16,144 bases of DNA from a virus. The position numbers were made by a program, and so were the translations under genes. The notes beneath the pieces are model-generated. The model worked only from the letters and a program-made list of their open reading frames with translations, made no database searches and had not been told where the DNA came from. Of this stretch, positions 1-16,144 are shown in pieces (positions within the stretch are counted from its first letter, which is position 1; the number at the start of each line of letters is the position of its first letter). Location of the stretch: the UHGV virus genome UHGV-0251712; one strand, 5' to 3'.

Positions 1-346
1 CAGCCTCTATGAACTTCGCGGCGGTTTCCTGATTCAGCTCCTTCGGGATGATATGCCCACGGCACAGCGTGCTGAAATTGCTCTGCATCCGGTTACGCTC
101 CTTCGTCGTCTTGGTCAGGTAGAGGTAGCAGGTGTGCTTCAGGTACGGACGGACGGCAAAGCCGGACTGATAGAGCGTTACTTCTCGCTCATGCCCGAAG
201 GCGACACGACCTTGCAGGACATTGACCTCTCGGCGAGGGAAATGCGCATCGGCGACAACCGCCTGTGCCTGCACACCCTGTCCGACGCGGAAGACCTGAT
301 TAAAAGCGCTCATAACACATCTGTCGGCCAGAAGGCGCGCCTCTGA
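1..346 (+). CDS. 3' part of an unidentified protein-coding gene; reading frame is open to the left window edge
   Basis: Frame of ORF 53..346 has no stop back to position 2, so the gene probably starts outside the window. Stop TGA at 344-346. No family recognised. Its last 16 codons lie inside the left arm of the 65-bp inverted repeat. Confidence 0.3.
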   Translation, partial: SLYELRGGFLIQLLRDDMPTAQRAEIALHPVTLLRRLGQVEVAGVLQVRTDGKAGLIERYFSLMPEGDTTLQDIDLSAREMRIGDNRLCLHTLSDAEDLIKSAHNTSVGQKARL

Positions 347-516
347 GTTATCCGACGGACATACCGGGAACAGTGTAATTTCCCGGCAGGAGCGAAAAAT
401 TTGAAAGGCGCATCTTACTCTTTTCGCTTTCAAAAAAAGAGTGGTCTTCGCGTCAACACACATGTCCGTCGGATAACTCAGAGGCGCGCCTTCTGGCCGA
501 CAGATGTGTTATGAGC
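298..516. repeat. Perfect 65-bp inverted repeat (arms 298-362 and 452-516) separated by an 89-bp spacer
   Basis: Reverse complement of 298-362 is identical to 452-516 when compared base by base; mismatches flank both ends. Spacer contains a smaller hairpin (ccgggaa...ttcccgg, about 364-386). Confidence 0.9.
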
Positions 517-563
517 GCTTTTAATCTTCATTACGGAGTTTCTGCGTGCGTGCCGATAAGTCA

Positions 564-1043
564 TTAAGCCCGTTTGAAATCCGGGTATACCGCCATAACC
601 GCATTGTGCATGGTACTCGGGTCGCGCTGGCATTCCTGCTCACTTTTCTCATTATCCGCCTGTTTACTATCCCGGAAAGCACCTTCCTGCAAGAGGCTAT
701 TAAAGAACTGATACCAGGGTTTAGCAAAATCATCACCGACTACACGAGCTACCGCCACCGCATACTGACCACCTGAAATTTCTGTCAAAATGACGCCCTC
801 ACTGTTTTCGGGAAGCGTAAAGTAACCCGGCACCGTCACGACGGTGTCGCAGCGTAATTTTTCGGCGGGTGTTTCATCTGGATTGTCGTAATAGACAGCA
901 ACCCACTCCTTCGGCACAATATTTTTGCTATCTACCCACATCATCAACTGCTCAAAGCCTTTCTTTACCGTCTGTTCCCACGGGCCAACGAGATGGAAAC
1001 CTGCAACGGTACGTTTCTCTTCCTGCTTAATCTCGTAGTTCAT
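564..1043 (-). CDS. sbmC: DNA gyrase inhibitor SbmC/GyrI (GyrI-like domain protein)
   Basis: Translation begins [71 protein letters not shown], which I recognise as E. coli SbmC. Position next to dacD matches the K-12 order, and a LexA box sits just upstream. The C-terminal ~40 residues were not verified. Confidence 0.8.
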
Positions 1044-1057
1044 GACGCCTCCATTAA

Positions 1058-1077
1058 TACTGTTTTTATATACAGTA
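1058..1077 (-). promoter_or_regulatory. LexA (SOS) box upstream of sbmC
   Basis: Sequence tactgtttttatatacagta fits the CTGT-N8-ACAG consensus, 15 bp upstream of the sbmC start codon; sbmC is a known SOS-regulated gene. Confidence 0.7.
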
Positions 1078-1161
1078 TAATTGCAAAATTAAAACCACAA
1101 GGAATGAGTGTTGATTATGCGAGCAGACTCGCACTCCTGCCAGTCTGCTGCAAAAGAAAGG

Positions 1162-2334
1162 TCAGGCCTTATGGTGGAAATAATCACTCAGGCGAGAAAA
1201 CATGCTGCCTTCCCCGACAGATTCCAGGGTAACCAGCGGCCAGTGCGCCACCTGTTTATCACGGTCGTAAAGTTCAATTTCCCCTACCCGCTGATGGGCG
1301 CTAATTGGCGCGGTGAGTTCTTTACCATCAAGGGTATATTTGGCTTTGATATGTGGAATTTCGGCTTTCGGTAGCACCATCCAGAACTCTTGTTCCGTTC
1401 CCAGGGCGATATTTTCTTTATCGCCATACCAGATGCGTTCCGTACCGACCTTTTTCCCACGGTGCAAAATTTGCACCGTAGTAAAGTTTTGTTGCCCCCA
1501 ACGCAGTAATTTTCTTGCCTCTTCCTCACGACCTTTTGCGCTGTCAGCACCCATTACCACTGCAATGAGACGACGCTGCCCATCTACAGCCGAAGCAATG
1601 AGATTAAACCCGGCACCAGAAGTATGACCCGTTTTCAGGCCGTCAACATTCATGGTTTTATCCCACAATAACCCGTTACGGTTTTGCTGGGTGATACCGT
1701 TCCAGGTGAGGCTTTTCTCACTGTACATATGATAAAACTCGGGCTCGCCGTGGATGATAGCACGAGAAAGCACAGCTAAATCATAAGCCGAGCTATGCTG
1801 GCCAGGTGCATCCAGACCATACACTGTTTCAAAATGCGTATCCTTGAGATGCAGCTTCTCGGCATAGTTGTTCATCATTTCAACAAACTGCCGTTGCCCA
1901 CCGGCAATATAGTCAGCCAGAGCAACACAAGCGTCATTTCCGGAATCCACAATTAAACCACGGCTTAAATCACGTACCGATACGCGATCGCCCTCTTTCA
2001 AAAACATCAGTGAAGAACCGACAAACACCGGATTATCTTTCGCCCACGCATCGCGCCCCACGGTGACAATATCGTCTGGCGTAATGCGATGACTATCGAT
2101 AGCGCGATCCACGACATAACCCGTCATCAGCTTTGTCAGGCTGGCGGGATTGCGCTGTTGATGCTCATTACCCGCGGTGAGGATCTGTCCGGTGGTGTAA
2201 TCCATCAGTACCCAGGACCCGGCATGAATCTCTGGAGGCTGAGGTGAAAAATGAATGTTTTCCGCCGCAAAACCAGACGATAAGTTAAAAACGAACAAAG
2301 AAGCAGCAATAATAAGACGGCGTTTCAACAGCAA
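1162..2334 (-). CDS. dacD: D-alanyl-D-alanine carboxypeptidase / penicillin-binding protein 6b (DacD)
   Basis: 390-aa ORF with signal-peptide-like N-terminus, SxxK motif (ASLTK), SGN and KTG motifs of class C low-molecular-weight PBPs; closely matches my recollection of E. coli DacD; adjacent to sbmC. Confidence 0.9.
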   Translation of the reverse strand: MLLKRRLIIAASLFVFNLSSGFAAENIHFSPQPPEIHAGSWVLMDYTTGQILTAGNEHQQRNPASLTKLMTGYVVDRAIDSHRITPDDIVTVGRDAWAKDNPVFVGSSLMFLKEGDRVSVRDLSRGLIVDSGNDACVALADYIAGGQRQFVEMMNNYAEKLHLKDTHFETVYGLDAPGQHSSAYDLAVLSRAIIHGEPEFYHMYSEKSLTWNGITQQNRNGLLWDKTMNVDGLKTGHTSGAGFNLIASAVDGQRRLIAVVMGADSAKGREEEARKLLRWGQQNFTTVQILHRGKKVGTERIWYGDKENIALGTEQEFWMVLPKAEIPHIKAKYTLDGKELTAPISAHQRVGEIELYDRDKQVAHWPLVTLESVGEGSMFSRLSDYFHHKA

Positions 2335-2536
2335 ACCCTCAGGAGTTTCAAATAGCTGTTCTTTTTACGGAAATACTTATGAACTGGCTGGAATAAAGTG
2401 CAAGAAAATGTGACTACCCTCGCATTTTTATCTGACATGATCTGTTGCCACTCGCTGTCAAATTGTTGCGCTAAAGCTGATTAGCACGGTGATATTTGAT
2501 ACTCTGGCAGACAGCAGAAATAACGGATTTAACCTA

Positions 2537-2584
2537 ATGATGAATGACGGTAAGCAACAATCTACCTTTTTGTTTCACGATTAC
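2537..2584 (+). pseudogene. sbcB: 5' fragment of sbcB (exonuclease I): first 16 codons only
   Basis: Translation MMNDGKQQSTFLFHDY matches the N-terminus of E. coli exonuclease I as I recall it (continues ETFGTHPALD in the intact protein). Here it continues AQHP and stops. Divergent orientation from dacD matches K-12. Confidence 0.6.
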
Positions 2585-3205
2585 GCGCAACACCCCTGAG
2601 AACCGCCATGAACAAGGGTTTCATGATTTGTGATTTTAGTTTGGTACGCAATTTGGTACACAACACAATTTTCACTTCAGCGGGTAGTCATCAAACTCAC
2701 CATAACGAGCATCGTTAATGATGTATGTGATCACCACAAACATCACATCTGGACTAGTTCCGCTTTCATGCGCAGGTATTTGTTCACGCCTCCCTTTCTG
2801 CAAATCATAAAGATGAGATTTTGGGGTTTTGGGATATCTTTTATCCGCAGTTCTCTATCCATTATGCAAACCAGTAATGAACCATCACCGTGTGATAGTG
2901 AGGCATCTGCCACGATAAGCGCAGAGAAATGATGCAGTGGTGGGCGGACTGGATTGATGAGAAGGTGGAGTGAACCACCTTAACCACTATCGAAGAGCAC
3001 AAAGCCTTGCAATCCAGTACAAAACTTTGTTTGTCTCATCAACTACCGCAAGTATCGATCGATGGAGCCTTGGATGATAGAATAAATTCGTAGCACTTTT
3101 TTTTAAAGTATCATCTCGCTCATGGTTACGTGATAGAAAAAGGACAAAATAATCTTAAATTTAAAAGCATATAAATCATACAAATAAAATTGTGGTGGGT
3201 GCGTA

Positions 3206-4204
3206 ATGTCTGATATTCGACAAAATAGAATAGAGTTAAATGAAGTGCATATAGCTCGCTCCATGGCTATATTTCTAGTTGTTTTACTTCATTCTTCAGG
3301 TGCTTTTTTTATGCAGTTTGGAGATCATTGGTGGATTGTTAATTTATACAGTTCTTTTTCAAGGCAGTGTATAGGTCTTTTTTTTCTTATCACTGGATAC
3401 CTATTTTATGAAAAAAACATAAACCCAACAGCACACCTAAAAAAAGGAGTGTCGAGATTGATAATACCATTCATATTTTGGTGGGTGGTATATTATATCT
3501 ACAATACAGAGATTAACAACAAATCATATAATTCTATATTTCAACCAAGTGAGGTACACCTTTGGTTTATGTATGCATATATTTGTATATATATGTTTTT
3601 ACCAATAATTTGCAACTCATTAAAACACATACCAACATATTACATTTTAATTATTGTAAGCATGCTTTTTTACTCAAATTCCATTGTCCCTGTAGTTGAT
3701 AAAACGATAATGAAGGTAACATGGTTTGATGTAAAACTAGTGTCTGAAAATGGGATATATATTCTTATTGGGGCAATAATAAGGAGATATAACGATAAAA
3801 TAAAAAAATGCAATGCAGTGATACCATTGGTGATTATTGTTATGTCGTGCCTGTTAACATCAATGGCATCTAGTTGGTGGTCTGAAATAACAGGCAGGCC
3901 TGAGCAGTTTTTCTTTAAAAATACATCTCCACTTGTATTAATATGTGTTATTTCTTCATTTACATTATGCATGTCATACTCAAAAATAATTAGCAAAAGA
4001 TTAATGAATTTATTTACATCAATATCAAATGTTTCATTTGGTATATACTTCGTCCATTTCTTTTTTGTTAGAGAAATTAGACTCGGGTATAATCAAGAAA
4101 ACGCATATTTCATGATACCATTGCTAACAATCATTTATTTTTTAATGTCATATTGCATATCAATAATTCTAAGCAAGATCCCTTTGCTTAGAAAAGTAAT
4201 ATAA
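3206..4204 (+). CDS. Acyltransferase family 3 integral membrane protein, probable phage-encoded O-antigen O-acetyltransferase (Oac-like)
   Basis: 332 aa, highly hydrophobic with many predicted transmembrane segments. N-terminal pattern R-x-E-L-N...A-R-S-M-A-I-F-L-V-V-L-L-H resembles the acyltransferase-3 signature. Strongly AT-rich relative to neighbours. Convergent with and abutting the tailspike gene, as in Sf6-like phages. Confidence 0.7.
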   Translation: MSDIRQNRIELNEVHIARSMAIFLVVLLHSSGAFFMQFGDHWWIVNLYSSFSRQCIGLFFLITGYLFYEKNINPTAHLKKGVSRLIIPFIFWWVVYYIYNTEINNKSYNSIFQPSEVHLWFMYAYICIYMFLPIICNSLKHIPTYYILIIVSMLFYSNSIVPVVDKTIMKVTWFDVKLVSENGIYILIGAIIRRYNDKIKKCNAVIPLVIIVMSCLLTSMASSWWSEITGRPEQFFFKNTSPLVLICVISSFTLCMSYSKIISKRLMNLFTSISNVSFGIYFVHFFFVREIRLGYNQENAYFMIPLLTIIYFLMSYCISIILSKIPLLRKVI

Positions 4205-6451
4205 TTATGGATTGTTAACCTTCCATCTTTTATCATAGTAATGCAAATATCCCTGAGACGTTAGTGTCATATGGACAATCGCTTGGGATATTTGCGCGTT
4301 CTGAAAATTAACTCTAATAAATACTTGAGTGCCAATTGTTATTTTTGATACAGATATCCCGTCAAGAGTCTTGTCTCCTTGTATTTTATTAACCCAAACA
4401 CCTGACGAAGACAAGGTTGCCTGATCCTTTCCGCTTATACTAAATATAATTTTACCTCCTGTTGCCAGTGAGGTGTTTACTCCATTTTGAGATATTGGAA
4501 TTATTGTAATTTCACCAGCAATGAAAACACCATTTTTGTATTTAGATACCTCACCTTGTTCACAAATTAAAATATCAATACATCTACCCCATGGTACTAG
4601 GATTGTTGCATTTTCAGTTTTTACTTGTGGATATACAGCTGAAACACCTGCAGATTCGAAATTTTTTGCTGATAAAACAACTCCGTCAGATCCATTTCTA
4701 AATCCCATTCCTGTATGATCACCGTATGTCCTTCCATGAGAGATGAATCCTCTTACATACTCTTCGGATACTGCGCTACCAGTGGTTTCCTTCTGAAAGA
4801 TAAATGTTTCACCAAAAGAAAAACCACGACATTGGTATTGGCTCTGATAATTTTCTGAGTTCTTAAAAAAGGAAATGCCTTTATATGCTGTTACATAGCC
4901 AGATCTAAATTGAACGGAAACAGGGGTTGTTTGTTCATCTGGAGGTAACTCCACAAAATGTGTAACATTTTGGCTGTTTGATTCCTGTAACCATACAGAA
5001 ACACCATCTATAATCATGGTTGAAAATCTACTGTTTATTTCTAACTCAGAAAAATCAAGAACATGATCACCTGTAACACCCTCAACTCCAAACCCATCAA
5101 TACTTAAAGACCTGAACTGATAGAATTTATGCGGTAACTCACAACCATCAGCTGCAATATTCATTGCGCTAGTGTACATTAATGGGTAAGGACTTATAAT
5201 TGGTTCATATGTTTCTCTATCTATTGCAGCCCCCCAAAGATACCCAACATTACAATGTCTTGCCCAGTTGGAAGAGAATGTAGTAGATGTGCCAGCCAAA
5301 CCGAAACCATAGATACAATCATATGCTTGGTTGTTTGTAACATTACTGACAAAGCATGATAAGGGAAGTGCAAATTTATAATGTAGAAATATGTTATTTT
5401 TAATATCATATTCACTACCCCCGCCAAAGGTTTGTGTTTGACCAGAAATGGCCAATGGGCTACCTGAATATTCATCGTCAGCGTTGCGAAAACACATATT
5501 CTTTACTTTAAGATTGTGCCCCCAACTTCCCATAACAAAACCACCACTTCCTGATGTATAAACAATACTTTTTTGTGGATTAATCCCATATAGATTTAGA
5601 CTAATCCCTTCCCATCTAAACTGGCTAATGTCAATTTGAGTGTTACCAATATATATAGGCTGGTCTATGAAAACAGGAAGTTTAGTTAGATAAGCTTTAT
5701 TAAGTGCTAATCCATCATTTGTTACACCTGTTAAATCAACGCCCCCCATGCTTGGCGCTCTAGGATACCCTGTGGCCTGAATAGTACTCCAGTCAATATA
5801 TGGAGCATCCATCCACGCTCCAAACATACGTGGTGTTACGTACCCCTTACCTTGAAGATCACGTTTCCAGCGTTTACCACCCACAGTGACAATGACCATG
5901 CCGTTATCATCTGCAGAAGTAGAATCTGTGAAATCGGCCACAAACAGACCACCACCAGTATCACCTGATACTGTCGGCTTCATGCCTGTAGTGTGGAAGT
6001 CGACGAAAATCTTTTGCTGATCTCGCTCAGGCTCAATTGTCCTTAACATTGCTATATCAGGGCATGTCCCGATGTATTTAAGACCGTCTTCCCCTGATAG
6101 AGATACTTTAAGCTGATCAGGATCATATTTAAGAACATTCGGAAAATAGAACTGCTGTGCACCATATGCATCATAAACAGCCATAGAATGGCCTTGCACA
6201 GTTACGAACTTGGCAATCTGTCCGTTATATACCGGATATCCAGCAGCGTTAATGATGATTGGTTGCGAAACAGGAACGCGAGAACCGTCTTCATTCTCCA
6301 CATAAACCTGAATCTGGTTTTCAGGATTTACCGGGTCAGTGTCAATTTTACCGATATAAATTTTGCCATTGGCTACGGCTTTAAAAGAACGAGCCATAGT
6401 GAAGAGTTGCGAAGGCATGCTTACCACAACATTTGCGGTGATATCTGACAT
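4205..6451 (-). CDS. P22-like tailspike protein (gene 9 homologue) with conserved head-binding N-terminal domain and divergent receptor-binding domain
   Basis: From the internal Met, [43 protein letters not shown]...VLKYDPDQ aligns with the P22 tailspike N-terminal domain ([43 protein letters not shown]). A GGAG ribosome-binding site sits 7 nt upstream of the ATG at 6449-6451. The ORF-track start at 6499 is probably an upstream extension. Confidence 0.85.
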
Positions 6452-6572
6452 TTCATTGCTCCAGACGAATGATATGATGCAACCATGATGTGATTGCATA
6501 CCGAAATGGTACTATTGAGTATTTATCCAGTAGGTTACGATGCCATTCCACCCAACTGGTGAGGCATCAAGG

Positions 6573-6833
6573 ATGTACAGCAAATACGACGAGGCGCAGT
6601 TTCACTTGAGACTTCCGCATGAACTCCACGCGAAAATTAAGCAGCGTGCGAAGATGAATAACAGGTCGCTGAACTCAGAGATAATTGCAGCGATTGAAGA
6701 ATCATTGGCTAAACAAAGCTCTGCATCTGTTTACATTGACGATGCAGAGCGTATGGCAGAACAACAATCTGATATGGTTAAGAAAATTGTCTTTGATACG
6801 CTCAAGGAGCTATATAAAAAAGACAGCAGCTAA
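6573..6833 (+). CDS. mnt: Mnt-like ribbon-helix-helix repressor (P22 immI region)
   Basis: QFHLRLPHELHAKIKQRAKMNNRSLNSEII...DDAERMAEQQSDMVKKIVFDTLKELYKK aligns with P22 Mnt (HFNFRMPMEVREKLKFRAEANGRSMNSELL...NDAERLADEQSELVKKMVFDTLKDLYKK). AAGGA ribosome-binding site before the ATG at 6573. Divergent from the tailspike gene. Confidence 0.75.
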   Translation: MYSKYDEAQFHLRLPHELHAKIKQRAKMNNRSLNSEIIAAIEESLAKQSSASVYIDDAERMAEQQSDMVKKIVFDTLKELYKKDSS

Positions 6834-6922
6834 CCATCAGTTACGGAGGATTTATGCAAAGAGATATGCTGAACATTGCGTTCTACATATTTGGTTTTTG
6901 CACGTTCCTGGTGTTTGCGAAG

Positions 6923-9316
6923 CTATTCTGACAACGCATCAGACTTGGCACCCTGAGTAAGGGCGTTAATGGCCTTTTGCGCCTGCTGCATGGCTTTCTC
7001 AAACGCTGTTGATCCGCGTGGGGTGTTTGCCATTCGGAGCATTGCATTTCTGAATGGCTCGCTCTCATAGGCGCGAGTAAGAAGTCCGTAGCTTACTGCT
7101 GCGCCAGTTGTCGCCGGGTTCATTGCCGTCCCATATCCGATAATGAACGGGATGGTTTGCTGCCCTGTTGGTGTTGTTACTGCCGCTTTTGCTGCCTGCT
7201 GAGTGGACTGAAGGTAGTTTTTCAATCCTTTCAGATAAGCGGCTTCCTGACCTTTAAATGTGATGCCAGTCTGGTTTTGCAGGATGTTAAGCTGTCGAAG
7301 GAACTGGTCAGGTGAACCACCTGATTTCTCTATCGCCTTTCCAATAATGCCATTGCGCATTTGCGCTCTTCCAACGCGACCAACTGAGTTATACAGCGTC
7401 TTAATTTCCGATTTGTTCTTGCTGAATAGCATGTTGTTGACAACTTCCGGCGTCAGGTCGCCTTTCATGAGAACATTCTTCAGCCTGGTATTCTTTAGTT
7501 TCGCCGCTTCGTCAGCGTATACGGCATTGGCCTGCTGATATTTACGGAGAGTATCGTTGCCAAGATTCTGACCAATGGCACCATTGATATCGTCTGTCAT
7601 CGCCTTGTAAACGCGCTGAATGGCAGCATCGGAACGGTTTGGTAACACTGGTCGTTCACCCTTCACGTCCATTCTGAACTGGCTGCGCAGATCGCTTAAT
7701 TGCTTCAAATCCAGATTTACCGGACCATCAGGACCAGCATTGCGAACAAGCTCATCACGATATGACTGAAGTTTTGAAATAGTCTCGTTATCAGCAACCT
7801 TACCAAGCTTCTGCAGGTTAGATATTTCTGTATCAATCTGCTGAATTGCTCGCGCAGGCTGAATGTTTACTCCAGCCATAGCATTCTGAACCTGCTCCAG
7901 TCGATTACCGGCGGCACGACGAATTCCTGATGTTTTCGCTTTAAGGCTGTCAATAACAACAGATGGATCATACTCACCGAATTTATCAGCAAATCTCTGC
8001 ACCAACTGGCTTCTCGCTTCCTGTTGCGTTGCTCTCATTCCGCTTGTGCCAGCCAGAGGAATATTTTCTGCTGTAGTCTGCGCCATTTTTCCGACGCGGG
8101 AAGTAGGCTGTAACAGGTCTGTGGTGTGCAGAGGAACTCCTTCACGCTCTGCAAATCTGATAGCTTGCTGTGCTTCTGGCGCGATAGCACCACGAACGCC
8201 ACGATAAGCAGCACCTAATCCACGTCCGGCAGCGTTAATAGCACCGCCAGCAAGTACACCAACGCCTAAATCGGTGGCGAGTGCTTCCGCATCATCTTTC
8301 GCACTATTTGCAGCAAGTGATCCAACTGCGTTTTCTGCTAGAAGGCGAGTTGCCCCCTGAGCAATTCGACCAGCAAGTGTTGGTGCCTGTGCTGCCGCTC
8401 TCTCAACGCCAGCAGGAGTGAGGTAAGGCAATGCTTCAGCAAATACCCTTCCCTCTGTCGTTTGTGGAGTCAGCGCGCCTTGCCGAAGGCCAAAGTCCCG
8501 CTCTAATCCCTGCGTTGTTACTCGTGGTGCTGGTTGATATGTACCATCGCCAATGCCGAGTTTACCGCCAGCCCAAGCCGCCGCGCTTGTTACAGCATCA
8601 GTGAGTTCAGCAGGTATGTTCGCTACGTTGATTCCTGCCTGTAGTATGCCGCGCCCGGTTTCAGCAAGTCCATTACCAAGGTCAGACATTATTCCGCCTT
8701 GCTGCTGAACAGGTTTCGGTGCGACAGAACTTACGGGTTGAGGTGGCTGCTGACTGGCTGCCTGCTGCTCAATCTGAGCAAATGGATTATTTGGGTCTGA
8801 CTGCACACCTGATGCCGATACTTGTTCGGATGACTGTACTTCCAGTTGTGCAAACGGGTTGTTAGGGTCTTGCTGAGGATGTACCTTTGCAGAGGTGGCG
8901 CGCTGTTCGACTGTTGAGTCTGTCACCGGGTCACCCGCCCATTGAGCAAAGCGATCATCAACGTAACCGCGGCCTTCAGGTCCTGGCGTATATTCACCAC
9001 GCTTTGCCTTCATAACGTTGCCGGGACCGTCGTGATAAGCCTGAAGAGCGTCACGCCAGTTACCAAACTGCTGGTACATCTTTGCCAGATAGCGCGCGCC
9101 AGCGTCAGCCTGATATTCGGGGTTTTGCATTTGCTCATCGGTATAACCCATATCACGCCATGTCCCAGGCATGACCTGAGTCAATCCTACAGCCCCGGCG
9201 GAGCTTACTGCGGCAGGGTTGTAAGAAGACTCCTTGGCACCCAGTGCAGTCATCAACCCTTCTGGCACACCGTAACGTGCGCCAGCCTGCTCTAACAAAT
9301 CACGGTAATTAGCCAT
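6923..9316 (-). CDS. Phage ejection/injection (internal virion) protein with N-terminal lytic transglycosylase-like domain
   Basis: 797 aa. N-terminus (GVPEGLMTALGAKESSYNPAAVSSAGAVGLTQVMPGTW) resembles the SLT-domain catalytic region (E-S...GLMQ pattern). Start ATG immediately follows the stop of the upstream 443-aa gene. Sits between the ejection genes and the mnt/tailspike region, like P22 gene 16. Confidence 0.65.
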   Translation of the reverse strand: MANYRDLLEQAGARYGVPEGLMTALGAKESSYNPAAVSSAGAVGLTQVMPGTWRDMGYTDEQMQNPEYQADAGARYLAKMYQQFGNWRDALQAYHDGPGNVMKAKRGEYTPGPEGRGYVDDRFAQWAGDPVTDSTVEQRATSAKVHPQQDPNNPFAQLEVQSSEQVSASGVQSDPNNPFAQIEQQAASQQPPQPVSSVAPKPVQQQGGIMSDLGNGLAETGRGILQAGINVANIPAELTDAVTSAAAWAGGKLGIGDGTYQPAPRVTTQGLERDFGLRQGALTPQTTEGRVFAEALPYLTPAGVERAAAQAPTLAGRIAQGATRLLAENAVGSLAANSAKDDAEALATDLGVGVLAGGAINAAGRGLGAAYRGVRGAIAPEAQQAIRFAEREGVPLHTTDLLQPTSRVGKMAQTTAENIPLAGTSGMRATQQEARSQLVQRFADKFGEYDPSVVIDSLKAKTSGIRRAAGNRLEQVQNAMAGVNIQPARAIQQIDTEISNLQKLGKVADNETISKLQSYRDELVRNAGPDGPVNLDLKQLSDLRSQFRMDVKGERPVLPNRSDAAIQRVYKAMTDDINGAIGQNLGNDTLRKYQQANAVYADEAAKLKNTRLKNVLMKGDLTPEVVNNMLFSKNKSEIKTLYNSVGRVGRAQMRNGIIGKAIEKSGGSPDQFLRQLNILQNQTGITFKGQEAAYLKGLKNYLQSTQQAAKAAVTTPTGQQTIPFIIGYGTAMNPATTGAAVSYGLLTRAYESEPFRNAMLRMANTPRGSTAFEKAMQQAQKAINALTQGAKSDALSE

Positions 9317-10648
9317 TTACTGCCCCAAAGATGGAAGATATCCGTAGCGATTAATGAAGTCGATTGACAGCTCGGGGTGCTGCTTCAGGTAATCTATAGA
9401 AGCCTGAGGCGCTTCCACTCGCTTGATACCGTTTTGCTGAACGTACTTACCAACCGCCTCATTACGCTTCTGGTTGAGCGTGTTCAGGATGACGCCAGCG
9501 TTGCGACGAAAGGACTCCTCGCTCTGCGAGTTCTGCAGCGAACCAACAGCCTGGTCGAGCTTTTTGCCCTCGGCATCAGAAAGTGCGCCCATGCCTCGCA
9601 TGGCCTGAACCGCTGTCAGGTATGCTTGGGATTTAAAGGTATCAAGTCGTGCCTGAGTGTCTGCAGCCTGTGAGCCTGGAACGTTGGGGATTACTCCACG
9701 TAAGCCTGTAATGCTCTTAAGTGAAGGAGAACTAACGATATCGTTCAGAGTGAACATGCTGGTTGTGAGGGTGTTGATGCCGTCTTTGTAGCCATCATTT
9801 AGCGCTTGCTGCTTCTGCTGCAACTGCTGGTTGTTGGCTGCTATGCGGCTCTGTATTTCCTGGCGCTTCAGGTCGTTAGTTTCTGCTGATAGCATCCGGT
9901 CAAGGCGCTTATTTTCGTTGTTAATGCGGTTTGTTTCTGCGTCCAGATTAATGCGCTGCTGACCTAAATTCGCCTGGATATCTTGCCCGCGCATTGTGAT
10001 TGCCTGATTCCGAGCGGCGGTTTGCGAATCCAGATCCTGACCGCGCATGGTAACCTGGCGACCCTGCATTTTATCCTGTAGGTCAAAGTATTTTTCGGGT
10101 CCGAGACTGTTCATCCCCAGGTGATCGACAAATTCGCCGAACTGCCGCGGGTTCTGTTGGTACATCTGAGCGACATCCTGAGGATTAACGCCAACACGAG
10201 CTAACTCACCGGCGTTGTTTTGCAGCCATGATTGCATTGCTTCTGGAGACGATGACGCAAGGCGTGCGCCAGCCGCTAAGGTGCCGATAGAATTACGCTG
10301 ATCTTCATCAATGAATCCCATGCCTTTACGAACGGATTCAATCTGTTCTGGATATTGAGTAGCCAACTGACGCAAAGCACCGCGATCACCAGACGCATAA
10401 GCATTAGCGTATGCCTGCTGAAATTCTTTCTGCCGCTGAGCCTGCTTTTCCTGCTGAAACACCCCCGCAATACCTGAAAGGCCTTGCAAAGCAGTCAGCC
10501 CAACATTGTTAGCGCCTGAACGCTCAATATCATTGTTCTGCCTGATAAGCTGAAGCGTATTGCCGATGTCATTTACGCTCGGAGCGTTTGAGTTGACGCC
10601 GCCGATACCAGCCAACAATCCGCCGTTTGTTCCTTGCCAAGTAGCCAT
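9317..10648 (-). CDS. Phage ejection/DNA-transfer protein (P22 gene 20-like)
   Basis: 443 aa, Q/N/A-rich low-complexity with coiled-coil character; in operon with and immediately upstream of the 797-aa protein; size and context fit P22-like gp20. Family assignment is by context only. Confidence 0.55.
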   Translation of the reverse strand: MATWQGTNGGLLAGIGGVNSNAPSVNDIGNTLQLIRQNNDIERSGANNVGLTALQGLSGIAGVFQQEKQAQRQKEFQQAYANAYASGDRGALRQLATQYPEQIESVRKGMGFIDEDQRNSIGTLAAGARLASSSPEAMQSWLQNNAGELARVGVNPQDVAQMYQQNPRQFGEFVDHLGMNSLGPEKYFDLQDKMQGRQVTMRGQDLDSQTAARNQAITMRGQDIQANLGQQRINLDAETNRINNENKRLDRMLSAETNDLKRQEIQSRIAANNQQLQQKQQALNDGYKDGINTLTTSMFTLNDIVSSPSLKSITGLRGVIPNVPGSQAADTQARLDTFKSQAYLTAVQAMRGMGALSDAEGKKLDQAVGSLQNSQSEESFRRNAGVILNTLNQKRNEAVGKYVQQNGIKRVEAPQASIDYLKQHPELSIDFINRYGYLPSLGQ

Positions 10649-10657
10649 GATTACCCC

Positions 10658-10855
10658 TTAAAACAACGAGCCAAGCAATCCGATACCAGCACCAATGCCA
10701 GCGCCCCAAGGCGTTGATGTTCCCAAAAGGCTGGCAAGACCTGCACCGGCAATCGCACCAGACGTGCCACCGCTAATTGCAGTCTGAAGACTTGATGGTT
10801 TAACCAAAGAGTAGTTGGCTTTGGGGTGACGTGAAGTGCAGCTGCACGACGGCAA
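10658..10855 (-). CDS. Small Gly/Ala-rich ORF, possibly the 3' remnant of an upstream ejection-protein gene (gene 7-like) truncated by a deletion joint
   Basis: 65-aa ORF ending 9 bp before the 443-aa gene. Hydrophobic Gly/Ala-rich C-terminus. Begins at a TTG inside the region occupied on the other strand by the ssb fragment, so its 5' end is unlikely to be native. Confidence 0.3.
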
Positions 10856-11267
10856 CCTGACAATAGCAACGTCAGAACAATGGCGAGATAAAAATACTGG
10901 CGAGCAAAAGGAATTGACTGAATGGCATCGTGTTGCTGTATCCGGGAAACTGGCTGAGGTCGTGGGGCAGTATGTGAAAAAAGGTGATCAGATTTATTTC
11001 GAGGGAATGCTGAGAACCAGAAAGTGGAAAGACCAGTCAGGGCAAGACCGTTACACAACCGAGGTTCATGTCGGAATTAATGGCGTGATGCAAATGCTTG
11101 GCGGCATTGGCGACAGCAAACAACAAGCAGCCAGCAGGCAATCACAGAAGCCACAGCAGCAATCATCACCAGCACAACACAACGAACCTCCGATGGATTT
11201 TGACGACGATATACCCTTTGCACCAGTAACTCTCCCCTTCCCTCGTCACGCTATTCACGCAATTTAA
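10830..11267 (+). pseudogene. ssb: Single-stranded DNA-binding protein gene (ssb), 5'-truncated and with a C-terminal extension beyond the DDDIPF tip
   Basis: Translation [22 protein letters not shown]...[54 protein letters not shown]...[10 protein letters not shown] aligns with E. coli SSB from about residue 30 onward. The N-terminal ~30 residues are absent (in-frame stop at 10827-10829). After DDDIPF there is no stop and the frame continues 15 codons. Confidence 0.75.
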
Positions 11268-11280
11268 TCAGGAGAAAATC

Positions 11281-11577
11281 ATGCCAGCGCCTCAGTATGG
11301 TGCGGATGACCCGCGCCGCTGTTCCGGCAATTCCGTATCGGAGGTGCTGGATAAATTCAGAAAAAACTACGACCGGATAATGTCGCTACCGCAGGAAACA
11401 AAAGAGGAAAAGGAATTTCGCCACTGTATATGGCTTGCAGAGAAAGAAGAACGAGAGCGAATTTACCAGACATCAATCCGACCATTCCGCAAAGCCACAT
11501 ATACCCACTTCCCTGAATATATCGACCCGCGCCTGCGTAATTACCGCTCACGCTATGGCTCTATCAGTAATGACTGA
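11281..11577 (+). CDS. Hypothetical prophage early-region protein
   Basis: 98-aa ORF with AGGAG ribosome-binding site 7 nt upstream; tightly packed in the early operon after ssb. No family recognised. Confidence 0.45.
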
Positions 11578-11587
11578 GGAATTTACC

Positions 11588-11755
11588 ATGAGAGGACTTG
11601 CATACAATCCCGGCATTCTTCCGGCAGAAATGATTATTCGCCAACGCGTAAAGCCAATGCCATCGAGAGAGGAATTGCTTAAGAGAAATTCTTTTCCGTC
11701 AGTAAATCAAAACAAATATCTGAATGCGATGTGGCGTAAAGGAGGCAAGCAGTGA
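11588..11755 (+). CDS. Hypothetical small protein (55 aa)
   Basis: ATG at 11588 preceded by GAGG, follows the previous gene closely, and its stop overlaps the next start. The longer ORF-track version from 11435 overlaps the preceding gene and is less likely. Confidence 0.3.
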
Positions 11756-12051
11756 GTGTATGTCTTATTGATAAACGTCGACGTGGGCAACAAATACCAT
11801 CTGTTGGAATGCCGAATCACACATGGTTTTGCGTACTTGATATCGATGGTATGGATGCGTTGGTTGACACTCGTCATTACTGCGATACCGCAACAGCTAC
11901 TCCGGCGAAAGCAAAGAAAATGGCTGCTCTGATAGAAAACTGGACTCCACCTGATGGTTGGTGCAATGGGAATGATCGAGATTGGCACGAAAAAATGAAG
12001 GGCTATATCTGCGATTTTTTACGTAAATGCAACGGATTCAGGGTGATGTGA
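11752..12051 (+). CDS. Hypothetical prophage early-region protein (GTG start)
   Basis: 99-aa ORF; GTG start 6 nt after a GGAGG ribosome-binding site; overlaps the upstream stop. No family recognised. Confidence 0.4.
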
Positions 12052-12052
12052 C

Positions 12053-12742
12053 ATGAGCAAGATTGCCTATCAGGCACTGCGTGAAAAGGCAGAGAAAGCA
12101 ACGTGTGGTGTGTGGTCGCTCGAATATGGAGAGGGCCGATTTGATGGTGATGATGCGCTAATTCATCGTGAAGTTGCTGGATATATTCCCATTTGCAGAA
12201 TTGAAGGAGCGCATCCTGAAAGCGGTTTCGATGAAGATTTCCAAATGGAACAGCAGGCCAATGCTGAATTCATCGCAGCAGCCAGTCCAGCTACCGTGCT
12301 GGCACTACTGGATGAACGGGAAAGAAACCAGCAGTACATCAAACGCCGCGACCAGGAGAACGAAGATATTGCGCTAACGGTAGGGAAGCTGCGTGTTGAT
12401 CTGGAAGCCGCAGAGAAGCGCAACGCAAAATTACAAAGCGAGAATGCATACATCCGCAACAGGTACAAAGAACTGGACCTATTAATCGGGAAAAACATTC
12501 TGGTCATGCAGGCTGCCATTATCGAATGGCAATCTACTGGCGACGCTAAAAGCGGACTGGCATGGATTTATAACACACTGTTTGGCCCAGGCGAATTGCC
12601 GGACGAATCTGAGAAAGATGCTCAGGCCTACTTTAATCGCAAAAATGAACCGATTGACGAAAAGCTTATGGAGCTTCACAAGTGGTTTTGGGAACAAAGT
12701 GAAGCCGAGCGTGTCGCTGGCATTCGCATCAAAGGAGAGTGA
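12053..12742 (+). CDS. Ead/Ea22-like family protein (lambdoid early-left accessory protein)
   Basis: 229 aa with a central coiled-coil-like segment; N-terminus MSKIAYQALREKAEK... resembles proteins annotated Ead/Ea22-like in enterobacterial prophages (recollection, not searched); position in the early-left region. Confidence 0.5.
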   Translation: MSKIAYQALREKAEKATCGVWSLEYGEGRFDGDDALIHREVAGYIPICRIEGAHPESGFDEDFQMEQQANAEFIAAASPATVLALLDERERNQQYIKRRDQENEDIALTVGKLRVDLEAAEKRNAKLQSENAYIRNRYKELDLLIGKNILVMQAAIIEWQSTGDAKSGLAWIYNTLFGPGELPDESEKDAQAYFNRKNEPIDEKLMELHKWFWEQSEAERVAGIRIKGE

Positions 12743-12743
12743 T

Positions 12744-12941
12744 ATGGATAAAAACACCACTGCTTACTGGAATCTGTCACTTGATACCGAATGCCCAAAA
12801 TGCGGTCACAATTTCGATCTGCTTTGTGACGCTGATTTCTGGGAGTTTTCTGGAGCTAAACAGGCATGTGAAGAAATAAAAGGTTACAAAACATGCTGTC
12901 CGGAATGTAACCATGAATTTAAAACAGATTTCATATATTGA
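12744..12941 (+). CDS. Small zinc-ribbon protein
   Basis: 65 aa with CPKCG...CCPEC (two CxxC pairs). ATG overlaps the Ead stop (TGATATG) with an AAAGGAGAG ribosome-binding site upstream. Confidence 0.5.
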   Translation: MDKNTTAYWNLSLDTECPKCGHNFDLLCDADFWEFSGAKQACEEIKGYKTCCPECNHEFKTDFIY

Positions 12942-12951
12942 GGCATAACAA

Positions 12952-13398
12952 ATGACCACTATTACCAAAGAACGTATTGAATTGTTCATTAAAAATCCGC
13001 TTGAAAACGGGCTTACTCGTGGCGAACAAATGGAACTGGCACGAATTGCACTGGCATCACTGGAACGCGAACTGATTCGCCACGAGCATGCCAAATGGTC
13101 TGACTCCACATTTGGCTGCGTTGGCCCCATTGGTCCACTGAAACACCTCTCAAAAGAGACACTGGAAGCCGCAGCCGAACCAGACGATCTTAGCGAGTGG
13201 GCTGATATGCAGTTTCTGTTGTGGGATGCACAGCGCCGTGCTGGCATCAGCGATGCTGAAATTACCGCTGCTATGGAAGATAAATTGAAGATCAACATGG
13301 AGCGCCAGTGGCCTGAGCCAAAAGATGGTGAGCCTCGCTTGCACATTAAAGAACTCGGCAACTCTCCGGTAATTCCGGATGGTTCGGATGATGGTTAA
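12952..13398 (+). CDS. MazG-like nucleotide pyrophosphohydrolase-like protein (DUF550-like)
   Basis: 148 aa; segments HLSKETLEAAAE and DLSEWADMQFLLWDAQRRAG resemble the paired E-rich helices of MazG/HisE-type all-alpha NTP pyrophosphohydrolases. Assignment by motif resemblance only. Confidence 0.45.
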   Translation: MTTITKERIELFIKNPLENGLTRGEQMELARIALASLERELIRHEHAKWSDSTFGCVGPIGPLKHLSKETLEAAAEPDDLSEWADMQFLLWDAQRRAGISDAEITAAMEDKLKINMERQWPEPKDGEPRLHIKELGNSPVIPDGSDDG

Positions 13399-13433
13399 CC
13401 ATTTTTGATGTAAAAACATCCTTCTCTGAGGGC

Positions 13434-13462
13434 TTGCTCCTCAATAAGTTTGGTTTTATAAT
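13434..13462 (+). promoter_or_regulatory. Candidate sigma70 promoter for the NYN gene (TTGCTC - 17 bp - TATAAT)
   Basis: Perfect -10 hexamer TATAAT at 13457-13462 with TTGCTC 17 bp upstream, in the 149-bp gap before the NYN ORF. Sequence-only prediction. Confidence 0.3.
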
Positions 13463-13547
13463 TACGCGCAATGAAGGTGGGCGGTTCGCTACTATACAAG
13501 AGGGGTGTACCCCGCGAACTTAACCCACCACCACTTTCCTCTCTACT

Positions 13548-14195
13548 ATGAATTGCAAATCAATGACCAGAAAATATGCCATCATGATCGATGCTGGTTT
13601 TTTGCGTGCAAAATTAGGCACAAAAGATAAGCCAATCGATGCGGAAGTAATCAAAGTATTTGTAGAAAAACTAACAAAAAGGCATGAACTAGAAGGCATG
13701 ATTTTGCACCGTGTTTATTATTACGATGCAGAGCCGCTTACCGGAATACAGACGCATCCGATTAGTGGAGAGAAAATTGACTTCTCTGAAACAGAAGTTT
13801 CTAAAAGAAATAAAGCCATGCTTGATGAGTTGAAAAGAACTCCTTTTTTTGCAGTAAGACTTGGAGAGACAAACTTTCGAGGATGGAAGGTTGACCCATG
13901 GGCATTAAAGAGCAGTGACTCTAAAACTTCTTCCATTAATGCCTACAATGTTAAGCCTAATGTTCAGCAGAAAGGCGTTGATATGCGTATTGCGTTAGAT
14001 ATGTCATCAATGTCATTAAAAAAACAGGCAGATATATATGCTTTGGTGACTGGTGATTCAGATTTTGTTCCAATTATAAAATTTGCTAGGAAAGAAGGCC
14101 GACAGATTTTTCTATACACACTGGGACATAGTGTCAAGCAGACGATGTATGAACATTCCGATTTGTTAGTGCCAGATACCATGGATAAATTGTGA
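13548..14195 (+). CDS. NYN-domain (PIN-like, LabA/limkain-b1-type) predicted ribonuclease
   Basis: 215 aa with NYN hallmarks: N-terminal YAIMIDAGF, central KGVDMRIALDM, and C-terminal ALVTGDSDFVPIIKFARKEGRQIF (the typical GDxDF...G block). AT-rich relative to flanking phage genes. True start may be the ATG at 13563. Confidence 0.65.
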   Translation: MNCKSMTRKYAIMIDAGFLRAKLGTKDKPIDAEVIKVFVEKLTKRHELEGMILHRVYYYDAEPLTGIQTHPISGEKIDFSETEVSKRNKAMLDELKRTPFFAVRLGETNFRGWKVDPWALKSSDSKTSSINAYNVKPNVQQKGVDMRIALDMSSMSLKKQADIYALVTGDSDFVPIIKFARKEGRQIFLYTLGHSVKQTMYEHSDLLVPDTMDKL

Positions 14196-14374
14196 TTGGA
14201 GCTAGGAATAGGTTAGCCGCGCCTTAATAGATGATCCATTCTGGCAGAAAAAGAACACAAAGAAGTAGCCTAAGTGCCCCCAACTGCATTTACACCCAGG
14301 CCCTCATTGCGGGTCTTTCTATTTACAGAGATGGCTGAGCAGAACGCCAAGAACTGACAACCTGAACGAATACG

Positions 14375-14400
14375 AACCCGCCTAGTGCGGGTTTTCTTTT
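14375..14400 (+). terminator. Rho-independent terminator (stem aacccgc/gcgggtt plus T-run)
   Basis: 7-bp GC-rich stem with 5-nt loop followed by TTCTTTT. Confidence 0.65.
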
Positions 14401-14406
14401 ATCTGA

Positions 14407-14430
14407 ACTCGCTACGGCGAGTTTTGTTTT
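14407..14430 (+). terminator. Second tandem rho-independent terminator (stem actcgc/gcgagt plus T-run)
   Basis: 6-bp stem with 4-nt loop followed by TTTTGTTTT. Confidence 0.55.
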
Positions 14431-14442
14431 ATGGAGATGATT

Positions 14443-14742
14443 ATGGCCTGTTCAACATTCAACCATTTAACGTTACAGAAATACCAGCCAGACCCTGAAG
14501 ATTTATGCTCACTGTGTGGCGGAAATCATGGTAAAGCCGCCATGATCGAATGTAAGGACAAAATCCACATTTGCCTTAATTGCGTTGATGTCCTCGTTGA
14601 TATCAAAAATGAGAGAGAAGATAAAAAGCGTAGCGAGGCTATTCGCGCATTAGATTCATGGATGCGAGATGGGTATAGTGCTGCGCAAATTTATGACTTC
14701 GCAATATCAAAAGGCGAAATACCAGGAGTGCGCATCGAATAA
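14443..14742 (+). CDS. Small zinc-ribbon protein bounded by terminators
   Basis: CSLCGG...C...CLNC cysteine pattern. Start chosen at the ATG at 14443 because GGAG lies 6 nt upstream; the ORF track starts at 14431, which abuts the terminator T-run. Confidence 0.45.
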   Translation: MACSTFNHLTLQKYQPDPEDLCSLCGGNHGKAAMIECKDKIHICLNCVDVLVDIKNEREDKKRSEAIRALDSWMRDGYSAAQIYDFAISKGEIPGVRIE

Positions 14743-14782
14743 GACGTAACCAATATTCGAATTGAAGAACTGAAAGAACACC

Positions 14783-14809
14783 AAGCCGCCTGATGGCGGT
14801 TTCTTTTTG
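14783..14809 (+). terminator. Rho-independent terminator (stem aagccgcc/ggcgguu plus T-run)
   Basis: GC-rich hairpin followed by TTCTTTTT immediately after the zinc-ribbon ORF. Confidence 0.6.
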
Positions 14810-14822
14810 CCTGGAGAATTAA

Positions 14823-14927
14823 GATGACCGATACCAGCCTGATTCCTGAGAAAGAAGTGATGAACAAGCTCGGTGTTTCATCACGTCAGACAATCTGGAA
14901 CTATACCAAACGGCACGGATGGATATA
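14823..14927 (+). pseudogene. AlpA/excisionase-family helix-turn-helix gene, 3'-truncated (34 codons)
   Basis: MTDTSLIPEKEVMNKLGVSSRQTIWNYTKRHG fits the AlpA/Xis-type HTH pattern (L-x-x-x-E-V...G-x-S-R-x-T-I-x). Intact members run about 60-70 aa. Here the frame ends WI-stop inside the 36-bp inverted-repeat copy that starts at 14917. Confidence 0.5.
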
Positions 14928-14952
14928 GGTTACTGGCGAACACATGATTTCA
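14917..14952. repeat. Left copy of perfect 36-bp inverted repeat bracketing the integrase 3' segment
   Basis: ggatggatataggttactggcgaacacatgatttca is exactly the reverse complement of 15154-15189, with mismatches immediately outside both ends. Confidence 0.9.
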
Positions 14953-15140
14953 GAAGAACGCTTGTTACACGTCTGTCCGAGATGAATGTCGAGCCTCATG
15001 TTACTGAGCGAATGCTCGGTCATGAACTTGGCGGGATAATGTCCGTATACAATAAACACGATTGGATAGAGGCTCAGCGCAAAGCGTATGAGCTTCACGC
15101 TGATAAATTGTTCTGGCACATCAGGAGCATTTCTGATTAA
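14919..15140 (+). pseudogene. Detached C-terminal segment of a tyrosine integrase, inverted relative to the rest of the gene
   Basis: MDIGYWRTHDFRRTLVTRLSEMNVEPHVTERMLGHELGGIMSVYNKHDWIEAQRKAYELHADKLFW carries the H-x-x-R and catalytic Tyr region. Its first 11 residues duplicate the last residues of the minus-strand integrase ORF. Confidence 0.8.
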
Positions 15141-15148
15141 CGCCACCG

Positions 15149-16144
15149 TTAAGTGAAATCATGTGTTCGCCAGTAACCTATATCCATCCCTCCCCTTATT
15201 CTATTTACGAATCGGTTGGCTGCAGCGATGCTGATCGGTTTGTTTATGTCTTCTCCAGGGAAAAGAACATCATTGTACGTTGTCATGGCCTTATCGAGGA
15301 AAGGCTTAATTTGTTCGAAGATTGGACGGCGGATAACATTACCCATCTTGCTATGCTCTTTCGGTACGGTCCATACGTTGTCCAGCAGGTCAAATTCTGT
15401 CTTTGTTGCCAGCCTAAGCTCTGAGAGCCTCGCCCCCCACAGCATAAGCATCTGATGAAGGAGCTTATTTGACGTAGACGCACGGCTTCTTTCAATAGCA
15501 AGCCAAATCTTAGCCAGTTCGTGATACGACAGTACCCGATCCCCTACCTCAGCGCGGGAGCCGAAGTCCCTTGGCTGGATGCTCATAATTGCGCAACTAT
15601 CTATCAACTGACGCCGCATGCACCAACTAATTGCTGATCTTAGTTGACTTAGCACCTGCCTTGCTCGGCGTGGATTATCTTTTTCTTCTTCGGTAAGCAG
15701 GTCAACCCATTGCTTAACCGTGATAGAAGATGCCGGACGATTAGGAAAGGCGTCATGCATGCGCTTCATAACCGTTGATCGGTAAAGTGCCTGGGTCTTT
15801 TCTCTGAGAGTTGTAGAGACGTAGTTGTCGAACCAGTAGTCGAGACACTGGGCGACCGTCATGGAGTTCTCCACCTTCTCTTCAAAATAAGTGCGTGGAT
15901 CCGTTCCTGAGAAATAGAGCTTTCGCAAGTCAGCAGTGATCTGTCTGGCATCCTTCAAAGACAGGGATGGGTATCGACCAAGCCCAAGTCGATTAGGCTT
16001 GCCATGCCAGCGATAGCGGTACTGGAACTGGATGACCCCCTTCGGTGAAATTCGTACGCTGAGGCCATCGGCATCAGCCACTTCTTGTGGGCCCGAATAT
16101 GGTTTACCATAAATAGTACGCAGTTTTGTGTCGCTTATAGCCAT
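15149..16144 (-). CDS. P4-type tyrosine integrase, N-terminal 330 codons; truncated before the catalytic Tyr
   Basis: N-terminus has the arm-binding pattern of P4-family integrases (GLSVRISPKGVIQFQYRYRWHGKPNRLGLGRYPSLSLKDAR). ORF ends ...GGMDIGYWRTHDFT-stop at the right copy of the 36-bp repeat. Start codon is the last 3 bases of the window. Confidence 0.8.
   Translation of the reverse strand: MAISDTKLRTIYGKPYSGPQEVADADGLSVRISPKGVIQFQYRYRWHGKPNRLGLGRYPSLSLKDARQITADLRKLYFSGTDPRTYFEEKVENSMTVAQCLDYWFDNYVSTTLREKTQALYRSTVMKRMHDAFPNRPASSITVKQWVDLLTEEEKDNPRRARQVLSQLRSAISWCMRRQLIDSCAIMSIQPRDFGSRAEVGDRVLSYHELAKIWLAIERSRASTSNKLLHQMLMLWGARLSELRLATKTEFDLLDNVWTVPKEHSKMGNVIRRPIFEQIKPFLDKAMTTYNDVLFPGEDINKPISIAAANRFVNRIRGGMDIGYWRTHDFT
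15154..15189. repeat. Right copy of perfect 36-bp inverted repeat
   Basis: Reverse complement identical to 14917-14952. Confidence 0.9.

Follow-up and report, generated by a model that had tools for sequence, protein, structure and literature searches.

The first part of the UHGV virus genome UHGV-0251712, analysed here as a window of 16,144 nt (the whole stretch of DNA under study), contains a long and perfect inverted repeat. This locus raises the question of whether such a repeat is a functional element, the trace of a rearrangement in a living cell or a product of the way in which the sequence was made. The two arms (298-362 and 462-526) are 65 nt long, 100% complementary and separated by a 99-nt spacer at 363-461. 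The perfect 65-bp repeat that had been described from the letters of the window was re-derived by a second script, although its end and spacer, earlier given as 516 and 89, were both 10 too small. In dinucleotide-preserving shuffles of the window (n = 30), the longest perfect inverted repeat within 2 kb measures 11-16 nt, and the expected number of 65-nt inverted pairs is ~2e-32. The repeat cannot have arisen by chance.

As single-stranded DNA, positions 290-535 have a predicted folding energy of -102.5 kcal/mol, compared with -31.0 +/- 3.6 kcal/mol for shuffled sequences (z = -19.9). The large hairpin or cruciform proposed in the sequence-only reading is upheld to the extent that this predicted fold is very stable. 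The potential is real on paper, but it is a by-product of the join described below and does not speak for a function. A search of the repeat region against Rfam returns no family at E <= 1, and positions 250-720 contain neither terminator-like nor promoter-like sites.

Composition of the left end

The left end was mapped using an intact E. coli locus as the reference (L001, NCTC11476), in which the gene order is yeeA, sbmC, dacD, sbcB. The first 297 nt were aligned with a Parabacteroides distasonis plasmid (L010) that carries traG on its minus strand. Together, these alignments divide the left end into the following features:

1-151, minus strand: Bacteroidales conjugative-transposon traG fragment, antisense (3-151 corresponds to L010 3001-3149, 92.6%)
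152-297, plus strand: second traG fragment, sense, from ~230 nt away in the same gene (161-298 corresponds to L010 2909->2772, opposite strand)
298-461, plus strand: forward yeeA-sbmC intergenic DNA in its native orientation relative to sbmC and dacD, comprising the left arm and the spacer (100% identical to L001 3001-3164)
298-362, no strand: left arm of the 65-nt perfect inverted repeat (computed; an independent script agrees)
462-526, no strand: right arm, which opens the inverted segment (computed, and aligned to L001)
462-684, minus strand: inverted copy of L001 2843-3065 (running 3065->2843), 223 nt, comprising intergenic DNA and the first 139 nt of yeeA (99.6% identity)
685-1043, minus strand: sbmC without its last 115 nt (L001 3294-3652; native sbmC occupies 3179-3652)

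The repeat exists because a forward and an inverted piece of one locus overlap by 65 nt. Native positions 3001-3065 occur twice, in opposite orientations, and form the arms, and native positions 3066-3164 form the spacer. In the intact locus, the arm sequence is intergenic and lies 20-84 nt upstream of the yeeA start codon (coding sequence beginning at L001 2981), which is a GTG now located at window position 546 on the plus strand. Each arm is a copy of this native yeeA-sbmC intergenic DNA, and the right arm is not the inverted duplicate of a gene 3' end that it had been taken for. Position 298 is the left limit of the arm only because the E. coli DNA meets an unrelated Bacteroidales traG fragment at this point, and a repeat of up to 223 nt would otherwise have been possible.

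To the right of the inverted copy, the window follows the reference forward again, with 677-2585 corresponding to L001 3286-5194. At sbmC, 129 nt have been lost, which are the last 14 nt of the intergenic region and the 3' end of the gene. The open reading frame at 564-1043 (minus strand) combines 119 codons of SbmC with 40 of junk sequence, and only residues 1-121 of its chimeric product match the GyrI-like domain. The repeat had been placed downstream of sbmC. It does adjoin this gene, but sbmC is not located upstream; it sits to the right on the minus strand (564-1043) and its own 3' end is missing.

The first 297 nt have a GC content of 0.59 and are ~92% identical to plasmids of Parabacteroides, Bacteroides and Phocaeicola; no complete E. 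coli genome matches them. The sense piece matches TIGR03783 (TraG family) with E = 4e-14 at profile positions 170-230, and the traG sequence is itself folded back at ~151|152. An open reading frame at 53-346 runs from the sense traG piece into the E. coli intergenic DNA and ends with a stop at 344-346, inside the left arm. The earlier statement that this arm holds the last 16 codons and the stop of an upstream gene is correct with regard to the stop codon. The reading frame is, however, no gene, and its final codons result from read-through out of the traG fragment; they do not form a gene 3' end.

The second fold-back and an intact relative

The sequence-only reading had pointed to a structure of the same type at the integrase, and a second fold-back is indeed present at 14917-15189. 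Two features describe this end of the window:

14917-15153, minus strand: second fold-back, an inverted copy of the xis/int 3' region (repeat search and comparison with L014)
15154-16144, minus strand: integrase gene shortened by 188 nt at its 3' end (331 of its 392 codons remain, followed by a stop in the inverted segment)

The comparison sequence, L014, is a contig of an E. coli isolate (GCA_024502405.1) found through a look-up of the window's 797-aa gp16-like protein. At 14920, after half of the xis-like gene, the forward sequence of the window gives way to an inverted copy that occupies 14917/14921-15153, and the forward orientation resumes at 15154. A second perfect inverted repeat of 36 nt results (14917-14952 with 15154-15189), and xis loses 62 nt at this fold-back. 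Positions 15154-16144 are 100% identical to L014 over 991 nt, and the integrase of L014 has its full 392 aa. Of 559 E. coli genomes with this integrase region, none shows the fold-back arrangement. The last bases of the window (16142-16144) are the integrase start codon. Since the window ends exactly there, its right boundary looks chosen at a gene edge and is probably no contig end.

The reverse complement of L014 aligns colinearly and without gaps to window positions 685-14908 and differs from them at 8 positions. These mismatches are all located in 1801-2467, and the following 12.4 kb (2468-14908) are identical. The genes sbmC (157 aa), yeeA, xis and int (392 aa) are intact in L014, and the window departs from the structure of this relative only at the sbmC and xis/int fold-backs. 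The mismatches are confined to dacD and its upstream flank, with five inside 1801-1821 and the others at 1948, 2422 and 2467. The DacD protein of the window carries a private H170Y, and neither its exact sequence nor the exact tailspike open reading frame is on record. The dacD differences suggest that a small patch was exchanged by recombination or that the identical prophage resides in another host strain. The strain of the host flank is absent from the databases searched, and the native comparison rests on other strains (8 differences from L014). The forward intergenic piece is identical to NCTC11476 and differs from L014 at 5 positions and by 1 indel. An origin of the short pieces in a different strain was considered on this basis and found uninformative, given that intergenic alleles vary by strain and both arms agree.

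L014 carries the identical defective prophage at the identical chromosomal site. From 2556 on, the window consists of a P22-like (Sf101-like) prophage whose insertion site is the start of sbcB, and the prophage/host junction is a stretch of 30 nt (2556-2585) common to the sbcB 5' end and the attachment region of Sf101-type phages. Integration into sbcB is also observed in strain ETEC1721 and in GCA_024502405.1. Two colinear prophage deletions (10802/10803 and 10853/10854) took out head, lysis, replication and immunity genes, and a 51-nt remnant of the immunity region (10803-10853) lies between a truncated gp7 gene and a truncated ssb gene. The break at 10802-10854 was evaluated as a further artefact and rejected, as it is base-for-base the same in GCA_024502405.1. 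Because they are shared with this relative, both deletions are real.

The prophage also encodes a 332-aa O-antigen-type acyltransferase (3206-4204) that is identical in hundreds of assemblies. In the assemblies read, its gene is located in P22-like prophages beside the bioA/ybhB region and not at sbcB. This shows an acyltransferase module that moves between prophages of different integration sites.

Junction anatomy and occurrence in other genomes

The joins in the window consist of five local strand flips (J1, J3, J4, J7 and J8) and one inter-phylum join (J2), and the short pieces have lengths of at least 151, 146, 164, 223 and ~237 nt. Each join is listed with the nucleotides shared by the two native sequences and the native distance spanned:

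J1, ~151|152: traG to opposite-strand traG; ~3 nt shared, as judged from a reference that is only 92% identical; span 231 nt
J2, 297|298: traG to E. coli; at most 1 nt shared; span not applicable, as the genomes are unrelated
J3, 461|462: E. coli forward to inverted; 0 nt shared; span 99 nt
J4, 684|685: E. coli inverted to forward; 0 nt shared; span 451 nt
J7, 14917-14920: forward to inverted; GGAT shared, 4 nt; span 299 nt
J8, 15153|15154: inverted to forward; 0 nt shared; span 201 nt

The native sequences at J3, J4 and J8 contain neither quasi-palindromes nor microhomology. None of the junctions is accompanied by a duplication of the target-site type, and the joins carry no adaptor remnants of TruSeq, Nextera, PacBio, ONT or 454 origin. 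The hexamer AAGCAC at 677-682 is common to both native sequences 3-8 nt before J4 and may be there by chance. It was not counted as microhomology for J4, being out of register with the break.

Searches of other genomes separate the single arm from the repeat. In 4,641-4,642 complete E. coli genomes, the median number of sites of the 65-nt arm is 1 per genome, whereas the 461|462 join, used as a 96-nt query in one piece, is found in 0 of 5,426 complete E. coli genomes. Comparison with related genomes had been proposed as a check on the repeat, and it yields one arm only, in continuous native sequence. The suggestion of a MITE-like element with other genomic copies fails on the single copy of the arm, and a common conserved intergenic element is excluded by the absence of the second arm from the 5,426 genomes. 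Exact 33- to 35-mers across J3 are absent from metagenome, viral and genome contigs, those across J2 from metagenome contigs, and those across J8 from genome and viral contigs. By exact look-up, the chimeric SbmC, chimeric Int and TraG-fusion proteins are not on record; for intact proteins nearby, entries exist in 459 and 36 blocks.

Origin of the joins

A native functional or mobile element could take the form of a terminator or attenuator hairpin, a REP or MITE-like sequence or an invertible switch. Such an element would account for a very stable predicted hairpin between convergent-looking open reading frames, and intrinsic terminators, REP elements and MITEs resemble the window repeat in being intergenic and having hairpin potential. 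These elements are, however, conserved at orthologous sites or present in multiple copies, whereas the arm in the window is single copy with its partner nowhere else, and a perfect 65-nt stem is far longer than those of terminators or REPs. The comparison with related genomes, in which the second arm is absent, refutes a native element. Specifically, a MITE or REP is contradicted by the lack of multiple copies and, in relatives, of paired arms or an empty site flanked by a duplication, and a structured RNA or intrinsic terminator by the lack of any Rfam match or terminator-like site (250-720). For an invertible switch, the second arm is missing from all 5,426 genomes and the prophage integrase is the only recombinase within 14 kb. 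The repeat also has no adjacent recombinase or transposase, no target-site duplication and no promoter-like sites, and its right arm merely continues into inverted yeeA coding sequence. The chance that the repeat is an element of this kind is close to negligible.

A genuine rearrangement in vivo would consist of templated inverted insertions that arise when replication switches template or when a break is repaired by fold-back, with one event at sbmC/yeeA, one at xis/int of a decaying prophage and Bacteroidales DNA captured at the same break. Each event has the form that templated-insertion repair gives, namely a forward segment, a nearby inverted copy and a further forward segment with a small deletion (129 nt in sbmC, 62 nt in xis). 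The prophage was also already degraded by the two real deletions that it shares with GCA_024502405.1. An inverted repeat with a 99-nt spacer is tolerable in E. coli, in which the SbcCD-dependent inviability of palindromes is relieved by spacers. This reading nevertheless has to place two events within 16 kb while leaving zero substitutions across the intervening 12.4 kb, and to add a third fold-back inside the other-phylum DNA that is fused to the first. It thereby needs three rare events and an inter-phylum capture in an otherwise unchanged stretch, with nothing alike in 5,426 complete genomes and with J3, J4 and J8 free of quasi-palindromes and microhomology. Fold-back duplications that form in vivo originate from short inverted repeats already present, extend over kilobases and raise copy number. 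In the window, by contrast, the inverted pieces measure 223 and 237 nt, the junctions are free of such repeats, native sequence has been lost and DNA of a foreign phylum is attached. What the window shares with the tandem inversion duplications of Salmonella and E. coli and with origin-dependent inverted-repeat amplification in yeast (PMC4689423) is the forward-inverted-forward order and asymmetric junctions with a spacer. The junction complementarity of a tandem inversion duplication is missing at J3, J4 and J8, and 129 and 62 nt are gone. Overall, an origin in vivo is considered unlikely. Its most specific version, in which a break beside the sbcB prophage of a living E. coli cell underwent homology-independent end joining with templated inverted insertions and captured a fragment of a Bacteroidales conjugative transposon, is highly unlikely.

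The inverted repeat is very probably an artefact of some kind, in a molecule or contig that became chimeric in vitro or in silico. Beside a shared mechanism, the sequence-only reading had allowed for an artefact common to both inverted repeats, and the evidence favours that option, as the fold-back signature recurs and intact relatives lack the joins. An artefact is indicated because the signature occurs three times in 16 kb, once inside other-phylum DNA fused to E. coli DNA; because the two E. coli events enclose 12.4 kb without a single substitution relative to the intact relative; because both repeats are perfect; and because no affected gene (sbmC, yeeA, xis, int) is left whole. Their perfect match, together with the alleles of the window itself that both repeats carry, indicates that the repeats were made recently and from one template. 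The presence of E. coli and Bacteroidales DNA in one molecule implies that the sample held both, as in a gut-type mixture. On these comparisons, the repeat is judged to belong to no living E. coli chromosome.

The process that we infer behind the repeat would join two overlapping pieces of one E. coli locus head-to-head (native 3001-3164 forward and 2843-3065 inverted). Most likely, a strand-displacing polymerase would have switched strands repeatedly in the course of amplification, with mis-joining during assembly, or ligation, as the alternative. Chimeras produced by phi29 polymerase are inverted with intervening deletions in >85% of cases (PMC1855051), and in phi29 amplification the chimeric distance peaks at 250-300 nt and chimeras can be multi-part (PMC4595205). 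The window resembles phi29/MDA chimeras (Lasken & Stockwell 2007, PMC1855051; Tu et al. 2015, PMC4595205) in its opposite-strand joins between sites a few hundred nt apart, its deletions, its multi-part build and its join to an unrelated molecule, which in those chimeras is occasional. The strand flips span 231, 99, 451, 299 and 201 nt between opposite strands, a range of 99-451 nt compared with the published peak of 250-300 nt, and all lie below the 10 kb within which the sequences joined in such chimeras count as nearby.

The junctions themselves agree less well with a polymerase. Proximal inverted joins made by phi29 show complementarity of at least 2 nt in 93.5% of cases (PMC1855051), and the complementarity is typically 5-8 nt (PMC4595205); nearly all published joins have 2-21 nt. 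The window, unlike these chimeras, has three blunt joins among its five local ones. If 6.5% of joins are blunt, as published, at least three blunt joins out of five have a probability of ~0.003, with J1 taken at the ~3 nt read from its 92% reference. With J3, J4 and J8 at 0 nt, strand switching by a polymerase fits the distances and not the junctions, and the blunt joins are easier to reconcile with ligation or with joining in silico. The preference for polymerase strand switching over ligation or assembly-level joining is consequently held only weakly. Two specific ways of joining were tried and rejected. Concatenation of read pairs, with each short piece being one read of a pair in its raw orientation, fits J1, J3 and J7 (implied fragments of 378 and 322 bp) but cannot make the down-to-up joins J4 and J8 and was therefore rejected as an account of all the joins. 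Proximity or restriction-site ligation was set aside because the native break points share no GATC, CATG, CCGG or AATT site; the CATG present at 461-464 was created by the join.

The biological weight of the repeat is small, as nothing conserved corresponds to it and it disrupts the neighbouring genes. The practical value of its recognition is that the window, and probably the source contig too, has chimeric ends. Whatever is inferred from the first 684 nt or from 14917-15189 would be unsafe, for instance a linkage of TraG with sbmC, a truncated SbmC or Int, or a giant hairpin. Should the joins nevertheless be real in vivo, they would document the homology-independent capture of Bacteroidales DNA by E. 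coli, and a break repaired in this way beside the sbcB prophage would directly record the capture of DNA from another phylum through illegitimate recombination in the gut.

Follow-up and report, generated by a model that had tools for sequence, protein, structure and literature searches.

The window analysed here, a stretch of 16,144 nucleotides from the virus genome UHGV-0251712, contains the host gene dacD and, divergent from it, the first codons of sbcB, the gene of exonuclease I (ExoI), which run directly into foreign DNA. This raises the question of what kind of event interrupted sbcB at this position and whether the interruption deprives the host of ExoI. The features of the left part of the window that bear on this question are the following.

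1162..2328, minus strand: dacD, host gene divergent from sbcB (Pfam Peptidase_S11, E 1e-103, and PBP5_C)
2329..2536, plus strand: native DNA between dacD and sbcB, carrying the promoter and leader that originally served sbcB, still joined to the stub (collinear with uninterrupted E. coli loci, 97–100% identity)
2537..2584, plus strand: sbcB codons 1–16 (MMNDGKQQSTFLFHDY), the 5′ stub left behind (translation; alignment to intact sbcB of E. coli 6A)
2573..2585, plus strand: 13-bp att core TTTCACGATTACG, crossover region (no other segment is the same in attB, attP and the two junctions)
2586..2677, plus strand: integrase-distal attP arm (collinear with the attP of Sf101, HK544 and HK140 directly past the core)
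2640..2651, plus strand: arm-type repeat copy 1 (tttggtacgcaa), putative site of the Int N-domain (TGGTACRC at +69 in every attP or junction examined)
2652..2663, plus strand: arm-type repeat copy 2 (tttggtacacaa), putative site of the Int N-domain (TGGTACRC at +81 in every attP or junction examined)
2678..2922, minus strand: decayed umuD/humD-like (S24 peptidase) pseudogene (tblastn with HumD of AST198: two frames, 52–56% identity, E 2e-15)
3206..4204, plus strand: AT-rich acyltransferase, lysogenic-conversion cargo adjoining attP (Pfam Acyl_transf_3 (PF01757), E 5e-34; GC 28–33%)

Positions 2340–3210 of the window were compared by megablast with 5,426 complete E. coli genomes, 5,420 of which matched. 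Approximately 5,400 of the complete genomes contain the segment 2340–2585, which comprises the dacD–sbcB intergenic region and the 5′ end of sbcB, at 97–100% identity, and where sbcB is uninterrupted, the match ends exactly at position 2585 (query 1–246, corresponding to window 2340–2585, under 'sbcB: exodeoxyribonuclease I'). The neighboring dacD is collinear with the annotated dacD of E. coli AST198 (L001 6771–7937). Translation of 2537–2599 gives MMNDGKQQSTFLFHDYAQHP followed by a stop codon, the phage DNA at 2585–2599 extending the frame of the stub as AQHP-stop. This is in agreement with the original prediction, made without database searches, which had recognized 2537–2584 as the start of sbcB in divergent orientation to dacD and AQHP-stop as foreign to the gene; alignment to a reference sbcB, which had been proposed as a check, placed the breakpoint at 2585 and upheld the sbcB origin of 2537–2584. 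The metal ligands of ExoI are D15, E17 and D186 (PMC3675492). The stub retains D15, has Ala in place of E17 and encodes nothing of the enzyme beyond this point. It is a dead fragment and a non-functional gene.

The transition from host to foreign DNA was defined in a four-way alignment of the window, the uninterrupted locus of E. coli 6A (L003), the attP of phage Sf101 (L002) and the int-side junction of AST198 (L001). In the window, the sequence is that of the host up to TTTCACGATTACG and that of the phage past it, the order is reversed in the int-side junction of AST198, and the flanks swap exactly at the 13-bp core. One flank of the window junction is collinear with attB and the other with one arm of attP, as would be expected if, as had been predicted, a prophage remnant is joined inside the 5′ end of sbcB. 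The match between the window and Sf101 starts at 2556. The core spans codons F13-H14-D15-Y16 and the first base of E17. The attP of Sf101 and of phage 2851, the latter taken from the account given in the Sf101 paper, has been published as CGTAATCGTGAAA (PMC4159516), and TTTCACGATTACG at 2573–2585 is its exact reverse complement. The same 13 bp are annotated as 'attP; prophage attachment site (type 2851)' in the GenBank records of HK544 and mEp234 and as an insertion duplication in the record of the Stx2 phage 1717, and they fall within the 'putative attP' feature of HK140. In the dacD-side copy of the core in AST198 (L001 8182–8194), there is a T-to-C change (TTTCACGACTACG).

We consider it highly likely that window 2537–2700 is the integrase-distal host–prophage junction generated through site-specific recombination by a 2851/Sf101-type tyrosine integrase. 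In the nomenclature of the Sf101 paper, the integrase-distal junction is attR and the int-side junction is attL (PMC4159516). The junction belongs to the 2851/Sf101 att system, which has been published, and as such is already known: 2851, 1717, Sf101, HK544, mEp234 and HK140 have an identical 13-bp core in common with the window, phages of type 2851 occupy the same host position at the 5′ end of sbcB adjoining dacD, and their attP contains the same distal arm with the tandem repeat. The predicted interruption of sbcB is therefore real, but it corresponds to the published, GenBank-annotated 'attP type 2851' site and not to a new kind of interruption. The locus is also one of the four standard Stx-prophage insertion loci that are used in the typing of E. 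coli O157:H7 (PMC8309913; PMC3519850). The partners of this recombination are the phage attP and the bacterial attB in sbcB codons 13–17, with the crossover located inside the 13-bp TTTCACGATTACG. Host DNA with the native sbcB promoter, leader and 16 codons is found to the left of the crossover, and the phage arm with two tandem TTTGGTACRCAA repeats, the umuD-like pseudogene and the O-antigen-type acyltransferase cargo gene lie to the right of it. Since the core is located on the catalytic motif HDYE of ExoI and covers the codons of the conserved metal-binding residues D15 and E17, we infer that the phage targets one of the least mutable parts of sbcB.

Other parts of the window are joined in an unusual manner. 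The left edge of the window cuts into an ORF (1–297; 57% GC) whose product corresponds to an internal part of a Bacteroidota-type conjugative-transposon TraG ATPase (TIGR03783 positions 170–231 of 829, E 1.8e-14). No counterpart of this segment was found in any of the 5,426 complete E. coli genomes. In metagenome data, at least 120 contigs contain a 35-mer taken from it, and many of these contigs are labelled as human gut. At 297/298, the TraG fragment abuts E. coli yeeA–sbmC intergenic DNA, and because of this abrupt join the window is probably a chimeric metagenome-type assembly. Relative to AST198, region 298–684 contains an inverted duplication, in which 298–461 corresponds to L001 6001–6164 in the forward direction and 463–684 corresponds to L001 6064 to 5843 in the reverse direction, including the 5′ end of yeeA, and the window is collinear again from L001 6286. 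The sbmC ORF (564–1043, minus strand) lacks its last ∼120 bp and has a foreign C-terminus, with the Pfam GyrI-like domain found on residues 1–121 only. At 14909–15153, the 3′ end of int and the region of the overlapping AlpA-like gene end are inverted, with a 44-bp inverted duplication and a 62-bp loss when compared with AST198 and Sf101. Neither the rearrangement junction in the integrase gene nor the 297/298 join was detected when species-representative genomes and metagenome contigs were scanned for the exact patterns. The inverted joins at ∼461–684, which removes the 3′ end of sbmC, and at 14909–15153, which removes the 3′ end of int, may be assembly artefacts.

The fusion of the TraG fragment to E. 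coli DNA and the two inverted-duplication joints could be taken to indicate that the sbcB junction is an assembly chimera of the same kind as the 297/298 join, with no biological counterpart. The probability of this is negligible, given that the 181-bp junction segment 2500–2680 was found in 570 of the 5,426 complete E. coli genomes (at least 80% coverage), that it is identical at 100% in many closed chromosomes and that its position agrees to the base with the published att core (PMC4159516). In the best 12 records of the 570, the identity is 100% over the full length of the segment. The presence of the same junction in closed genomes rules out both an assembly artefact and a chance resemblance at this position. 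The reciprocal int-side junction was found in 582 of the 5,426 genomes, and the sbcB site is occupied in approximately one in ten E. coli genomes.

With the integrase-distal junction accepted as a product of site-specific recombination, the consequence for the host depends on what lies at the other junction. It had been proposed that the insertion could inactivate sbcB or, alternatively, place the remainder of the gene at the far end of the element. The second proposal was borne out, as this remainder is located at the integrase end in every relative examined. Both AST198, which carries a remnant, and E2863, whose P22-like prophage is complete at 42 kb, have the arrangement dacD–stub–prophage–int–sbcB, and in both sbcB is annotated as an intact gene of 474 aa with its start 182 bp from the divergent int start. 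The int-proximal phage arm encodes ATG ACA GAC ACA GAT AAA CAA CCT ACC TTC CTC TTT CAC GAT TAC G (MTDTDKQPTFLFHDY), and in the relatives this start of 15 codons joins in frame to sbcB codon 17 at the core. Over 474 residues, the hybrid SbcB and native ExoI share 98% identity, with the differences located mostly in the first nine residues, and the RNase_T profile is covered from position 2, the same as in the native protein. In the phage-borne codons, TFLFHDY is kept through synonymous differences (TTT/TTC, TTG/CTC), which suggests selection to retain this product. Among the 582 genomes with the int-side junction, all 12 of the records listed have sbcB labelled by RefSeq as exodeoxyribonuclease I and non-pseudogene. 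In the relatives, the target ORF is not left incomplete at both junctions, as it would be upon insertional inactivation. Inactivation of sbcB by integration appears unlikely, because the phage arm supplies a substitute start that would give a 474-aa ExoI with a complete exonuclease domain; the proposed inactivation is not supported by the relatives, in which the phage start rebuilds this protein and the gene is annotated as intact. Integration would exchange the 5′ end and upstream region of sbcB without knocking it out.

The window ends at the int start codon (16144), and the far junction was seen in the relatives only. Since the window matches AST198 at 99% identity all the way to its final nucleotide, the rebuilt sbcB can be extrapolated from the relatives and very probably follows the right end of this window. 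The sequence expected past 16144 would consist of ∼182 bp (AAATAATATTTGGTACGCTC...GACA), followed by ATGACAGACACAGATAAACAACCTACCTTCCTCTTTCACGATTACGAAACC... and an open sbcB of 474 codons. The end of the window at the int start codon, ahead of any rebuilt gene, together with the decay of the element (the internal deletion, the rearranged 3′ end of the integrase gene and the umuD-like pseudogene), could be regarded as an indication that in this host integration or the later decay of the remnant truly inactivates sbcB, that expression is limited to the stub and that no functional ExoI is made. However, AST198, E2863 and the 12 of 12 records listed of the 582 have a full-length, in-frame sbcB annotated as intact, and with the window being so close to these relatives up to its last base, a loss of ExoI here is very improbable.

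A gene rebuilt by phage DNA is also found in icd, into which phage 21 and e14 integrate and where a diverged gene segment carried by the phage restores the ORF, with a dead fragment left at the other junction. The two cases are alike in that the displaced end of the gene is carried by the phage. In icd, the exchanged part is the 3′ end, whereas sbcB receives a new 5′ end, comprising a start codon and 15 codons as well as everything upstream of them. This replacement of the front of the gene is the less usual arrangement, and it means that the rebuilt sbcB depends on phage-derived signals for transcription and translation.

Beyond the core, there is a trace of similarity between the phage arm and the host gene. 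The distal arm (L002 5987–6040) weakly resembles sbcB codons 21–30 (L003 1747–1800) with a 12-bp gap after the core. The residual sbcB similarity downstream of the core has a z of 2.5 (51 of 2000 shuffles reach it), the similarity upstream of the core has a z of 2.2 (88 of 2000 shuffles), and there is none further upstream. This is a weak hint that attP may have descended from a captured 5′ segment of sbcB.

The integrase-distal arm contains the tandem repeat, whose copies were originally placed at 2640–2651 and 2653–2664. The first position is correct, but the second is off by one, as the copies abut and the second one occupies 2652–2663. Three further copies of TGGTACRC are located in the int-proximal arm at −204, −181 and −170 from the core. 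The offsets −204/−181/−170/+69/+81 are unchanged in seven independent loci, which include attP sites of phages and lysogen junctions of either type, and no other copies are present within 400 bp. In the 15.6 kb of Sf101, there are 6 TGGTACRC copies (0.59 expected; none of 200 shuffles reach 6), and five of the six, which share one strand, are located no more than ∼205 bp from the core. The known attP copies are all at least 94% identical, and the evidence for conservation of the repeats comes mainly from one diverged arm variant, that of AST198, in which the ∼50 bp separating the tandem pair from the core are almost wholly diverged, with the pair and its distance from the core unchanged. This ∼50-bp arm of AST198 is almost unrelated to the arm of Sf101 and HK544 and constitutes another arm variant within this att system.

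The N-terminal part of the integrase (residues 4–85) is an arm-DNA-binding domain (PF13356 Arm-DNA-bind_3, E 6e-18). Because the layout of the copies and the presence of this domain are as expected of a lambda-style intasome, all five TGGTACRC copies around the core (three towards int, two in the distal arm) are probably arm-type sites of Int. The N-terminal domain of Int would bind the five copies, assembling the intasome. The earlier suggestion that the tandem repeat might be an integrase arm-type site is thus made plausible by the five-copy layout, the fixed offsets and the PF13356 domain. The attP of lambda is composed of the core and five Int arm-type sites, P1, P2 and P′1–3, and therefore likewise combines its core with five copies of an unrelated motif, distributed 2 + 3 over the two arms with one set closely tandem; lambda Int likewise has a separate N-terminal arm-binding domain. 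The system described here differs from lambda in the sequence of the motif and in the single orientation of all copies of its putative sites, and the N-domain of its integrase belongs to PF13356 (P4-like) and not to PF09003 as in lambda.

The main rival to Int as the owner of the repeat sites is an AlpA-like excisionase. The tandem TTTGGTACRCAA repeat would then be not an arm-type element but a site for this excisionase or for a host bending protein, or it might be a functionless duplication. An AlpA-family gene overlaps the 3′ end of int in these phages, and lambda Xis binds the tandem direct repeats X1 and X2, which are located on one arm. However, Xis sites are confined to one arm, whereas here three more 8-mers of the same orientation are located on the other arm in a 3 + 2 arrangement that resembles the Int sites of lambda. 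A non-Int role is also disfavored by the dedicated arm-binding domain of the integrase and by the repeats, whose positions are invariant in all loci and which are kept within the diverged arm. On balance, such a role appears doubtful, and the assignment of the five copies to Int is preferred.

The DNA between the stub and the acyltransferase gene was described in the original prediction as ∼600 bp of non-coding sequence. This stretch of ∼620 bp is in fact made up of the attP arm and the umuD/humD-like pseudogene, and the AT-rich acyltransferase that was predicted to follow is confirmed by its match to PF01757. The pseudogene contains a frameshift near 2840, and its N-terminal third is unrecognizable. 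The Sf101 copy of this gene has an in-frame stop, and the versions of AST198 and HK140 at the same position are intact. The acyltransferase gene sits where Sf101 has an O-acetyltransferase gene (L002 6538–7710). At the nucleotide level, neither the acyltransferase gene nor the part encoding the C-terminal portion of the tailspike has a match in Sf101, and the window is without a match to Sf101 between 3037 and 6106. The remaining features of the element are the following.

4205–6499, minus strand: P22-type tailspike
6923–9316, minus strand: SLT-domain ejection protein
9317–10648, minus strand: gp20-like translocase
10651–11058: gp7-like ejection gene, shortened (135-aa ORF)
from ∼11278: early-left genes matching the Sf101 abc2 anti-RecBCD gene
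12053–12742: Ead/Ea22 gene
14966..16144, minus strand: 2851/Sf101-type tyrosine integrase (Sf101 Int match; Pfam Arm-DNA-bind_3 and a truncated Phage_integrase domain)

In comparison with the phages of type 2851, the element is a deleted remnant with an integrase that lacks its last ∼60 residues. At an internal deletion joint (10802–11278), the gp7-like gene is cut short and the early-left genes follow directly, and no head, lysis, replication or immunity genes were found in the element of the window. In AST198, a deletion at another point truncates the DNA-transfer protein and N genes. Because this deletion is independent and located at a different point, sbcB-site remnants seem to arise repeatedly. 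Two other genes of the window, encoding an NYN-domain protein (13548–14195, 215 aa) and a 103-aa ORF (14431–14742), have identical copies in many P22-like and lambdoid prophages with other integrases and other att sites, some of them beside a lambda-type Int/Exc pair near a pectinesterase gene and others at a LysR/GntP locus. Both belong to the early-left 'moron' genes, which are mobile and are shuffled between phages.

The element carries its cognate integrase, though in a C-terminally truncated form. The protein is identical to Sf101 Int over residues 1–330 save one substitution and diverges at RTHDF-RRT. Its ORF (15149–16144) ends early at 331 aa (RTHDF-T-stop), without the second catalytic Arg and beyond, because the terminal ∼245 bp at the 3′ end of the gene are inverted (14909–15153; blastn). 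The truncated integrase is probably inactive, and the remnant would very probably be unable to excise by itself. With the prophage being a deleted remnant with a truncated integrase, the sbcB junction is probably fixed.

Because the entire upstream region and the N-terminus of sbcB are replaced by the phage, it is conceivable that phage DNA sets the expression of ExoI in lysogens, and the orphaned native sbcB promoter could in turn aid expression of the acyltransferase. Both effects are a long shot, and neither is reported in the literature that we found. In the relatives, the rebuilt sbcB and int share the 182-bp divergent control region, which contains the three putative Int arm sites. A sigma-70 consensus scan of this phage-supplied region upstream of the rebuilt sbcB found no site; a scan of the native intergenic region 2329–2536 also found none, i.e. 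the scan misses the native sbcB promoter too. The orphaned native promoter is oriented towards the prophage and shares its strand with the acyltransferase gene, and terminator prediction returned none between the two. If ExoI expression were under such phage control, these phages, which encode recombination and anti-RecBCD functions as well, could tune a host nuclease that antagonizes recombination.

Relative to the published accounts that we found, the present analysis makes small additions, namely the 3 + 2 map of putative arm sites and the position of the core on the HDYE codons, both of which are expected for this class of integrase. None of these accounts spells out the rebuilding of sbcB, which is likewise a routine expectation. 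For annotation, it matters that a 16-codon sbcB fragment beside dacD marks an occupied 2851-type att site and not an ExoI knock-out, and that the working sbcB, with a phage-derived start, is to be sought past the integrase. Recognition of the sbcB junction also helps to place conversion and toxin phages, as the locus is both a Stx-prophage locus and the site of the Shigella serotype-converting phage Sf101.

Follow-up and report, generated by a model that had tools for sequence, protein, structure and literature searches.

We analyzed a 16,144-nucleotide stretch of the virus genome UHGV-0251712 (the window), which contains a deletion derivative, roughly 13.8 kb long, of a P22-like prophage inserted in the 5′ end of sbcB. 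One edge of the element is marked by the displaced original 5′ end of sbcB (MMNDGKQQSTFLFHDY) and the att core (attR; 2537–2585, + strand); the sequence is the same as that with which K-12 sbcB begins. The core, the direct repeat TTTCACGATTACG, is present also at the integrase-proximal end in the remnant PSJ-16, and was placed by comparison with a relative that carries an attP-type junction (L009); the first prophage nucleotide lies at about 2586. A tRNA att site was rejected, as the att was found inside sbcB, and the window contains no tRNAs and, in an Rfam search, no known RNA. Integration of prophages in sbcB is already known from O157 strains (PMC8309913). The phage arm adjoining attR (2586–2912, no strand assigned) holds no intact ORF but retains the remains of a UmuD-like S24-peptidase gene, and aligns with three relatives (L001, L005 and L009) in which the S24 peptidase gene is annotated as intact. 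It is followed by a scar (2913–2973, + strand) in which an IntS-type integrase gene persists as its 3′ end, closing with MQWWADWIDEKVE and a stop codon; this scar forms the left edge of a mobile cassette. Matches to argW/IntS prophages (L003 and L021) begin exactly at this scar, inside the intS 3′ end, and the match to strain 22KM0354 likewise begins at 2913.

The first intact gene beyond the scar encodes a membrane acyltransferase of 332 residues (3206–4204, + strand), predicted to be a lysogenic conversion enzyme for O-antigen O-acetylation. Residues 13–323 match Pfam Acyl_transf_3 (PF01757; E 5e-34, scoring 118 bits where the cut-off is 31), the Pfam search found no second domain, and there is a match to a PHROG O-acetyltransferase family (E 1e-13). 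AT3 enzymes are recognized by an R-X10-H motif that opens the domain and pairs a conserved Arg with the catalytic His, and by an FF..G motif. Across the acyltransferase subfamily and Sf6 Oac, R18 and H29 of the R-X10-H motif, F59, G64, H118 and the S277, G279 and Y281 of an S-G-Y motif are invariant, while F60 of the FF..G motif is nearly so. The best phage match is phiV10 Oac (27% identity), and Sf6 Oac matches at BLASTP E 0.2 with ~21% identity, short of close orthology. The layout is of the Sf6 Oac type, with an AT3-only protein of ~330 residues encoded convergently behind the tailspike and near att. The two stop codons abut (TAA at 4202–4204, TTA at 4205–4207). A terminator-like hairpin lies just downstream of the tailspike stop, inside the 3′ coding end of the acyltransferase (4167–4193, − strand); since shuffling the sequence of this region yields at least as many such hairpins, the evidence for it is weak.

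The tailspike gene (4205–6451, − strand) is intact and encodes 748 residues, the length also annotated in strain 22KM0354. It starts at the ATG at 6451, preceded by GGAG, and not at the longest-ORF start at 6499. The head-binding domain (residues 1–117; 6101–6451, − strand) matches PF09008 over residues 1–113 (E 4.5e-67) and is nearly identical to residues 1–116 of Sf6 gp14, its PDB matches being the Sf6 and P22 N-domains. The protein is a mosaic with a boundary at nucleotides ~6108–6114, bearing out the initial annotation of a conserved P22-type head-binding domain fused to a divergent body. Next comes a neck domain (residues ~118–213; 5810–6097, − strand), related to the N-domain of CBA120 TSP2 (PDB 5w6p, 6w4q and 6tgf) and nearly invariant within the receptor-binding family. 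A PDB sequence search with the tailspike returned nothing beyond the N-terminal ~215 residues, leaving ~535 unmatched.

We used AlphaFold2 and Foldseek to explore this receptor-binding and catalytic part (residues ~215–748; 4205–5809, − strand), for which a precomputed Pfam match is PF27114. The body was predicted to form a parallel β-helix (pLDDT 83.5), and Foldseek matched it with probability 1.0 to many tailspike depolymerases, including those of Sf6 and HK620, the best matches having 9–14% identity. Modelling of the C-terminal domain, suggested in the initial annotation, gave a depolymerase-like β-helical fold on which catalytic residues were not assignable. The domain carries no disruptive mutations: the ORF is intact, and the copy in L010, whose late genes are present downstream to the contig end, is 100% identical in nucleotides. 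Thus, in combining this head-binding domain with a parallel β-helix body the protein is a P22-type tailspike. The receptor-binding family recurs at 43–50% identity in Kagunavirus, T7-like, ~154-kb and 48-kb phages, located behind different anchor domains, as in the tailspike module exchange across phage genera described by Pas et al. 2023 (PMC10408124).

The third gene encodes an intact Mnt-like ribbon-helix-helix repressor of 86 residues (6573–6833, + strand; real start at 6573, not 6540) with Arc (PF03869, E 1e-14) and Repressor_Mnt (PF11423, E 3e-14) domains. It is 49% identical to P22 Mnt, and has Q and H at the positions aligned with P22 H6 and N8. NCBIfam and PADLOC gave no acyltransferase or Mnt matches beyond generic ribbon-helix-helix families. 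Placement of Mnt beside the tailspike is the commonest arrangement in the P22-like group (64 of 80 loci; the same compact layout in 35 of 80), and in this phage group it would be read divergently from the tailspike, with arc and ant not adjacent. Neither arc nor ant lies between mnt and the tailspike, and arc, ant and a c2-type repressor are absent from the remnant. We looked before the tailspike for a P22-like Pant promoter and Omnt operator; the P22 operator sequence was absent and promoter matches were poor. In place of the operator is a 23-bp imperfect palindrome (ATGCAACCAtgatgTGATTGCAT; 6477–6499, no strand assigned), a candidate Mnt operator, with extended −10 promoter matches, weak in consensus, at or beside it that point to mnt. 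Five relatives have almost the same sequence between the tailspike and mnt, and comparing them is therefore uninformative on the operator. The gene is therefore not part of arc–ant control of the P22 kind, and its proposed role as a stand-alone immunity factor did not hold up, with arc, ant, the c2-type repressor and the P22 operator all missing.

An unannotated ORF for a hydrophobic peptide of 25 residues (MQRDMLNIAFYIFGFCTFLVFAKLF; 6854–6931, + strand) begins 20 nt after mnt, with a GGAGG ribosome-binding site. It is intact in all 86 P22-like loci, which comprise 44 distinct DNA variants, and has no entry in PHROGs or in the protein collection searched; the literature offered nothing useful on it.

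Beyond the three genes, which had been named correctly and are all present and intact with Pfam matches, lie two intact ejection protein genes. The gp16-like protein (6923–9316, − strand, 797 residues) has an N-terminal lytic transglycosylase domain (Pfam SLT) and a precomputed Phage_P22_gp16 match, and the gp20-like protein (9317–10648, − strand, 443 residues) matches Pfam Inj_translocase (E 3.8e-68). There the late region breaks off. A 145-nt 3′ fragment of the gp7 ejection gene (10658–10802, − strand) carries the first deletion junction: window positions 10701–10802 are 100% identical to 22371–22472 of the relative L005 and similarity ends at 10802, while the left end at 10658 was extrapolated from the gp7 stop annotated in L005. 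The following segment (10802–11267, + strand) consists of a 59-bp filler from an early-left gene (10802–10860) and, from 10854, a 5′-truncated ssb. Alignment to the full-length relative SH21PTE31 places the second and third junctions here and shows that ssb is missing its first 93 nt; the SSB Pfam match begins at profile position 27.

Mapping against full-length relatives thus puts the deletion endpoints inside gp7 and inside ssb, as expected of the remnant that the initial annotation had recognized. The deletion removed the immunity (c2-type repressor), replication, lysis, late-activator and head genes. The element is a defective prophage: genes are cut short at its internal junctions, those for replication, lysis and the head are gone, and the att ends remain. 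The same gp7/ssb junction is found in GCA_024502405.1 and in many contigs from gut metagenomes and sequencing runs (28 index blocks in total). Remnant copies from eight samples are almost identical and differ in the cassette only once, by a nonsynonymous change (E>K, window position 3746) in the acyltransferase of L119. The truncated integrase of the window (331 residues) was rejected as a sign of decay: in the isolate GCA_024502405.1 the integrase of this remnant is whole (392 residues), and the truncation in the window stems from a small inverted segment that resembles an assembly artefact.

Comparison of base composition across the locus indicates what moves together. The acyltransferase has a GC content of 29.4% (GC3 27.3%) and tailspike residues 118–748 have 38.5% (GC3 27.4%), compared with 41.6% for the head-binding part, 41.8% for mnt and 51.5% for gp16 and gp20. 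The AT-richness first noticed in the acyltransferase is real, but the block was drawn too narrowly, since it includes the receptor-binding part of the tailspike. The composition of the acyltransferase is foreign, yet the gene was not acquired on its own: by sequence comparison, it and the receptor-binding part move as a single low-GC cassette. The cassette occurs at ≥99% identity in four different prophage backbones: the sbcB remnant, an argW/IntS prophage (L021), a prophage at bio/ybhB, the lambda integration site (22KM0354), and a lambda-like integrase context (L020). In three of the four the late-gene set is complete as far as the fetched DNA extends. The acyltransferase of L010 differs from that of the window by 3 nt. 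We propose that the cassette shuttles between backbones by recombination, which would use the conserved head-binding, mnt and gp16 sequence on one side and sequence near att on the other.

Pairing of the two proteins extends to diverged versions. Five diverged members of the acyltransferase subfamily were examined (53–100% identity), and all five lie beside a tailspike of the same family. The two genes could stay together because they descend from an ancestral pair that was already linked, and not because they are functionally coupled. Two carriers have complete genomes: strain 22KM0354 is O83, and strain 573, with a diverged version of the cassette, is O32. The O83 and O32 O-antigen clusters, taken from one genome each, are syntenic (wzx 56%, wzy 42%) and have a cassette-like GC of 30%; the literature held nothing useful on the O83 and O32 structures. 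On the strength of these two genomes the tailspike probably cleaves or binds an O83-like O-antigen, and the receptor-binding family with its paired acyltransferase is probably an uncharacterised specificity cassette directed toward O83/O32-type O-antigens.

From family, position and linkage we infer that the acyltransferase also acts on O-antigen, and masking of the O-antigen is a reasonable role. It is improbable that it acts on another substrate. AT3 enzymes have many substrates, the characterised phage O-antigen acetylases are only 21–27% identical to this one, and NCBIfam has no equivalog model for it. However, the enzyme resembles Sf6 oac in position, orientation and size, matches the PHROG O-acetyltransferase family, and keeps the same receptor-binding family as its neighbour across 45% divergence in sequence, the cassette diverging in parallel with the related O83 and O32 clusters. 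If the full phage works as Sf6 and P22 do, the conserved head-binding domain at the N-terminus would fix the tailspike to the tail, and the β-helix would bind and cleave one particular O-antigen, which is probably O83-like. Once lysogeny is established, the convergent acyltransferase, from its own promoter, would acetylate the same O-antigen, such that tailspikes of the same type would no longer recognize it.

We compared this arrangement to those of known phages. Sf6 (gene 14 tailspike and oac) has the same order, a gp16-like gene, the tailspike and a convergent AT3-only acyltransferase of ~333 residues beside int/att, and a nearly identical head-binding domain. The window would share the logic of Sf6, whose tailspike recognizes the O-antigen and whose acetylase then hides it. 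However, the receptor-binding β-helix of Sf6 is of a different family (9–14% identity between the body in the window and solved tailspikes), Sf6 lacks mnt, and it has an annotated terminator between tailspike and oac where the stop codons of the window abut. The immI region of P22 (gene 9, gtrABC) also has the same order, with gene 16, mnt, the tailspike and an att-proximal convergent O-antigen modification locus, whereas sieA, arc, ant, sar and the operator AGGTCCACGGTGGACCT are missing from the window and gtrABC is replaced by a single acyltransferase. In BTP1 (GtrC and tailspike; PMC4413052) and phiV10 (Oac), a prophage acyltransferase modifies the O-antigen targeted by the phage's own tailspike; their similarity to the enzyme in the window, which is AT3-only, is distant. 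O-antigen modification genes behind the tailspikes of Lederbergvirus and Uetakevirus have been described as a means of superinfection prevention (PMC10408124).

We conclude, with a probability of about three in four, that 3000–6833 represents an ordinary host-recognition end, belonging to an E. coli prophage at sbcB of the P22-like (Lederbergvirus) type, and that a recent deletion left it behind. The retained genes are all those that lie from either att end up to the nearer deletion breakpoint. Illegitimate deletions would have fused gp7 to ssb, and the cluster would have survived only because the deleted DNA did not include it. Expression of the acyltransferase, and of mnt together with the small ORF that follows, may persist, while the tailspike, gp16 and gp20 are probably silent, with the late promoter lost. 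The defective prophage CPS-53/KpLE1 of K-12 (argW-intS-gtrAB-type genes) likewise has kept its att-proximal conversion genes, an internal deletion having left an integrase end and an O-antigen modification end. In contrast to that element, the present remnant is very young: its retained ORFs are all intact and identical to copies beside complete late regions.

The initial annotation had instead proposed that selection preserved the three genes (acyltransferase, tailspike and Mnt) as a module serving the host, in superinfection exclusion or serotype conversion, as the remainder of the phage was lost. The acyltransferase end is kept in three independent remnants, the window and PSJ-16, both at sbcB, and L008, which has a similar Arm-DNA-bind_3-type integrase on a contig without host flank and in which the tailspike is truncated and the acyltransferase whole. 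The catalytic motifs are intact, and the remnant occurs in many samples; it is therefore at least not strongly counter-selected, and its wide occurrence is compatible with some benefit. However, att-proximal genes survive internal deletions by geometry alone, and gp16 and gp20, useless without a virion, are equally intact. Mnt is present without an arc, ant or c2 partner. Remnant copies show essentially zero divergence, whether from one another or from the copies carried by prophages whose late regions are complete. With so few substitutions no signal of selection can appear, and dN/dS is powerless to test for domestication; the sole cassette change among remnant copies is the nonsynonymous one in the acyltransferase. 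Selective retention is thus unlikely, and adoption of the cluster by the cell is not supported.

Recurrent sbcB right-arm remnants would also be explained if the right arm were a working anti-phage surface module of two selected units, which we consider doubtful. One unit would be the AT3 enzyme, acetylating an O83-type O-antigen and blocking phages of several genera that share the receptor-binding family (P22-like, Kagunavirus, T7-like and larger). The other would be mnt with the universally conserved 25-residue membrane peptide (6854–6931), expressed from the prophage. It is more improbable still, to the point of being remote, that the tailspike itself serves the cell, for example in trimming its own O-antigen, or acts as a recombination reservoir for incoming phages. 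Its ORF is intact and identical to copies beside complete late regions, its conserved flanks would permit recombination, and tailspike activity alters the O-antigen of BTP1 lysogen cultures (PMC4413052). However, the late promoter and activator are deleted, and a promoter scan found no sigma-70 match above 8 of 12 pointing to the tailspike, all being weak consensus matches. The protein has no export signal, and its normal release is by lysis, the genes for which are deleted.

Thus, the cluster is an ordinary addition to a known kind of phage host-recognition region, and its significance lies mainly in annotation, with little beyond. Adherent-invasive and extraintestinal E. coli are among the strains of serogroup O83. 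The tailspike–acyltransferase pair may be useful in phage host-range prediction and in the correction of serotype calls, and possibly in choosing or engineering therapeutic phages with the same receptor-binding family. For prophage remnants in general, intact genes that look useful are not evidence of domestication if the deletion is young.

The three genes named in the initial annotation (an acyltransferase, a tailspike and Mnt) were borne out by profile matches and alignments, with their start codons corrected. The acyltransferase (3206-4204, + strand) matches Acyl_transf_3 (E 5e-34) and an O-acetyltransferase PHROG, and an alignment including Sf6 Oac shows R18, H29, an FF..G motif, H118 and an S-G-Y motif to be invariant. 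The tailspike (6451-4205, - strand) has 748 residues; the first 16 codons of its longest ORF were rejected as spurious, since GGAG precedes the ATG at 6451 and an annotated orthologue is equally long. Its head-binding domain (PF09008, E 4.5e-67) is near-identical to that of Sf6 gp14 and its neck domain resembles that of CBA120 TSP2. The body has no sequence match in the PDB, and was modelled by AlphaFold2 (pLDDT 83.5) as a parallel β-helix, to which many tailspike depolymerases are similar at 9–14% identity. Mnt (6573-6833, + strand, 86 residues) comprises Arc and Repressor_Mnt domains and shares 49% identity with P22 Mnt. The convergent acyltransferase and tailspike genes meet stop codon to stop codon without a spacer (TAA/TTA, within 4167-4207), whereas in Sf6 a spacer bearing an annotated terminator separates the tailspike gene from oac. 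The sole terminator-like hairpin downstream of the tailspike falls within the coding sequence of the acyltransferase.

The AT-richness of the acyltransferase had been viewed as consistent with a separately acquired gene. Its GC content is indeed low (29.4%), but it is not a lone gene: the block also takes in tailspike residues 118-748 (38.5%), with a GC3 of 27% in both. The head-binding part of the tailspike and mnt are at ~42%, and gp16 and gp20 at 51.5%. The low-GC block is a cassette rather than a single gene. From 2913 into the head-binding/mnt/gp16 region, the block is at least 99% identical in four backbones: the sbcB remnant of the window and of isolate GCA_024502405.1 (with 100% identity over 2586-6923 in the latter), a prophage of the argW/IntS type (L021), a prophage of E. 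coli strain 22KM0354 integrated at bio/ybhB, the lambda integration site, and a prophage with a lambda-like integrase (L020). Late genes are complete in the last three as far as the fetched DNA extends, which in 22KM0354 includes the nin and lysis genes. At its left edge (2913-2973) the block bears a scar, the 3' terminus of an integrase gene of the IntS type, which shows that the cassette derives from an Sf6-like int-oac-tailspike arrangement. Elsewhere, the tailspike body family is found at 43–50% identity in Kagunavirus, T7-like, ~154-kb and 48-kb phages. Exchange of receptor-binding modules across phage genera has already been described (PMC10408124).

A search of 5.8 billion proteins indicates that the acyltransferase subfamily is small, with ten clusters. 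All members with a readable neighbourhood adjoin a tailspike of the same receptor-binding family. These pairings are the window type, E. coli strain 573 (acyltransferase 55% and tailspike 77% identical to those of the window), and the related phage or prophage sequences L009 (tailspike 78% identical), L008 (47%, truncated), and L006 and L007 (58%, with gtrABC-like genes in between). The tailspike cluster P0001 comprises 114 member sequences, alongside variants at 77%, 68% and 58%. Strain 22KM0354, a complete genome with the window-type cassette, is of serogroup O83, and strain 573, with the diverged cassette, is O32. Comparison of these O83 and O32 O-antigen clusters reveals syntenic homologues (wzx 56%, wzy 42%, glycosyltransferases 53–56%), and both clusters have a GC content of 30%, similar to the cassette. 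The same tailspike receptor-binding family is carried by Kagunavirus NRG857CP3, named for its host, the O83 strain NRG857c. From this linkage, and one genome per type, we infer that the substrate of the acyltransferase is the O-antigen. With the acyltransferase and the tailspike putatively acting on the same glycan, the data fit the established logic of tailspike and O-antigen modification in Sf6, P22 and BTP1 (PMC4413052, PMC10408124).

In P22, Mnt represses the arc-ant operon via the operator AGGTCCACGGTGGACCT. The window contains no arc, no ant and no P22 operator, and its Mnt has Q and H at the positions aligned with H6 and N8, DNA-reading residues of P22 Mnt. A 23-bp palindrome at 6477-6499, unlike the P22 operator, sits at extended -10 promoter matches facing mnt, which suggests that Mnt may autoregulate through this site. 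No good promoter facing the tailspike was found in the window, and loss of the late promoter has probably silenced the tailspike, gp16 and gp20 in the remnant, where the acyltransferase, and mnt with the small ORF that follows it, may still be transcribed. A role for Mnt in superinfection immunity, as initially proposed, is not apparent: the c2-type repressor is deleted, so Mnt alone gives no obvious immunity. Most loci examined in this phage group (64 of 80) have Mnt beside the tailspike, 35 of the 80 in the identical compact layout.

An unannotated ORF of 25 hydrophobic residues (MQRDMLNIAFYIFGFCTFLVFAKLF; 6854-6931, + strand) begins 20 nt after mnt, has a strong GGAGG ribosome-binding site and shows a 9-nt overlap with the gp16-like stop. 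An intact copy is present in 86/86 P22-like loci, including Sf6, among 44 DNA variants and three upstream contexts. Its variable sites number 14, 8 and 18 at codon positions 1, 2 and 3; synonymous changes are recurrent, while most of the nonsynonymous changes in the hydrophobic core occur only once. The ORF was not found in PHROGs, in a collection of 15 billion proteins or in the literature searched, and is a candidate conserved small membrane protein. In L010, a related phage or prophage sequence, the gap between mnt and the small ORF holds an extra gene (3988-4473) for a predicted 161-residue lipoprotein with a signal peptide ending LLLVGC. This gene is present in some relatives only and missing from the window; it occupies the same position as P22 sieA but is unrelated to it. 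In the left arm, residues 118-214 of an Ead/Ea22-like protein (12053-12742) match the PADLOC DpdH model (E 1e-36), and a low-GC NYN-domain gene close to the integrase end (13548-14195) gives a weak PADLOC NYN match. Each may be an accessory or defence-related gene.

The chromosomal part of the window is E. coli DNA with sbmC (564-1043) and dacD (1162-2334), after which phage DNA runs to the integrase at the right edge. In K-12, dacD is directly followed by sbcB. The window still encodes the original first 16 SbcB codons (2537-2585), and phage DNA starts at ~2586. Relatives carry a substitute sbcB 5' end at their integrase end, and the core TTTCACGATTACG is common to both prophage ends. The K-12 gene order, the SbcB start and the shared core together indicate that the element is a prophage inserted into the sbcB 5' end. 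In E. coli O157, this gene is already known to serve prophages as an integration site (PMC8309913). P22-like prophages, full-length or partial, occupy the site in many E. coli genomes, with differing tailspike and O-antigen-modification genes. Those not among the pairings above have modification genes of quite another kind.

Bases 1-297 (GC 57%) match none of 5,426 complete E. coli genomes, and an ORF at 53-346 is a fragment matching a Bacteroidetes conjugative-transposon TraG ATPase (TIGR03783, E 1e-14). With this fragment and the missing E. coli match, the left end of the window looks chimeric, as in metagenome misassembly. Near each end of the window, a segment of ~230 bp is inverted when compared with all relatives, the otherwise 99.9%-identical isolate among them. 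On the left, the yeeA 5' end and intergenic sequence appear as their reverse complement (463-684), ~64 bp are present as two inverted copies (298-361 and 463-526), and the sbmC 3' end lacks 121 bp, giving an aberrant SbmC C-terminus (ORF 564-1043). This rearrangement (298-684) is absent from all relatives, and the altered SbmC is on record nowhere. On the right, a 237-bp inversion (14917-15153) covers the integrase 3' end and its overlap with a xis-like gene, with 36 bp duplicated and 62 bp lost, and cuts the integrase ORF to 331 residues. We rejected decay as the source of this truncation, which is probably an assembly artefact, because the otherwise identical remnant of GCA_024502405.1 has an intact 392-residue integrase, together with a 63-residue xis-like gene.

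Relative to full-length relatives, the window has lost the c2-type repressor, replication, nin, late activator, lysis and terminase genes, as well as the portal, coat and tail genes. Of gp7, 145 nt of the 3' end remain, and similarity ends at 10802. Next come a 59-bp piece of an early-left gene (10802-10860) and ssb, which begins 93 nt into its coding sequence; the second joint has a 7-bp near-identical overlap. The deletion is thus compound (10649-10860), which implies two or more illegitimate recombinations or else a single complex event. The gp7-ssb junction is spanned in 0 of the 5,426 complete E. coli genomes, and is present in isolate GCA_024502405.1 and in contigs of at least 8–10 metagenomes or sequencing runs (28 index blocks in total).

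The retained set is exactly the DNA between the breakpoints and the att ends, which argues against the initial proposal that the cluster was domesticated, and we consider such selective retention unlikely. The three "useful" genes are no more intact than those for the gp16-like (797 residues) and gp20-like (443 residues) proteins, useless without a virion. In L010, whose late genes are present up to the contig end, the tailspike body has 100% nucleotide identity to that of the window and the acyltransferase differs by 3 nt. Across eight remnant copies from different samples, the right arm is unchanged bar one nonsynonymous change in the acyltransferase. Such near-identity indicates that the remnant has not existed long enough to show either selection or decay. 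The acyltransferase end is also kept in independent remnants, PSJ-16 at sbcB and L008 (similar integrase, on a contig without host flank), and in L008 the acyltransferase is whole though the tailspike is truncated. Internal deletions yield such remnants by geometry, and weak selection for the acyltransferase is compatible with them too. Overall, the initial interpretation finds partial support: the region is an ordinary, uncharacterised member of this known module of P22-like prophages, preserved in a young deletion remnant through its position and not demonstrably through selection.

Follow-up and report, generated by a model that had tools for sequence, protein, structure and literature searches.

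Probable scar of a two-part deletion in a defective P22-like prophage at the sbcB attachment site of Escherichia coli

The segment 10650-11270 of virus genome UHGV-0251712, whose window (the whole stretch of DNA that was analyzed) spans 16,144 nucleotides, is with a probability of roughly 0.93 the deletion scar of a defective (cryptic) Sf101/HK620-type P22-like prophage at the E. coli sbcB att site. About 24 kb would have been lost from a ~38-kb prophage in two stretches around a 51-bp relic, by homology-poor illegitimate recombination, leaving a largely silent 13.8-kb remnant. A first-pass annotation made from the letters alone had proposed that a large internal deletion left the tail, ejection, and early accessory genes in place, and both the gene order of intact relatives and the 13.8-kb element agree with it. 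The scar is real and exactly mappable, yet it records an ordinary kind of event in an ordinary cryptic prophage, and none of these findings holds a surprise for phage biologists.

The window comprises E. coli sbmC-dacD followed by a prophage of the P22-like group (Lederbergvirus, Sf101/HK620 type) that occupies the sbcB att site. The host flank, bases 298-2572, is 99% identical to E. coli sbmC-dacD and ends at a 13-bp att core that occurs once in the window and whose reverse complement, CGTAATCGTGAAA, is the attP core described for Sf101 and phage 2851 (PMC4159516). The right-hand core falls beyond the window; both are seen in a related contig, L007, where one lies at 1738 and the other at 15554, within the 5′ end of sbcB, and together they enclose a whole element of 13.8 kb. 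An 11-bp repeat from the first att search, TTTGGTACACA, was dropped in preference to the published 13-bp core. With a tyrosine integrase and this core at dacD/sbcB, the element is an sbcB-type prophage; with ejection genes 7, 20, and 16 in order and then a tailspike bearing a P22 head-binding domain, it is also of P22 type, its ejection and tailspike DNA being 96-99.8% identical to that of IME10, Sf101, and Sf6. Of the modules that mark an intact inducible prophage, none is found: PHROGs and Pfam scans and the gene tables reveal no head, packaging, lysis, replication, or immunity genes between the att cores, and intact relatives (contigs L006, L018, and L021) possess them all. The absence of head, portal, terminase, lysis, replication, and immunity genes had been noticed from the beginning, and it makes this element a defective member of its group. 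To the left of the scar, the boundary and the surviving genes are as follows.

2573-2585, no strand: 13-bp att core TTTCACGATTACG, prophage/host boundary on the dacD side
3206-4204, plus strand: acyltransferase, 332 aa (Pfam Acyl_transf_3, E = 5e-34), in the lysogenic-conversion gene position
4205-6499, minus strand: tailspike (Pfam Head_binding, E = 5e-67), longest ORF 764 aa
6540-6833, plus strand: Mnt-like repressor, remnant of the immI region (Pfam Arc and Repressor_Mnt)
6923-9316, minus strand: gp16-like ejection protein, 797 aa, intact (Pfam SLT, lytic transglycosylase domain)
9317-10648, minus strand: gp20-like ejection protein, 443 aa, intact (Pfam Inj_translocase, P22 gp20, E = 4e-68)
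10658-10802, minus strand: gene 7 remnant, the last 48 of 230 codons plus stop, with 182 codons lost

The acyltransferase sits where oacB does in Sf101. The tailspike is called by gene callers as a 748-aa protein starting at 6451 in related contigs (L007-L012), and the gp16-like protein is matched to Phage_P22_gp16 through an identical 797-aa product in related contigs. As first reported, a Gly/Ala-rich ORF of 65 codons (10658-10855) is all that lies upstream of the gp20-like gene. The final 48 of these codons encode the C-terminus of the gene 7 protein (230 aa) of phage IME10, whose gene 7 runs at 99.5% DNA identity up to base 10802 and matches nothing beyond it. Congruent with this, the remnant matches phrog_598 (“DNA ejection”) only over profile positions 181-232 of 240.

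The joint that the first-pass annotation described as abrupt is a genuine breakpoint, but it consists of two joints, 51 bp apart, around DNA of a third origin. Alignment to P22-like genomes and phage ssb genes, which had been suggested as the way to locate it, resolves it to the base; the joints were set by comparing the register of IME10 gene 7, the HK620 spacer, and the ssb genes of HK75 and E. coli GDSC2239PM.

10802/10803, no strand: joint 1, gene 7 to spacer, with one shared A; junction sequence GATGGTTTAACCAAAGAGTAGTTGGC
10803-10853, plus strand: spacer relic, 51 bp (59 bp, 10802-10860, counting shared bases), without pL, nutL, or the N ribosome-binding site
10854-10860, no strand: joint 2, a 7-bp microhomology (AACCTGA) between the HK620-type spacer and ssb codons 32-34; junction sequence GCTGCACGACGGCAACCTGACAATAGC
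10854-11267, plus strand: ssb pseudogene, codons 32-168 plus stop, with the first 31 codons, native start, and ribosome-binding site gone
10836-11267, plus strand: chimeric ORF of 143 codons, starting at a GTG in the spacer relic that is by chance in frame with ssb codon 32

Bases 10802-10860 are 100% identical to HK620 7695-7753, a stretch that begins with the final annotated base of nutL and stops 49 bp short of the N start codon. The same sequence lies inside the “bsq5 boundary sequence” of CUS-3 and between cI and N in an Stx1a phage. Gene 7, the HK620 spacer, and ssb thereby account for every base of 10658-11267, and since the BLAST E-values of the segment matches range from 1e-19 to 0, these are not chance resemblances. 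Joint 2, with its 7 shared bp, has the form expected of microhomology-mediated illegitimate recombination; at joint 1 the overlap is a single bp, not above chance expectation. No IS end, terminal inverted repeat, or target-site duplication was found at the joint. Around the scar, a promoter and terminator scan gave plus-strand promoter-like sites no more than by chance, and neither Rfam families nor tRNAs were found.

To the right of the scar lie early-left genes and the integrase, together with an apparent rearrangement peculiar to this contig.

11281-11577, plus strand: abc2 (anti-RecBCD), intact (phrog_656, E = 8e-56; Pfam Anti-RecBCD_p2 on an identical product)
11588-14742, plus strand: early-left accessory genes (DUF2737, DUF7739, Ead/Ea22, dATP/dGTP pyrophosphohydrolase, NYN nuclease-like, and small ORFs)
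14917-15153, no strand: 237-bp segment, inverted relative to otherwise identical contigs, carrying the 3′ end of int
15149-16144, minus strand: integrase of Sf101 type (Pfam Arm-DNA-bind_3 and a partial Phage_integrase match, positions 2-132 of 172)

Beside the inverted segment, 62 bp of the xis-like gene are absent, and the inversion shortens the integrase to 331 aa in the window compared with 392 aa in contigs L007-L009, in which int, xis, and both att cores are intact. At the other end, bases 1-297 match Bacteroidales TraG genes (up to 93% identity over bases 3-151) and nothing in E. coli. Because the contig bears these signs of misassembly at 1-297 and 14917-15153, it could not by itself establish the joint; independent contigs do. 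In all 10 contigs that encode the exact chimeric ORF and were fetched, window bases 10760-10900 recur without a single difference. Their sources are an NCBI assembly (GCA_024502405.1), metagenome assemblies from ENA, and assemblies from Logan, representing different runs, samples, and assemblers, and the contigs of 107 kb, 50 kb, and 36 kb have normal E. coli flanks, with dacD on one side and sbcB on the other. At least 24 contigs, in 28 indexed blocks, carry the chimeric ORF. Since all scar carriers are 99.9-100% identical to one another, they form one clone. An intact phage with this gene adjacency, or an ssb that naturally begins here, had been named at the outset as what would speak against a deletion; neither the gene 7-ssb junction nor such an ssb has a match in 50,697 phage records, 2.9 million IMG/VR contigs, or 5,426 complete E. 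coli genomes. Exact-pattern scans for the joints in GTDB representative genomes, IMG/VR, and JGI metagenomes returned nothing relevant, the sole 20-mer match, in an Actinophytocola MAG, being a chance match.

The ssb fragment was first described as lacking its first ~30 codons. Exactly 31 are missing: the match to HK75 starts at codon 32, from which point the DNA is 98.4-99.1% identical to ssb of HK75 (98.4%) and of E. coli prophages, and protein alignment finds codons 1-31 absent relative to the HK75, epsilon34, and E. coli SSBs. The 168-aa homologues all start 31 codons earlier, directly after a recombinase gene, and alignments with solved SSB structures begin at residue 1 of the full-length homologue. 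A single-stranded DNA-binding protein (PF00436) has a complete N-terminal OB fold with its native start; the ORF here covers just positions 27-99 of 104 of the Pfam SSB profile. Having lost about the first quarter of the OB fold together with its own start, the fragment is a pseudogene. Gene callers nonetheless call the chimeric ORF on every related contig. A stop at 10827-10829 lies just 5′ of its GTG, and it overlaps the 5′ end of the Gly/Ala-rich gene 7 remnant ORF, on the opposite strand, by 20 nt, an overlap already noted in the first reading. For annotation, then, the 143-codon “SSB” is a truncated pseudogene fused to six codons of non-coding spacer, and the small Gly/Ala-rich ORF represents the 3′ end of gene 7.

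The C-terminus of the fragment calls for a different explanation. DDDIPF, which ends a canonical SSB, is followed here by 15 further residues, as the first-pass annotation had seen; its suggestion that they betray a rearrangement does not hold. The same 15-residue tail follows DDDIPF in full-length SSBs of HK75, epsilon34, and Acinetobacter, Klebsiella, and Vibrio phages, and since intact family members carry it, the tail is by sequence comparison a subfamily trait, the natural C-terminus of a group of phage SSBs, unrelated to the deletion. Such a tail would bury the terminal Phe carboxylate that host partners recognize. Between HK75 and epsilon34 the last 16 codons of ssb are identical in DNA, leaving no variation for a purifying-selection comparison. 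Among solved structures none covers the conserved tail, and a literature search on it turned up only the HK620 SSB, which is unrelated.

Set against the gene order of intact relatives, the two joints define what was lost. In these relatives gene 7 is followed by genes 14, 26, 10, and 4, coat, scaffold, portal, terminase, lysis, Q, nin, and replication genes, and the early-left region runs cI, pL, nutL, N, and further genes to the recombinase, full-length ssb, and abc2. Deletion A would have spanned ~21.5 kb, from gene 7 codon 182/183 to the base after nutL boxB, removing genes 14, 26, 10, and 4, coat, scaffold, portal, terminase, lysis, Q, nin, replication, cro, cI, pL/OL, and nutL. Deletion B would have spanned ~2.7 kb, beginning 49 bp before gene N and reaching ssb codon 31; N would have gone with it, as would the Erf/Rad52-type recombinase and genes for superinfection exclusion and of kil/cIII type. 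Measured on HF4s, a genome of 39,390 bp with the gene 7 breakpoint at 9973 and the spacer at 27779-27837, deletion A amounts to 21,525 bp, and in mEpX2 coordinates deletion B to ~2,747 bp, sizes that are approximate because lambdoid phages are mosaic and the inferred parent is itself a mosaic pieced together from several references, no single sequenced phage having all three segments. The 13.8-kb remnant and both deletions together come to ~38 kb, the genome size of HK620, Sf101, and HF4s.

Each of the reference phages resembles the remnant in a distinct part. Sf101 and phage 2851 share its 13-bp att core, dacD-sbcB site, and integrase type and orientation, as well as the order acyltransferase, tailspike, (mnt), gp16, gp20, gp7 on one side and abc2, ea genes, xis, int on the other; Sf101, however, is a complete 38.7-kb phage, whereas here ~24 kb of the interior is gone and the acyltransferase and tailspike alleles differ. 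HK620, a Lederbergvirus with the 100% identical 59-bp spacer and the same virion gene architecture, is intact, and its SSB is unrelated, ending in NDYPPF (PMC5928155). The module from ssb codon 32 through abc2 and DUF2737 is found in HK75, mEp235, mEpX2, and epsilon34 at 98% (HK75) to 90% (epsilon34) DNA identity, with an identical 15-residue tail after DDDIPF, but their ssb is full length (168 aa) and lies directly 3′ of an Erf/Rad52-type recombinase gene. Closest in kind is the sbcB-locus prophage of E. coli PSJ-16 (NZ_AP027632.1), which at the same locus also retains both ends and has lost its middle: acyltransferase, tailspike, gp16, and a truncated gp20 are joined to a hypothetical gene, xis, and int. 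It differs as an independent event, with its breakpoint inside gene 20 and the ssb-abc2-ea region also lost, and its different breakpoint shows that decay of this kind recurs. The same variability of the region upstream of sbcB is on record (PMC4159516).

Both joints would have arisen by illegitimate, homology-poor recombination, either in two successive deletions or in one template-switching event. The latter, a variant of the deletion reading in which a single complex (MMBIR/FoSTeS-like) event switched from gene 7 to the nutL-N spacer, copied ~51-59 bp, and switched again to ssb, is a tentative proposal, to which we give somewhat less than even odds. It is favored by the presence of joint 1 in all 10 contigs with the chimeric ORF, though an intermediate with joint 2 alone would encode the same ORF, and by the fact that neither joint occurs alone in the 5,426 complete E. 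coli genomes or the 50,697 phage records. The relic, moreover, is short, keeps the orientation it had in the deleted interval from which it derives, and has microhomology at joint 2; short filler from a deleted interval with microhomology is typical of template-switch DNA. However, two ordinary deletions give the same structure, either alone leaves a viable lysogen, joint 1 shares 1 bp only, and the carriers are a single clone, so that intermediates are perhaps extinct or unsampled. Homologous exchange of modules at a boundary sequence, or deletion by an IS element, is very unlikely to have taken the place of illegitimate recombination. The relic does lie within the CUS-3 boundary sequence, which is highly conserved in many lambdoid phages, and sbcB prophages are often disrupted by IS elements (PMC4159516); but the spacer shares just 1 bp with gene 7 and 7 bp with ssb at the joints, and the scar, wholly phage-derived over 10658-11267, lacks IS sequence, inverted repeat, and target duplication. 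The 7-bp microhomology and 51-bp filler thus document illegitimate recombination, not IS action.

That a metagenome assembler produced the gene 7-spacer-ssb arrangement as a chimeric join is barely credible: the window contig does look chimeric at 297/298, and its 237-bp fold-back is unique among the contigs compared, but an identical junction in 10 contigs from varied samples, sources, and assemblers, some with normal E. coli flanks, speaks against an artefact. It is just as hard to believe that the arrangement is natural and functional, a satellite or streamlined element with an SSB variant starting here. The large genes are all intact, as are int, xis, and both att cores where the inversion is absent, and PSJ-16 offers a similar two-ended remnant in another strain. 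Yet gene 7 is cut mid-gene and ssb mid-domain, the joints are on no viral contig, and the breakpoint in PSJ-16 differs, as random decay predicts. Nor does the element resemble PICI-like or P4-like satellites, as PHROGs, Pfam, and the gene tables reveal no replication initiator, repressor, packaging, or capsid-redirecting genes.

The deletion reading carries consequences for what the remnant can do. It would be unable to replicate, lyse the cell, or build heads. Because the promoters and antiterminators that drive the surviving operons (pL/N and pR′/Q) have been lost, nutL among them, the tailspike, gp16, gp20, ssb fragment, and abc2 are most likely silent passengers, and plausibly only genes with their own promoters still act, namely the acyltransferase, mnt, and int/xis where intact. 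The intactness of all surviving large genes fits a recent event and is equally compatible with selection for their retention. Quite improbable, on our assessment, is the stronger claim that the remnant has been domesticated and is not just decaying, its ends being retained for O-antigen modification and for anti-RecBCD and nuclease accessory genes, with the chimeric ORF expressed as an OB-defective protein whose SSB linker and acidic motif serve as a decoy for SSB-binding proteins. That idea leans on two independent lineages keeping both ends of sbcB-locus P22-like prophages. The scar offers a base-resolved case of how a temperate phage is disarmed, with all lethal and autonomous functions lost (kil, lysis, replication, N, Q, and cI along with pL) while the conversion gene was spared, and its exact junction sequence could mark the carrier E. 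coli clone lineage.

Lambdoid prophages disarmed by internal deletions, with scattered intact genes that can be donated to incoming phages, are well known from DLP12, Rac, Qin, and e14 (PMC3945230). The remnant is like them in being an integrated, internally deleted lambdoid prophage with scattered intact genes. Those prophages, however, are old, widely fixed, and partly riddled with IS elements, whereas the copies described here are 99.9-100% identical, do not occur in any of 5,426 complete E. coli genomes, and have clean, IS-free joints. One contig (L015) has the same scar and a different sequence downstream of abc2, which hints at DNA exchange between the remnant and incoming phages.

The prophage occupies the window from its att core to the window end. 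This core reads TTTCACGATTACG; its reverse complement, CGTAATCGTGAAA, is the 13-bp core reported for attP in phages Sf101 and 2851, both of which integrate at sbcB (PMC4159516). When the circular map of Sf101 is opened at attP, it displays the same gene order and orientation as the window prophage.

Features of the window (positions, strand, identity); the joints and the relic were placed by base-by-base register comparison
298-2572, E. coli sbmC-dacD and intergenic DNA extending to the sbcB 5' side, 99% identical to many E. coli chromosomes
2573-2585, att core
3206-4204, plus, acyltransferase
4205-6499, minus, tailspike with P22 head-binding domain
6540-6833, plus, mnt-like gene
6923-9316, minus, gp16-like gene (797 aa)
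9317-10648, minus, gp20-like gene (443 aa)
10650-11270, both strands, scar region (gene 7 remnant and ssb)
10802/10803, joint 1, one shared A
10803-10853, spacer-only relic, 51 bp
10854-10860, joint 2, AACCTGA, 7 bp common to the spacer and ssb codons 32-34
11223-11267, plus, last 15 ssb codons (tail after DDDIPF), also in the HK75 (L001) and epsilon34 (L019) ssb loci and in L023, L024 and L025
11281-11577, plus, abc2
11588-14742, plus, DUF2737, DUF7739, Ead/Ea22, dATP/dGTP pyrophosphohydrolase, NYN-domain gene and small ORFs
about 14824-14920, plus, xis-like gene
14909-14952 and 15154-15197, inverted repeat arms flanking a 237-bp segment
15149-16144, minus, Sf101-type integrase

The first-pass annotation had described the scar as one abrupt joint between the ejection operon and a truncated ssb. 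The junction is real, but the register comparison resolves it into two joints enclosing a relic of third origin. On the gene 7 side, the Gly/Ala-rich, minus-strand ORF of 65 codons (10658-10855) matches the final 48 of 230 residues in the IME10 ejection protein encoded by gene 7; that gene is 99.5% identical to the window in DNA as far as 10802 and shows no identity past that point. On the opposite side, the plus-strand ORF at 10836-11267 encodes an SSB: it matches phrog_44 and Pfam PF00436, the latter at profile positions 27-99 of 104. From 10854 onward, the window shares 98.4% identity with HK75 ssb, where the match starts at locus position 1501 (93 nt, or 31 codons, into a gene of 507 nt), and as much as 99.1% with E. 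coli prophage ssb genes. These matches bear out the earlier description of a Gly/Ala-rich ORF beside an ssb devoid of about 30 initial codons. About a quarter of the OB fold, at its N-terminal end, would be absent from the truncated SSB, judging by the Pfam profile and by alignment to full-length homologues, with whose first residue the solved SSB structures begin to align; in intact relatives, an Erf/Rad52-type recombinase gene directly precedes the ssb start codon. Gene callers report a 143-aa "SSB" because a GTG within the relic (10836), just 3' of a TGA at 10827-10829, reads in frame into ssb.

The stretch 10802-10860 matches neither gene 7 nor ssb. Its identity is 100% with HK620 (7695-7753) and HK630, and ~20 other lambdoid phages and ~650 E. 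coli chromosomes have it at the corresponding place with 96-98% identity. In the HK620 record, it begins at the final base of the annotated nutL and stops 49 bp 5' of the N start codon; in CUS-3, it falls inside "bsq5; boundary sequence" between cI and N; and in a Stx1a phage, it is preceded by recognisable boxA/boxB and followed by an arginine-rich N ORF. The relic itself (10803-10853) contains no pL, nut site or N ribosome-binding site.

The larger of the two losses was sized in HF4s, an intact Lederbergvirus in which the gene 7 region and the spacer are both present. It amounts to 21,525 bp, counted backwards around the genome from the gene 7 breakpoint (9973) until the spacer (27837) is reached, an interval that holds genes 14, 26, 10 and 4, coat, scaffold, portal, both terminase subunits, lysis, Q, nin, replication, cII, cro and cI. 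The smaller loss, from the spacer to ssb codon 32, was sized at about 2,747 bp in mEpX2, which carries both the spacer and this ssb type; in relatives the interval encodes N, superinfection-exclusion and cIII/kil-type genes, and the recombinase. The remnant measures 13.8 kb between both att cores of contig L007, which bears the same prophage remnant. Together the three segments (13.8, 21.5 and 2.7) total about 38 kb, comparable to HK620 (38.3 kb), Sf101 (38.7 kb) and HF4s (39.4 kb), and E. coli YZ22PE165 harbors an intact prophage in canonical order at the same chromosomal site. The element is thus a large internal deletion derivative of a P22-like prophage, as first proposed: the head, lysis, replication and immunity modules are absent, and the gene order of intact relatives shows where they would be expected.

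Homology across the scar divides sharply into three parts, with microhomologies of 1 bp and 7 bp; neither IS sequence at the scar nor extended homology between the recombination partners was found. Such a scar would have arisen through illegitimate recombination, presumably after integration, because a phage without N, replication and head genes could not be an infecting particle. There may have been two successive deletions, or one template-switching event in which 51-59 bp of spacer were copied. Either deletion alone would yield a viable lysogen, because pL goes together with cI. Both joints are present on all ten ORF-bearing contigs and no one-joint intermediate was found; since all carriers belong to one clone, this co-occurrence does not decide between one event and two. 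Functionally, the late-operon genes would be deprived of pR', Q and everything upstream, and the early-left genes of pL, nutL and N; a promoter scan near the scar returned nothing above chance. Plausibly, the defective prophage would retain only the activities of the acyltransferase, mnt and, where intact, int/xis.

The scar is biological and inherited rather than an artefact, because the identical junction recurs in independent assemblies within the context dacD-remnant-sbcB, seen in full on long contigs. Among public assemblies, the exact 143-aa chimeric product is indexed in 28 blocks, with at least 24 contigs carrying it. In ten of ten places fetched—the 107-kb contig of NCBI assembly GCA_024502405.1, ENA metagenome assemblies from different assemblers, and Logan assemblies from several runs—window 10760-10900 is present base for base. 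Across the prophage, these copies share 99.9-100% identity with the window and therefore represent one recent clone, so the intactness of the large genes is uninformative on selection. Searches of 5,426 complete E. coli genomes, 50,697 phage records, IMG/VR, JGI metagenomes and GTDB species representatives detected neither joint, and these collections yielded no intact phage with this adjacency and no ssb starting naturally here. On one contig (L015; ENA ERZ27271721 k141_60990, corresponding to window 9812-11756 and beyond), the scar and truncated ssb are identical, followed by 20 differences from window 11294 (in abc2) on and then by different ea genes. The remnant may have recombined with another lambdoid phage after the deletion, or the contig may be a metagenomic chimera.

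Ejection genes, tailspike head-binding domain, integrase and att core all place the element in the P22-like, sbcB-integrating group; it is incomplete, which makes it a defective member. Its behaviour is that of the classical cryptic lambdoid prophages of E. coli, which persist and exchange DNA with incoming phages (PMC3945230). E. coli PSJ-16 (NZ_AP027632.1 1827386-1842231) carries an independent defective prophage at the same dacD/sbcB site, in which acyltransferase, tailspike, gp16 and a gp20 without its N-terminus directly abut a hypothetical gene, xis and int. As in the window, the ends were kept and the middle lost, but the breakpoint differs, lying inside gene 20. The scar is thus well resolved and of value for annotation, and an ordinary instance of a well-known process.

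Separately, the best E. coli and phage matches span only ~40% of the window, although neighbouring genes are near-identical. Coverage is poor over 2586-3205 and, within 3206-6499, over the acyltransferase and the part of the tailspike that binds the receptor, which look like uncommon alleles directed at an O-antigen.

Two irregularities of the contig suggest imperfect metagenome assembly, and the scar is unaffected by either. Positions 1-297 have no match in the 5,426 complete E. coli genomes, homology starting abruptly at 298; G+C is 59% here versus 48% next door, and 3-151 is 89-93% identical to TraG ATPase genes of conjugative transposons from Bacteroidales (Parabacteroides, Bacteroides, Phocaeicola). 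The likeliest origin of this segment is a chimeric join made during assembly of a gut metagenome. At the other end, 14917-15153 (237 bp) has the opposite orientation to that in L007-L009, three contigs that are otherwise identical. The inverted segment holds the last 62 int codons, including the catalytic Tyr region, now read as a plus-strand 73-codon ORF, which cuts int to 331 aa, a product found in no record. Beside it, the xis-like gene has lost 62 bp, and there is an inverted duplication of 36 bp, the left joint showing a 4-bp overlap. This could be a real fold-back rearrangement, locking the remnant in place, or an assembly artefact.

A mildly intriguing by-product is the SSB tail. The first-pass annotation correctly observed that the ssb frame runs 15 codons past DDDIPF, but its tie to the deletion fails, as the full-length SSBs of HK75 and epsilon34 end in the same 15 residues. 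The terminal Phe carboxylate of SSB is the binding point for host partner proteins, and the tail would mask it. A 30-residue probe retrieved 96 phage records at ≥80% coverage. The tail, of rough consensus AP[VI]xL.......H[AC]I, occurs in full-length SSBs of lambdoid and P22-like phages, as well as in SSB-like proteins from phages of Acinetobacter, Klebsiella and Vibrio; three distant translated proteins (from ABPH49, KpS11 and 1.038.O, respectively) show the same kind of ending. Alignment to solved SSB structures reaches only DDDIPF, none including the tail, and a literature search found no description of it. Judged by these sequence comparisons, the tail is a conserved trait of a phage SSB subfamily, unrelated to the deletion. 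Between the ssb genes of HK75 (L001 1408-1914) and epsilon34 (L019 508-1014), 49 of 168 codons differ, mostly synonymously, and the final 16 are identical in DNA; the 3' end of ssb may be a conserved module boundary shared by recombination.

Follow-up and report, generated by a model that had tools for sequence, protein, structure and literature searches.

A short EaA-type DUF550 protein in a P22-like prophage remnant, probably a MazZ-type nucleotide pyrophosphohydrolase

The DNA considered here is a stretch of 16,144 nucleotides from the virus genome UHGV-0251712, which we refer to in its entirety as the window. Positions 12952-13398 of the window hold a genuine, intact gene of an already annotated phage family, the product of which, a protein of 148 residues, is very probably a MazZ-type enzyme that releases pyrophosphate from (d)NTPs in a metal-dependent manner. 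The protein is a complete catalytic domain and not the product of a broken gene, and the gene itself, by position as well as by sequence comparison, is the homologue of phage P22 eaA in the form of a short allele. Here, we describe the family and predicted fold of the protein, its putative active site, the recombination that shaped the gene and the prophage remnant in which it lies, before then weighing what the enzyme may do.

The open reading frame and its family

The gene, its translation signal and its domain are placed as follows.

12940..12943, + strand: GAGG, a Shine-Dalgarno-like sequence 8 nt 5' of the ATG (read from the sequence)
12952..13398, + strand: complete open reading frame of 148 codons, ATG to TAA (from the list of open reading frames), encoding a short EaA-type DUF550 protein
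13075..13359, + strand: PF04447 catalytic domain, MazZ-like, residues 42-136 (Pfam match)

The GAGG overlaps the TGA stop codon (12939-12941) of an eaI-like gene that lies immediately 5', as expected for a densely packed phage operon. The protein matches the Pfam profile PF04447 with 141.1 bits (E=1.3e-41, covering profile positions 1-95 of 97), the curated gathering threshold of this family being 23 bits, and chance is no explanation for a match of this strength. PF04447 is the former DUF550 and is now named 'dATP/dGTP pyrophosphohydrolase', a name that may mislead on the substrate, given the clade-specific base pocket described below. An earlier, sequence-only reading had called the protein a MazG-like pyrophosphohydrolase and had named MazG and DUF550 as the profiles to search; the identity is borne out by the PF04447 match together with the top structural match to MazZ (7ODY), and of the two profiles it is DUF550 that is found, while canonical MazG (PF03819) is not. 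At E<=0.01, the Pfam scan returned neither PF03819 nor PF01503 nor any other match from the MazG clan besides PF04447, and the PADLOC scan at the same threshold gave no match of the protein to a defence-system model. The NCBIfam scan likewise gave no match, and the twelve PHROGs families that matched are every one of them labelled 'unknown function'.

The family is large, with 6710 homologues at E<=0.001 in a collection clustered at 90% and 3516 representative clusters at 50% identity. Comparison of the DUF550 domain with that of P22 eaA gives pN=0.18 against pS=0.84, which indicates strong purifying selection.

Predicted fold and structural relatives

An AlphaFold2 monomer model of the protein, built on 64 diverse relatives, has a mean pLDDT of 85 and consists of a four-helix bundle (residues 23-54, 60-75, 80-96 and 101-117, pLDDT >90) followed by a C-terminal segment in which pLDDT is low beyond residue ~125. 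Such low values would be expected if the segment packs against a partner chain. In a Foldseek search of the PDB the best match of the model is cyanophage S-2L MazZ, 7ODY (prob 1.00, target TM 0.72), with an rmsd of 2.8 A over 88 columns and 28% identity; it is followed by Bacillus subtilis YpjD, Bacillus MazG, HisE and Deinococcus DR2231, all of them enzymes of the MazG/HisE fold. The absolute Foldseek E-value is weak (0.057), though the matches are mutually coherent. Alignment of the family profile to MazZ with hhalign gives a probability of 82.6% (E=9.6e-6), and in a PDB sequence search MazZ is the sole match, with E-values so weak (0.48 for the single sequence, 0.051 for the profile) that the link in fold is carried by Foldseek and hhalign. 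Searched against BFVD, the model finds viral proteins that UniProt names 'dATP/dGTP diphosphohydrolase MazZ domain-containing protein'. The model thereby places the protein in the all-alpha NTP pyrophosphohydrolase superfamily (MazG/HisE fold), and structure prediction, which had been put forward as a check on the MazG-like assignment, agrees with it in that a four-helix bundle was obtained with enzymes of this fold as its top matches.

The putative active site and substrate pocket

The residues that would form the active site were mapped onto MazZ through three concordant alignments, with their roles taken from published work on that enzyme (PMC8342488). Briefly, MazZ has the metal ligands E34, E35, E38, E50 and D53, the transition-state residue R83 and a set of pocket residues (PMC8342488). 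R83, W85, R94 and H95 serve to complete the partner chain's pocket and to stabilise the transition state, D60 reads the 2-amino group (N2) of guanine, and I12, I16 and N20 of helix 1 contact the base (PMC8342488). The corresponding segments in the 148-residue protein are listed here.

13153..13167, + strand: metal-binding motif 1, K68-E69-T70-L71-E72, on helix 60-75 (alignments to MazZ)
13195..13206, + strand: metal-binding motif 2, E82-W83-A84-D85, on helix 80-96 (alignments to MazZ)
13225-13227, + strand: D92, the equivalent of MazZ D60 (alignments to MazZ)
13303..13344, + strand: C-terminal segment R118...W120...R129...H131 (alignment to MazZ)

Motifs 1 and 2 together make up the ExxE...ExxD signature of the all-alpha NTP pyrophosphohydrolases. 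They are also the two E-rich helix motifs that had been noticed in the sequence beforehand, K68-E69-T-L-E72 and E82-W-A-D85, and they do fall on consecutive predicted helices. Four of the MazZ metal ligands, E35, E38, E50 and D53, correspond to E69, E72, E82 and D85, and the fifth, E34, which is variable even within MazZ-1, corresponds to K68. The alignment to MazZ suggests that the four acidic residues would cluster in three dimensions. R83 of MazZ corresponds to R118, and K76, N80, W85, R94 and H95 to K111, N115, W120, R129 and H131, such that the pocket residues which MazZ receives from the partner chain are kept in the 148-residue protein, for which the model is of the monomer.

Conservation was assessed in 64 diverse homologues that are 59-82% identical to the protein. 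K68, E69, E72, E82, W83, A84 and D85 are invariant in this set, as are R118, W120, R129 and H131, and D92 is kept in at least 90%. Every mapped equivalent of a MazZ active-site residue is thus either invariant or at least 90% conserved, from which we take the catalytic apparatus to be intact. T70, between the glutamates of motif 1, replaces an alanine found in at least 90% of the homologues. The residues that contact the base are another matter, as I12, I16 and N20 of MazZ correspond to H46, S50 and F54, which are invariant within the clade. Because these differ from MazZ and are fixed in the clade, the dGTP/dATP specificity is not confidently transferred, and the substrate may differ.

Relationship to P22 EaA and the mosaic junction

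P22 EaA (eaA, AAF75006.1) is a protein of 317 residues built from a leader, a 41-residue insert, the DUF550 domain, a linker and a DUF551 domain. It has in common with the 148-residue protein the leader, the PF04447 domain and a position in the early-left 'ea' block, and over leader plus domain the two are 63% identical. As in P22 EaA orthologues, the gene lies 3' of ead/Ea22 and eaI and encodes the N-terminal leader of EaA. In contrast to P22 EaA, the 148-residue protein has neither the 41-residue insert that separates leader and domain nor the linker and the C-terminal DUF551 (PF04448); the leader - DUF550 - DUF551 architecture of the orthologues is left incomplete, as the reading frame stops at residue 148. 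Two features of the gene bear on this history.

12952..13062, + strand: EaA leader module, residues 1-37, common to P22 EaA and to EaA variants without DUF550
13384..13385, + strand: mosaic junction, at which homology to DUF550-DUF551 alleles (for example phiv142-3 Eaa, 209 aa) stops

Over its first 113 nt the gene matches the beginning of P22 eaA at 92% identity, and 35 of the 37 leader residues are identical, against 79% identity in the domain. Between the two genes pS is 0.20 in the leader and 0.84 in the DUF550 domain, a difference that places a mosaic boundary between leader and domain. The 37-residue leader is present in 86 phage records, some of them annotated as DUF551-only, and it is a mobile N-terminal module. 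The bodies that stand behind it vary, being DUF550 with DUF551 in some cases, DUF551 alone in others, and other sequences besides.

At the other end of the gene, close relatives mostly have 198-260 residues and carry DUF551 (PF04448). Set against the locus of phiv142-3 (L001), the nucleotides are identical up to ...CCGGATGGTT and diverge beyond it, and the megablast match stops at query positions 433-438. Past 13384 there follow four new codons and a stop in place of the DUF551 domain, the absence of which from the 148-residue protein is due to this mosaic junction at the DUF550/DUF551 boundary. The junction at 13384 leaves the catalytic domain whole, the C-terminal EPRLHIK segment included.

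As a separate observation, positions 12952-13383 differ from phiv142-3 Eaa (L001, 5001-5432) at four of 144 codons, namely those for L41, T70, D78 and L135. All four differences are non-synonymous and none is synonymous, the comparison offering ~336 non-synonymous and 96 synonymous sites.

A deletion remnant of a P22-type prophage

Positions 2400-15150 of the window are a ~12-kb remnant of a Sf101/IME10-like (P22-type) prophage that lies between dacD/sbmC and sbcB. E. coli sbmC and dacD occupy bases 1-2400, and the principal features beyond them are these.

3206-4204: acyltransferase gene (Acyl_transf_3), beside the tailspike gene
4205-6499, - strand: P22-type tailspike gene
10803..10853: deletion junction of the remnant, where a truncated gene 7 (late, - strand) abuts a truncated ssb (early-left, + strand)
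12053-12742, + strand: Ead/Ea22-like gene (Pfam Ead_Ea22)
12744-12941, + strand: eaI-like gene, 65 aa, Cys-rich (gene calls in the related loci L004-L009)
14919-15140, + strand: fragment of the phage int, its last ~70 codons
15149-16144, - strand: convergent P4-type integrase with Arm-DNA-bind_3 and Phage_integrase domains, running past the window end

The acyltransferase is probably an O-antigen acetyltransferase for lysogenic conversion, of the Sf101 oac type. Beyond the tailspike follow a Mnt/Arc-like repressor and then, on the - strand, the ejection proteins gp16 and gp20. Homology to late genes of the IME10/Sf101 type stops at 10802 and homology to ssb starts at 10854, with the ssb product truncated at its N-terminus (the Pfam SSB profile is matched only from position 27). 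From these limits it follows that the deletion has taken pL and N as well as the genes for head, lysis, nin, replication and immunity. The int fragment that abuts the P4-type integrase (392 aa in locus L005) suggests that the attachment end of the prophage has undergone deletion or rearrangement. The same remnant junction is seen in three independent metagenome assemblies (L005, L006 and L009), and in a further locus (L008) sbcB is found beyond the remnant.

What is left of the early operon reads abc2, DUF2737, DUF7739, ead/Ea22, eaI-like and then the 12952-13398 gene, in correspondence with the P22 order abc2 - orf56 - eaE - eaF - eaD - eaI - eaA. The placing of the gene in an early accessory region, proposed from the sequence alone, therefore holds by homology, since the gene order mirrors that of the P22 ea region. 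Intact early-left operons with the identical 148-residue protein occur in two loci (L004 and L007), where the order is cI - N - cIII - kil - recT ... ead - eaI - 148-aa gene - NYN - int; in such relatives the gene would be an early gene driven from pL. For the remnant, a sigma-70 consensus scan found no useful + strand promoter between the deletion junction and the gene, and across 10500-15200 the promoter scan gave one weak match, where chance would yield 8. The promoter region of the operon is missing from the window because the prophage is a deletion remnant, and with pL and N lost the gene is probably poorly expressed or silent there.

The Ead/Ea22-like protein itself is a composite, as its N-terminal half corresponds to Pfam Ead_Ea22 and its residues 118-214 match the PADLOC model 'DpdH' (E=1.2e-36). 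The DpdH model represents a protein of the 7-deazaguanine Dpd DNA-modification island.

The NYN cassette downstream

Immediately 3' of the mosaic junction lies a cassette that is a neighbour of the DUF550 enzyme.

13385..14389, + strand: NYN cassette, neighbour of, not part of, the DUF550 enzyme
13548-14195, + strand: NYN-domain gene (Pfam NYN)

The cassette measures ~1 kb, has a low GC content (0.37-0.41) and is followed by three terminator-like hairpins at 14298-14424, 3' of the NYN gene. It looks like a moron-type insert. By megablast, none of the isolated phages in the collection matches 13390-14389, and phage homology resumes at 14389 with Sf6 gene 19 and a 'boundary sequence'. The cassette is present in E. 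coli prophages and IMG/VR contigs, whether or not DUF550 lies upstream.

The sequence-only reading had placed the enzyme directly upstream of an NYN insert. The adjacency is real, and it recurs in the lambda-att prophage of E. coli KTa005; a lasting partnership is not, as ten IMG/VR loci have the NYN gene at 87-97% identity and no DUF550 domain within 3 kb. A conserved two-gene module of DUF550 and NYN, which we considered, was rejected on account of these ten loci. They indicate that a history of recombination, and not a conserved partnership in function, links the two genes.

Further downstream, 14431-14742 encodes a protein of 103 residues with a Cys-rich N-terminus that belongs to phrog_3680 (unknown function), shows a weak resemblance to the zinc-binding domain of ClpX (NCBIfam, E~2e-3) and is homologous to Sf6 gene 19 and to 933W L0063.

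Known relatives and proposed activity

Three enzymes or groups of enzymes serve as points of comparison. The protein of Acinetobacter phage SH-Ab 15497 (AUG85482.1, with DUF5664 and DUF550 domains) has dGTP/dATP pyrophosphohydrolase activity (PMC12884076, PMC8342488) and is the founder of the current name of PF04447, of which it is the only member characterised biochemically. It has the same Pfam domain as the 148-residue protein and shares with it the ExxE, ExAD, K-x-x-x-N-x-x-R-x-W and H motifs, and yet it is a distant member of the family, scoring 33 bits against 141 for the 148-residue protein, with 36% identity between the two over 67 residues. It also differs in its length of 385 residues, in its N-terminal PF18909 domain and in its genomic setting, the gene being flanked by purZ and datZ in a phage with a Z-genome, which is not the case for the 12952-13398 gene. 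S-2L MazZ (7ODY) is a (d)GTP-specific diphosphohydrolase with the same four-helix MazG/HisE fold and C-terminal extension as are predicted here; identity is ~28%, the metal ligands E35, E38, E50 and D53 are conserved, and the 148-residue protein has an extra N-terminal leader of 40 residues. The MazZ gene, too, lies between purZ and datZ, flanks that the 12952-13398 gene does not have. Canonical MazG (PF03819), which includes Atd1, has the superfamily fold and the two-motif acidic metal site in common with the 148-residue protein, which matches PF04447 and not the PF03819 profile.

How the protein assembles and catalyses, on which substrate, when and to what physiological end is inferred, the mechanism by analogy with the solved MazZ enzyme. 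It would assemble as a dimer of dimers, in which helices 2-3 of one chain would hold two to three Mg2+/Mn2+ ions through E69, E72, E82 and D85, and the partner chain would complete the active site with its C-terminal segment (K111, N115, R118, W120, R129 and H131). A (d)NTP, most likely a purine dNTP, would be hydrolysed to the monophosphate and pyrophosphate; the purine dNTP is our best guess at the substrate, with perhaps an even chance of being right. In intact relatives the gene would have pL as its promoter and belong to the non-essential 'ea' block, which separates the recombination genes from xis/int, and the default reading of its role is that, at an early stage of lytic growth, the enzyme may condition the pool of nucleotides.

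Alternative explanations

The condition of the prophage raises the possibility, which we consider real but the less likely one, that this copy is an inactive relic, a decaying passenger of a dead element that yields no functional product. Little of int remains in the element, pL/N is gone along with the genes for immunity, replication, lysis and head, no promoter-like site lies on the + strand 5' of the gene, and every one of the four differences from the phiv142-3 allele changes an amino acid, including T70 at a near-invariant alanine. The gene itself tells against decay, with its reading frame, ribosome-binding site and every catalytic residue intact, and the excess of non-synonymous differences is compatible with chance given the numbers of sites of each kind. 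Moreover, the identical protein stands in the intact-looking early operons of L004 and L007, which makes this the allele of a functioning phage. Relic status is plausible for the expression of this copy, not for the protein.

Other readings accept an active enzyme and give it a different task from conditioning the dNTP pool. Counter-defence, the role suggested by the sequence-only reading, would have the protein destroy (p)ppGpp, cyclic or linear signalling nucleotides or chain-terminating analogues, maybe together with the NYN nuclease. A precedent exists in Atd1, a phage MazG-like pyrophosphatase that depletes (p)ppGpp and relieves TIR-STING toxicity (bioRxiv 10.1101/2022.06.09.495361), but Atd1 is a canonical MazG, the profile of which the 148-residue protein does not match at E<=0.01, and the characterised PF04447 relatives act on dGTP and dATP, not on alarmones. 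The gene does lie in a hypervariable accessory block with the anti-RecBCD gene abc2, and a Lar restriction-alleviation domain is fused to 2 of the 64 diverse homologues; on the other side, the ten NYN loci mentioned above speak against a conserved pair with the NYN gene, and our literature search found no functional screen reporting EaA/DUF550. On balance we judge counter-defence speculative and unlikely. We give similarly little credence to the related proposal that the pocket of the enterobacterial EaA/DUF550 clade (H46, S50, F54 and H65) may accept a substrate other than dGTP/dATP, for example a defence-generated or damaged nucleotide. If it were true, this would be a widespread and unrecognised counter-defence or pool-sanitising enzyme of temperate phages, and the modular EaA proteins (leader with or without DUF550, DUF551 and Lar) would be a toolkit of early host-takeover functions. 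Far more improbable still is a modified-base pathway, in which the enzyme would supply dGMP and/or remove a canonical dNTP as in Z-genome phages. That pathway is the one role of PF04447/MazZ enzymes that experiments have established, D92 aligns with the guanine-reading D60 of MazZ, and the C-terminal half of the neighbouring Ea22-like protein has its match to the DpdH model of the 7-deazaguanine island. Nevertheless, P22-like and lambdoid phages have canonical DNA, and neither among the window's open reading frames of at least 70 aa nor in the P22 ea region is there a PurZ, DatZ, DpoZ or other base-modification enzyme; in particular, we found no gene in the window for an adenylosuccinate-synthetase-like protein, an HD phosphohydrolase or a polymerase. 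In a published tree, besides, the Z-phage DUF550 proteins form a monophyletic group of their own (PMC12884076). A part for the gene in Z-DNA or other modified DNA was accordingly rejected, the partner genes being absent. A MazZ-type enzyme acting on the nucleotide pool remains our preferred reading, and what is left of general interest, in a way not specific to this window, is the role of a MazZ-like dNTP pyrophosphohydrolase in phages with canonical DNA.

Distribution and existing annotation

The gene is already known, being a very common prophage gene of an annotated family. Its RefSeq names are 'dATP/dGTP pyrophosphohydrolase domain-containing protein' or 'DUF550 domain-containing protein', and a literature search on DUF550 and the EaA protein returned mentions in annotation and no functional study of the enterobacterial protein. 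For annotation, the value of the present analysis lies in recognising that the 148-residue protein is a complete catalytic domain, that DUF551 was lost at a mosaic junction and that the host element is a dead remnant. Among 5426 complete E. coli genomes, 357 have the gene in near-identical form at a coverage of at least 80%, and 1311 have a partial match. The short form of 148 residues is itself common (cluster P0001, 104 members), and the identical protein is found on 24 public contigs.

Follow-up and report, generated by a model that had tools for sequence, protein, structure and literature searches.

A prophage cassette pairs a NYN nuclease gene with a conserved three-helix RNA: a candidate type III toxin-antitoxin-like module

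A cassette of less than 900 bp in an Escherichia coli prophage remnant joins the gene of a NYN nuclease to a conserved structured RNA, and we see about an even chance that the two form a type III toxin-antitoxin-like RNA-nuclease module, possibly acting in abortive infection or exclusion. The cassette extends from about 13430 to about 14328 of the window (the whole stretch of DNA analyzed here, 16,144 nucleotides of the UHGV virus genome UHGV-0251712), which is a defective P22-like prophage. The RNase activity of the NYN module, its toxicity, the binding between RNA and protein, and any anti-phage effect are predicted properties. Literature searches combining NYN with antitoxin, RNA motif, abortive infection, and anti-phage activity retrieved no description of such an NYN-RNA pair.

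The nuclease gene lies on the plus strand at 13563 to 14195 (210 amino acids), as defined by open reading frame (ORF) calling, Pfam, structure modeling, and homologue alignment. An alternative upstream ATG at 13548 would give a protein of 215 amino acids (13548 to 14195, plus strand), and no Shine-Dalgarno sequence was found ahead of either ATG. The Klebsiella and Serratia proteins are 210 residues long, and the Serratia and Morganella copies align with a start at 13563, which is probably the conserved one. The original prediction had read NYN motifs in the ORF at 13548 to 14195, and these do fall on invariant aspartates (D15, D145, D151, D170, and D172; 215-residue numbering here and below). 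The Pfam profile search it proposed gave 45.3 bits for NYN (PF01936; cutoff, 24.2; E value, 1.6e-11), with an aligned part restricted to residues 129 to 191, and PF01936 is present in all 120 homologues among the matches listed. The protein also matches PHROG 5783 ("unknown function"; E value, 1e-53). Its AlphaFold2 model has a pLDDT of 92.7, and the top Foldseek matches are the NYN proteins 2qip (E value, 9.6e-7) and the MARF1 NYN domain 5yaa (E value, 1e-4), with target-normalized TM-scores of 0.64 to 0.74. The predicted catalytic residues D15, D60, D145, D151, D170, and D172, as well as R55, R104, W113, and K142, do not vary among 61 homologues with identities down to 44%. Judging from the model and these alignments, the protein is a genuine NYN nuclease fold of the PIN-like type with an intact active site. 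A sequence search of the PDB with the NYN protein found no entry, and NCBIfam returned only a subthreshold TIGR00288 match. PADLOC-DB 2.0 gave no significant full-length model match, the best being PDLC01154 "NYN" (2.3e-5) and HEC-09 (2.5e-4) over about 50 residues each, in keeping with the earlier remark that no named defense system could be recognized. LabA-like proteins have no established bacterial function (PMC5499597). A bacterial PF01936 NYN protein behaves in vitro as an Mn2+-dependent, sequence-nonspecific single-stranded RNA endonuclease (Chi & White, bioRxiv 10.1101/2024.04.08.588522). Such an activity would have to be restrained.

Upstream of the ORF lies the 149-bp gap that had been reported (13399 to 13547; 149 to 164 bp depending on the start), and the RNA is its sole content, with no upstream antitoxin ORF. 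The proposal of a good sigma70-like promoter in this gap needs some amendment. On the plus strand we read a TATAAT -10 hexamer at 13457 to 13462, a 17-nt spacer, and a -35-like TTGCTC at 13434 to 13439, from which a transcript would start at about 13469 to 13471. The -10 element is TATAAT or TATAGT in all enterobacterial copies, Klebsiella and Serratia included, and at -35 the Klebsiella and Serratia copies likewise keep TTGCTC or TTGCGC; however, the -35 hexamer agrees with the consensus at only three of six positions, which is why a consensus promoter scan of the cassette region returned 0 sites. Across the family, TANNNT hexamers end most often 17 nt ahead of the hairpin start (positions -21 to -14 in 36 of 67 sequences), and this conserved position puts the predicted transcript start about 6 to 10 nt 5' of the hairpin.

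The conserved partner or leader RNA itself was delimited to 13470 to 13535 (plus strand) by folding, by the covariance model R1, and by conservation across copies. Its 54-nt hairpin core (13476 to 13529) contains three helices: P1 pairs 13476 to 13481 with 13524 to 13529, P2 pairs 13483 to 13489 with 13514 to 13520, and P3 pairs 13502 to 13505 with 13510 to 13513 to close a UGUA loop. Between P2 and P3, on the 5' side, lies the single-stranded bulge loop UACUAUACAAGA (13490 to 13501). The general shape is thus two stacked outer helices, a conserved unpaired 5' bulge of 10 to 12 nt, and a short apical hairpin, with the NYN start codon at 13563 following 33 nt 3' of the hairpin. The fold reaches -26.4 kcal/mol (z = -3.39), and none of 200 shuffled sequences was as stable, which bears out the structured leader described from the sequence alone. 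About 40 nucleotides of the RNA are invariant even in Morganella, whose protein is only 66% identical, and among the enterobacterial copies the hairpin is better conserved than the ORF. By sequence comparison, the RNA is under stronger constraint than any other part of the cassette.

Covariation across the family agrees with this fold. With the R1 model, the window copy reaches 52.5 bits (E value, 1.8e-12); pairing holds in 75.7% of the cells of the covariance-model alignment, versus 57.9% after shuffling (0 of 500 as high) and 41 to 51% with slid partners. A structure-based alignment gave 97.6% paired cells versus 62.4%, with compensatory changes in 22 of 24 pairs, although this alignment is N-padded and, being built on the individual fold of each sequence, is biased toward structure. 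Plain MAFFT with RNAalifold on a single class recovered all three helices and the loop, with compensatory changes at 11 of 18 pairs, and unconstrained folding of each sequence alone produced the same shape in 55 of 71 cases. With mixed-class alignments, RNAalifold recovered P3 only (MAFFT) or nothing (covariance-model alignment), because the pairing register of the 3' strand shifts by 1 to 2 nt between classes; class-specific alignments, the covariance model, and the structure-ordered alignment were used to handle this shift. The loop is nearly constant inside each class. Rfam 15 has no match at an E value of ≤1 in the window, and on nine distant motif-bearing loci it returned only an unrelated tRNA and a chance match. 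A tRNA fragment or att-site remnant was ruled out as the origin of the hairpin, since ARAGORN finds no tRNA or tmRNA. On these alignments and folds, the RNA represents a structured class that is new, well supported, and absent from current RNA catalogues.

The co-occurrence of this RNA and the NYN gene is strict. In 76 of 88 genomic loci from several phyla, R1 places the RNA directly upstream of the NYN gene and in the same orientation, and it does likewise in all 37 viral contigs that encode an NYN protein at least 40% identical to that of the window. Few NYN genes of this subfamily lack the RNA; RNAs with no NYN gene, and intact RNAs next to a decayed one, also exist. At two loci (L073 and L077) the RNA lies on the opposite strand, in divergent orientation, where it has a U-tail and is served by a separate TTGACA-17-TAAATT promoter. 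A metagenome search that started from the RNA core yielded intact RNAs without an NYN gene at four distinct loci (L173/L176, L177, L182, and L175/L180), and at L175/L180 a vapBC pair takes the exact position where the NYN gene normally succeeds the RNA. The intact orphan RNAs score 44 to 64 bits and keep their promoter and terminator. The divergent and orphan cases are few and come from metagenome assemblies, and the orphans could be leftovers of recent gene loss. Decay of the nuclease gene next to an intact RNA was also met in metagenomes, as an internal deletion (L172) or a 28-residue stub (L179), and in E. coli WP4-S18-ESBL-08 a 148-bp deletion takes out D145 to D172 and leaves the promoter and the RNA intact. 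The RNA is single-copy in the window and at nearly all other loci, with two tandem copies at L067. Of 67 family copies, 38 have a terminator-like T-run of at least four after the hairpin; the enterobacterial copies, including the window, have none. Lacking this U-run, the RNA here may exist only as a 5' leader. All-against-all clustering of the neighbors at 75 loci revealed no conserved protein partner. The next-largest cluster (six loci) was rejected as a partner, as it consists of antisense ORFs overlapping the NYN gene.

Sequence comparison also supports the view that the cassette is a self-contained, horizontally mobile unit in a variable prophage cargo slot. That slot reaches from the ea genes to xis/int, as had been proposed in terms of early accessory genes and the integrase; two annotated E. 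coli prophages bear out this placement, and a related prophage carries Lar and a small ORF in the same position instead. The NYN ORF is more AT-rich than its surroundings, again as first noticed (GC content of 0.379, against 0.486 to 0.497 in the neighboring ea genes and 0.47 to 0.50 in the flanks overall), and the cassette is rare, being found in 7 of 5,426 complete E. coli genomes. DNA shared between hosts begins on the left at about 13400 to 13430 and ends on the right at about 14328, where the E. coli and Klebsiella sequences diverge after the terminator. Copies that are 88 to 95% identical occupy three different phage slots, in E. coli, in Klebsiella, and in Serratia/Morganella. The features of a moron are all present, namely, a predicted promoter, a terminator, deviant GC content, and presence/absence polymorphism among related prophages. 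The original description of a self-contained single-gene module therefore stands as to mobility and autonomy but not as to the gene count, since the leader is a conserved partner RNA.

Two terminators had been taken as the end of the insert, and here the boundary needs revision. Three terminator-like hairpins follow the NYN gene, and only the one at 14298 to 14325 (plus strand), an intrinsic-terminator-like hairpin with a T-rich tail detected by a terminator scan and by comparison with the Klebsiella copy, is linked to the gene; it is common to Klebsiella, where it is kept with compensatory changes. The Serratia and Morganella copies have other terminators immediately 3' of the stop codon. The tandem pair (14374 to 14394 and 14405 to 14424, with T-runs, within 14374 to 14434 on the plus strand) belongs to the prophage backbone, and prophages without an NYN gene also carry this DNA. 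Indeed, window positions 14328 to 14430 match about 1,070 E. coli genomes that lack the NYN gene, next to a gene annotated "DNA polymerase III subunit theta." Backbone DNA picks up again at 14331 to 14357 (plus strand), where 27 nt survive from the 3' end of a prophage gene resembling that for DNA polymerase III theta (HolE); an identical 3' end closes the intact theta-like gene after the Klebsiella cassette.

Distant homologues of the nuclease adjoin unrelated genes, many of them housekeeping, without synteny, and phage and plasmid carriage is frequent. The original prediction had named two outcomes that would speak against it, a missing NYN profile match, or a lack of phenotype in phage challenge along with a scatter of homologues over housekeeping contexts. 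The profile match is significant; the second outcome is borne out in part, in that the distant homologues are scattered and many stand beside housekeeping genes. Scattering without synteny, together with frequent phage and plasmid carriage, is nonetheless the pattern of a toxin-antitoxin-type selfish module and not that of a housekeeping gene. About 10 of 138 immediate neighbors of these homologues match defense models and the rest are mostly ordinary genes, a proportion too weak to argue for defense-island enrichment. R1 finds no match upstream of NYN paralogues at 25 to 35% identity. Strong upstream hairpins with T-runs are visible at such remote paralogues; the energy-only control was not significant, with 4 of 17 beating 95% of random windows. 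One remote NYN paralogue sits in the cI-adjacent rexAB slot of phage ev099 and of Stx2a and lambdoid phages. As a separate observation, copies of the NYN cassette occur in prophages of clinical Enterobacterales, and remote paralogues occur in Stx2a-converting phages.

Several other readings of the same locus deserve weighing. In more than 95% of loci the RNA is the very first element of the NYN transcript, with the start codon about 10 to 60 nt behind it and often without a Shine-Dalgarno sequence, and in the window no terminator separates RNA and ORF. This arrangement would suit a leader working only in cis, a 5' untranslated hairpin that serves as an operator bound or cleaved by the nuclease to limit its own mRNA, with no antitoxin and no toxicity involved. 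A conserved hairpin ahead of an RNase gene is a known feedback design, and the housekeeping RNases encoded by rne, rnc, and pnp limit themselves through hairpins in their own leaders. But the divergent RNA genes, with a promoter and a U-tail of their own, cannot work in cis, the orphans have stayed intact with promoter and terminator, the T-run present in over half of the copies would release a short RNA, and decay of the nuclease gene next to an intact RNA is left unexplained; we regard a purely cis-acting leader as rather unlikely, while taking it as a serious contender. It is also conceivable that the pair forms a nontoxic ribonucleoprotein, in which the NYN enzyme uses the RNA as substrate, cofactor, or guide and the complex plays some part in lysogeny or host takeover, e.g., by processing or targeting host or phage RNAs. 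The joint variation of RNA and protein as a pair across phyla, the conserved single-stranded loop, the trimming of crRNA by a CRISPR-associated NYN protein, and the paralogue in the rexAB slot of lambdoid phages are all compatible with this idea. We nevertheless consider it improbable, because the loop is nearly constant per class and so is not like a variable guide, a conserved target-like sequence is absent nearby, and isolated scattering in chromosomes with repeated inactivation of the nuclease gene fits a selfish or toxic module better.

A defense or abortive-infection gene acting as a single protein, with the leader as a mere stabilizing 5' hairpin that has no specific partner role, would account for the cargo slot, the promoter and terminator, the AT-richness, and the rarity, and NYN domains do occur in candidate defense models. 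We give it very little chance, since a generic stabilizer would not be expected to have a sequence-specific loop, to hold three helices by covariation across phyla, to exceed the ORF in conservation, or to survive as an orphan or divergent gene. Finally, a structured and conserved 5' element with an unpaired conserved loop, followed by a T-run in the 38 copies mentioned above, might recall a riboswitch or attenuator whose hairpin senses a small ligand or signal and sets read-through into the NYN gene. This reading, to which we assign the smallest chance of all, was rejected because the whole element is one continuous hairpin without an alternative anti-terminator pairing and because the RNA exists in divergent and orphan copies. 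Furthermore, the enterobacterial copies lack the T-run although the hairpin is invariant there, the element is bound to a single protein family, and Rfam riboswitch families give no match.

In the two-component RNA-nuclease module that we propose, a sigma70-type promoter would start the transcript a few bases before the 54-nt RNA, the NYN gene would come next, and the cassette's own terminator would end the unit. The NYN protein would be a metal-dependent ribonuclease and the RNA its cognate partner, which most likely binds the nuclease via the conserved loop and holds it inactive, represses its synthesis, or does both. Such an RNA might act in cis on the mRNA and, where the hairpin doubles as a terminator, in trans as a short RNA. 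On prophages, the module would serve as an addiction, exclusion, or abortive-infection device: once the RNA supply fails, for instance when an infecting phage shuts off transcription, the freed nuclease would degrade RNA. More tentatively, and with somewhat more doubt than confidence, we suggest that the cassette is the first example of a new class of toxin-antitoxin or abortive-infection systems built from an RNA and a protein, in which a NYN toxin is checked by a single three-helix RNA instead of a protein or a repeat array. Its members would occur in Proteobacteria, Acidobacteriota, Eisenbacteria, Gemmatimonadota, and their temperate phages, and the remote paralogues, including the rexAB-slot gene of Stx2a and lambdoid phages, may each have a cognate hairpin RNA of their own.

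LabA-like NYN proteins form a large family, and a partner RNA of their own supplies a concrete mechanism that can be tested. Should the RNA prove to be an antitoxin, type III-like systems would come to include the PIN-like nuclease superfamily and a nonrepetitive RNA design, and the prophage-borne immunity and addiction genes would gain a compact addition of less than 900 bp. The pair also offers a small system in which to study how a structured RNA recognizes and silences an otherwise nonspecific RNase.

In the type III systems ToxIN, CptIN, and TenpIN, the antitoxin RNA is a tandem array of two to six short repeats. The cassette shares their layout of promoter, structured RNA, often a terminator, and then an endoribonuclease gene (here a predicted one), the absence of a protein antitoxin, and carriage on phages, plasmids, and scattered chromosomal sites; here the RNA can occur without the protein, and the protein rarely occurs without the RNA. 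It differs in that the nuclease is NYN/PIN-like, with no ToxN, CptN, TenpN, or AbiF (Abi_2) match from Pfam or PADLOC, in that the RNA is one hairpin and not an array (two copies only at L067), and in that the window copy has no terminator between RNA and gene. VapBC type II systems likewise employ a small, metal-dependent RNase toxin of the PIN superfamily and are scattered, mobile, and often borne by phages or plasmids, but their antitoxin is a protein encoded upstream, and the NYN cassette has no such ORF. Prophage morons and exclusion genes such as lambda rexAB and P22 sieB resemble the cassette in having their own promoter and terminator, deviant GC content, and variable presence in a conserved operon, moron being a term for layout and not for mechanism.

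With the LabA-like NYN proteins (COG1432; 2qip, VPA0982; MARF1, 5yaa) and the CRISPR-associated NYN RNase of Bacteroides fragilis, the nuclease has in common PF01936, the PIN-like fold, and the catalytic aspartate constellation. It is about 13% identical to the solved structures and about 50 to 60 residues longer than the solved NYN domains (149 to 162 residues), and it is set apart by a dedicated candidate partner RNA and carriage on mobile elements. HEC-09, a PADLOC candidate, is also a NYN-domain protein proposed as an RNase-based defense, but the match is weak (E value, 2.5e-4; 50 residues), and HEC-09, which is embedded in Hma, carries an HTH-like domain at its N terminus. It is the sole tested NYN defense candidate in the literature searched and gave no protection against any phage tested (bioRxiv 10.1101/2024.01.29.577857). 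AbiF with its RNA RCd22 belongs to another protein family (Abi_2/HEPN-like versus NYN here), and the abiF motif is in Rfam, whereas our RNA matches nothing in Rfam 15. The likeness lies in the design: the toxic AbiF is prophage-borne and has a conserved, nonrepetitive noncoding RNA in its 5' region, first seen as an RNA motif upstream of one gene family, and this upstream RNA neutralizes the toxin both in cis, through an effect on expression, and in trans, through direct binding (bioRxiv 10.1101/2025.04.15.648962).

The NYN gene (ORF 13548..14195, plus strand, 215 aa as translated) matches Pfam NYN PF01936 with 45.3 bits against a cut-off of 24.2, so the profile check called for in the original prediction came out in its favor, and it also matches PHROG 5783 of no known function (E 1e-53). 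The AlphaFold2 model, with 61 homologues as input, is confident (pLDDT 92.7, pTM 0.85); its sole significant structural neighbors are the NYN domains 2qip and MARF1 5yaa, and a PDB sequence search with the protein gave no match. All three features tested as defining NYN/LabA-like proteins were found. Alignment reveals that D15, D60, D145, D151, D170 and D172 are invariant among the 61 homologues, with identity down to 44%, as are several basic and aromatic residues. Because these Asp positions never vary, the NYN motifs originally quoted are real and lie on catalytic residues. The AT-richness noted at the outset also holds, the ORF having a GC content of 0.379 versus 0.486-0.497 in the adjacent ea genes of the early left operon. 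The conserved start codon is probably ATG 13563, giving a 210-aa product, because the Klebsiella and Serratia proteins have 210 aa and the Serratia and Morganella starts align there; neither candidate start (13548, 13563) is preceded by a Shine-Dalgarno sequence.

The cassette is mobile and does not depend on its context. In the E. coli prophage KTa005, integrated at ybhC, the ea genes, NYN, a small ORF and xis/int follow in order, and the H9Ecoli prophage, integrated at sbcB, has the same gene order; in a related sbcB prophage, Lar and a 55-aa ORF occupy the NYN slot instead. The gene is carried by 7 of 5426 complete E. coli genomes. Other hosts have 88-95% identical copies at quite dissimilar sites: the nin region in Klebsiella, beside an intact pol III theta-like gene, and a siphovirus in Serratia and Morganella, between the tail chaperone and tape-measure genes. 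The original interpretation is borne out in part, the insert being mobile prophage cargo with a real NYN nuclease at its core. According to the alignment, the DNA common to the copies begins at ~13400-13430, just ahead of the -35 hexamer, and ends just past the stop codon (Serratia, Morganella) or at ~14328 (Klebsiella), which identifies 14298-14325 as the cassette's own terminator. At 14331-14357 the window keeps just the 3' end of a theta-like gene. The two terminators with hairpin and T-run at 14374 and 14405, originally taken as tandem terminators of the insert, lie in DNA common to ~1070 E. coli genomes without the NYN gene and do not belong to the insert. An insert with its own limits therefore stands, with its boundary and start codon corrected. 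Its promoter (TTGCTC, 17-nt spacer, TATAAT) is kept in the enterobacterial copies, although a consensus scan did not call it, because the -35 hexamer fits the consensus at only 3 of 6 positions.

Pfam, PHROG and NCBIfam annotation identifies the window as a defective P22-like prophage flanked by dacD and sbcB of the chromosome. After dacD (1162-2334), the leftmost gene, come an O-antigen acyltransferase, a tailspike with the P22 head-binding domain, and gp16-like and gp20-like injection proteins; the early left operon then runs truncated ssb, abc2, Ead/Ea22 and dATP/dGTP pyrophosphohydrolase, followed to its right by the NYN cassette, a 103-aa ORF and the integrase. The remnant is ~13.5 kb long with a junction at 10648/10836, the minus-strand tail-end genes (gp20-like, gp16-like, tailspike) adjoining the truncated ssb and the early left operon in divergent orientation. 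The ssb piece (10836-11267) matches the C-terminal part only of PHROG 44. Immunity, replication, lysis and head genes are absent, implying a large internal deletion or rearrangement. The integrase is also broken. Compared with E. coli H9Ecoli, the 237-bp piece (14917-15153) for its C-terminal 73 aa has been flipped onto the plus strand, the residues being 99% identical, and the N-terminal 331 aa are still on the minus strand; in addition, 62 bp are missing and 36 bp recur as an inverted duplicate. The 103-aa ORF (14431-14742; PHROG 3680 of unknown function, E 6e-69; CxxC...CxxC) occurs in H9Ecoli but is missing from the KTa005, Klebsiella and Serratia copies, and is therefore separate cargo outside the NYN unit. 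The O-antigen-type acyltransferase gene (Acyl_transf_3, 3206-4204; GC 0.29 versus a window mean of 0.455) is convergent with the tailspike gene, a classic position for serotype-conversion cargo. In the Ead/Ea22-like protein (12053-12739), the C-terminal half, aa 118-214, matches the PADLOC model 'DpdH' (E 1.2e-36), probably through a shared domain and not as a Dpd system.

Even the Morganella copy, whose protein is only 66% identical, keeps about 40 nt of the leader unchanged, and the search was therefore widened to distant homologues. Among 80 such loci (protein identity 36-53%) from Gamma- and Betaproteobacteria, Acidobacteriota, Eisenbacteria, Gemmatimonadota and a spirochaete, nearly all have the same RNA architecture immediately upstream of the NYN gene. 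Two helices, P1 outside and P2 inside, are topped by the short hairpin P3, which in many cases ends in a UUCG or GAAA tetraloop, and the 5' side alone has a single-stranded bulge of 10-12 nt, such as UACAAUCCAAG or GACAUAUAACAG, which reads UACUAUACAAGA in the window. The window copy (helices at 13476-13529) folds at -26.4 kcal/mol (z = -3.39). Its loop heptamer CTACTAT (13491-13497) is repeated at 13543-13549, before and overlapping ATG 13548, and Klebsiella has this repeat as well; it may serve for recognition a second time or may have arisen by chance.

We searched with R1, a covariance model of this RNA, counting motifs on the gene's strand that end 0-100 nt before the start. Of 88 genomic loci, 76 have the motif (E < 0.01), and two of the remainder lack upstream sequence altogether. 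Among the IMG/VR viral contigs encoding a protein of at least 40% identity, all 37 have it. In the covariance-model alignment, 75.7% of cells are paired versus 57.9% after shuffling (0 of 500 as high) and 41-51% with slid partners, and the covariation score is 0.438 versus 0.166. A structure-ordered alignment of 61 sequences gives 97.6% versus 62.4% shuffled and 41-50% slid, with compensatory changes in 22 of 24 pairs, but it is biased towards structure because it was fitted to each sequence's own fold. Unfitted MAFFT alignments with RNAalifold recovered P1, P2, the loop and P3 in 22 betaproteobacterial-type copies (11 of 18 pairs compensatory), and P2 and P3 in a mixed gammaproteobacterial set (9 of 10). 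Alignments mixing the classes did not yield the structure, because the pairing register shifts between them. Unconstrained single-sequence folding gave the common shape in 55 of 71.

For transcription signals, 67 copies were lined up on P1. The preferred position of a TANNNT hexamer is 17 nt before P1, with 36 copies having one within -21..-14, 19 of which also have TTG at -35 spacing, and the 9 nt preceding P1 are 55% A, typically AUAAAAAAC. From the position of TANNNT, the transcript is predicted to begin only 6-10 nt ahead of the hairpin. In 38 of 67 copies the hairpin runs into four or more T's, making it a predicted intrinsic terminator there as well; the enterobacterial copies, the window's included, have a C/U-rich tail and no T-run.

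Neighbor clustering over 75 loci yielded the NYN cluster only, with no conserved protein partner. The neighbors are heterogeneous, from housekeeping genes (pgi, purH, miaA, an aminoacyl-tRNA synthetase, malic enzyme) to, in some loci, restriction-modification, Abi, TIR, Uma2, TrbL and barstar genes. RNA and NYN gene are inherited together: with the RNA core as query, 18 of 18 true motifs in viral contigs share the contig with an NYN gene. The RNA can also be a gene of its own: in two loci (L073, L077) it is encoded on the strand opposite to NYN, between a TTGACA-17-TAAATT promoter and a U-tail. Another locus (L067) has two tandem RNA copies. Among 11 true motifs in metagenomes, the NYN gene is intact in one (L178), cut off by the contig end in one (L183), frameshifted in L181, internally deleted in L172, reduced to a 28-aa stub in L179 and absent from L173/L176, L177 and L182. 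In contigs L175/L180, the RNA is intact and keeps its promoter and terminator, and a vapB-vapC (PIN) pair comes next where the NYN gene would stand, which could mean that one PIN-like toxin module replaced another or that the site is a toxin-antitoxin hotspot. Bit scores of the orphan RNAs range over 44-64. Among the seven E. coli copies, that of WP4-S18-ESBL-08 has a 148-bp deletion (window 13982-14129) that removes D145-D172 (the catalytic DMRIALD...GDSDF core) and shifts the frame, and its promoter and RNA hairpin are 100% intact. In these small numbers, the RNA persists without the protein and the gene decays beside an intact RNA, a subfamily protein without RNA being rare; a toxin-antidote pair would be expected to show such asymmetry.

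One PF01936 NYN enzyme from bacteria acts in vitro as an Mn2+-dependent, sequence-nonspecific ssRNA endonuclease (bioRxiv 10.1101/2024.04.08.588522). Such an enzyme would need restraint. Instead of the single-gene module first proposed, we find a two-part RNA-protein unit whose leader is a conserved RNA, and plain single-gene defense now seems very improbable. We put at about even odds that the RNA is the cognate regulator or inhibitor of the nuclease in a two-component module, laid out as promoter, RNA, often a terminator, and then the nuclease gene, with a logic that would resemble type III toxin-antitoxin systems. We infer that the NYN protein would act as an RNase, be toxic and bind the RNA, and it may have an anti-phage effect.

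Chief among the rivals is a leader that serves autoregulation purely in cis, like the leaders of rne, rnc and pnp. The window copy, with no terminator between RNA and ORF, fits this reading well, but it leaves the divergent and orphan RNA genes unexplained, and we consider it possible but rather unlikely. That the RNA serves as a guide or cofactor of the NYN enzyme is less probable again, and a riboswitch is the least probable reading. The cognate-regulator reading remains the one we prefer.

The family is moderately large, with 1465 cluster representatives at 50% identity (E <= 1e-3; 84 at E <= 1e-30), the best 150 of which are mostly 200-250 aa, and 1995 clusters at 90% identity. Mobile elements of several kinds carry remote full-length relatives (25-35% identity): 48 Stx2a-converting and several lambdoid phages (here in the rexAB slot that follows cI), Firmicutes phages, and 136 Campylobacter plasmid records including pTet; 129 of all 169 plasmid matches are typed conjugative. 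These relatives have upstream hairpins with T-runs of their own, which R1 does not match and whose folding energies were not significant against random windows (4 of 17 beat 95% of them). In phage ev099 the paralogue (L089 3007-3864; 285 aa, 29% identical, Pfam NYN E 6.8e-9) lies directly after the cI repressor gene and before N, the lambda rexAB slot, as it does in the Stx2a-type phages (L090, L156-L168). It is preceded by a different long hairpin and T-run, a candidate RNA that R1 does not match, with apparent compensatory changes between phages.

As the original prediction had supposed, no named defense system matches: no PADLOC system has the NYN cassette as a member, nor does any Rfam 15 family match the hairpin, and literature text searches gave nothing connecting NYN genes with an RNA motif or antitoxin. 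HEC-09, the only NYN defense candidate tested by others in the literature searched, gave no protection (bioRxiv 10.1101/2024.01.29.577857), and its architecture differs from that of the window protein. The NYN protein falls outside the toxin families of ToxIN, CptIN, TenpIN and AbiF, and the hairpin RNA is not a repeat-array antitoxin. We rate the NYN-RNA cassette as a putative RNA-antitoxin-type module that would combine a new nuclease fold with a new RNA.

Follow-up and report, generated by a model that had tools for sequence, protein, structure and literature searches.

Several small early phage proteins alter host proteolysis. Lambda CIII is directed at FtsH and lambda RexB at the substrates of ClpXP and ClpAP, while PinA of T4 is directed at Lon and Gp53 of SPO1 works with ClpC. 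To our knowledge, none of these four proteins copies the docking domain of the protease itself. In ClpX, docking is a task of the N-terminal domain, which dimerizes and receives the substrates lambda O, MuA and FtsZ as well as the adaptors SspB and RssB; the free zinc-binding domain is said to compete with ClpX for lambda O. This domain (PF06689; PDB 1OVX, 2DS5-2DS8) is a protein-binding module (PMC5890618, PMC7804408), in which lambda O, SspB, RssB and trigger factor are bound by a hydrophobic patch made up of F16 and I46 (PMC7804408). A related architecture is found in the Bacillus subtilis anti-sigma factor CsfB (PDB 5N7Y), a small stand-alone protein with a dimeric treble-clef finger resembling the N-domain of ClpX, which likewise binds proteins (PMC5890618).

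The early-left region of lambda contains a short cargo slot close to the recombination genes. Between ea8.5 and xis, the order is hairpin, hairpin, the Shine-Dalgarno stretch GGAGATGAT, orf55, hairpin and xis, and the three hairpins are the predicted terminators t3, t4 and t5 (Bloch et al. 2014, PMC4195576 Table 4). The cargo, Orf55, is a 55-aa alpha/beta protein that has been modeled speculatively on the RNA polymerase inhibitor Gp2 of T7 (PMC8614690). For this site, the exo-xis survey of Donaldson mentions only 'a portion of orf55', located close to xis in 933W (Donaldson 2021, PMC8614690). Another product of the same genome region, Ea8.5, has a homeodomain/zinc-finger hybrid fold (PDB 2M7A) and is thought to bind proteins, not DNA (PMC8614690).

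Here a locus of this kind is described in a 16,144-nucleotide stretch of viral DNA (UHGV virus genome UHGV-0251712), referred to below as the window. It carries a 99-codon reading frame, the ORF, in the slot that holds orf55 in lambda. The best explanation overall, to which a probability of about 0.55 is given, is that the ORF is an accessory gene of the pL operon, whose product is a ClpX-type finger protein that binds other proteins and possibly modulates ClpXP.

The reading frame and the slot that holds it

The open frame read from the window sequence covers 14431-14742 on the plus strand, and translation probably begins with the ATG at 14443. The coding sequence therefore extends over 14443-14742 (+), with 99 aa and a TAA stop, and a Shine-Dalgarno GGAG read directly from the sequence lies 6 nt upstream of the ATG at 14433-14436 (+). 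The length agrees with that of the gene as RefSeq calls it in strain H9Ecoli and with the family phrog_3680, which the protein matches end to end (1-99/99) at an E value of 5.3e-69. An earlier note on this DNA had described an ORF of about 100 codons with a CxxC...C...CxxC pattern, and both descriptions hold, with 99 codons counted at 14443-14742 (+) and the cysteines arranged as C22-x2-C25 ... C37 ... C44-x2-C47. Homologues of 23-60% identity, from Klebsiella, Enterobacter, Hafnia and metagenomes, keep the length and four cysteines. This conservation, together with that of two further motifs, identifies the ORF as a genuine protein-coding gene and not a chance reading frame.

The protein is a member of the Sf6 gp19 / 933W L0063 / phrog_3680 family. 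At the DNA level, positions 14389-14813 of the window are 97% identical to Sf6 (gene 19), 933W (L0063), VT2-Sakai, Min27, Kapi1 and others, in all of which the gene is labeled hypothetical, and the amino-acid identity to the Sf6, 933W, VT2-Sakai and Kapi1 proteins is 95-99%. The protein is encoded in 53 of 50,697 phage records by tblastn, and the coding sequence is present in 317 of the 5426 complete E. coli genomes. The homologues in Klebsiella and Enterobacter share 45-60% protein identity with it. The family is small, since its profile, run exhaustively against 1.84 billion protein representatives, returned just 35 hits at E values up to 1e-3. A literature search under the names L0063, Sf6 gene 19 and zf-C4_ClpX found no study of this protein; the gene is thus already catalogued but uncharacterized.

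Its genomic position is constant. Every context inspected has the gene on the pL (early-left) strand, at most five genes upstream of the excisionase/AlpA-integrase module. Sf6 gene 19 and 933W L0063 stand directly before xis/int, and the distant homologues, found in prophages, stand within five genes upstream of xis, AlpA or int. The neighbors, in contrast to the position, vary widely. Among 72 viral loci, those upstream fall into at least seven unrelated clusters and the excisionase-type neighbors downstream into at least seven clusters, including lambda Xis, 933W Xis, the Sf6-type gene and AlpA. So many neighbor types around one position mark the ORF as a mobile mosaic module, and the place that it holds is the last cargo slot ahead of the recombination genes. 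We conclude with great confidence that the ORF is genuine and widespread, an accessory gene which lambda-like phages carry in a conserved swap slot.

The borders of this slot are hairpins. The earlier note had placed two terminators upstream of the ORF and one downstream, and hairpins with T-runs are indeed present at 14374-14394, 14405-14424 and 14783-14802, all on the plus strand. The first terminator (14374-14404, +; -12.0 kcal/mol, z -3.2) consists of an 8-bp stem followed by TTTTCTTTTAT and takes the position of lambda t3 with another stem sequence. At this place in the alignment, another hairpin (AATCCTCGC...GCGGGGATT) is present in Sf6, 933W and lambda, followed by the identical T-run, and the variant hairpin of the window travels with the NYN insert located upstream. 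As this first hairpin of the window merges into the common T-run, a module junction lies inside a terminator. The second terminator (14405-14431, +; -11.9 kcal/mol, z -4.2) is equivalent to lambda t4 and forms the conserved left border of the slot, which ends a few bases 5' of the Shine-Dalgarno sequence and is nearly identical in the window, H9Ecoli, Sf6, 933W, KTa005 and lambda. The downstream terminator (14783-14808, +; hairpin 14783-14802 plus T-run; -13.0 kcal/mol, z -2.9) is equivalent to lambda t5, is common to the same five aligned sequences and lambda, and forms the right border just 5' of the excisionase/AlpA gene. A fourth, weaker hairpin is located at 14298-14316 (+). Over 13300-16144, nine terminator-like sites were observed as against 2.4 +/- 1.9 in shuffled sequences, and the three main stems fold well below their shuffled controls, as the z values given above indicate. 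An Rfam scan of 13000-16144 at E values up to 1 returned no match, so no known sRNA or riboswitch accounts for the hairpin cluster.

Alignment of the window with H9Ecoli, Sf6, 933W and KTa005 defines the shared borders more exactly, the left one comprising the second hairpin and the Shine-Dalgarno region (14399-14442) and the right one extending from 14743 through the downstream terminator. KTa005 keeps both borders with a different gene of 55 codons, orf55, between them, and the same Shine-Dalgarno stretch precedes orf55 in KTa005 as in lambda. The lambda slot, with the order t3, t4, cargo, t5 and xis, thus has the same hairpins, the same Shine-Dalgarno sequence and the same position directly 5' of xis as the slot in the window, although its cargo is unrelated to the ORF product. 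Since the same hairpins flank the xis-proximal slot of lambda, they belong to the scaffold of the early-left operon and are not specific to the ORF: the terminators around the ORF are the standard borders of a lambda-type slot, t3 and t4 on the left and t5 on the right. The earlier note was correct that the ORF is bracketed by terminators, but its description of the ORF as isolated misleads. The finding is also a warning that ORFs of pL operons with terminators on both sides should not be taken for independent units, or for partners of any insert that happens to lie next to them.

A trace of orf55 persists behind the ORF. In frame and directly after the TAA stop, at 14743-14793 (+), the window encodes DVTNIRIEELKEHQAA followed by TGA, which matches the final 16 residues of lambda Orf55 exactly and is now a 3' UTR. 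Among 80 IMG/VR loci with the ORF, 20 have a full-length orf55 located 39 nt downstream, and 47 have the remnant only. The occurrence of both genes in tandem at 20 of the 80 loci led to rejection of the view that the ORF is a simple replacement of orf55; the ORF is extra cargo of the slot and not a variant of orf55. From the sequence arrangement, the order in the window would be most simply derived from a tandem of ORF and orf55 by a short deletion.

On the other side of the borders, the surroundings are as the earlier note had described them, with an NYN gene at 13548-14195 (Pfam NYN, E 1.6e-11) on one side and a broken AlpA/integrase on the other. The note had further proposed that the ORF is a partner of the NYN protein, which in its strongest form would make the ORF and the upstream NYN/PIN-like nuclease a toxin-antitoxin or defense pair. 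The two genes are in fact adjacent on the same strand in the window and in four complete E. coli genomes, and weak PADLOC matches suggest that the NYN protein could be defense-related. However, the NYN gene is present in only 7 of the 5426 complete E. coli genomes, compared with 317 for the ORF, and only four of the 317 ORF-bearing genomes have it; the other three of the seven carry orf55, and not the ORF, between the same borders. Moreover, the 80 viral loci that carry the ORF encode no NYN homologue, and the inspected contexts of distant homologues gave no NYN match in Pfam. Between the ORF and the NYN gene lie two or three terminators, and similarity to other phages begins at 14389, directly behind the NYN insert. 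The comparison of ORF homologues with NYN genes, which the note had itself proposed as the check, thus found no conserved association, the very result named there as speaking against the partnership. A functional tie of the ORF to the NYN gene is refuted, and a toxin-antitoxin or defense pair is hardly to be credited.

The ClpX-type finger and the C-terminal module

The N-terminal part of the ORF product contains a C4 zinc-finger domain of ClpX type, encoded at 14503-14616 (+) and covering residues 21-58. The predicted zinc ligands are C22 (codon at 14506-14508), C25 (14515-14517), C44 (14572-14574) and C47 (14581-14583), all on the plus strand in the spacing CxxC-18-CxxC, which is the spacing of ClpX. 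These four cysteines are invariant in 38 homologues, and the middle cysteine, C37, is glycine in many of them.

Searches of NCBIfam, Pfam and PDB sequences with the ORF protein all point, below threshold, to the N-terminal C4 zinc finger of ClpX, and all top PDB sequence hits are ClpX. For Pfam zf-C4_ClpX (PF06689), the window protein itself scores 15.7 bits against a cut-off of 27 bits, and 19 of 21 close family members match the model at E values up to 1. Relatives of the same architecture (P0043, P0047, P0048 and P0054) score 28.4-43.3 bits and so pass the cut-off; one of them, P0048, can be aligned to the window protein over its full length, including the C-terminal IPGVR(I/V)E. In the reverse direction, the family profile recovers bona fide proteins with single and tandem ClpX fingers from the 1.84 billion proteins at E values of about 1e-4. 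Furthermore, an hhalign comparison of the ORF family with residues 1-67 of E. coli ClpX gave a probability of 96.8% (E 2.2e-10, 33% identity over 40 columns), with CS(F/L)CG and IC..CVDL...I..E among the conserved stretches. Relatives above the Pfam cut-off, the retrieval of ClpX-finger proteins by the profile and the hhalign result together make the homology solid, and we regard it as very probable that the finger of the ORF is homologous to the N-terminal zinc-binding domain of ClpX. What is new here is the placement of the E. coli clade in the ClpX-finger superfamily. It is new for annotation only, as the precomputed Pfam fields are empty for these E. coli-clade proteins while the type of domain is already known.

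Structure prediction is in line, short of statistical significance, with the treble clef of a ClpX finger, in which a C-terminal helix follows two beta-hairpins. An AF2 model based on a 38-sequence alignment has a pLDDT of 82 overall and of 87-93 over the finger, and it supersedes an earlier model from 21 sequences (pLDDT 69.8), in which the finger was poorly modeled and the Foldseek output was noise. With the newer model, the top PDB hit of Foldseek is ClpX at an E value of 0.42, none of the hits being significant and RING, PHD and LIM fingers scoring similarly. For the isolated ClpX domain 2ds5_A, the domain-normalized TMt is 0.69 with 34% identity, again not significant, and the predicted beta-hairpin and helix of the finger superpose on it at an rmsd of 2.2 A. 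Against viral predicted structures, Foldseek returned generic small zinc fingers and RING domains only, none of them significant.

The ORF product and ClpX are alike not only in the spacing of the cysteines but also in the hydrophobic positions, since F16 and I46 of ClpX align with L24 and I54 of the ORF, in which the hydrophobic character is retained. Two features of the ClpX finger have changed: the E. coli clade of the ORF no longer has the G-P motif, and I47 of ClpX (in the literature numbering used for F16 and I46; I48 when the initiator Met is counted) is replaced by a nearly invariant lysine in the ORF family. With lysine at this second isoleucine of the helix, the ClpX-like surface is just partly conserved. 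Unlike ClpX, the ORF product is a stand-alone phage protein of 99 aa without the AAA+ module, and the helix behind its finger is predicted to reach about 30 residues and to run into an extra C-terminal module.

This C-terminal helical module is encoded at 14617-14739 (+), covers residues 59-99 and ends in the conserved tail GxIPxhRI[DE]; helices are present at 45-75 and 80-88 in the AF2 model. In three proteins (P0061, P0063 and P0065), only positions 58-106 of the profile are matched, the module being fused there to N-terminal regions that are unrelated and lack a zinc finger. Its presence behind such finger-less regions shows that residues 59-99 form a separable module. The tail of the ORF product, IPGVRIE, loosely resembles the ClpX-binding tail of SspB, RPALRVVK; the resemblance covers 5-6 residues only and could be due to chance.

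The whole protein has a mass of 11 kDa and is acidic, with a pI of 5.6 and a net charge of -3.3, and its finger segment is neutral. Of 17 family members computed, 16 have a pI between 4.6 and 6.6, the exception being P0057 at 7.5. The acidic charge argues for binding of proteins over nucleic acids, and it bears on the reading of the ORF product as a zinc-ribbon regulator that binds DNA or RNA. Zinc ribbons often bind nucleic acids and the gene adjoins a recombination module, both of which would suit such a regulator; yet besides the net charge, the pI below 7 in 16 of the 17 family members and the neutral finger, no match to an HTH or a known nucleic-acid-binding family was found, and ClpX's zinc-binding domain is a module for binding proteins. 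Nucleic-acid binding is therefore considered very improbable.

Ea8.5 of lambda offers a parallel to the ORF product, being likewise a small, acidic, zinc-binding accessory protein from the same genome region. It differs in domain order and fold, with its cysteines located at the C-terminus. Homology between the two was considered and rejected, with an hhalign probability of 4.6% and 2M7A absent from the PDB sequence hits.

Possible action on ClpXP and the rival targets

In the preferred reading, the ORF is a mobile accessory gene in the last early-left (pL) slot, just 5' of the excisionase/integrase module, and its product would be a delayed-early accessory protein that acts through protein-protein contact by its ClpX-type docking domain. 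The product may interfere with ClpXP or redirect it, either as a decoy in the form of a free docking domain, by pairing with ClpX's own domain or by docking through its C-terminal tail, and during lytic growth some phage or host protein would thereby change in stability. As a decoy, anti-adaptor or adaptor, for example, it could shield the replication initiator O or another substrate that depends on the docking domain; alternatively, it could block the ClpXP-dependent activation of abortive-infection or toxin-antitoxin systems. By this hypothesis, the ORF product would join the class of small early proteins to which CIII, RexB, PinA and Gp53 belong. These steps are less certain than the preferred reading as a whole. 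That the product acts on ClpXP is a tentative suggestion drawn from the homology, and it is slightly more speculative that the free-standing copy of the docking domain and the portable module with its SspB-like tail together constitute a ClpXP decoy, anti-adaptor or adaptor.

A ClpX-like fold need not mean a ClpX-related function, and CsfB sets a precedent, as it shares the dimeric treble-clef fold of the ClpX N-domain and yet binds sigma factors (PMC5890618). By the same logic, the ORF product may be a dimeric zinc protein of ClpX fold with a target other than ClpXP, such as RNA polymerase, a sigma factor or some other regulator of phage or host, through which the lysis-lysogeny decision would be tuned. 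An action on RNA polymerase has been proposed or shown for other small exo-xis proteins, namely Orf73/TraR and Orf55 in its speculative model (PMC8614690), and the ORF is often in tandem with orf55, at 20 of the 80 loci. The acidic charge would suit binding to such a protein target, and the only partial conservation of surface residues with ClpX is in line with it. On the other hand, the sequence homology is specific to ClpX fingers and not to CsfB or TraR; no sequence relationship between CsfB and the ORF was detected, and the likeness of CsfB to ClpX is considered structural only, whereas the ORF family is homologous to ClpX by sequence. Neither was a match to Pfam zf-dskA_traR returned, and the positions F16 and I46, to which lambda O and SspB bind, remain hydrophobic. 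A target outside ClpXP is the main rival reading, possible but short of probable.

If the product is indeed a mimic of ClpXP's docking domain, it would be, as far as is known, the first case in bacteria of a virus mimicking the recognition domain of the protease itself. The gene is located in clinically important Stx2 phages, including 933W, VT2-Sakai and Min27, and in about 6% of the complete E. coli genomes. The link to ClpX raises the question of an altered ClpXP-dependent turnover at prophage induction, which bears on phage replication and toxin output. This wider importance hinges on the ClpXP-mimic idea, as yet unproven, holding in Stx phages.

Transcription of the gene and the state of this prophage

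A simple consensus scan of both strands over 13300-16144, which is a weak test, detected no sigma-70-like promoter, where 5.3 would be expected by chance. Since no promoter was found and t4 ends a few bases 5' of the Shine-Dalgarno sequence, transcription would have to enter upstream and run through two terminators, as N-modified polymerase that starts at pL does in lambda-like phages. In complete phages, the ORF would accordingly be transcribed only by polymerase that passes t3 and t4, as antiterminated pL transcription under N does following infection or induction; such read-through at the ORF is inferred from its position and the gene order.

These observations also bear on whether the ORF is a moron, a gene with its own promoter and terminator that acts in the lysogen as an anti-defense or exclusion factor. 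The cassette travels between unrelated phages as one unit, a strong terminator lies directly downstream (14783-14802 plus the T-run, -13 kcal/mol), and the GC content of the ORF is 42% in comparison with 45.5% for the window. The promoter expected of a moron, however, was missing from both strands of 13300-16144 in the consensus scan, which may overlook weak or activator-dependent promoters. The gap between t4 and the Shine-Dalgarno sequence is only a few bases, and a promoter located further upstream would meet two terminators first. In addition, a PADLOC search gave no match for the ORF, as would be relevant to an anti-defense role. The earlier note had offered a small regulator and an anti-defense protein as readings of the ORF, and either may apply. 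A moron is on balance unlikely, and both this reading and that of a nucleic-acid binder are less likely than ClpXP modulation or a target other than ClpXP.

For the prophage in the window, delivery of the ORF by pL transcription meets a particular obstacle. A junction near 10803-10853 joins ejection-protein genes to a 5'-truncated ssb, from which it follows that the window lacks the immunity region along with pL and N; the integrase/AlpA module has been rearranged as well. The prophage of the window is a deletion remnant with neither pL nor N within the window, so this copy of the ORF is probably silent and not expressed. The copy itself is intact, and its protein differs from that of 933W at three residues.

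The prophage remnant and its deletion junction

The prophage in the window is a remnant of ~13 kb which, by comparison with E. coli strain H9Ecoli, appears to be bordered by dacD (1162-2334) on one side and by the sbcB side on the other. It lacks pL and N as well as the genes for head, lysis, replication and immunity. A deletion junction was found at ~10803-10853, in which P22/Sf6-type ejection-protein genes, running on the minus strand up to ~10802 on the left side, are abutted by a 5'-truncated ssb on the plus strand (10836-11267).

A rearranged integrase and a truncated AlpA-like gene

In H9Ecoli, alpA (plus strand) and int (minus strand) are intact, convergent and overlapping, whereas both are disrupted in the window. 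At 14909-15197 the integrase gene has its 3' end inverted, and a 44-nt inverted repeat (14909-14952 and 15154-15197), whose arms are 93% complementary, flanks the inverted segment. This segment encodes the last ~70 integrase residues on the plus strand (14919-15140). The integrase body, on the minus strand at 15149-16144, ends in ...GYWRTHDFT*. The AlpA-like gene, starting at 14824, is truncated at the left repeat after ~32 codons.

Genes upstream of the ClpX-finger ORF

The NYN-domain gene (13548-14195; GC 37.7%), located inside the region 13400-14389, is a rare insert: among 5426 complete E. coli genomes, 7 carry it, with an identity of at least 99%. The insert has its own weak hairpin at 14298-14316 in addition to the variant of the lambda terminator t3, and its protein gave weak matches to the PADLOC models 'NYN' and 'HEC-09'. 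Further upstream, the C-terminal residues 118-214 of an Ead/Ea22-like protein (12053-12742) match the PADLOC model DpdH (PDLC02890) with an E value of 1.2e-36; by this profile match, an Ea22-type protein of the exo-xis region would be linked to a Dpd-system component model, which is unexpected. A second small Cys-rich ORF (12582-12941; 119 aa; CPKCGH...CCPEC) is read in a different frame and overlaps the Ea22-like gene at its end; the product of this ORF matches phrog_4173 (E 1e-28) and, weakly, several zinc-ribbon Pfam families.

Relatives of the ClpX-finger ORF

In 20 of the 80 viral loci, L025, L030 (e.g. L030:5001-5500) and L072 among them, the ClpX-finger ORF is followed after 39 nt by a lambda-type orf55 that is full-length and is preceded by a Shine-Dalgarno sequence of its own; ancestrally, the pair may have been arranged as a two-gene unit. 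The family's C-terminal module, ...R(S/D)EADKKRDEA...AIAAGKIPHIRID, is also present in P0061, P0063 and P0065, where it is joined to unrelated N-terminal regions that gave no Pfam match. Two further proteins, P0039 (257 aa) and P0002 (146 aa), resemble fusions of the ORF or calls of it that were extended upstream.

Follow-up and report, generated by a model that had tools for sequence, protein, structure and literature searches.

A split integrase gene in a P22-like prophage remnant is most likely a strand-switching chimera rather than an invertible switch

The integrase gene (int) of a P22-like prophage remnant, carried on a 16,144-nt stretch of DNA (hereafter the window), is split by an inverted 201-bp segment that lies between perfect 36-bp inverted repeats. 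We regard this split integrase as most likely a technical chimera, of the type made by multiple displacement amplification (MDA) or similar, that was carried into the assembly. The arrangement reads as the outcome of one switch-and-return strand switch, not as the work of a recombination system, and the 16-kb window appears to be a chimeric contig in which Bacteroidales and E. coli DNA are fused. The feature probably does not reflect biology; the most that it could be is a mutation of known type in a single genome.

Anatomy of the split integrase

The two repeat arms are reverse complements at 36 of 36 positions, can pair as a perfect stem, and are separated by a spacer of 201 nt. The 36-mer occurs in the 16-kb window only as these two copies, and a chance origin of the repeat was rejected, with about 3e-14 such pairs expected in 16 kb. 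The features of the region are as follows, with L001 denoting the reference locus of E. coli O111:H- 11128.

14824-14928, plus strand: truncated AlpA-like helix-turn-helix (HTH) gene; 34 aa, comprising 32 native residues and then W-I-stop
14917-14952, plus strand: left repeat arm; new inverted duplicate of int codons about 318-329 (L001 3820 back to 3785)
14919-15140, plus strand: detached integrase C-terminus ORF; 73 aa, starting MDIGYWRTHDFRRT, with R331, H354, and Y363
14953-15153, plus strand: inverted 201-bp segment; int codons 331-392, the stop codon, and 13 nt downstream (L001 3784 back to 3584)
15149-16144, minus strand: truncated integrase ORF; 331 aa ending ...GGMDIGYWRTHDFT, comprising 330 native residues and then T-stop
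15154-15189, minus strand: right repeat arm; native copy, at its place within int

In the 331-aa integrase, Arm-DNA-bind_3 is preserved and the catalytic-domain profile is matched over 2-132 of its 172 positions, but the protein stops inside the HDFR motif, between HDF and R, and is left without R331, H354, and Y363. These residues are members of the HxxR...H...Y catalytic set, with Tyr363 as the nucleophile, and all three are found in the 73-aa ORF, which matches the final 44 positions of Pfam Phage_integrase. In its present form, the integrase of 331 aa lacks the combination of arm domain and HxxR...H...Y residues expected of an Arm-DNA-bind_3 tyrosine integrase. In silico inversion of 14953-15153 produced a single 392-aa ORF with both the Arm-DNA-bind_3 and Phage_integrase domains, and this flipped form has the arm domain and catalytic residues of the integrases of sbcB phages. 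The rebuilt protein differs from WP_001007947.1 (E. coli O111 11128) by two residues, and lambda Int aligns to it over its residues 42-364. On the other side of the repeat, the AlpA-like ORF ends at a TAG within the left arm, which leaves 32 of its 63 residues. The full-length protein gives a weak, sub-threshold match to Phage_AlpA (E 0.003), and RefSeq labels it as an AlpA-family or HTH regulator.

A preliminary description of this DNA had recognized the same anatomy, and it was borne out throughout: the perfect 36-bp inverted repeat around 201 bp, the minus-strand integrase end and the plus-strand C-terminal ORF, the absence of the catalytic C-terminus in the present orientation, and the premature AlpA-like stop supplied by the left repeat copy. 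The integrase of about 391 aa that it expected from inversion is 392 aa in our reconstruction. Beyond that description, we found that 62 bp are missing, that the left arm is a new duplicate, and that two further foldbacks with this signature lie in the window.

Comparison with the intact locus

The region corresponds to the right end of a P22-like prophage that, in E. coli, lies between dacD and sbcB. In L001, the AlpA-like gene (3425-3616, plus strand; 63 aa, helix-turn-helix, WP_000132739.1, called AlpA-family in several records) and the tyrosine integrase gene (3597-4775, minus strand; 392 aa) are convergent, with 3' ends that overlap by 20 bp, and sbcB lies directly past int. The window was mapped onto this locus by blastn, which placed the pieces and junctions as follows.

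Window 14400-14920: L001 3001-3521, forward
Window 14917-15153: L001 3820 back to 3584, inverted, 237 nt, 99.6%
Window 15154-16144: L001 3785-4775, forward
Left junction, 14917-14920: 4-nt microhomology GGAT between the alpA donor (L001 up to 3521) and the inverted int donor (L001 from 3820)
Right junction, 15153/15154: inverted donor end L001 3584 joined to L001 3785, with no microhomology

Relative to the intact locus, 62 bp are deleted (L001 3522-3583, the 3' part of alpA, which in the wild type reads TTCCGAAGCC...GGGTGGATT), 201 bp are inverted (L001 3584-3784), and 36 bp (L001 3785-3820) are doubled in opposite orientations. The 13 nt beyond the int stop in the inverted segment are normally the 3' end of alpA. 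Sequences across the two junctions are CACGGATGGATATAGG and CCGTTAAGTGAAATC. The segment gave the same inverted match to four further loci (L011, L019, L021, and L022).

Window 14917-15153 is accordingly a reverse-complement copy of adjacent ancestral sequence, the pattern expected from a template switch. The switch points 3521, 3584, 3785, and 3820 fall in the order 1<3<4<2, with a new inverted repeat around an inverted spacer; this corresponds to type 1-3-4-2 among the four-point template-switch types defined previously (PMC5453318). In the sequence of steps that we propose, copying would have passed forward through alpA up to L001 3521, jumped to the opposite strand 299 nt ahead, where it would have been primed on GGAT, proceeded backward for 237 nt (L001 3820 to 3584), and then returned to the first strand at 3785. 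Both genes are broken as a result, leaving Int without R331, H354, and Tyr363 and AlpA with 32 of 63 residues.

Because the left arm is a copy that is absent from the intact locus, the 36-bp inverted repeat appears to be a by-product of the event and not an ancestral recombination site. Tyrosine recombinases cut with a stagger of 6-8 bp, and their cut sites were rejected as the origin of a 36-bp repeat. Inversion alone does not restore the locus, since 62 bp of alpA are also deleted; it could be expected to rebuild int, but never alpA. The orientation of the segment is the least secure part of the assembled sequence, because the flipped state is also the product of one step (type 1-4-3-2) and the two states can be interconverted through the 36-bp arms.

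The surrounding prophage remnant

In the prophage element, which is a remnant, an ssb fragment and early-left genes lie immediately beside the genes for the tailspike and ejection proteins; head, lysis, replication, and immunity genes are missing from it. No complete genome with the same remnant deletion junction was found, the best cover being 65%, and look-ups of its NYN protein and of a 103-aa ORF returned mosaic relatives. Its int belongs to the Sf101 / phage 2851 / HK544 group, which integrates at sbcB via a 13-bp attP core (PMC4159516). The right end of the window shares ca. 97-98% nucleotide identity with the int and early-left regions of sbcB-integrating P22-like and lambdoid phages (Sf101, phage 2851, HK544, HK140, and APC_JM3.2). 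As in the Sf101-type module, the rebuilt Int is a 392-aa protein with Arm-DNA-bind_3 and Phage_integrase domains, encoded by a prophage between dacD and the sbcB side; unlike in that module, int and the AlpA-like gene are both broken in the window and the prophage around them is a remnant.

Search for the rearrangement in other genomes

The rearranged form was absent, in either orientation, from 559 complete E. coli genomes that carry this int. A 391-bp query across the structure reached a best single-place cover of 61%, which consists of the 237-bp block on the opposite strand; because the alternative orientation would have given 70% cover, this result excludes both states. The 36-mer was single-copy at each related locus fetched (L001, L011, L019, L021, and L022). 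Neither truncated product, the Int of 331 aa or the AlpA-like protein of 34 aa, had a record in exact look-ups. Records of the 73-aa ORF do exist, but all come from contigs in which int keeps its normal orientation and is interrupted by different lesions, as in two Logan contigs (L002 and L003) that encode int as 250 aa plus 73 aa. At the level of k-mers, 22-23-mers across the left junction had no match in genome_contigs, metagenome_contigs, or viral_contigs, and those across the right junction had none in genome_contigs or viral_contigs; no independent occurrence of the junctions was found in the scans of those collections.

Additional foldbacks and a foreign end

A repeat scan of the whole window revealed a second perfect inverted repeat, of 65 nt, at 298-362 and 462-526. 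It belongs to a foldback in the core yeeA-sbmC locus, which we mapped onto the corresponding locus of strain AST198 (L021). The left end of the window, in turn, is foreign to E. coli. The pieces involved are listed below.

1-297: foreign fragment from a Bacteroidales conjugative-transposon TraG ATPase gene, joined to E. coli DNA at 297/298
298-684: second foldback, in the core yeeA-sbmC locus, with the yeeA 5' region copied in inverted orientation at 463-684
Window 298-461: L021 1501-1664, forward
Window 463-684: L021 1564 back to 1343, inverted
Window 677-1200: L021 1786-2309, forward

The second foldback has lost 121 bp, including the sbmC 3' end. Its junctions show an overlap of 6-8 nt at about 677-684 and 0 nt at 461/462. 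The yeeA-sbmC locus is kept in 5,419 of 5,426 E. coli genomes, and 0 of the 5,419 genomes that carry it have this arrangement. Multiplying the rule-of-three upper bounds for independent origins of the two E. coli events in a single genome gives about 3e-6.

Bases 1-297 had no match when searched by megablast against the 5,426 E. coli genomes, share 91-93% identity with Parabacteroides distasonis TraG, and have a GC content of 0.59, versus 0.45-0.48 in the rest of the window. The TraG fragment is itself folded back, with 3-151 forward and 161-298 inverted, 240 nt apart, with possibly 5 nt of complementarity near 151-160. Compared with correctly oriented references, the window contains only three inverted pieces. 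They comprise five inverted jumps in all, each of which lands 99-443 nt away on the opposite strand, and two of the five inverted junctions (461/462 and 15153/15154) show no microhomology. The rest of the window consists of long intact ORFs. Each event, taken alone, is also a legitimate type of in vivo mutation, and a prophage remnant tolerates such damage.

Discussion

The recurrence of the same foldback twice more in the window, once in a Bacteroidales fragment that is fused to E. coli DNA, shifts the balance toward a technical chimera as the source of the split integrase. Taken together, the structures point to in vitro strand switching, by phi29 MDA or in similar library chimeras, rather than to an event in a living E. 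coli lineage, because foldbacks occur in the DNA of two phyla that are also fused to each other; they would thus characterize the sample or library and not one lineage of E. coli. Among chimeras generated by MDA, 85% are inverted joins with an intervening deletion, close sites are preferred, most junctions share 2-21 nt of complementarity, some chimeras are intermolecular, and the rate is roughly one per 10-22 kb (PMC1855051). The window resembles the products of phi29 MDA (Lasken & Stockwell 2007, PMC1855051) in several structural respects: all five jumps, in three places, are inverted joins between sites <10 kb apart with intervening deletions; some junctions have short complementarity (4 nt and about 6-8 nt, with possibly 5 nt at another); and unrelated DNA is joined intermolecularly where TraG meets E. 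coli at 297/298. It differs in that six junctions in 16 kb are denser than one per 10-22 kb, in that two inverted junctions lack complementarity whereas >90% of proximal MDA junctions have microhomology (PMC1855051), and in that each E. coli event goes back to the original strand and so comprises two jumps. If the structure is an artefact, chimeric molecules would have had to dominate local coverage, because the quality of the consensus is good, as judged by the long intact ORFs. Molecules or reads bearing the junctions must have existed, because the junctions share only 0-4 nt and the wild type has no inverted repeat. A De Bruijn mis-join of wild-type reads was likewise rejected, as the wild-type locus offers no inverted repeat to mis-thread.

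In vivo replication and strand switching by a polymerase in vitro would be expected to leave the same signature in the sequence. As the main rival, we weighed the possibility that the convergent alpA/int overlap of a decaying P22-like remnant was struck in one E. coli lineage, either by a staggered-break inversion or by template switching during replication (type 1-3-4-2, fork-stalling or microhomology-mediated), which inactivated both genes and left the remnant grounded, with the other anomalies, or at least the TraG end, being unrelated assembly noise. The anatomy of the junctions fits this known class of in vivo mutation exactly. As in four-point template switches (PMC5453318), the novel sequence is one reverse-complement copy of nearby sequence, and, as in type 1-3-4-2, the stretch between points 1 and 3 is lost; the copy is longer, at 237 nt versus the tens of bases typical of that study, and the locus has no pre-existing quasi-palindrome. 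Moreover, the loss of int and alpA would be neutral in an element that already lacks head, lysis, replication, and immunity genes, this int has decayed along other paths elsewhere (250 aa plus 73 aa in L002 and L003), and the consensus is clean across the rest of the window. We nevertheless consider such an event unlikely. The 16 kb contain three foldbacks, of which one sits in DNA from another phylum that is fused to E. coli and another costs a locus kept in 5,419 of 5,426 genomes its yeeA and the 3' end of sbmC; both E. coli events are without a match in any other genome or collection searched; and the TraG fusion and the recurring signature would be left unexplained. Were the event real, it would be a clean and, at 237 nt, unusually long bacterial example of a type 1-3-4-2 template switch that killed two overlapping genes together, a modest addition to known mutation types and not a new system.

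Whether the event took place in vitro or in vivo, its primary product might have had int intact, with a 36-nt inverted copy replacing 62 bp of alpA (type 1-4-3-2), and the orientation that splits int might be secondary, produced by homologous recombination between the 36-bp arms or by an assembler that misoriented the 201-bp spacer at k <=36. This is a variation on either reading and supplies no independent origin. Both orientations are single-event products in the four-point model, in which type 1-4-3-2 is the commoner (PMC5453318), the perfect arms and their 36-bp stem make the states interconvertible, and the flip yields a complete 392-aa int. Even so, we judge it distinctly improbable: it requires one step more than the direct 1-3-4-2 route, the left junction common to both states is absent wherever searched, none of the 559 E. 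coli genomes has an intact int with an extra copy of the repeat, and each of the other two foldbacks in the window is explained directly by one event. We give very little credence to the related idea that the rearrangement is real in vivo and that the 201-bp segment now flips at low frequency by homologous recombination via the new arms. If that were so, the remnant would alternate between an inactive integrase and a complete one, as a reversible switch formed by accident and observed just as it came into being, and template switching could seed intragenic invertons.

An evolved, programmed invertible segment that turns the integrase on and off has the superficial appeal that a perfect repeat pair (36/36) surrounds the segment and that inversion restores the full ORF. 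Intragenic invertons are already known, and Chanin et al. reportedly described them alongside invertible promoters. As in those invertons, which protein is made depends on the orientation of a coding segment between paired repeats; unlike in them, the repeats are not conserved, no genome searched shows a second orientation, an invertase is not evident, and a deletion is coupled to the inversion. We give this explanation almost no credence. Both repeat copies would be expected at homologous loci, but comparison with related genomes found one 36-mer copy per locus and neither rearranged orientation, with the left arm missing from 559 of 559 related E. coli loci. The event that created the left arm also removed 62 bp and destroyed alpA irreversibly. 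Among the larger ORFs of the window, Pfam scans turned up no invertase or recombinase besides the split Int, which is broken and belongs to a family that recombines at sbcB through a 13-bp attP core (PMC4159516). The element is a remnant unable to make phage, and the same type of structure occurs at unrelated sites in the window. Of the three origins listed in the preliminary description, the evidence thus favors two, a template-switch inverted duplication and an assembly artefact. The third, a locked or switchable invertible segment, does not agree with a derived left arm (0 of 559 genomes), the coupled loss of 62 bp of alpA, and the remnant state of the element. The interpretation offered there therefore stands for the anatomy and these two origins, but not for a switchable segment.

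If the split integrase is indeed a technical chimera, its significance would lie in how sequences are screened for phase variation. A flip between perfect repeats that appears to repair a gene mimics a phase-variation switch, yet strand-switch chimeras give the same picture. Two checks tell a switch from a chimera: comparison with intact homologous loci, which in this case revealed a derived duplicate and a coupled deletion, and a search for the same signature elsewhere in the contig.

Chimeric origin of the contig

The left end of the window is foreign to E. coli and is followed by a rearranged yeeA-sbmC region:

1-297, fragment of a TraG ATPase gene from a Bacteroidales conjugative transposon
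298-362 and 462-526, perfect 65-nt inverted repeat within the foldback at 298-684
564-1043, sbmC ORF with a foreign C-terminus

The TraG fragment (GC 0.59) is 91-93% identical to Parabacteroides distasonis, has no match in E. coli, and is folded on itself, with 3-151 in forward and 161-298 in inverted orientation. The fusion of this foreign, folded-back fragment to E. coli DNA at 297/298 marks the window as a chimeric contig, which probably originated from a gut sample. Just beyond the join, the 5' region of yeeA was copied in inverted orientation, which generated the 65-nt repeat, and a 121-bp stretch that takes in the 3' end of sbmC was lost; yeeA itself is absent from the window. The arrangement at 298-684 was found in none of 5,419 E. 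coli genomes.

Composition of the prophage remnant

Most of the remaining sequence is a P22-like prophage remnant, whose early-left block includes several accessory genes:

ca. 2400-16144, prophage remnant, with the late block joined to the early-left block at 10803-10853
12952-13398, dATP/dGTP pyrophosphohydrolase
13548-14195, NYN-domain protein
14431-14742, 103-aa Cys-rich ORF without a family

The late genes retained encode an acyltransferase, the tailspike, Mnt/Arc, two ejection proteins, and a truncated DNA-transfer protein. This block adjoins a C-terminal fragment of ssb and the early-left genes, from which it is separated by 51 bp. The junction is found in no complete E. coli genome; it could be either a real deletion or a further chimeric join. 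The accessory genes (12952-14742) lie immediately upstream of the alpA-like gene. The NYN-domain protein and the 103-aa ORF are present in many lambdoid prophages, beside varied integrase types. A role as moron or defence cargo is possible for these genes.

The window stops at 16144, on base 1 of the start codon of the integrase gene, and the attachment site and sbcB fall beyond it. In two Logan contigs (SRR19858370 and SRR19858372), the same integrase gene is broken into ORFs of 250 and 73 aa in normal orientation, beside an intact 63-aa AlpA-like gene. This split is an ordinary, independent route of decay for this integrase.

Similar remnants in other strains

Comparable P22-like remnants occur in the independent E. 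coli strains AST198, PSJ-16, and GPEC1292. These keep O-antigen-modifying genes, the tailspike, ejection-protein genes, early-left genes, and the integrase, and have lost the genes for head, lysis, replication, and immunity. Where the deletions begin and end varies from strain to strain. Such repeated occurrence might reflect selection for keeping the retained parts.
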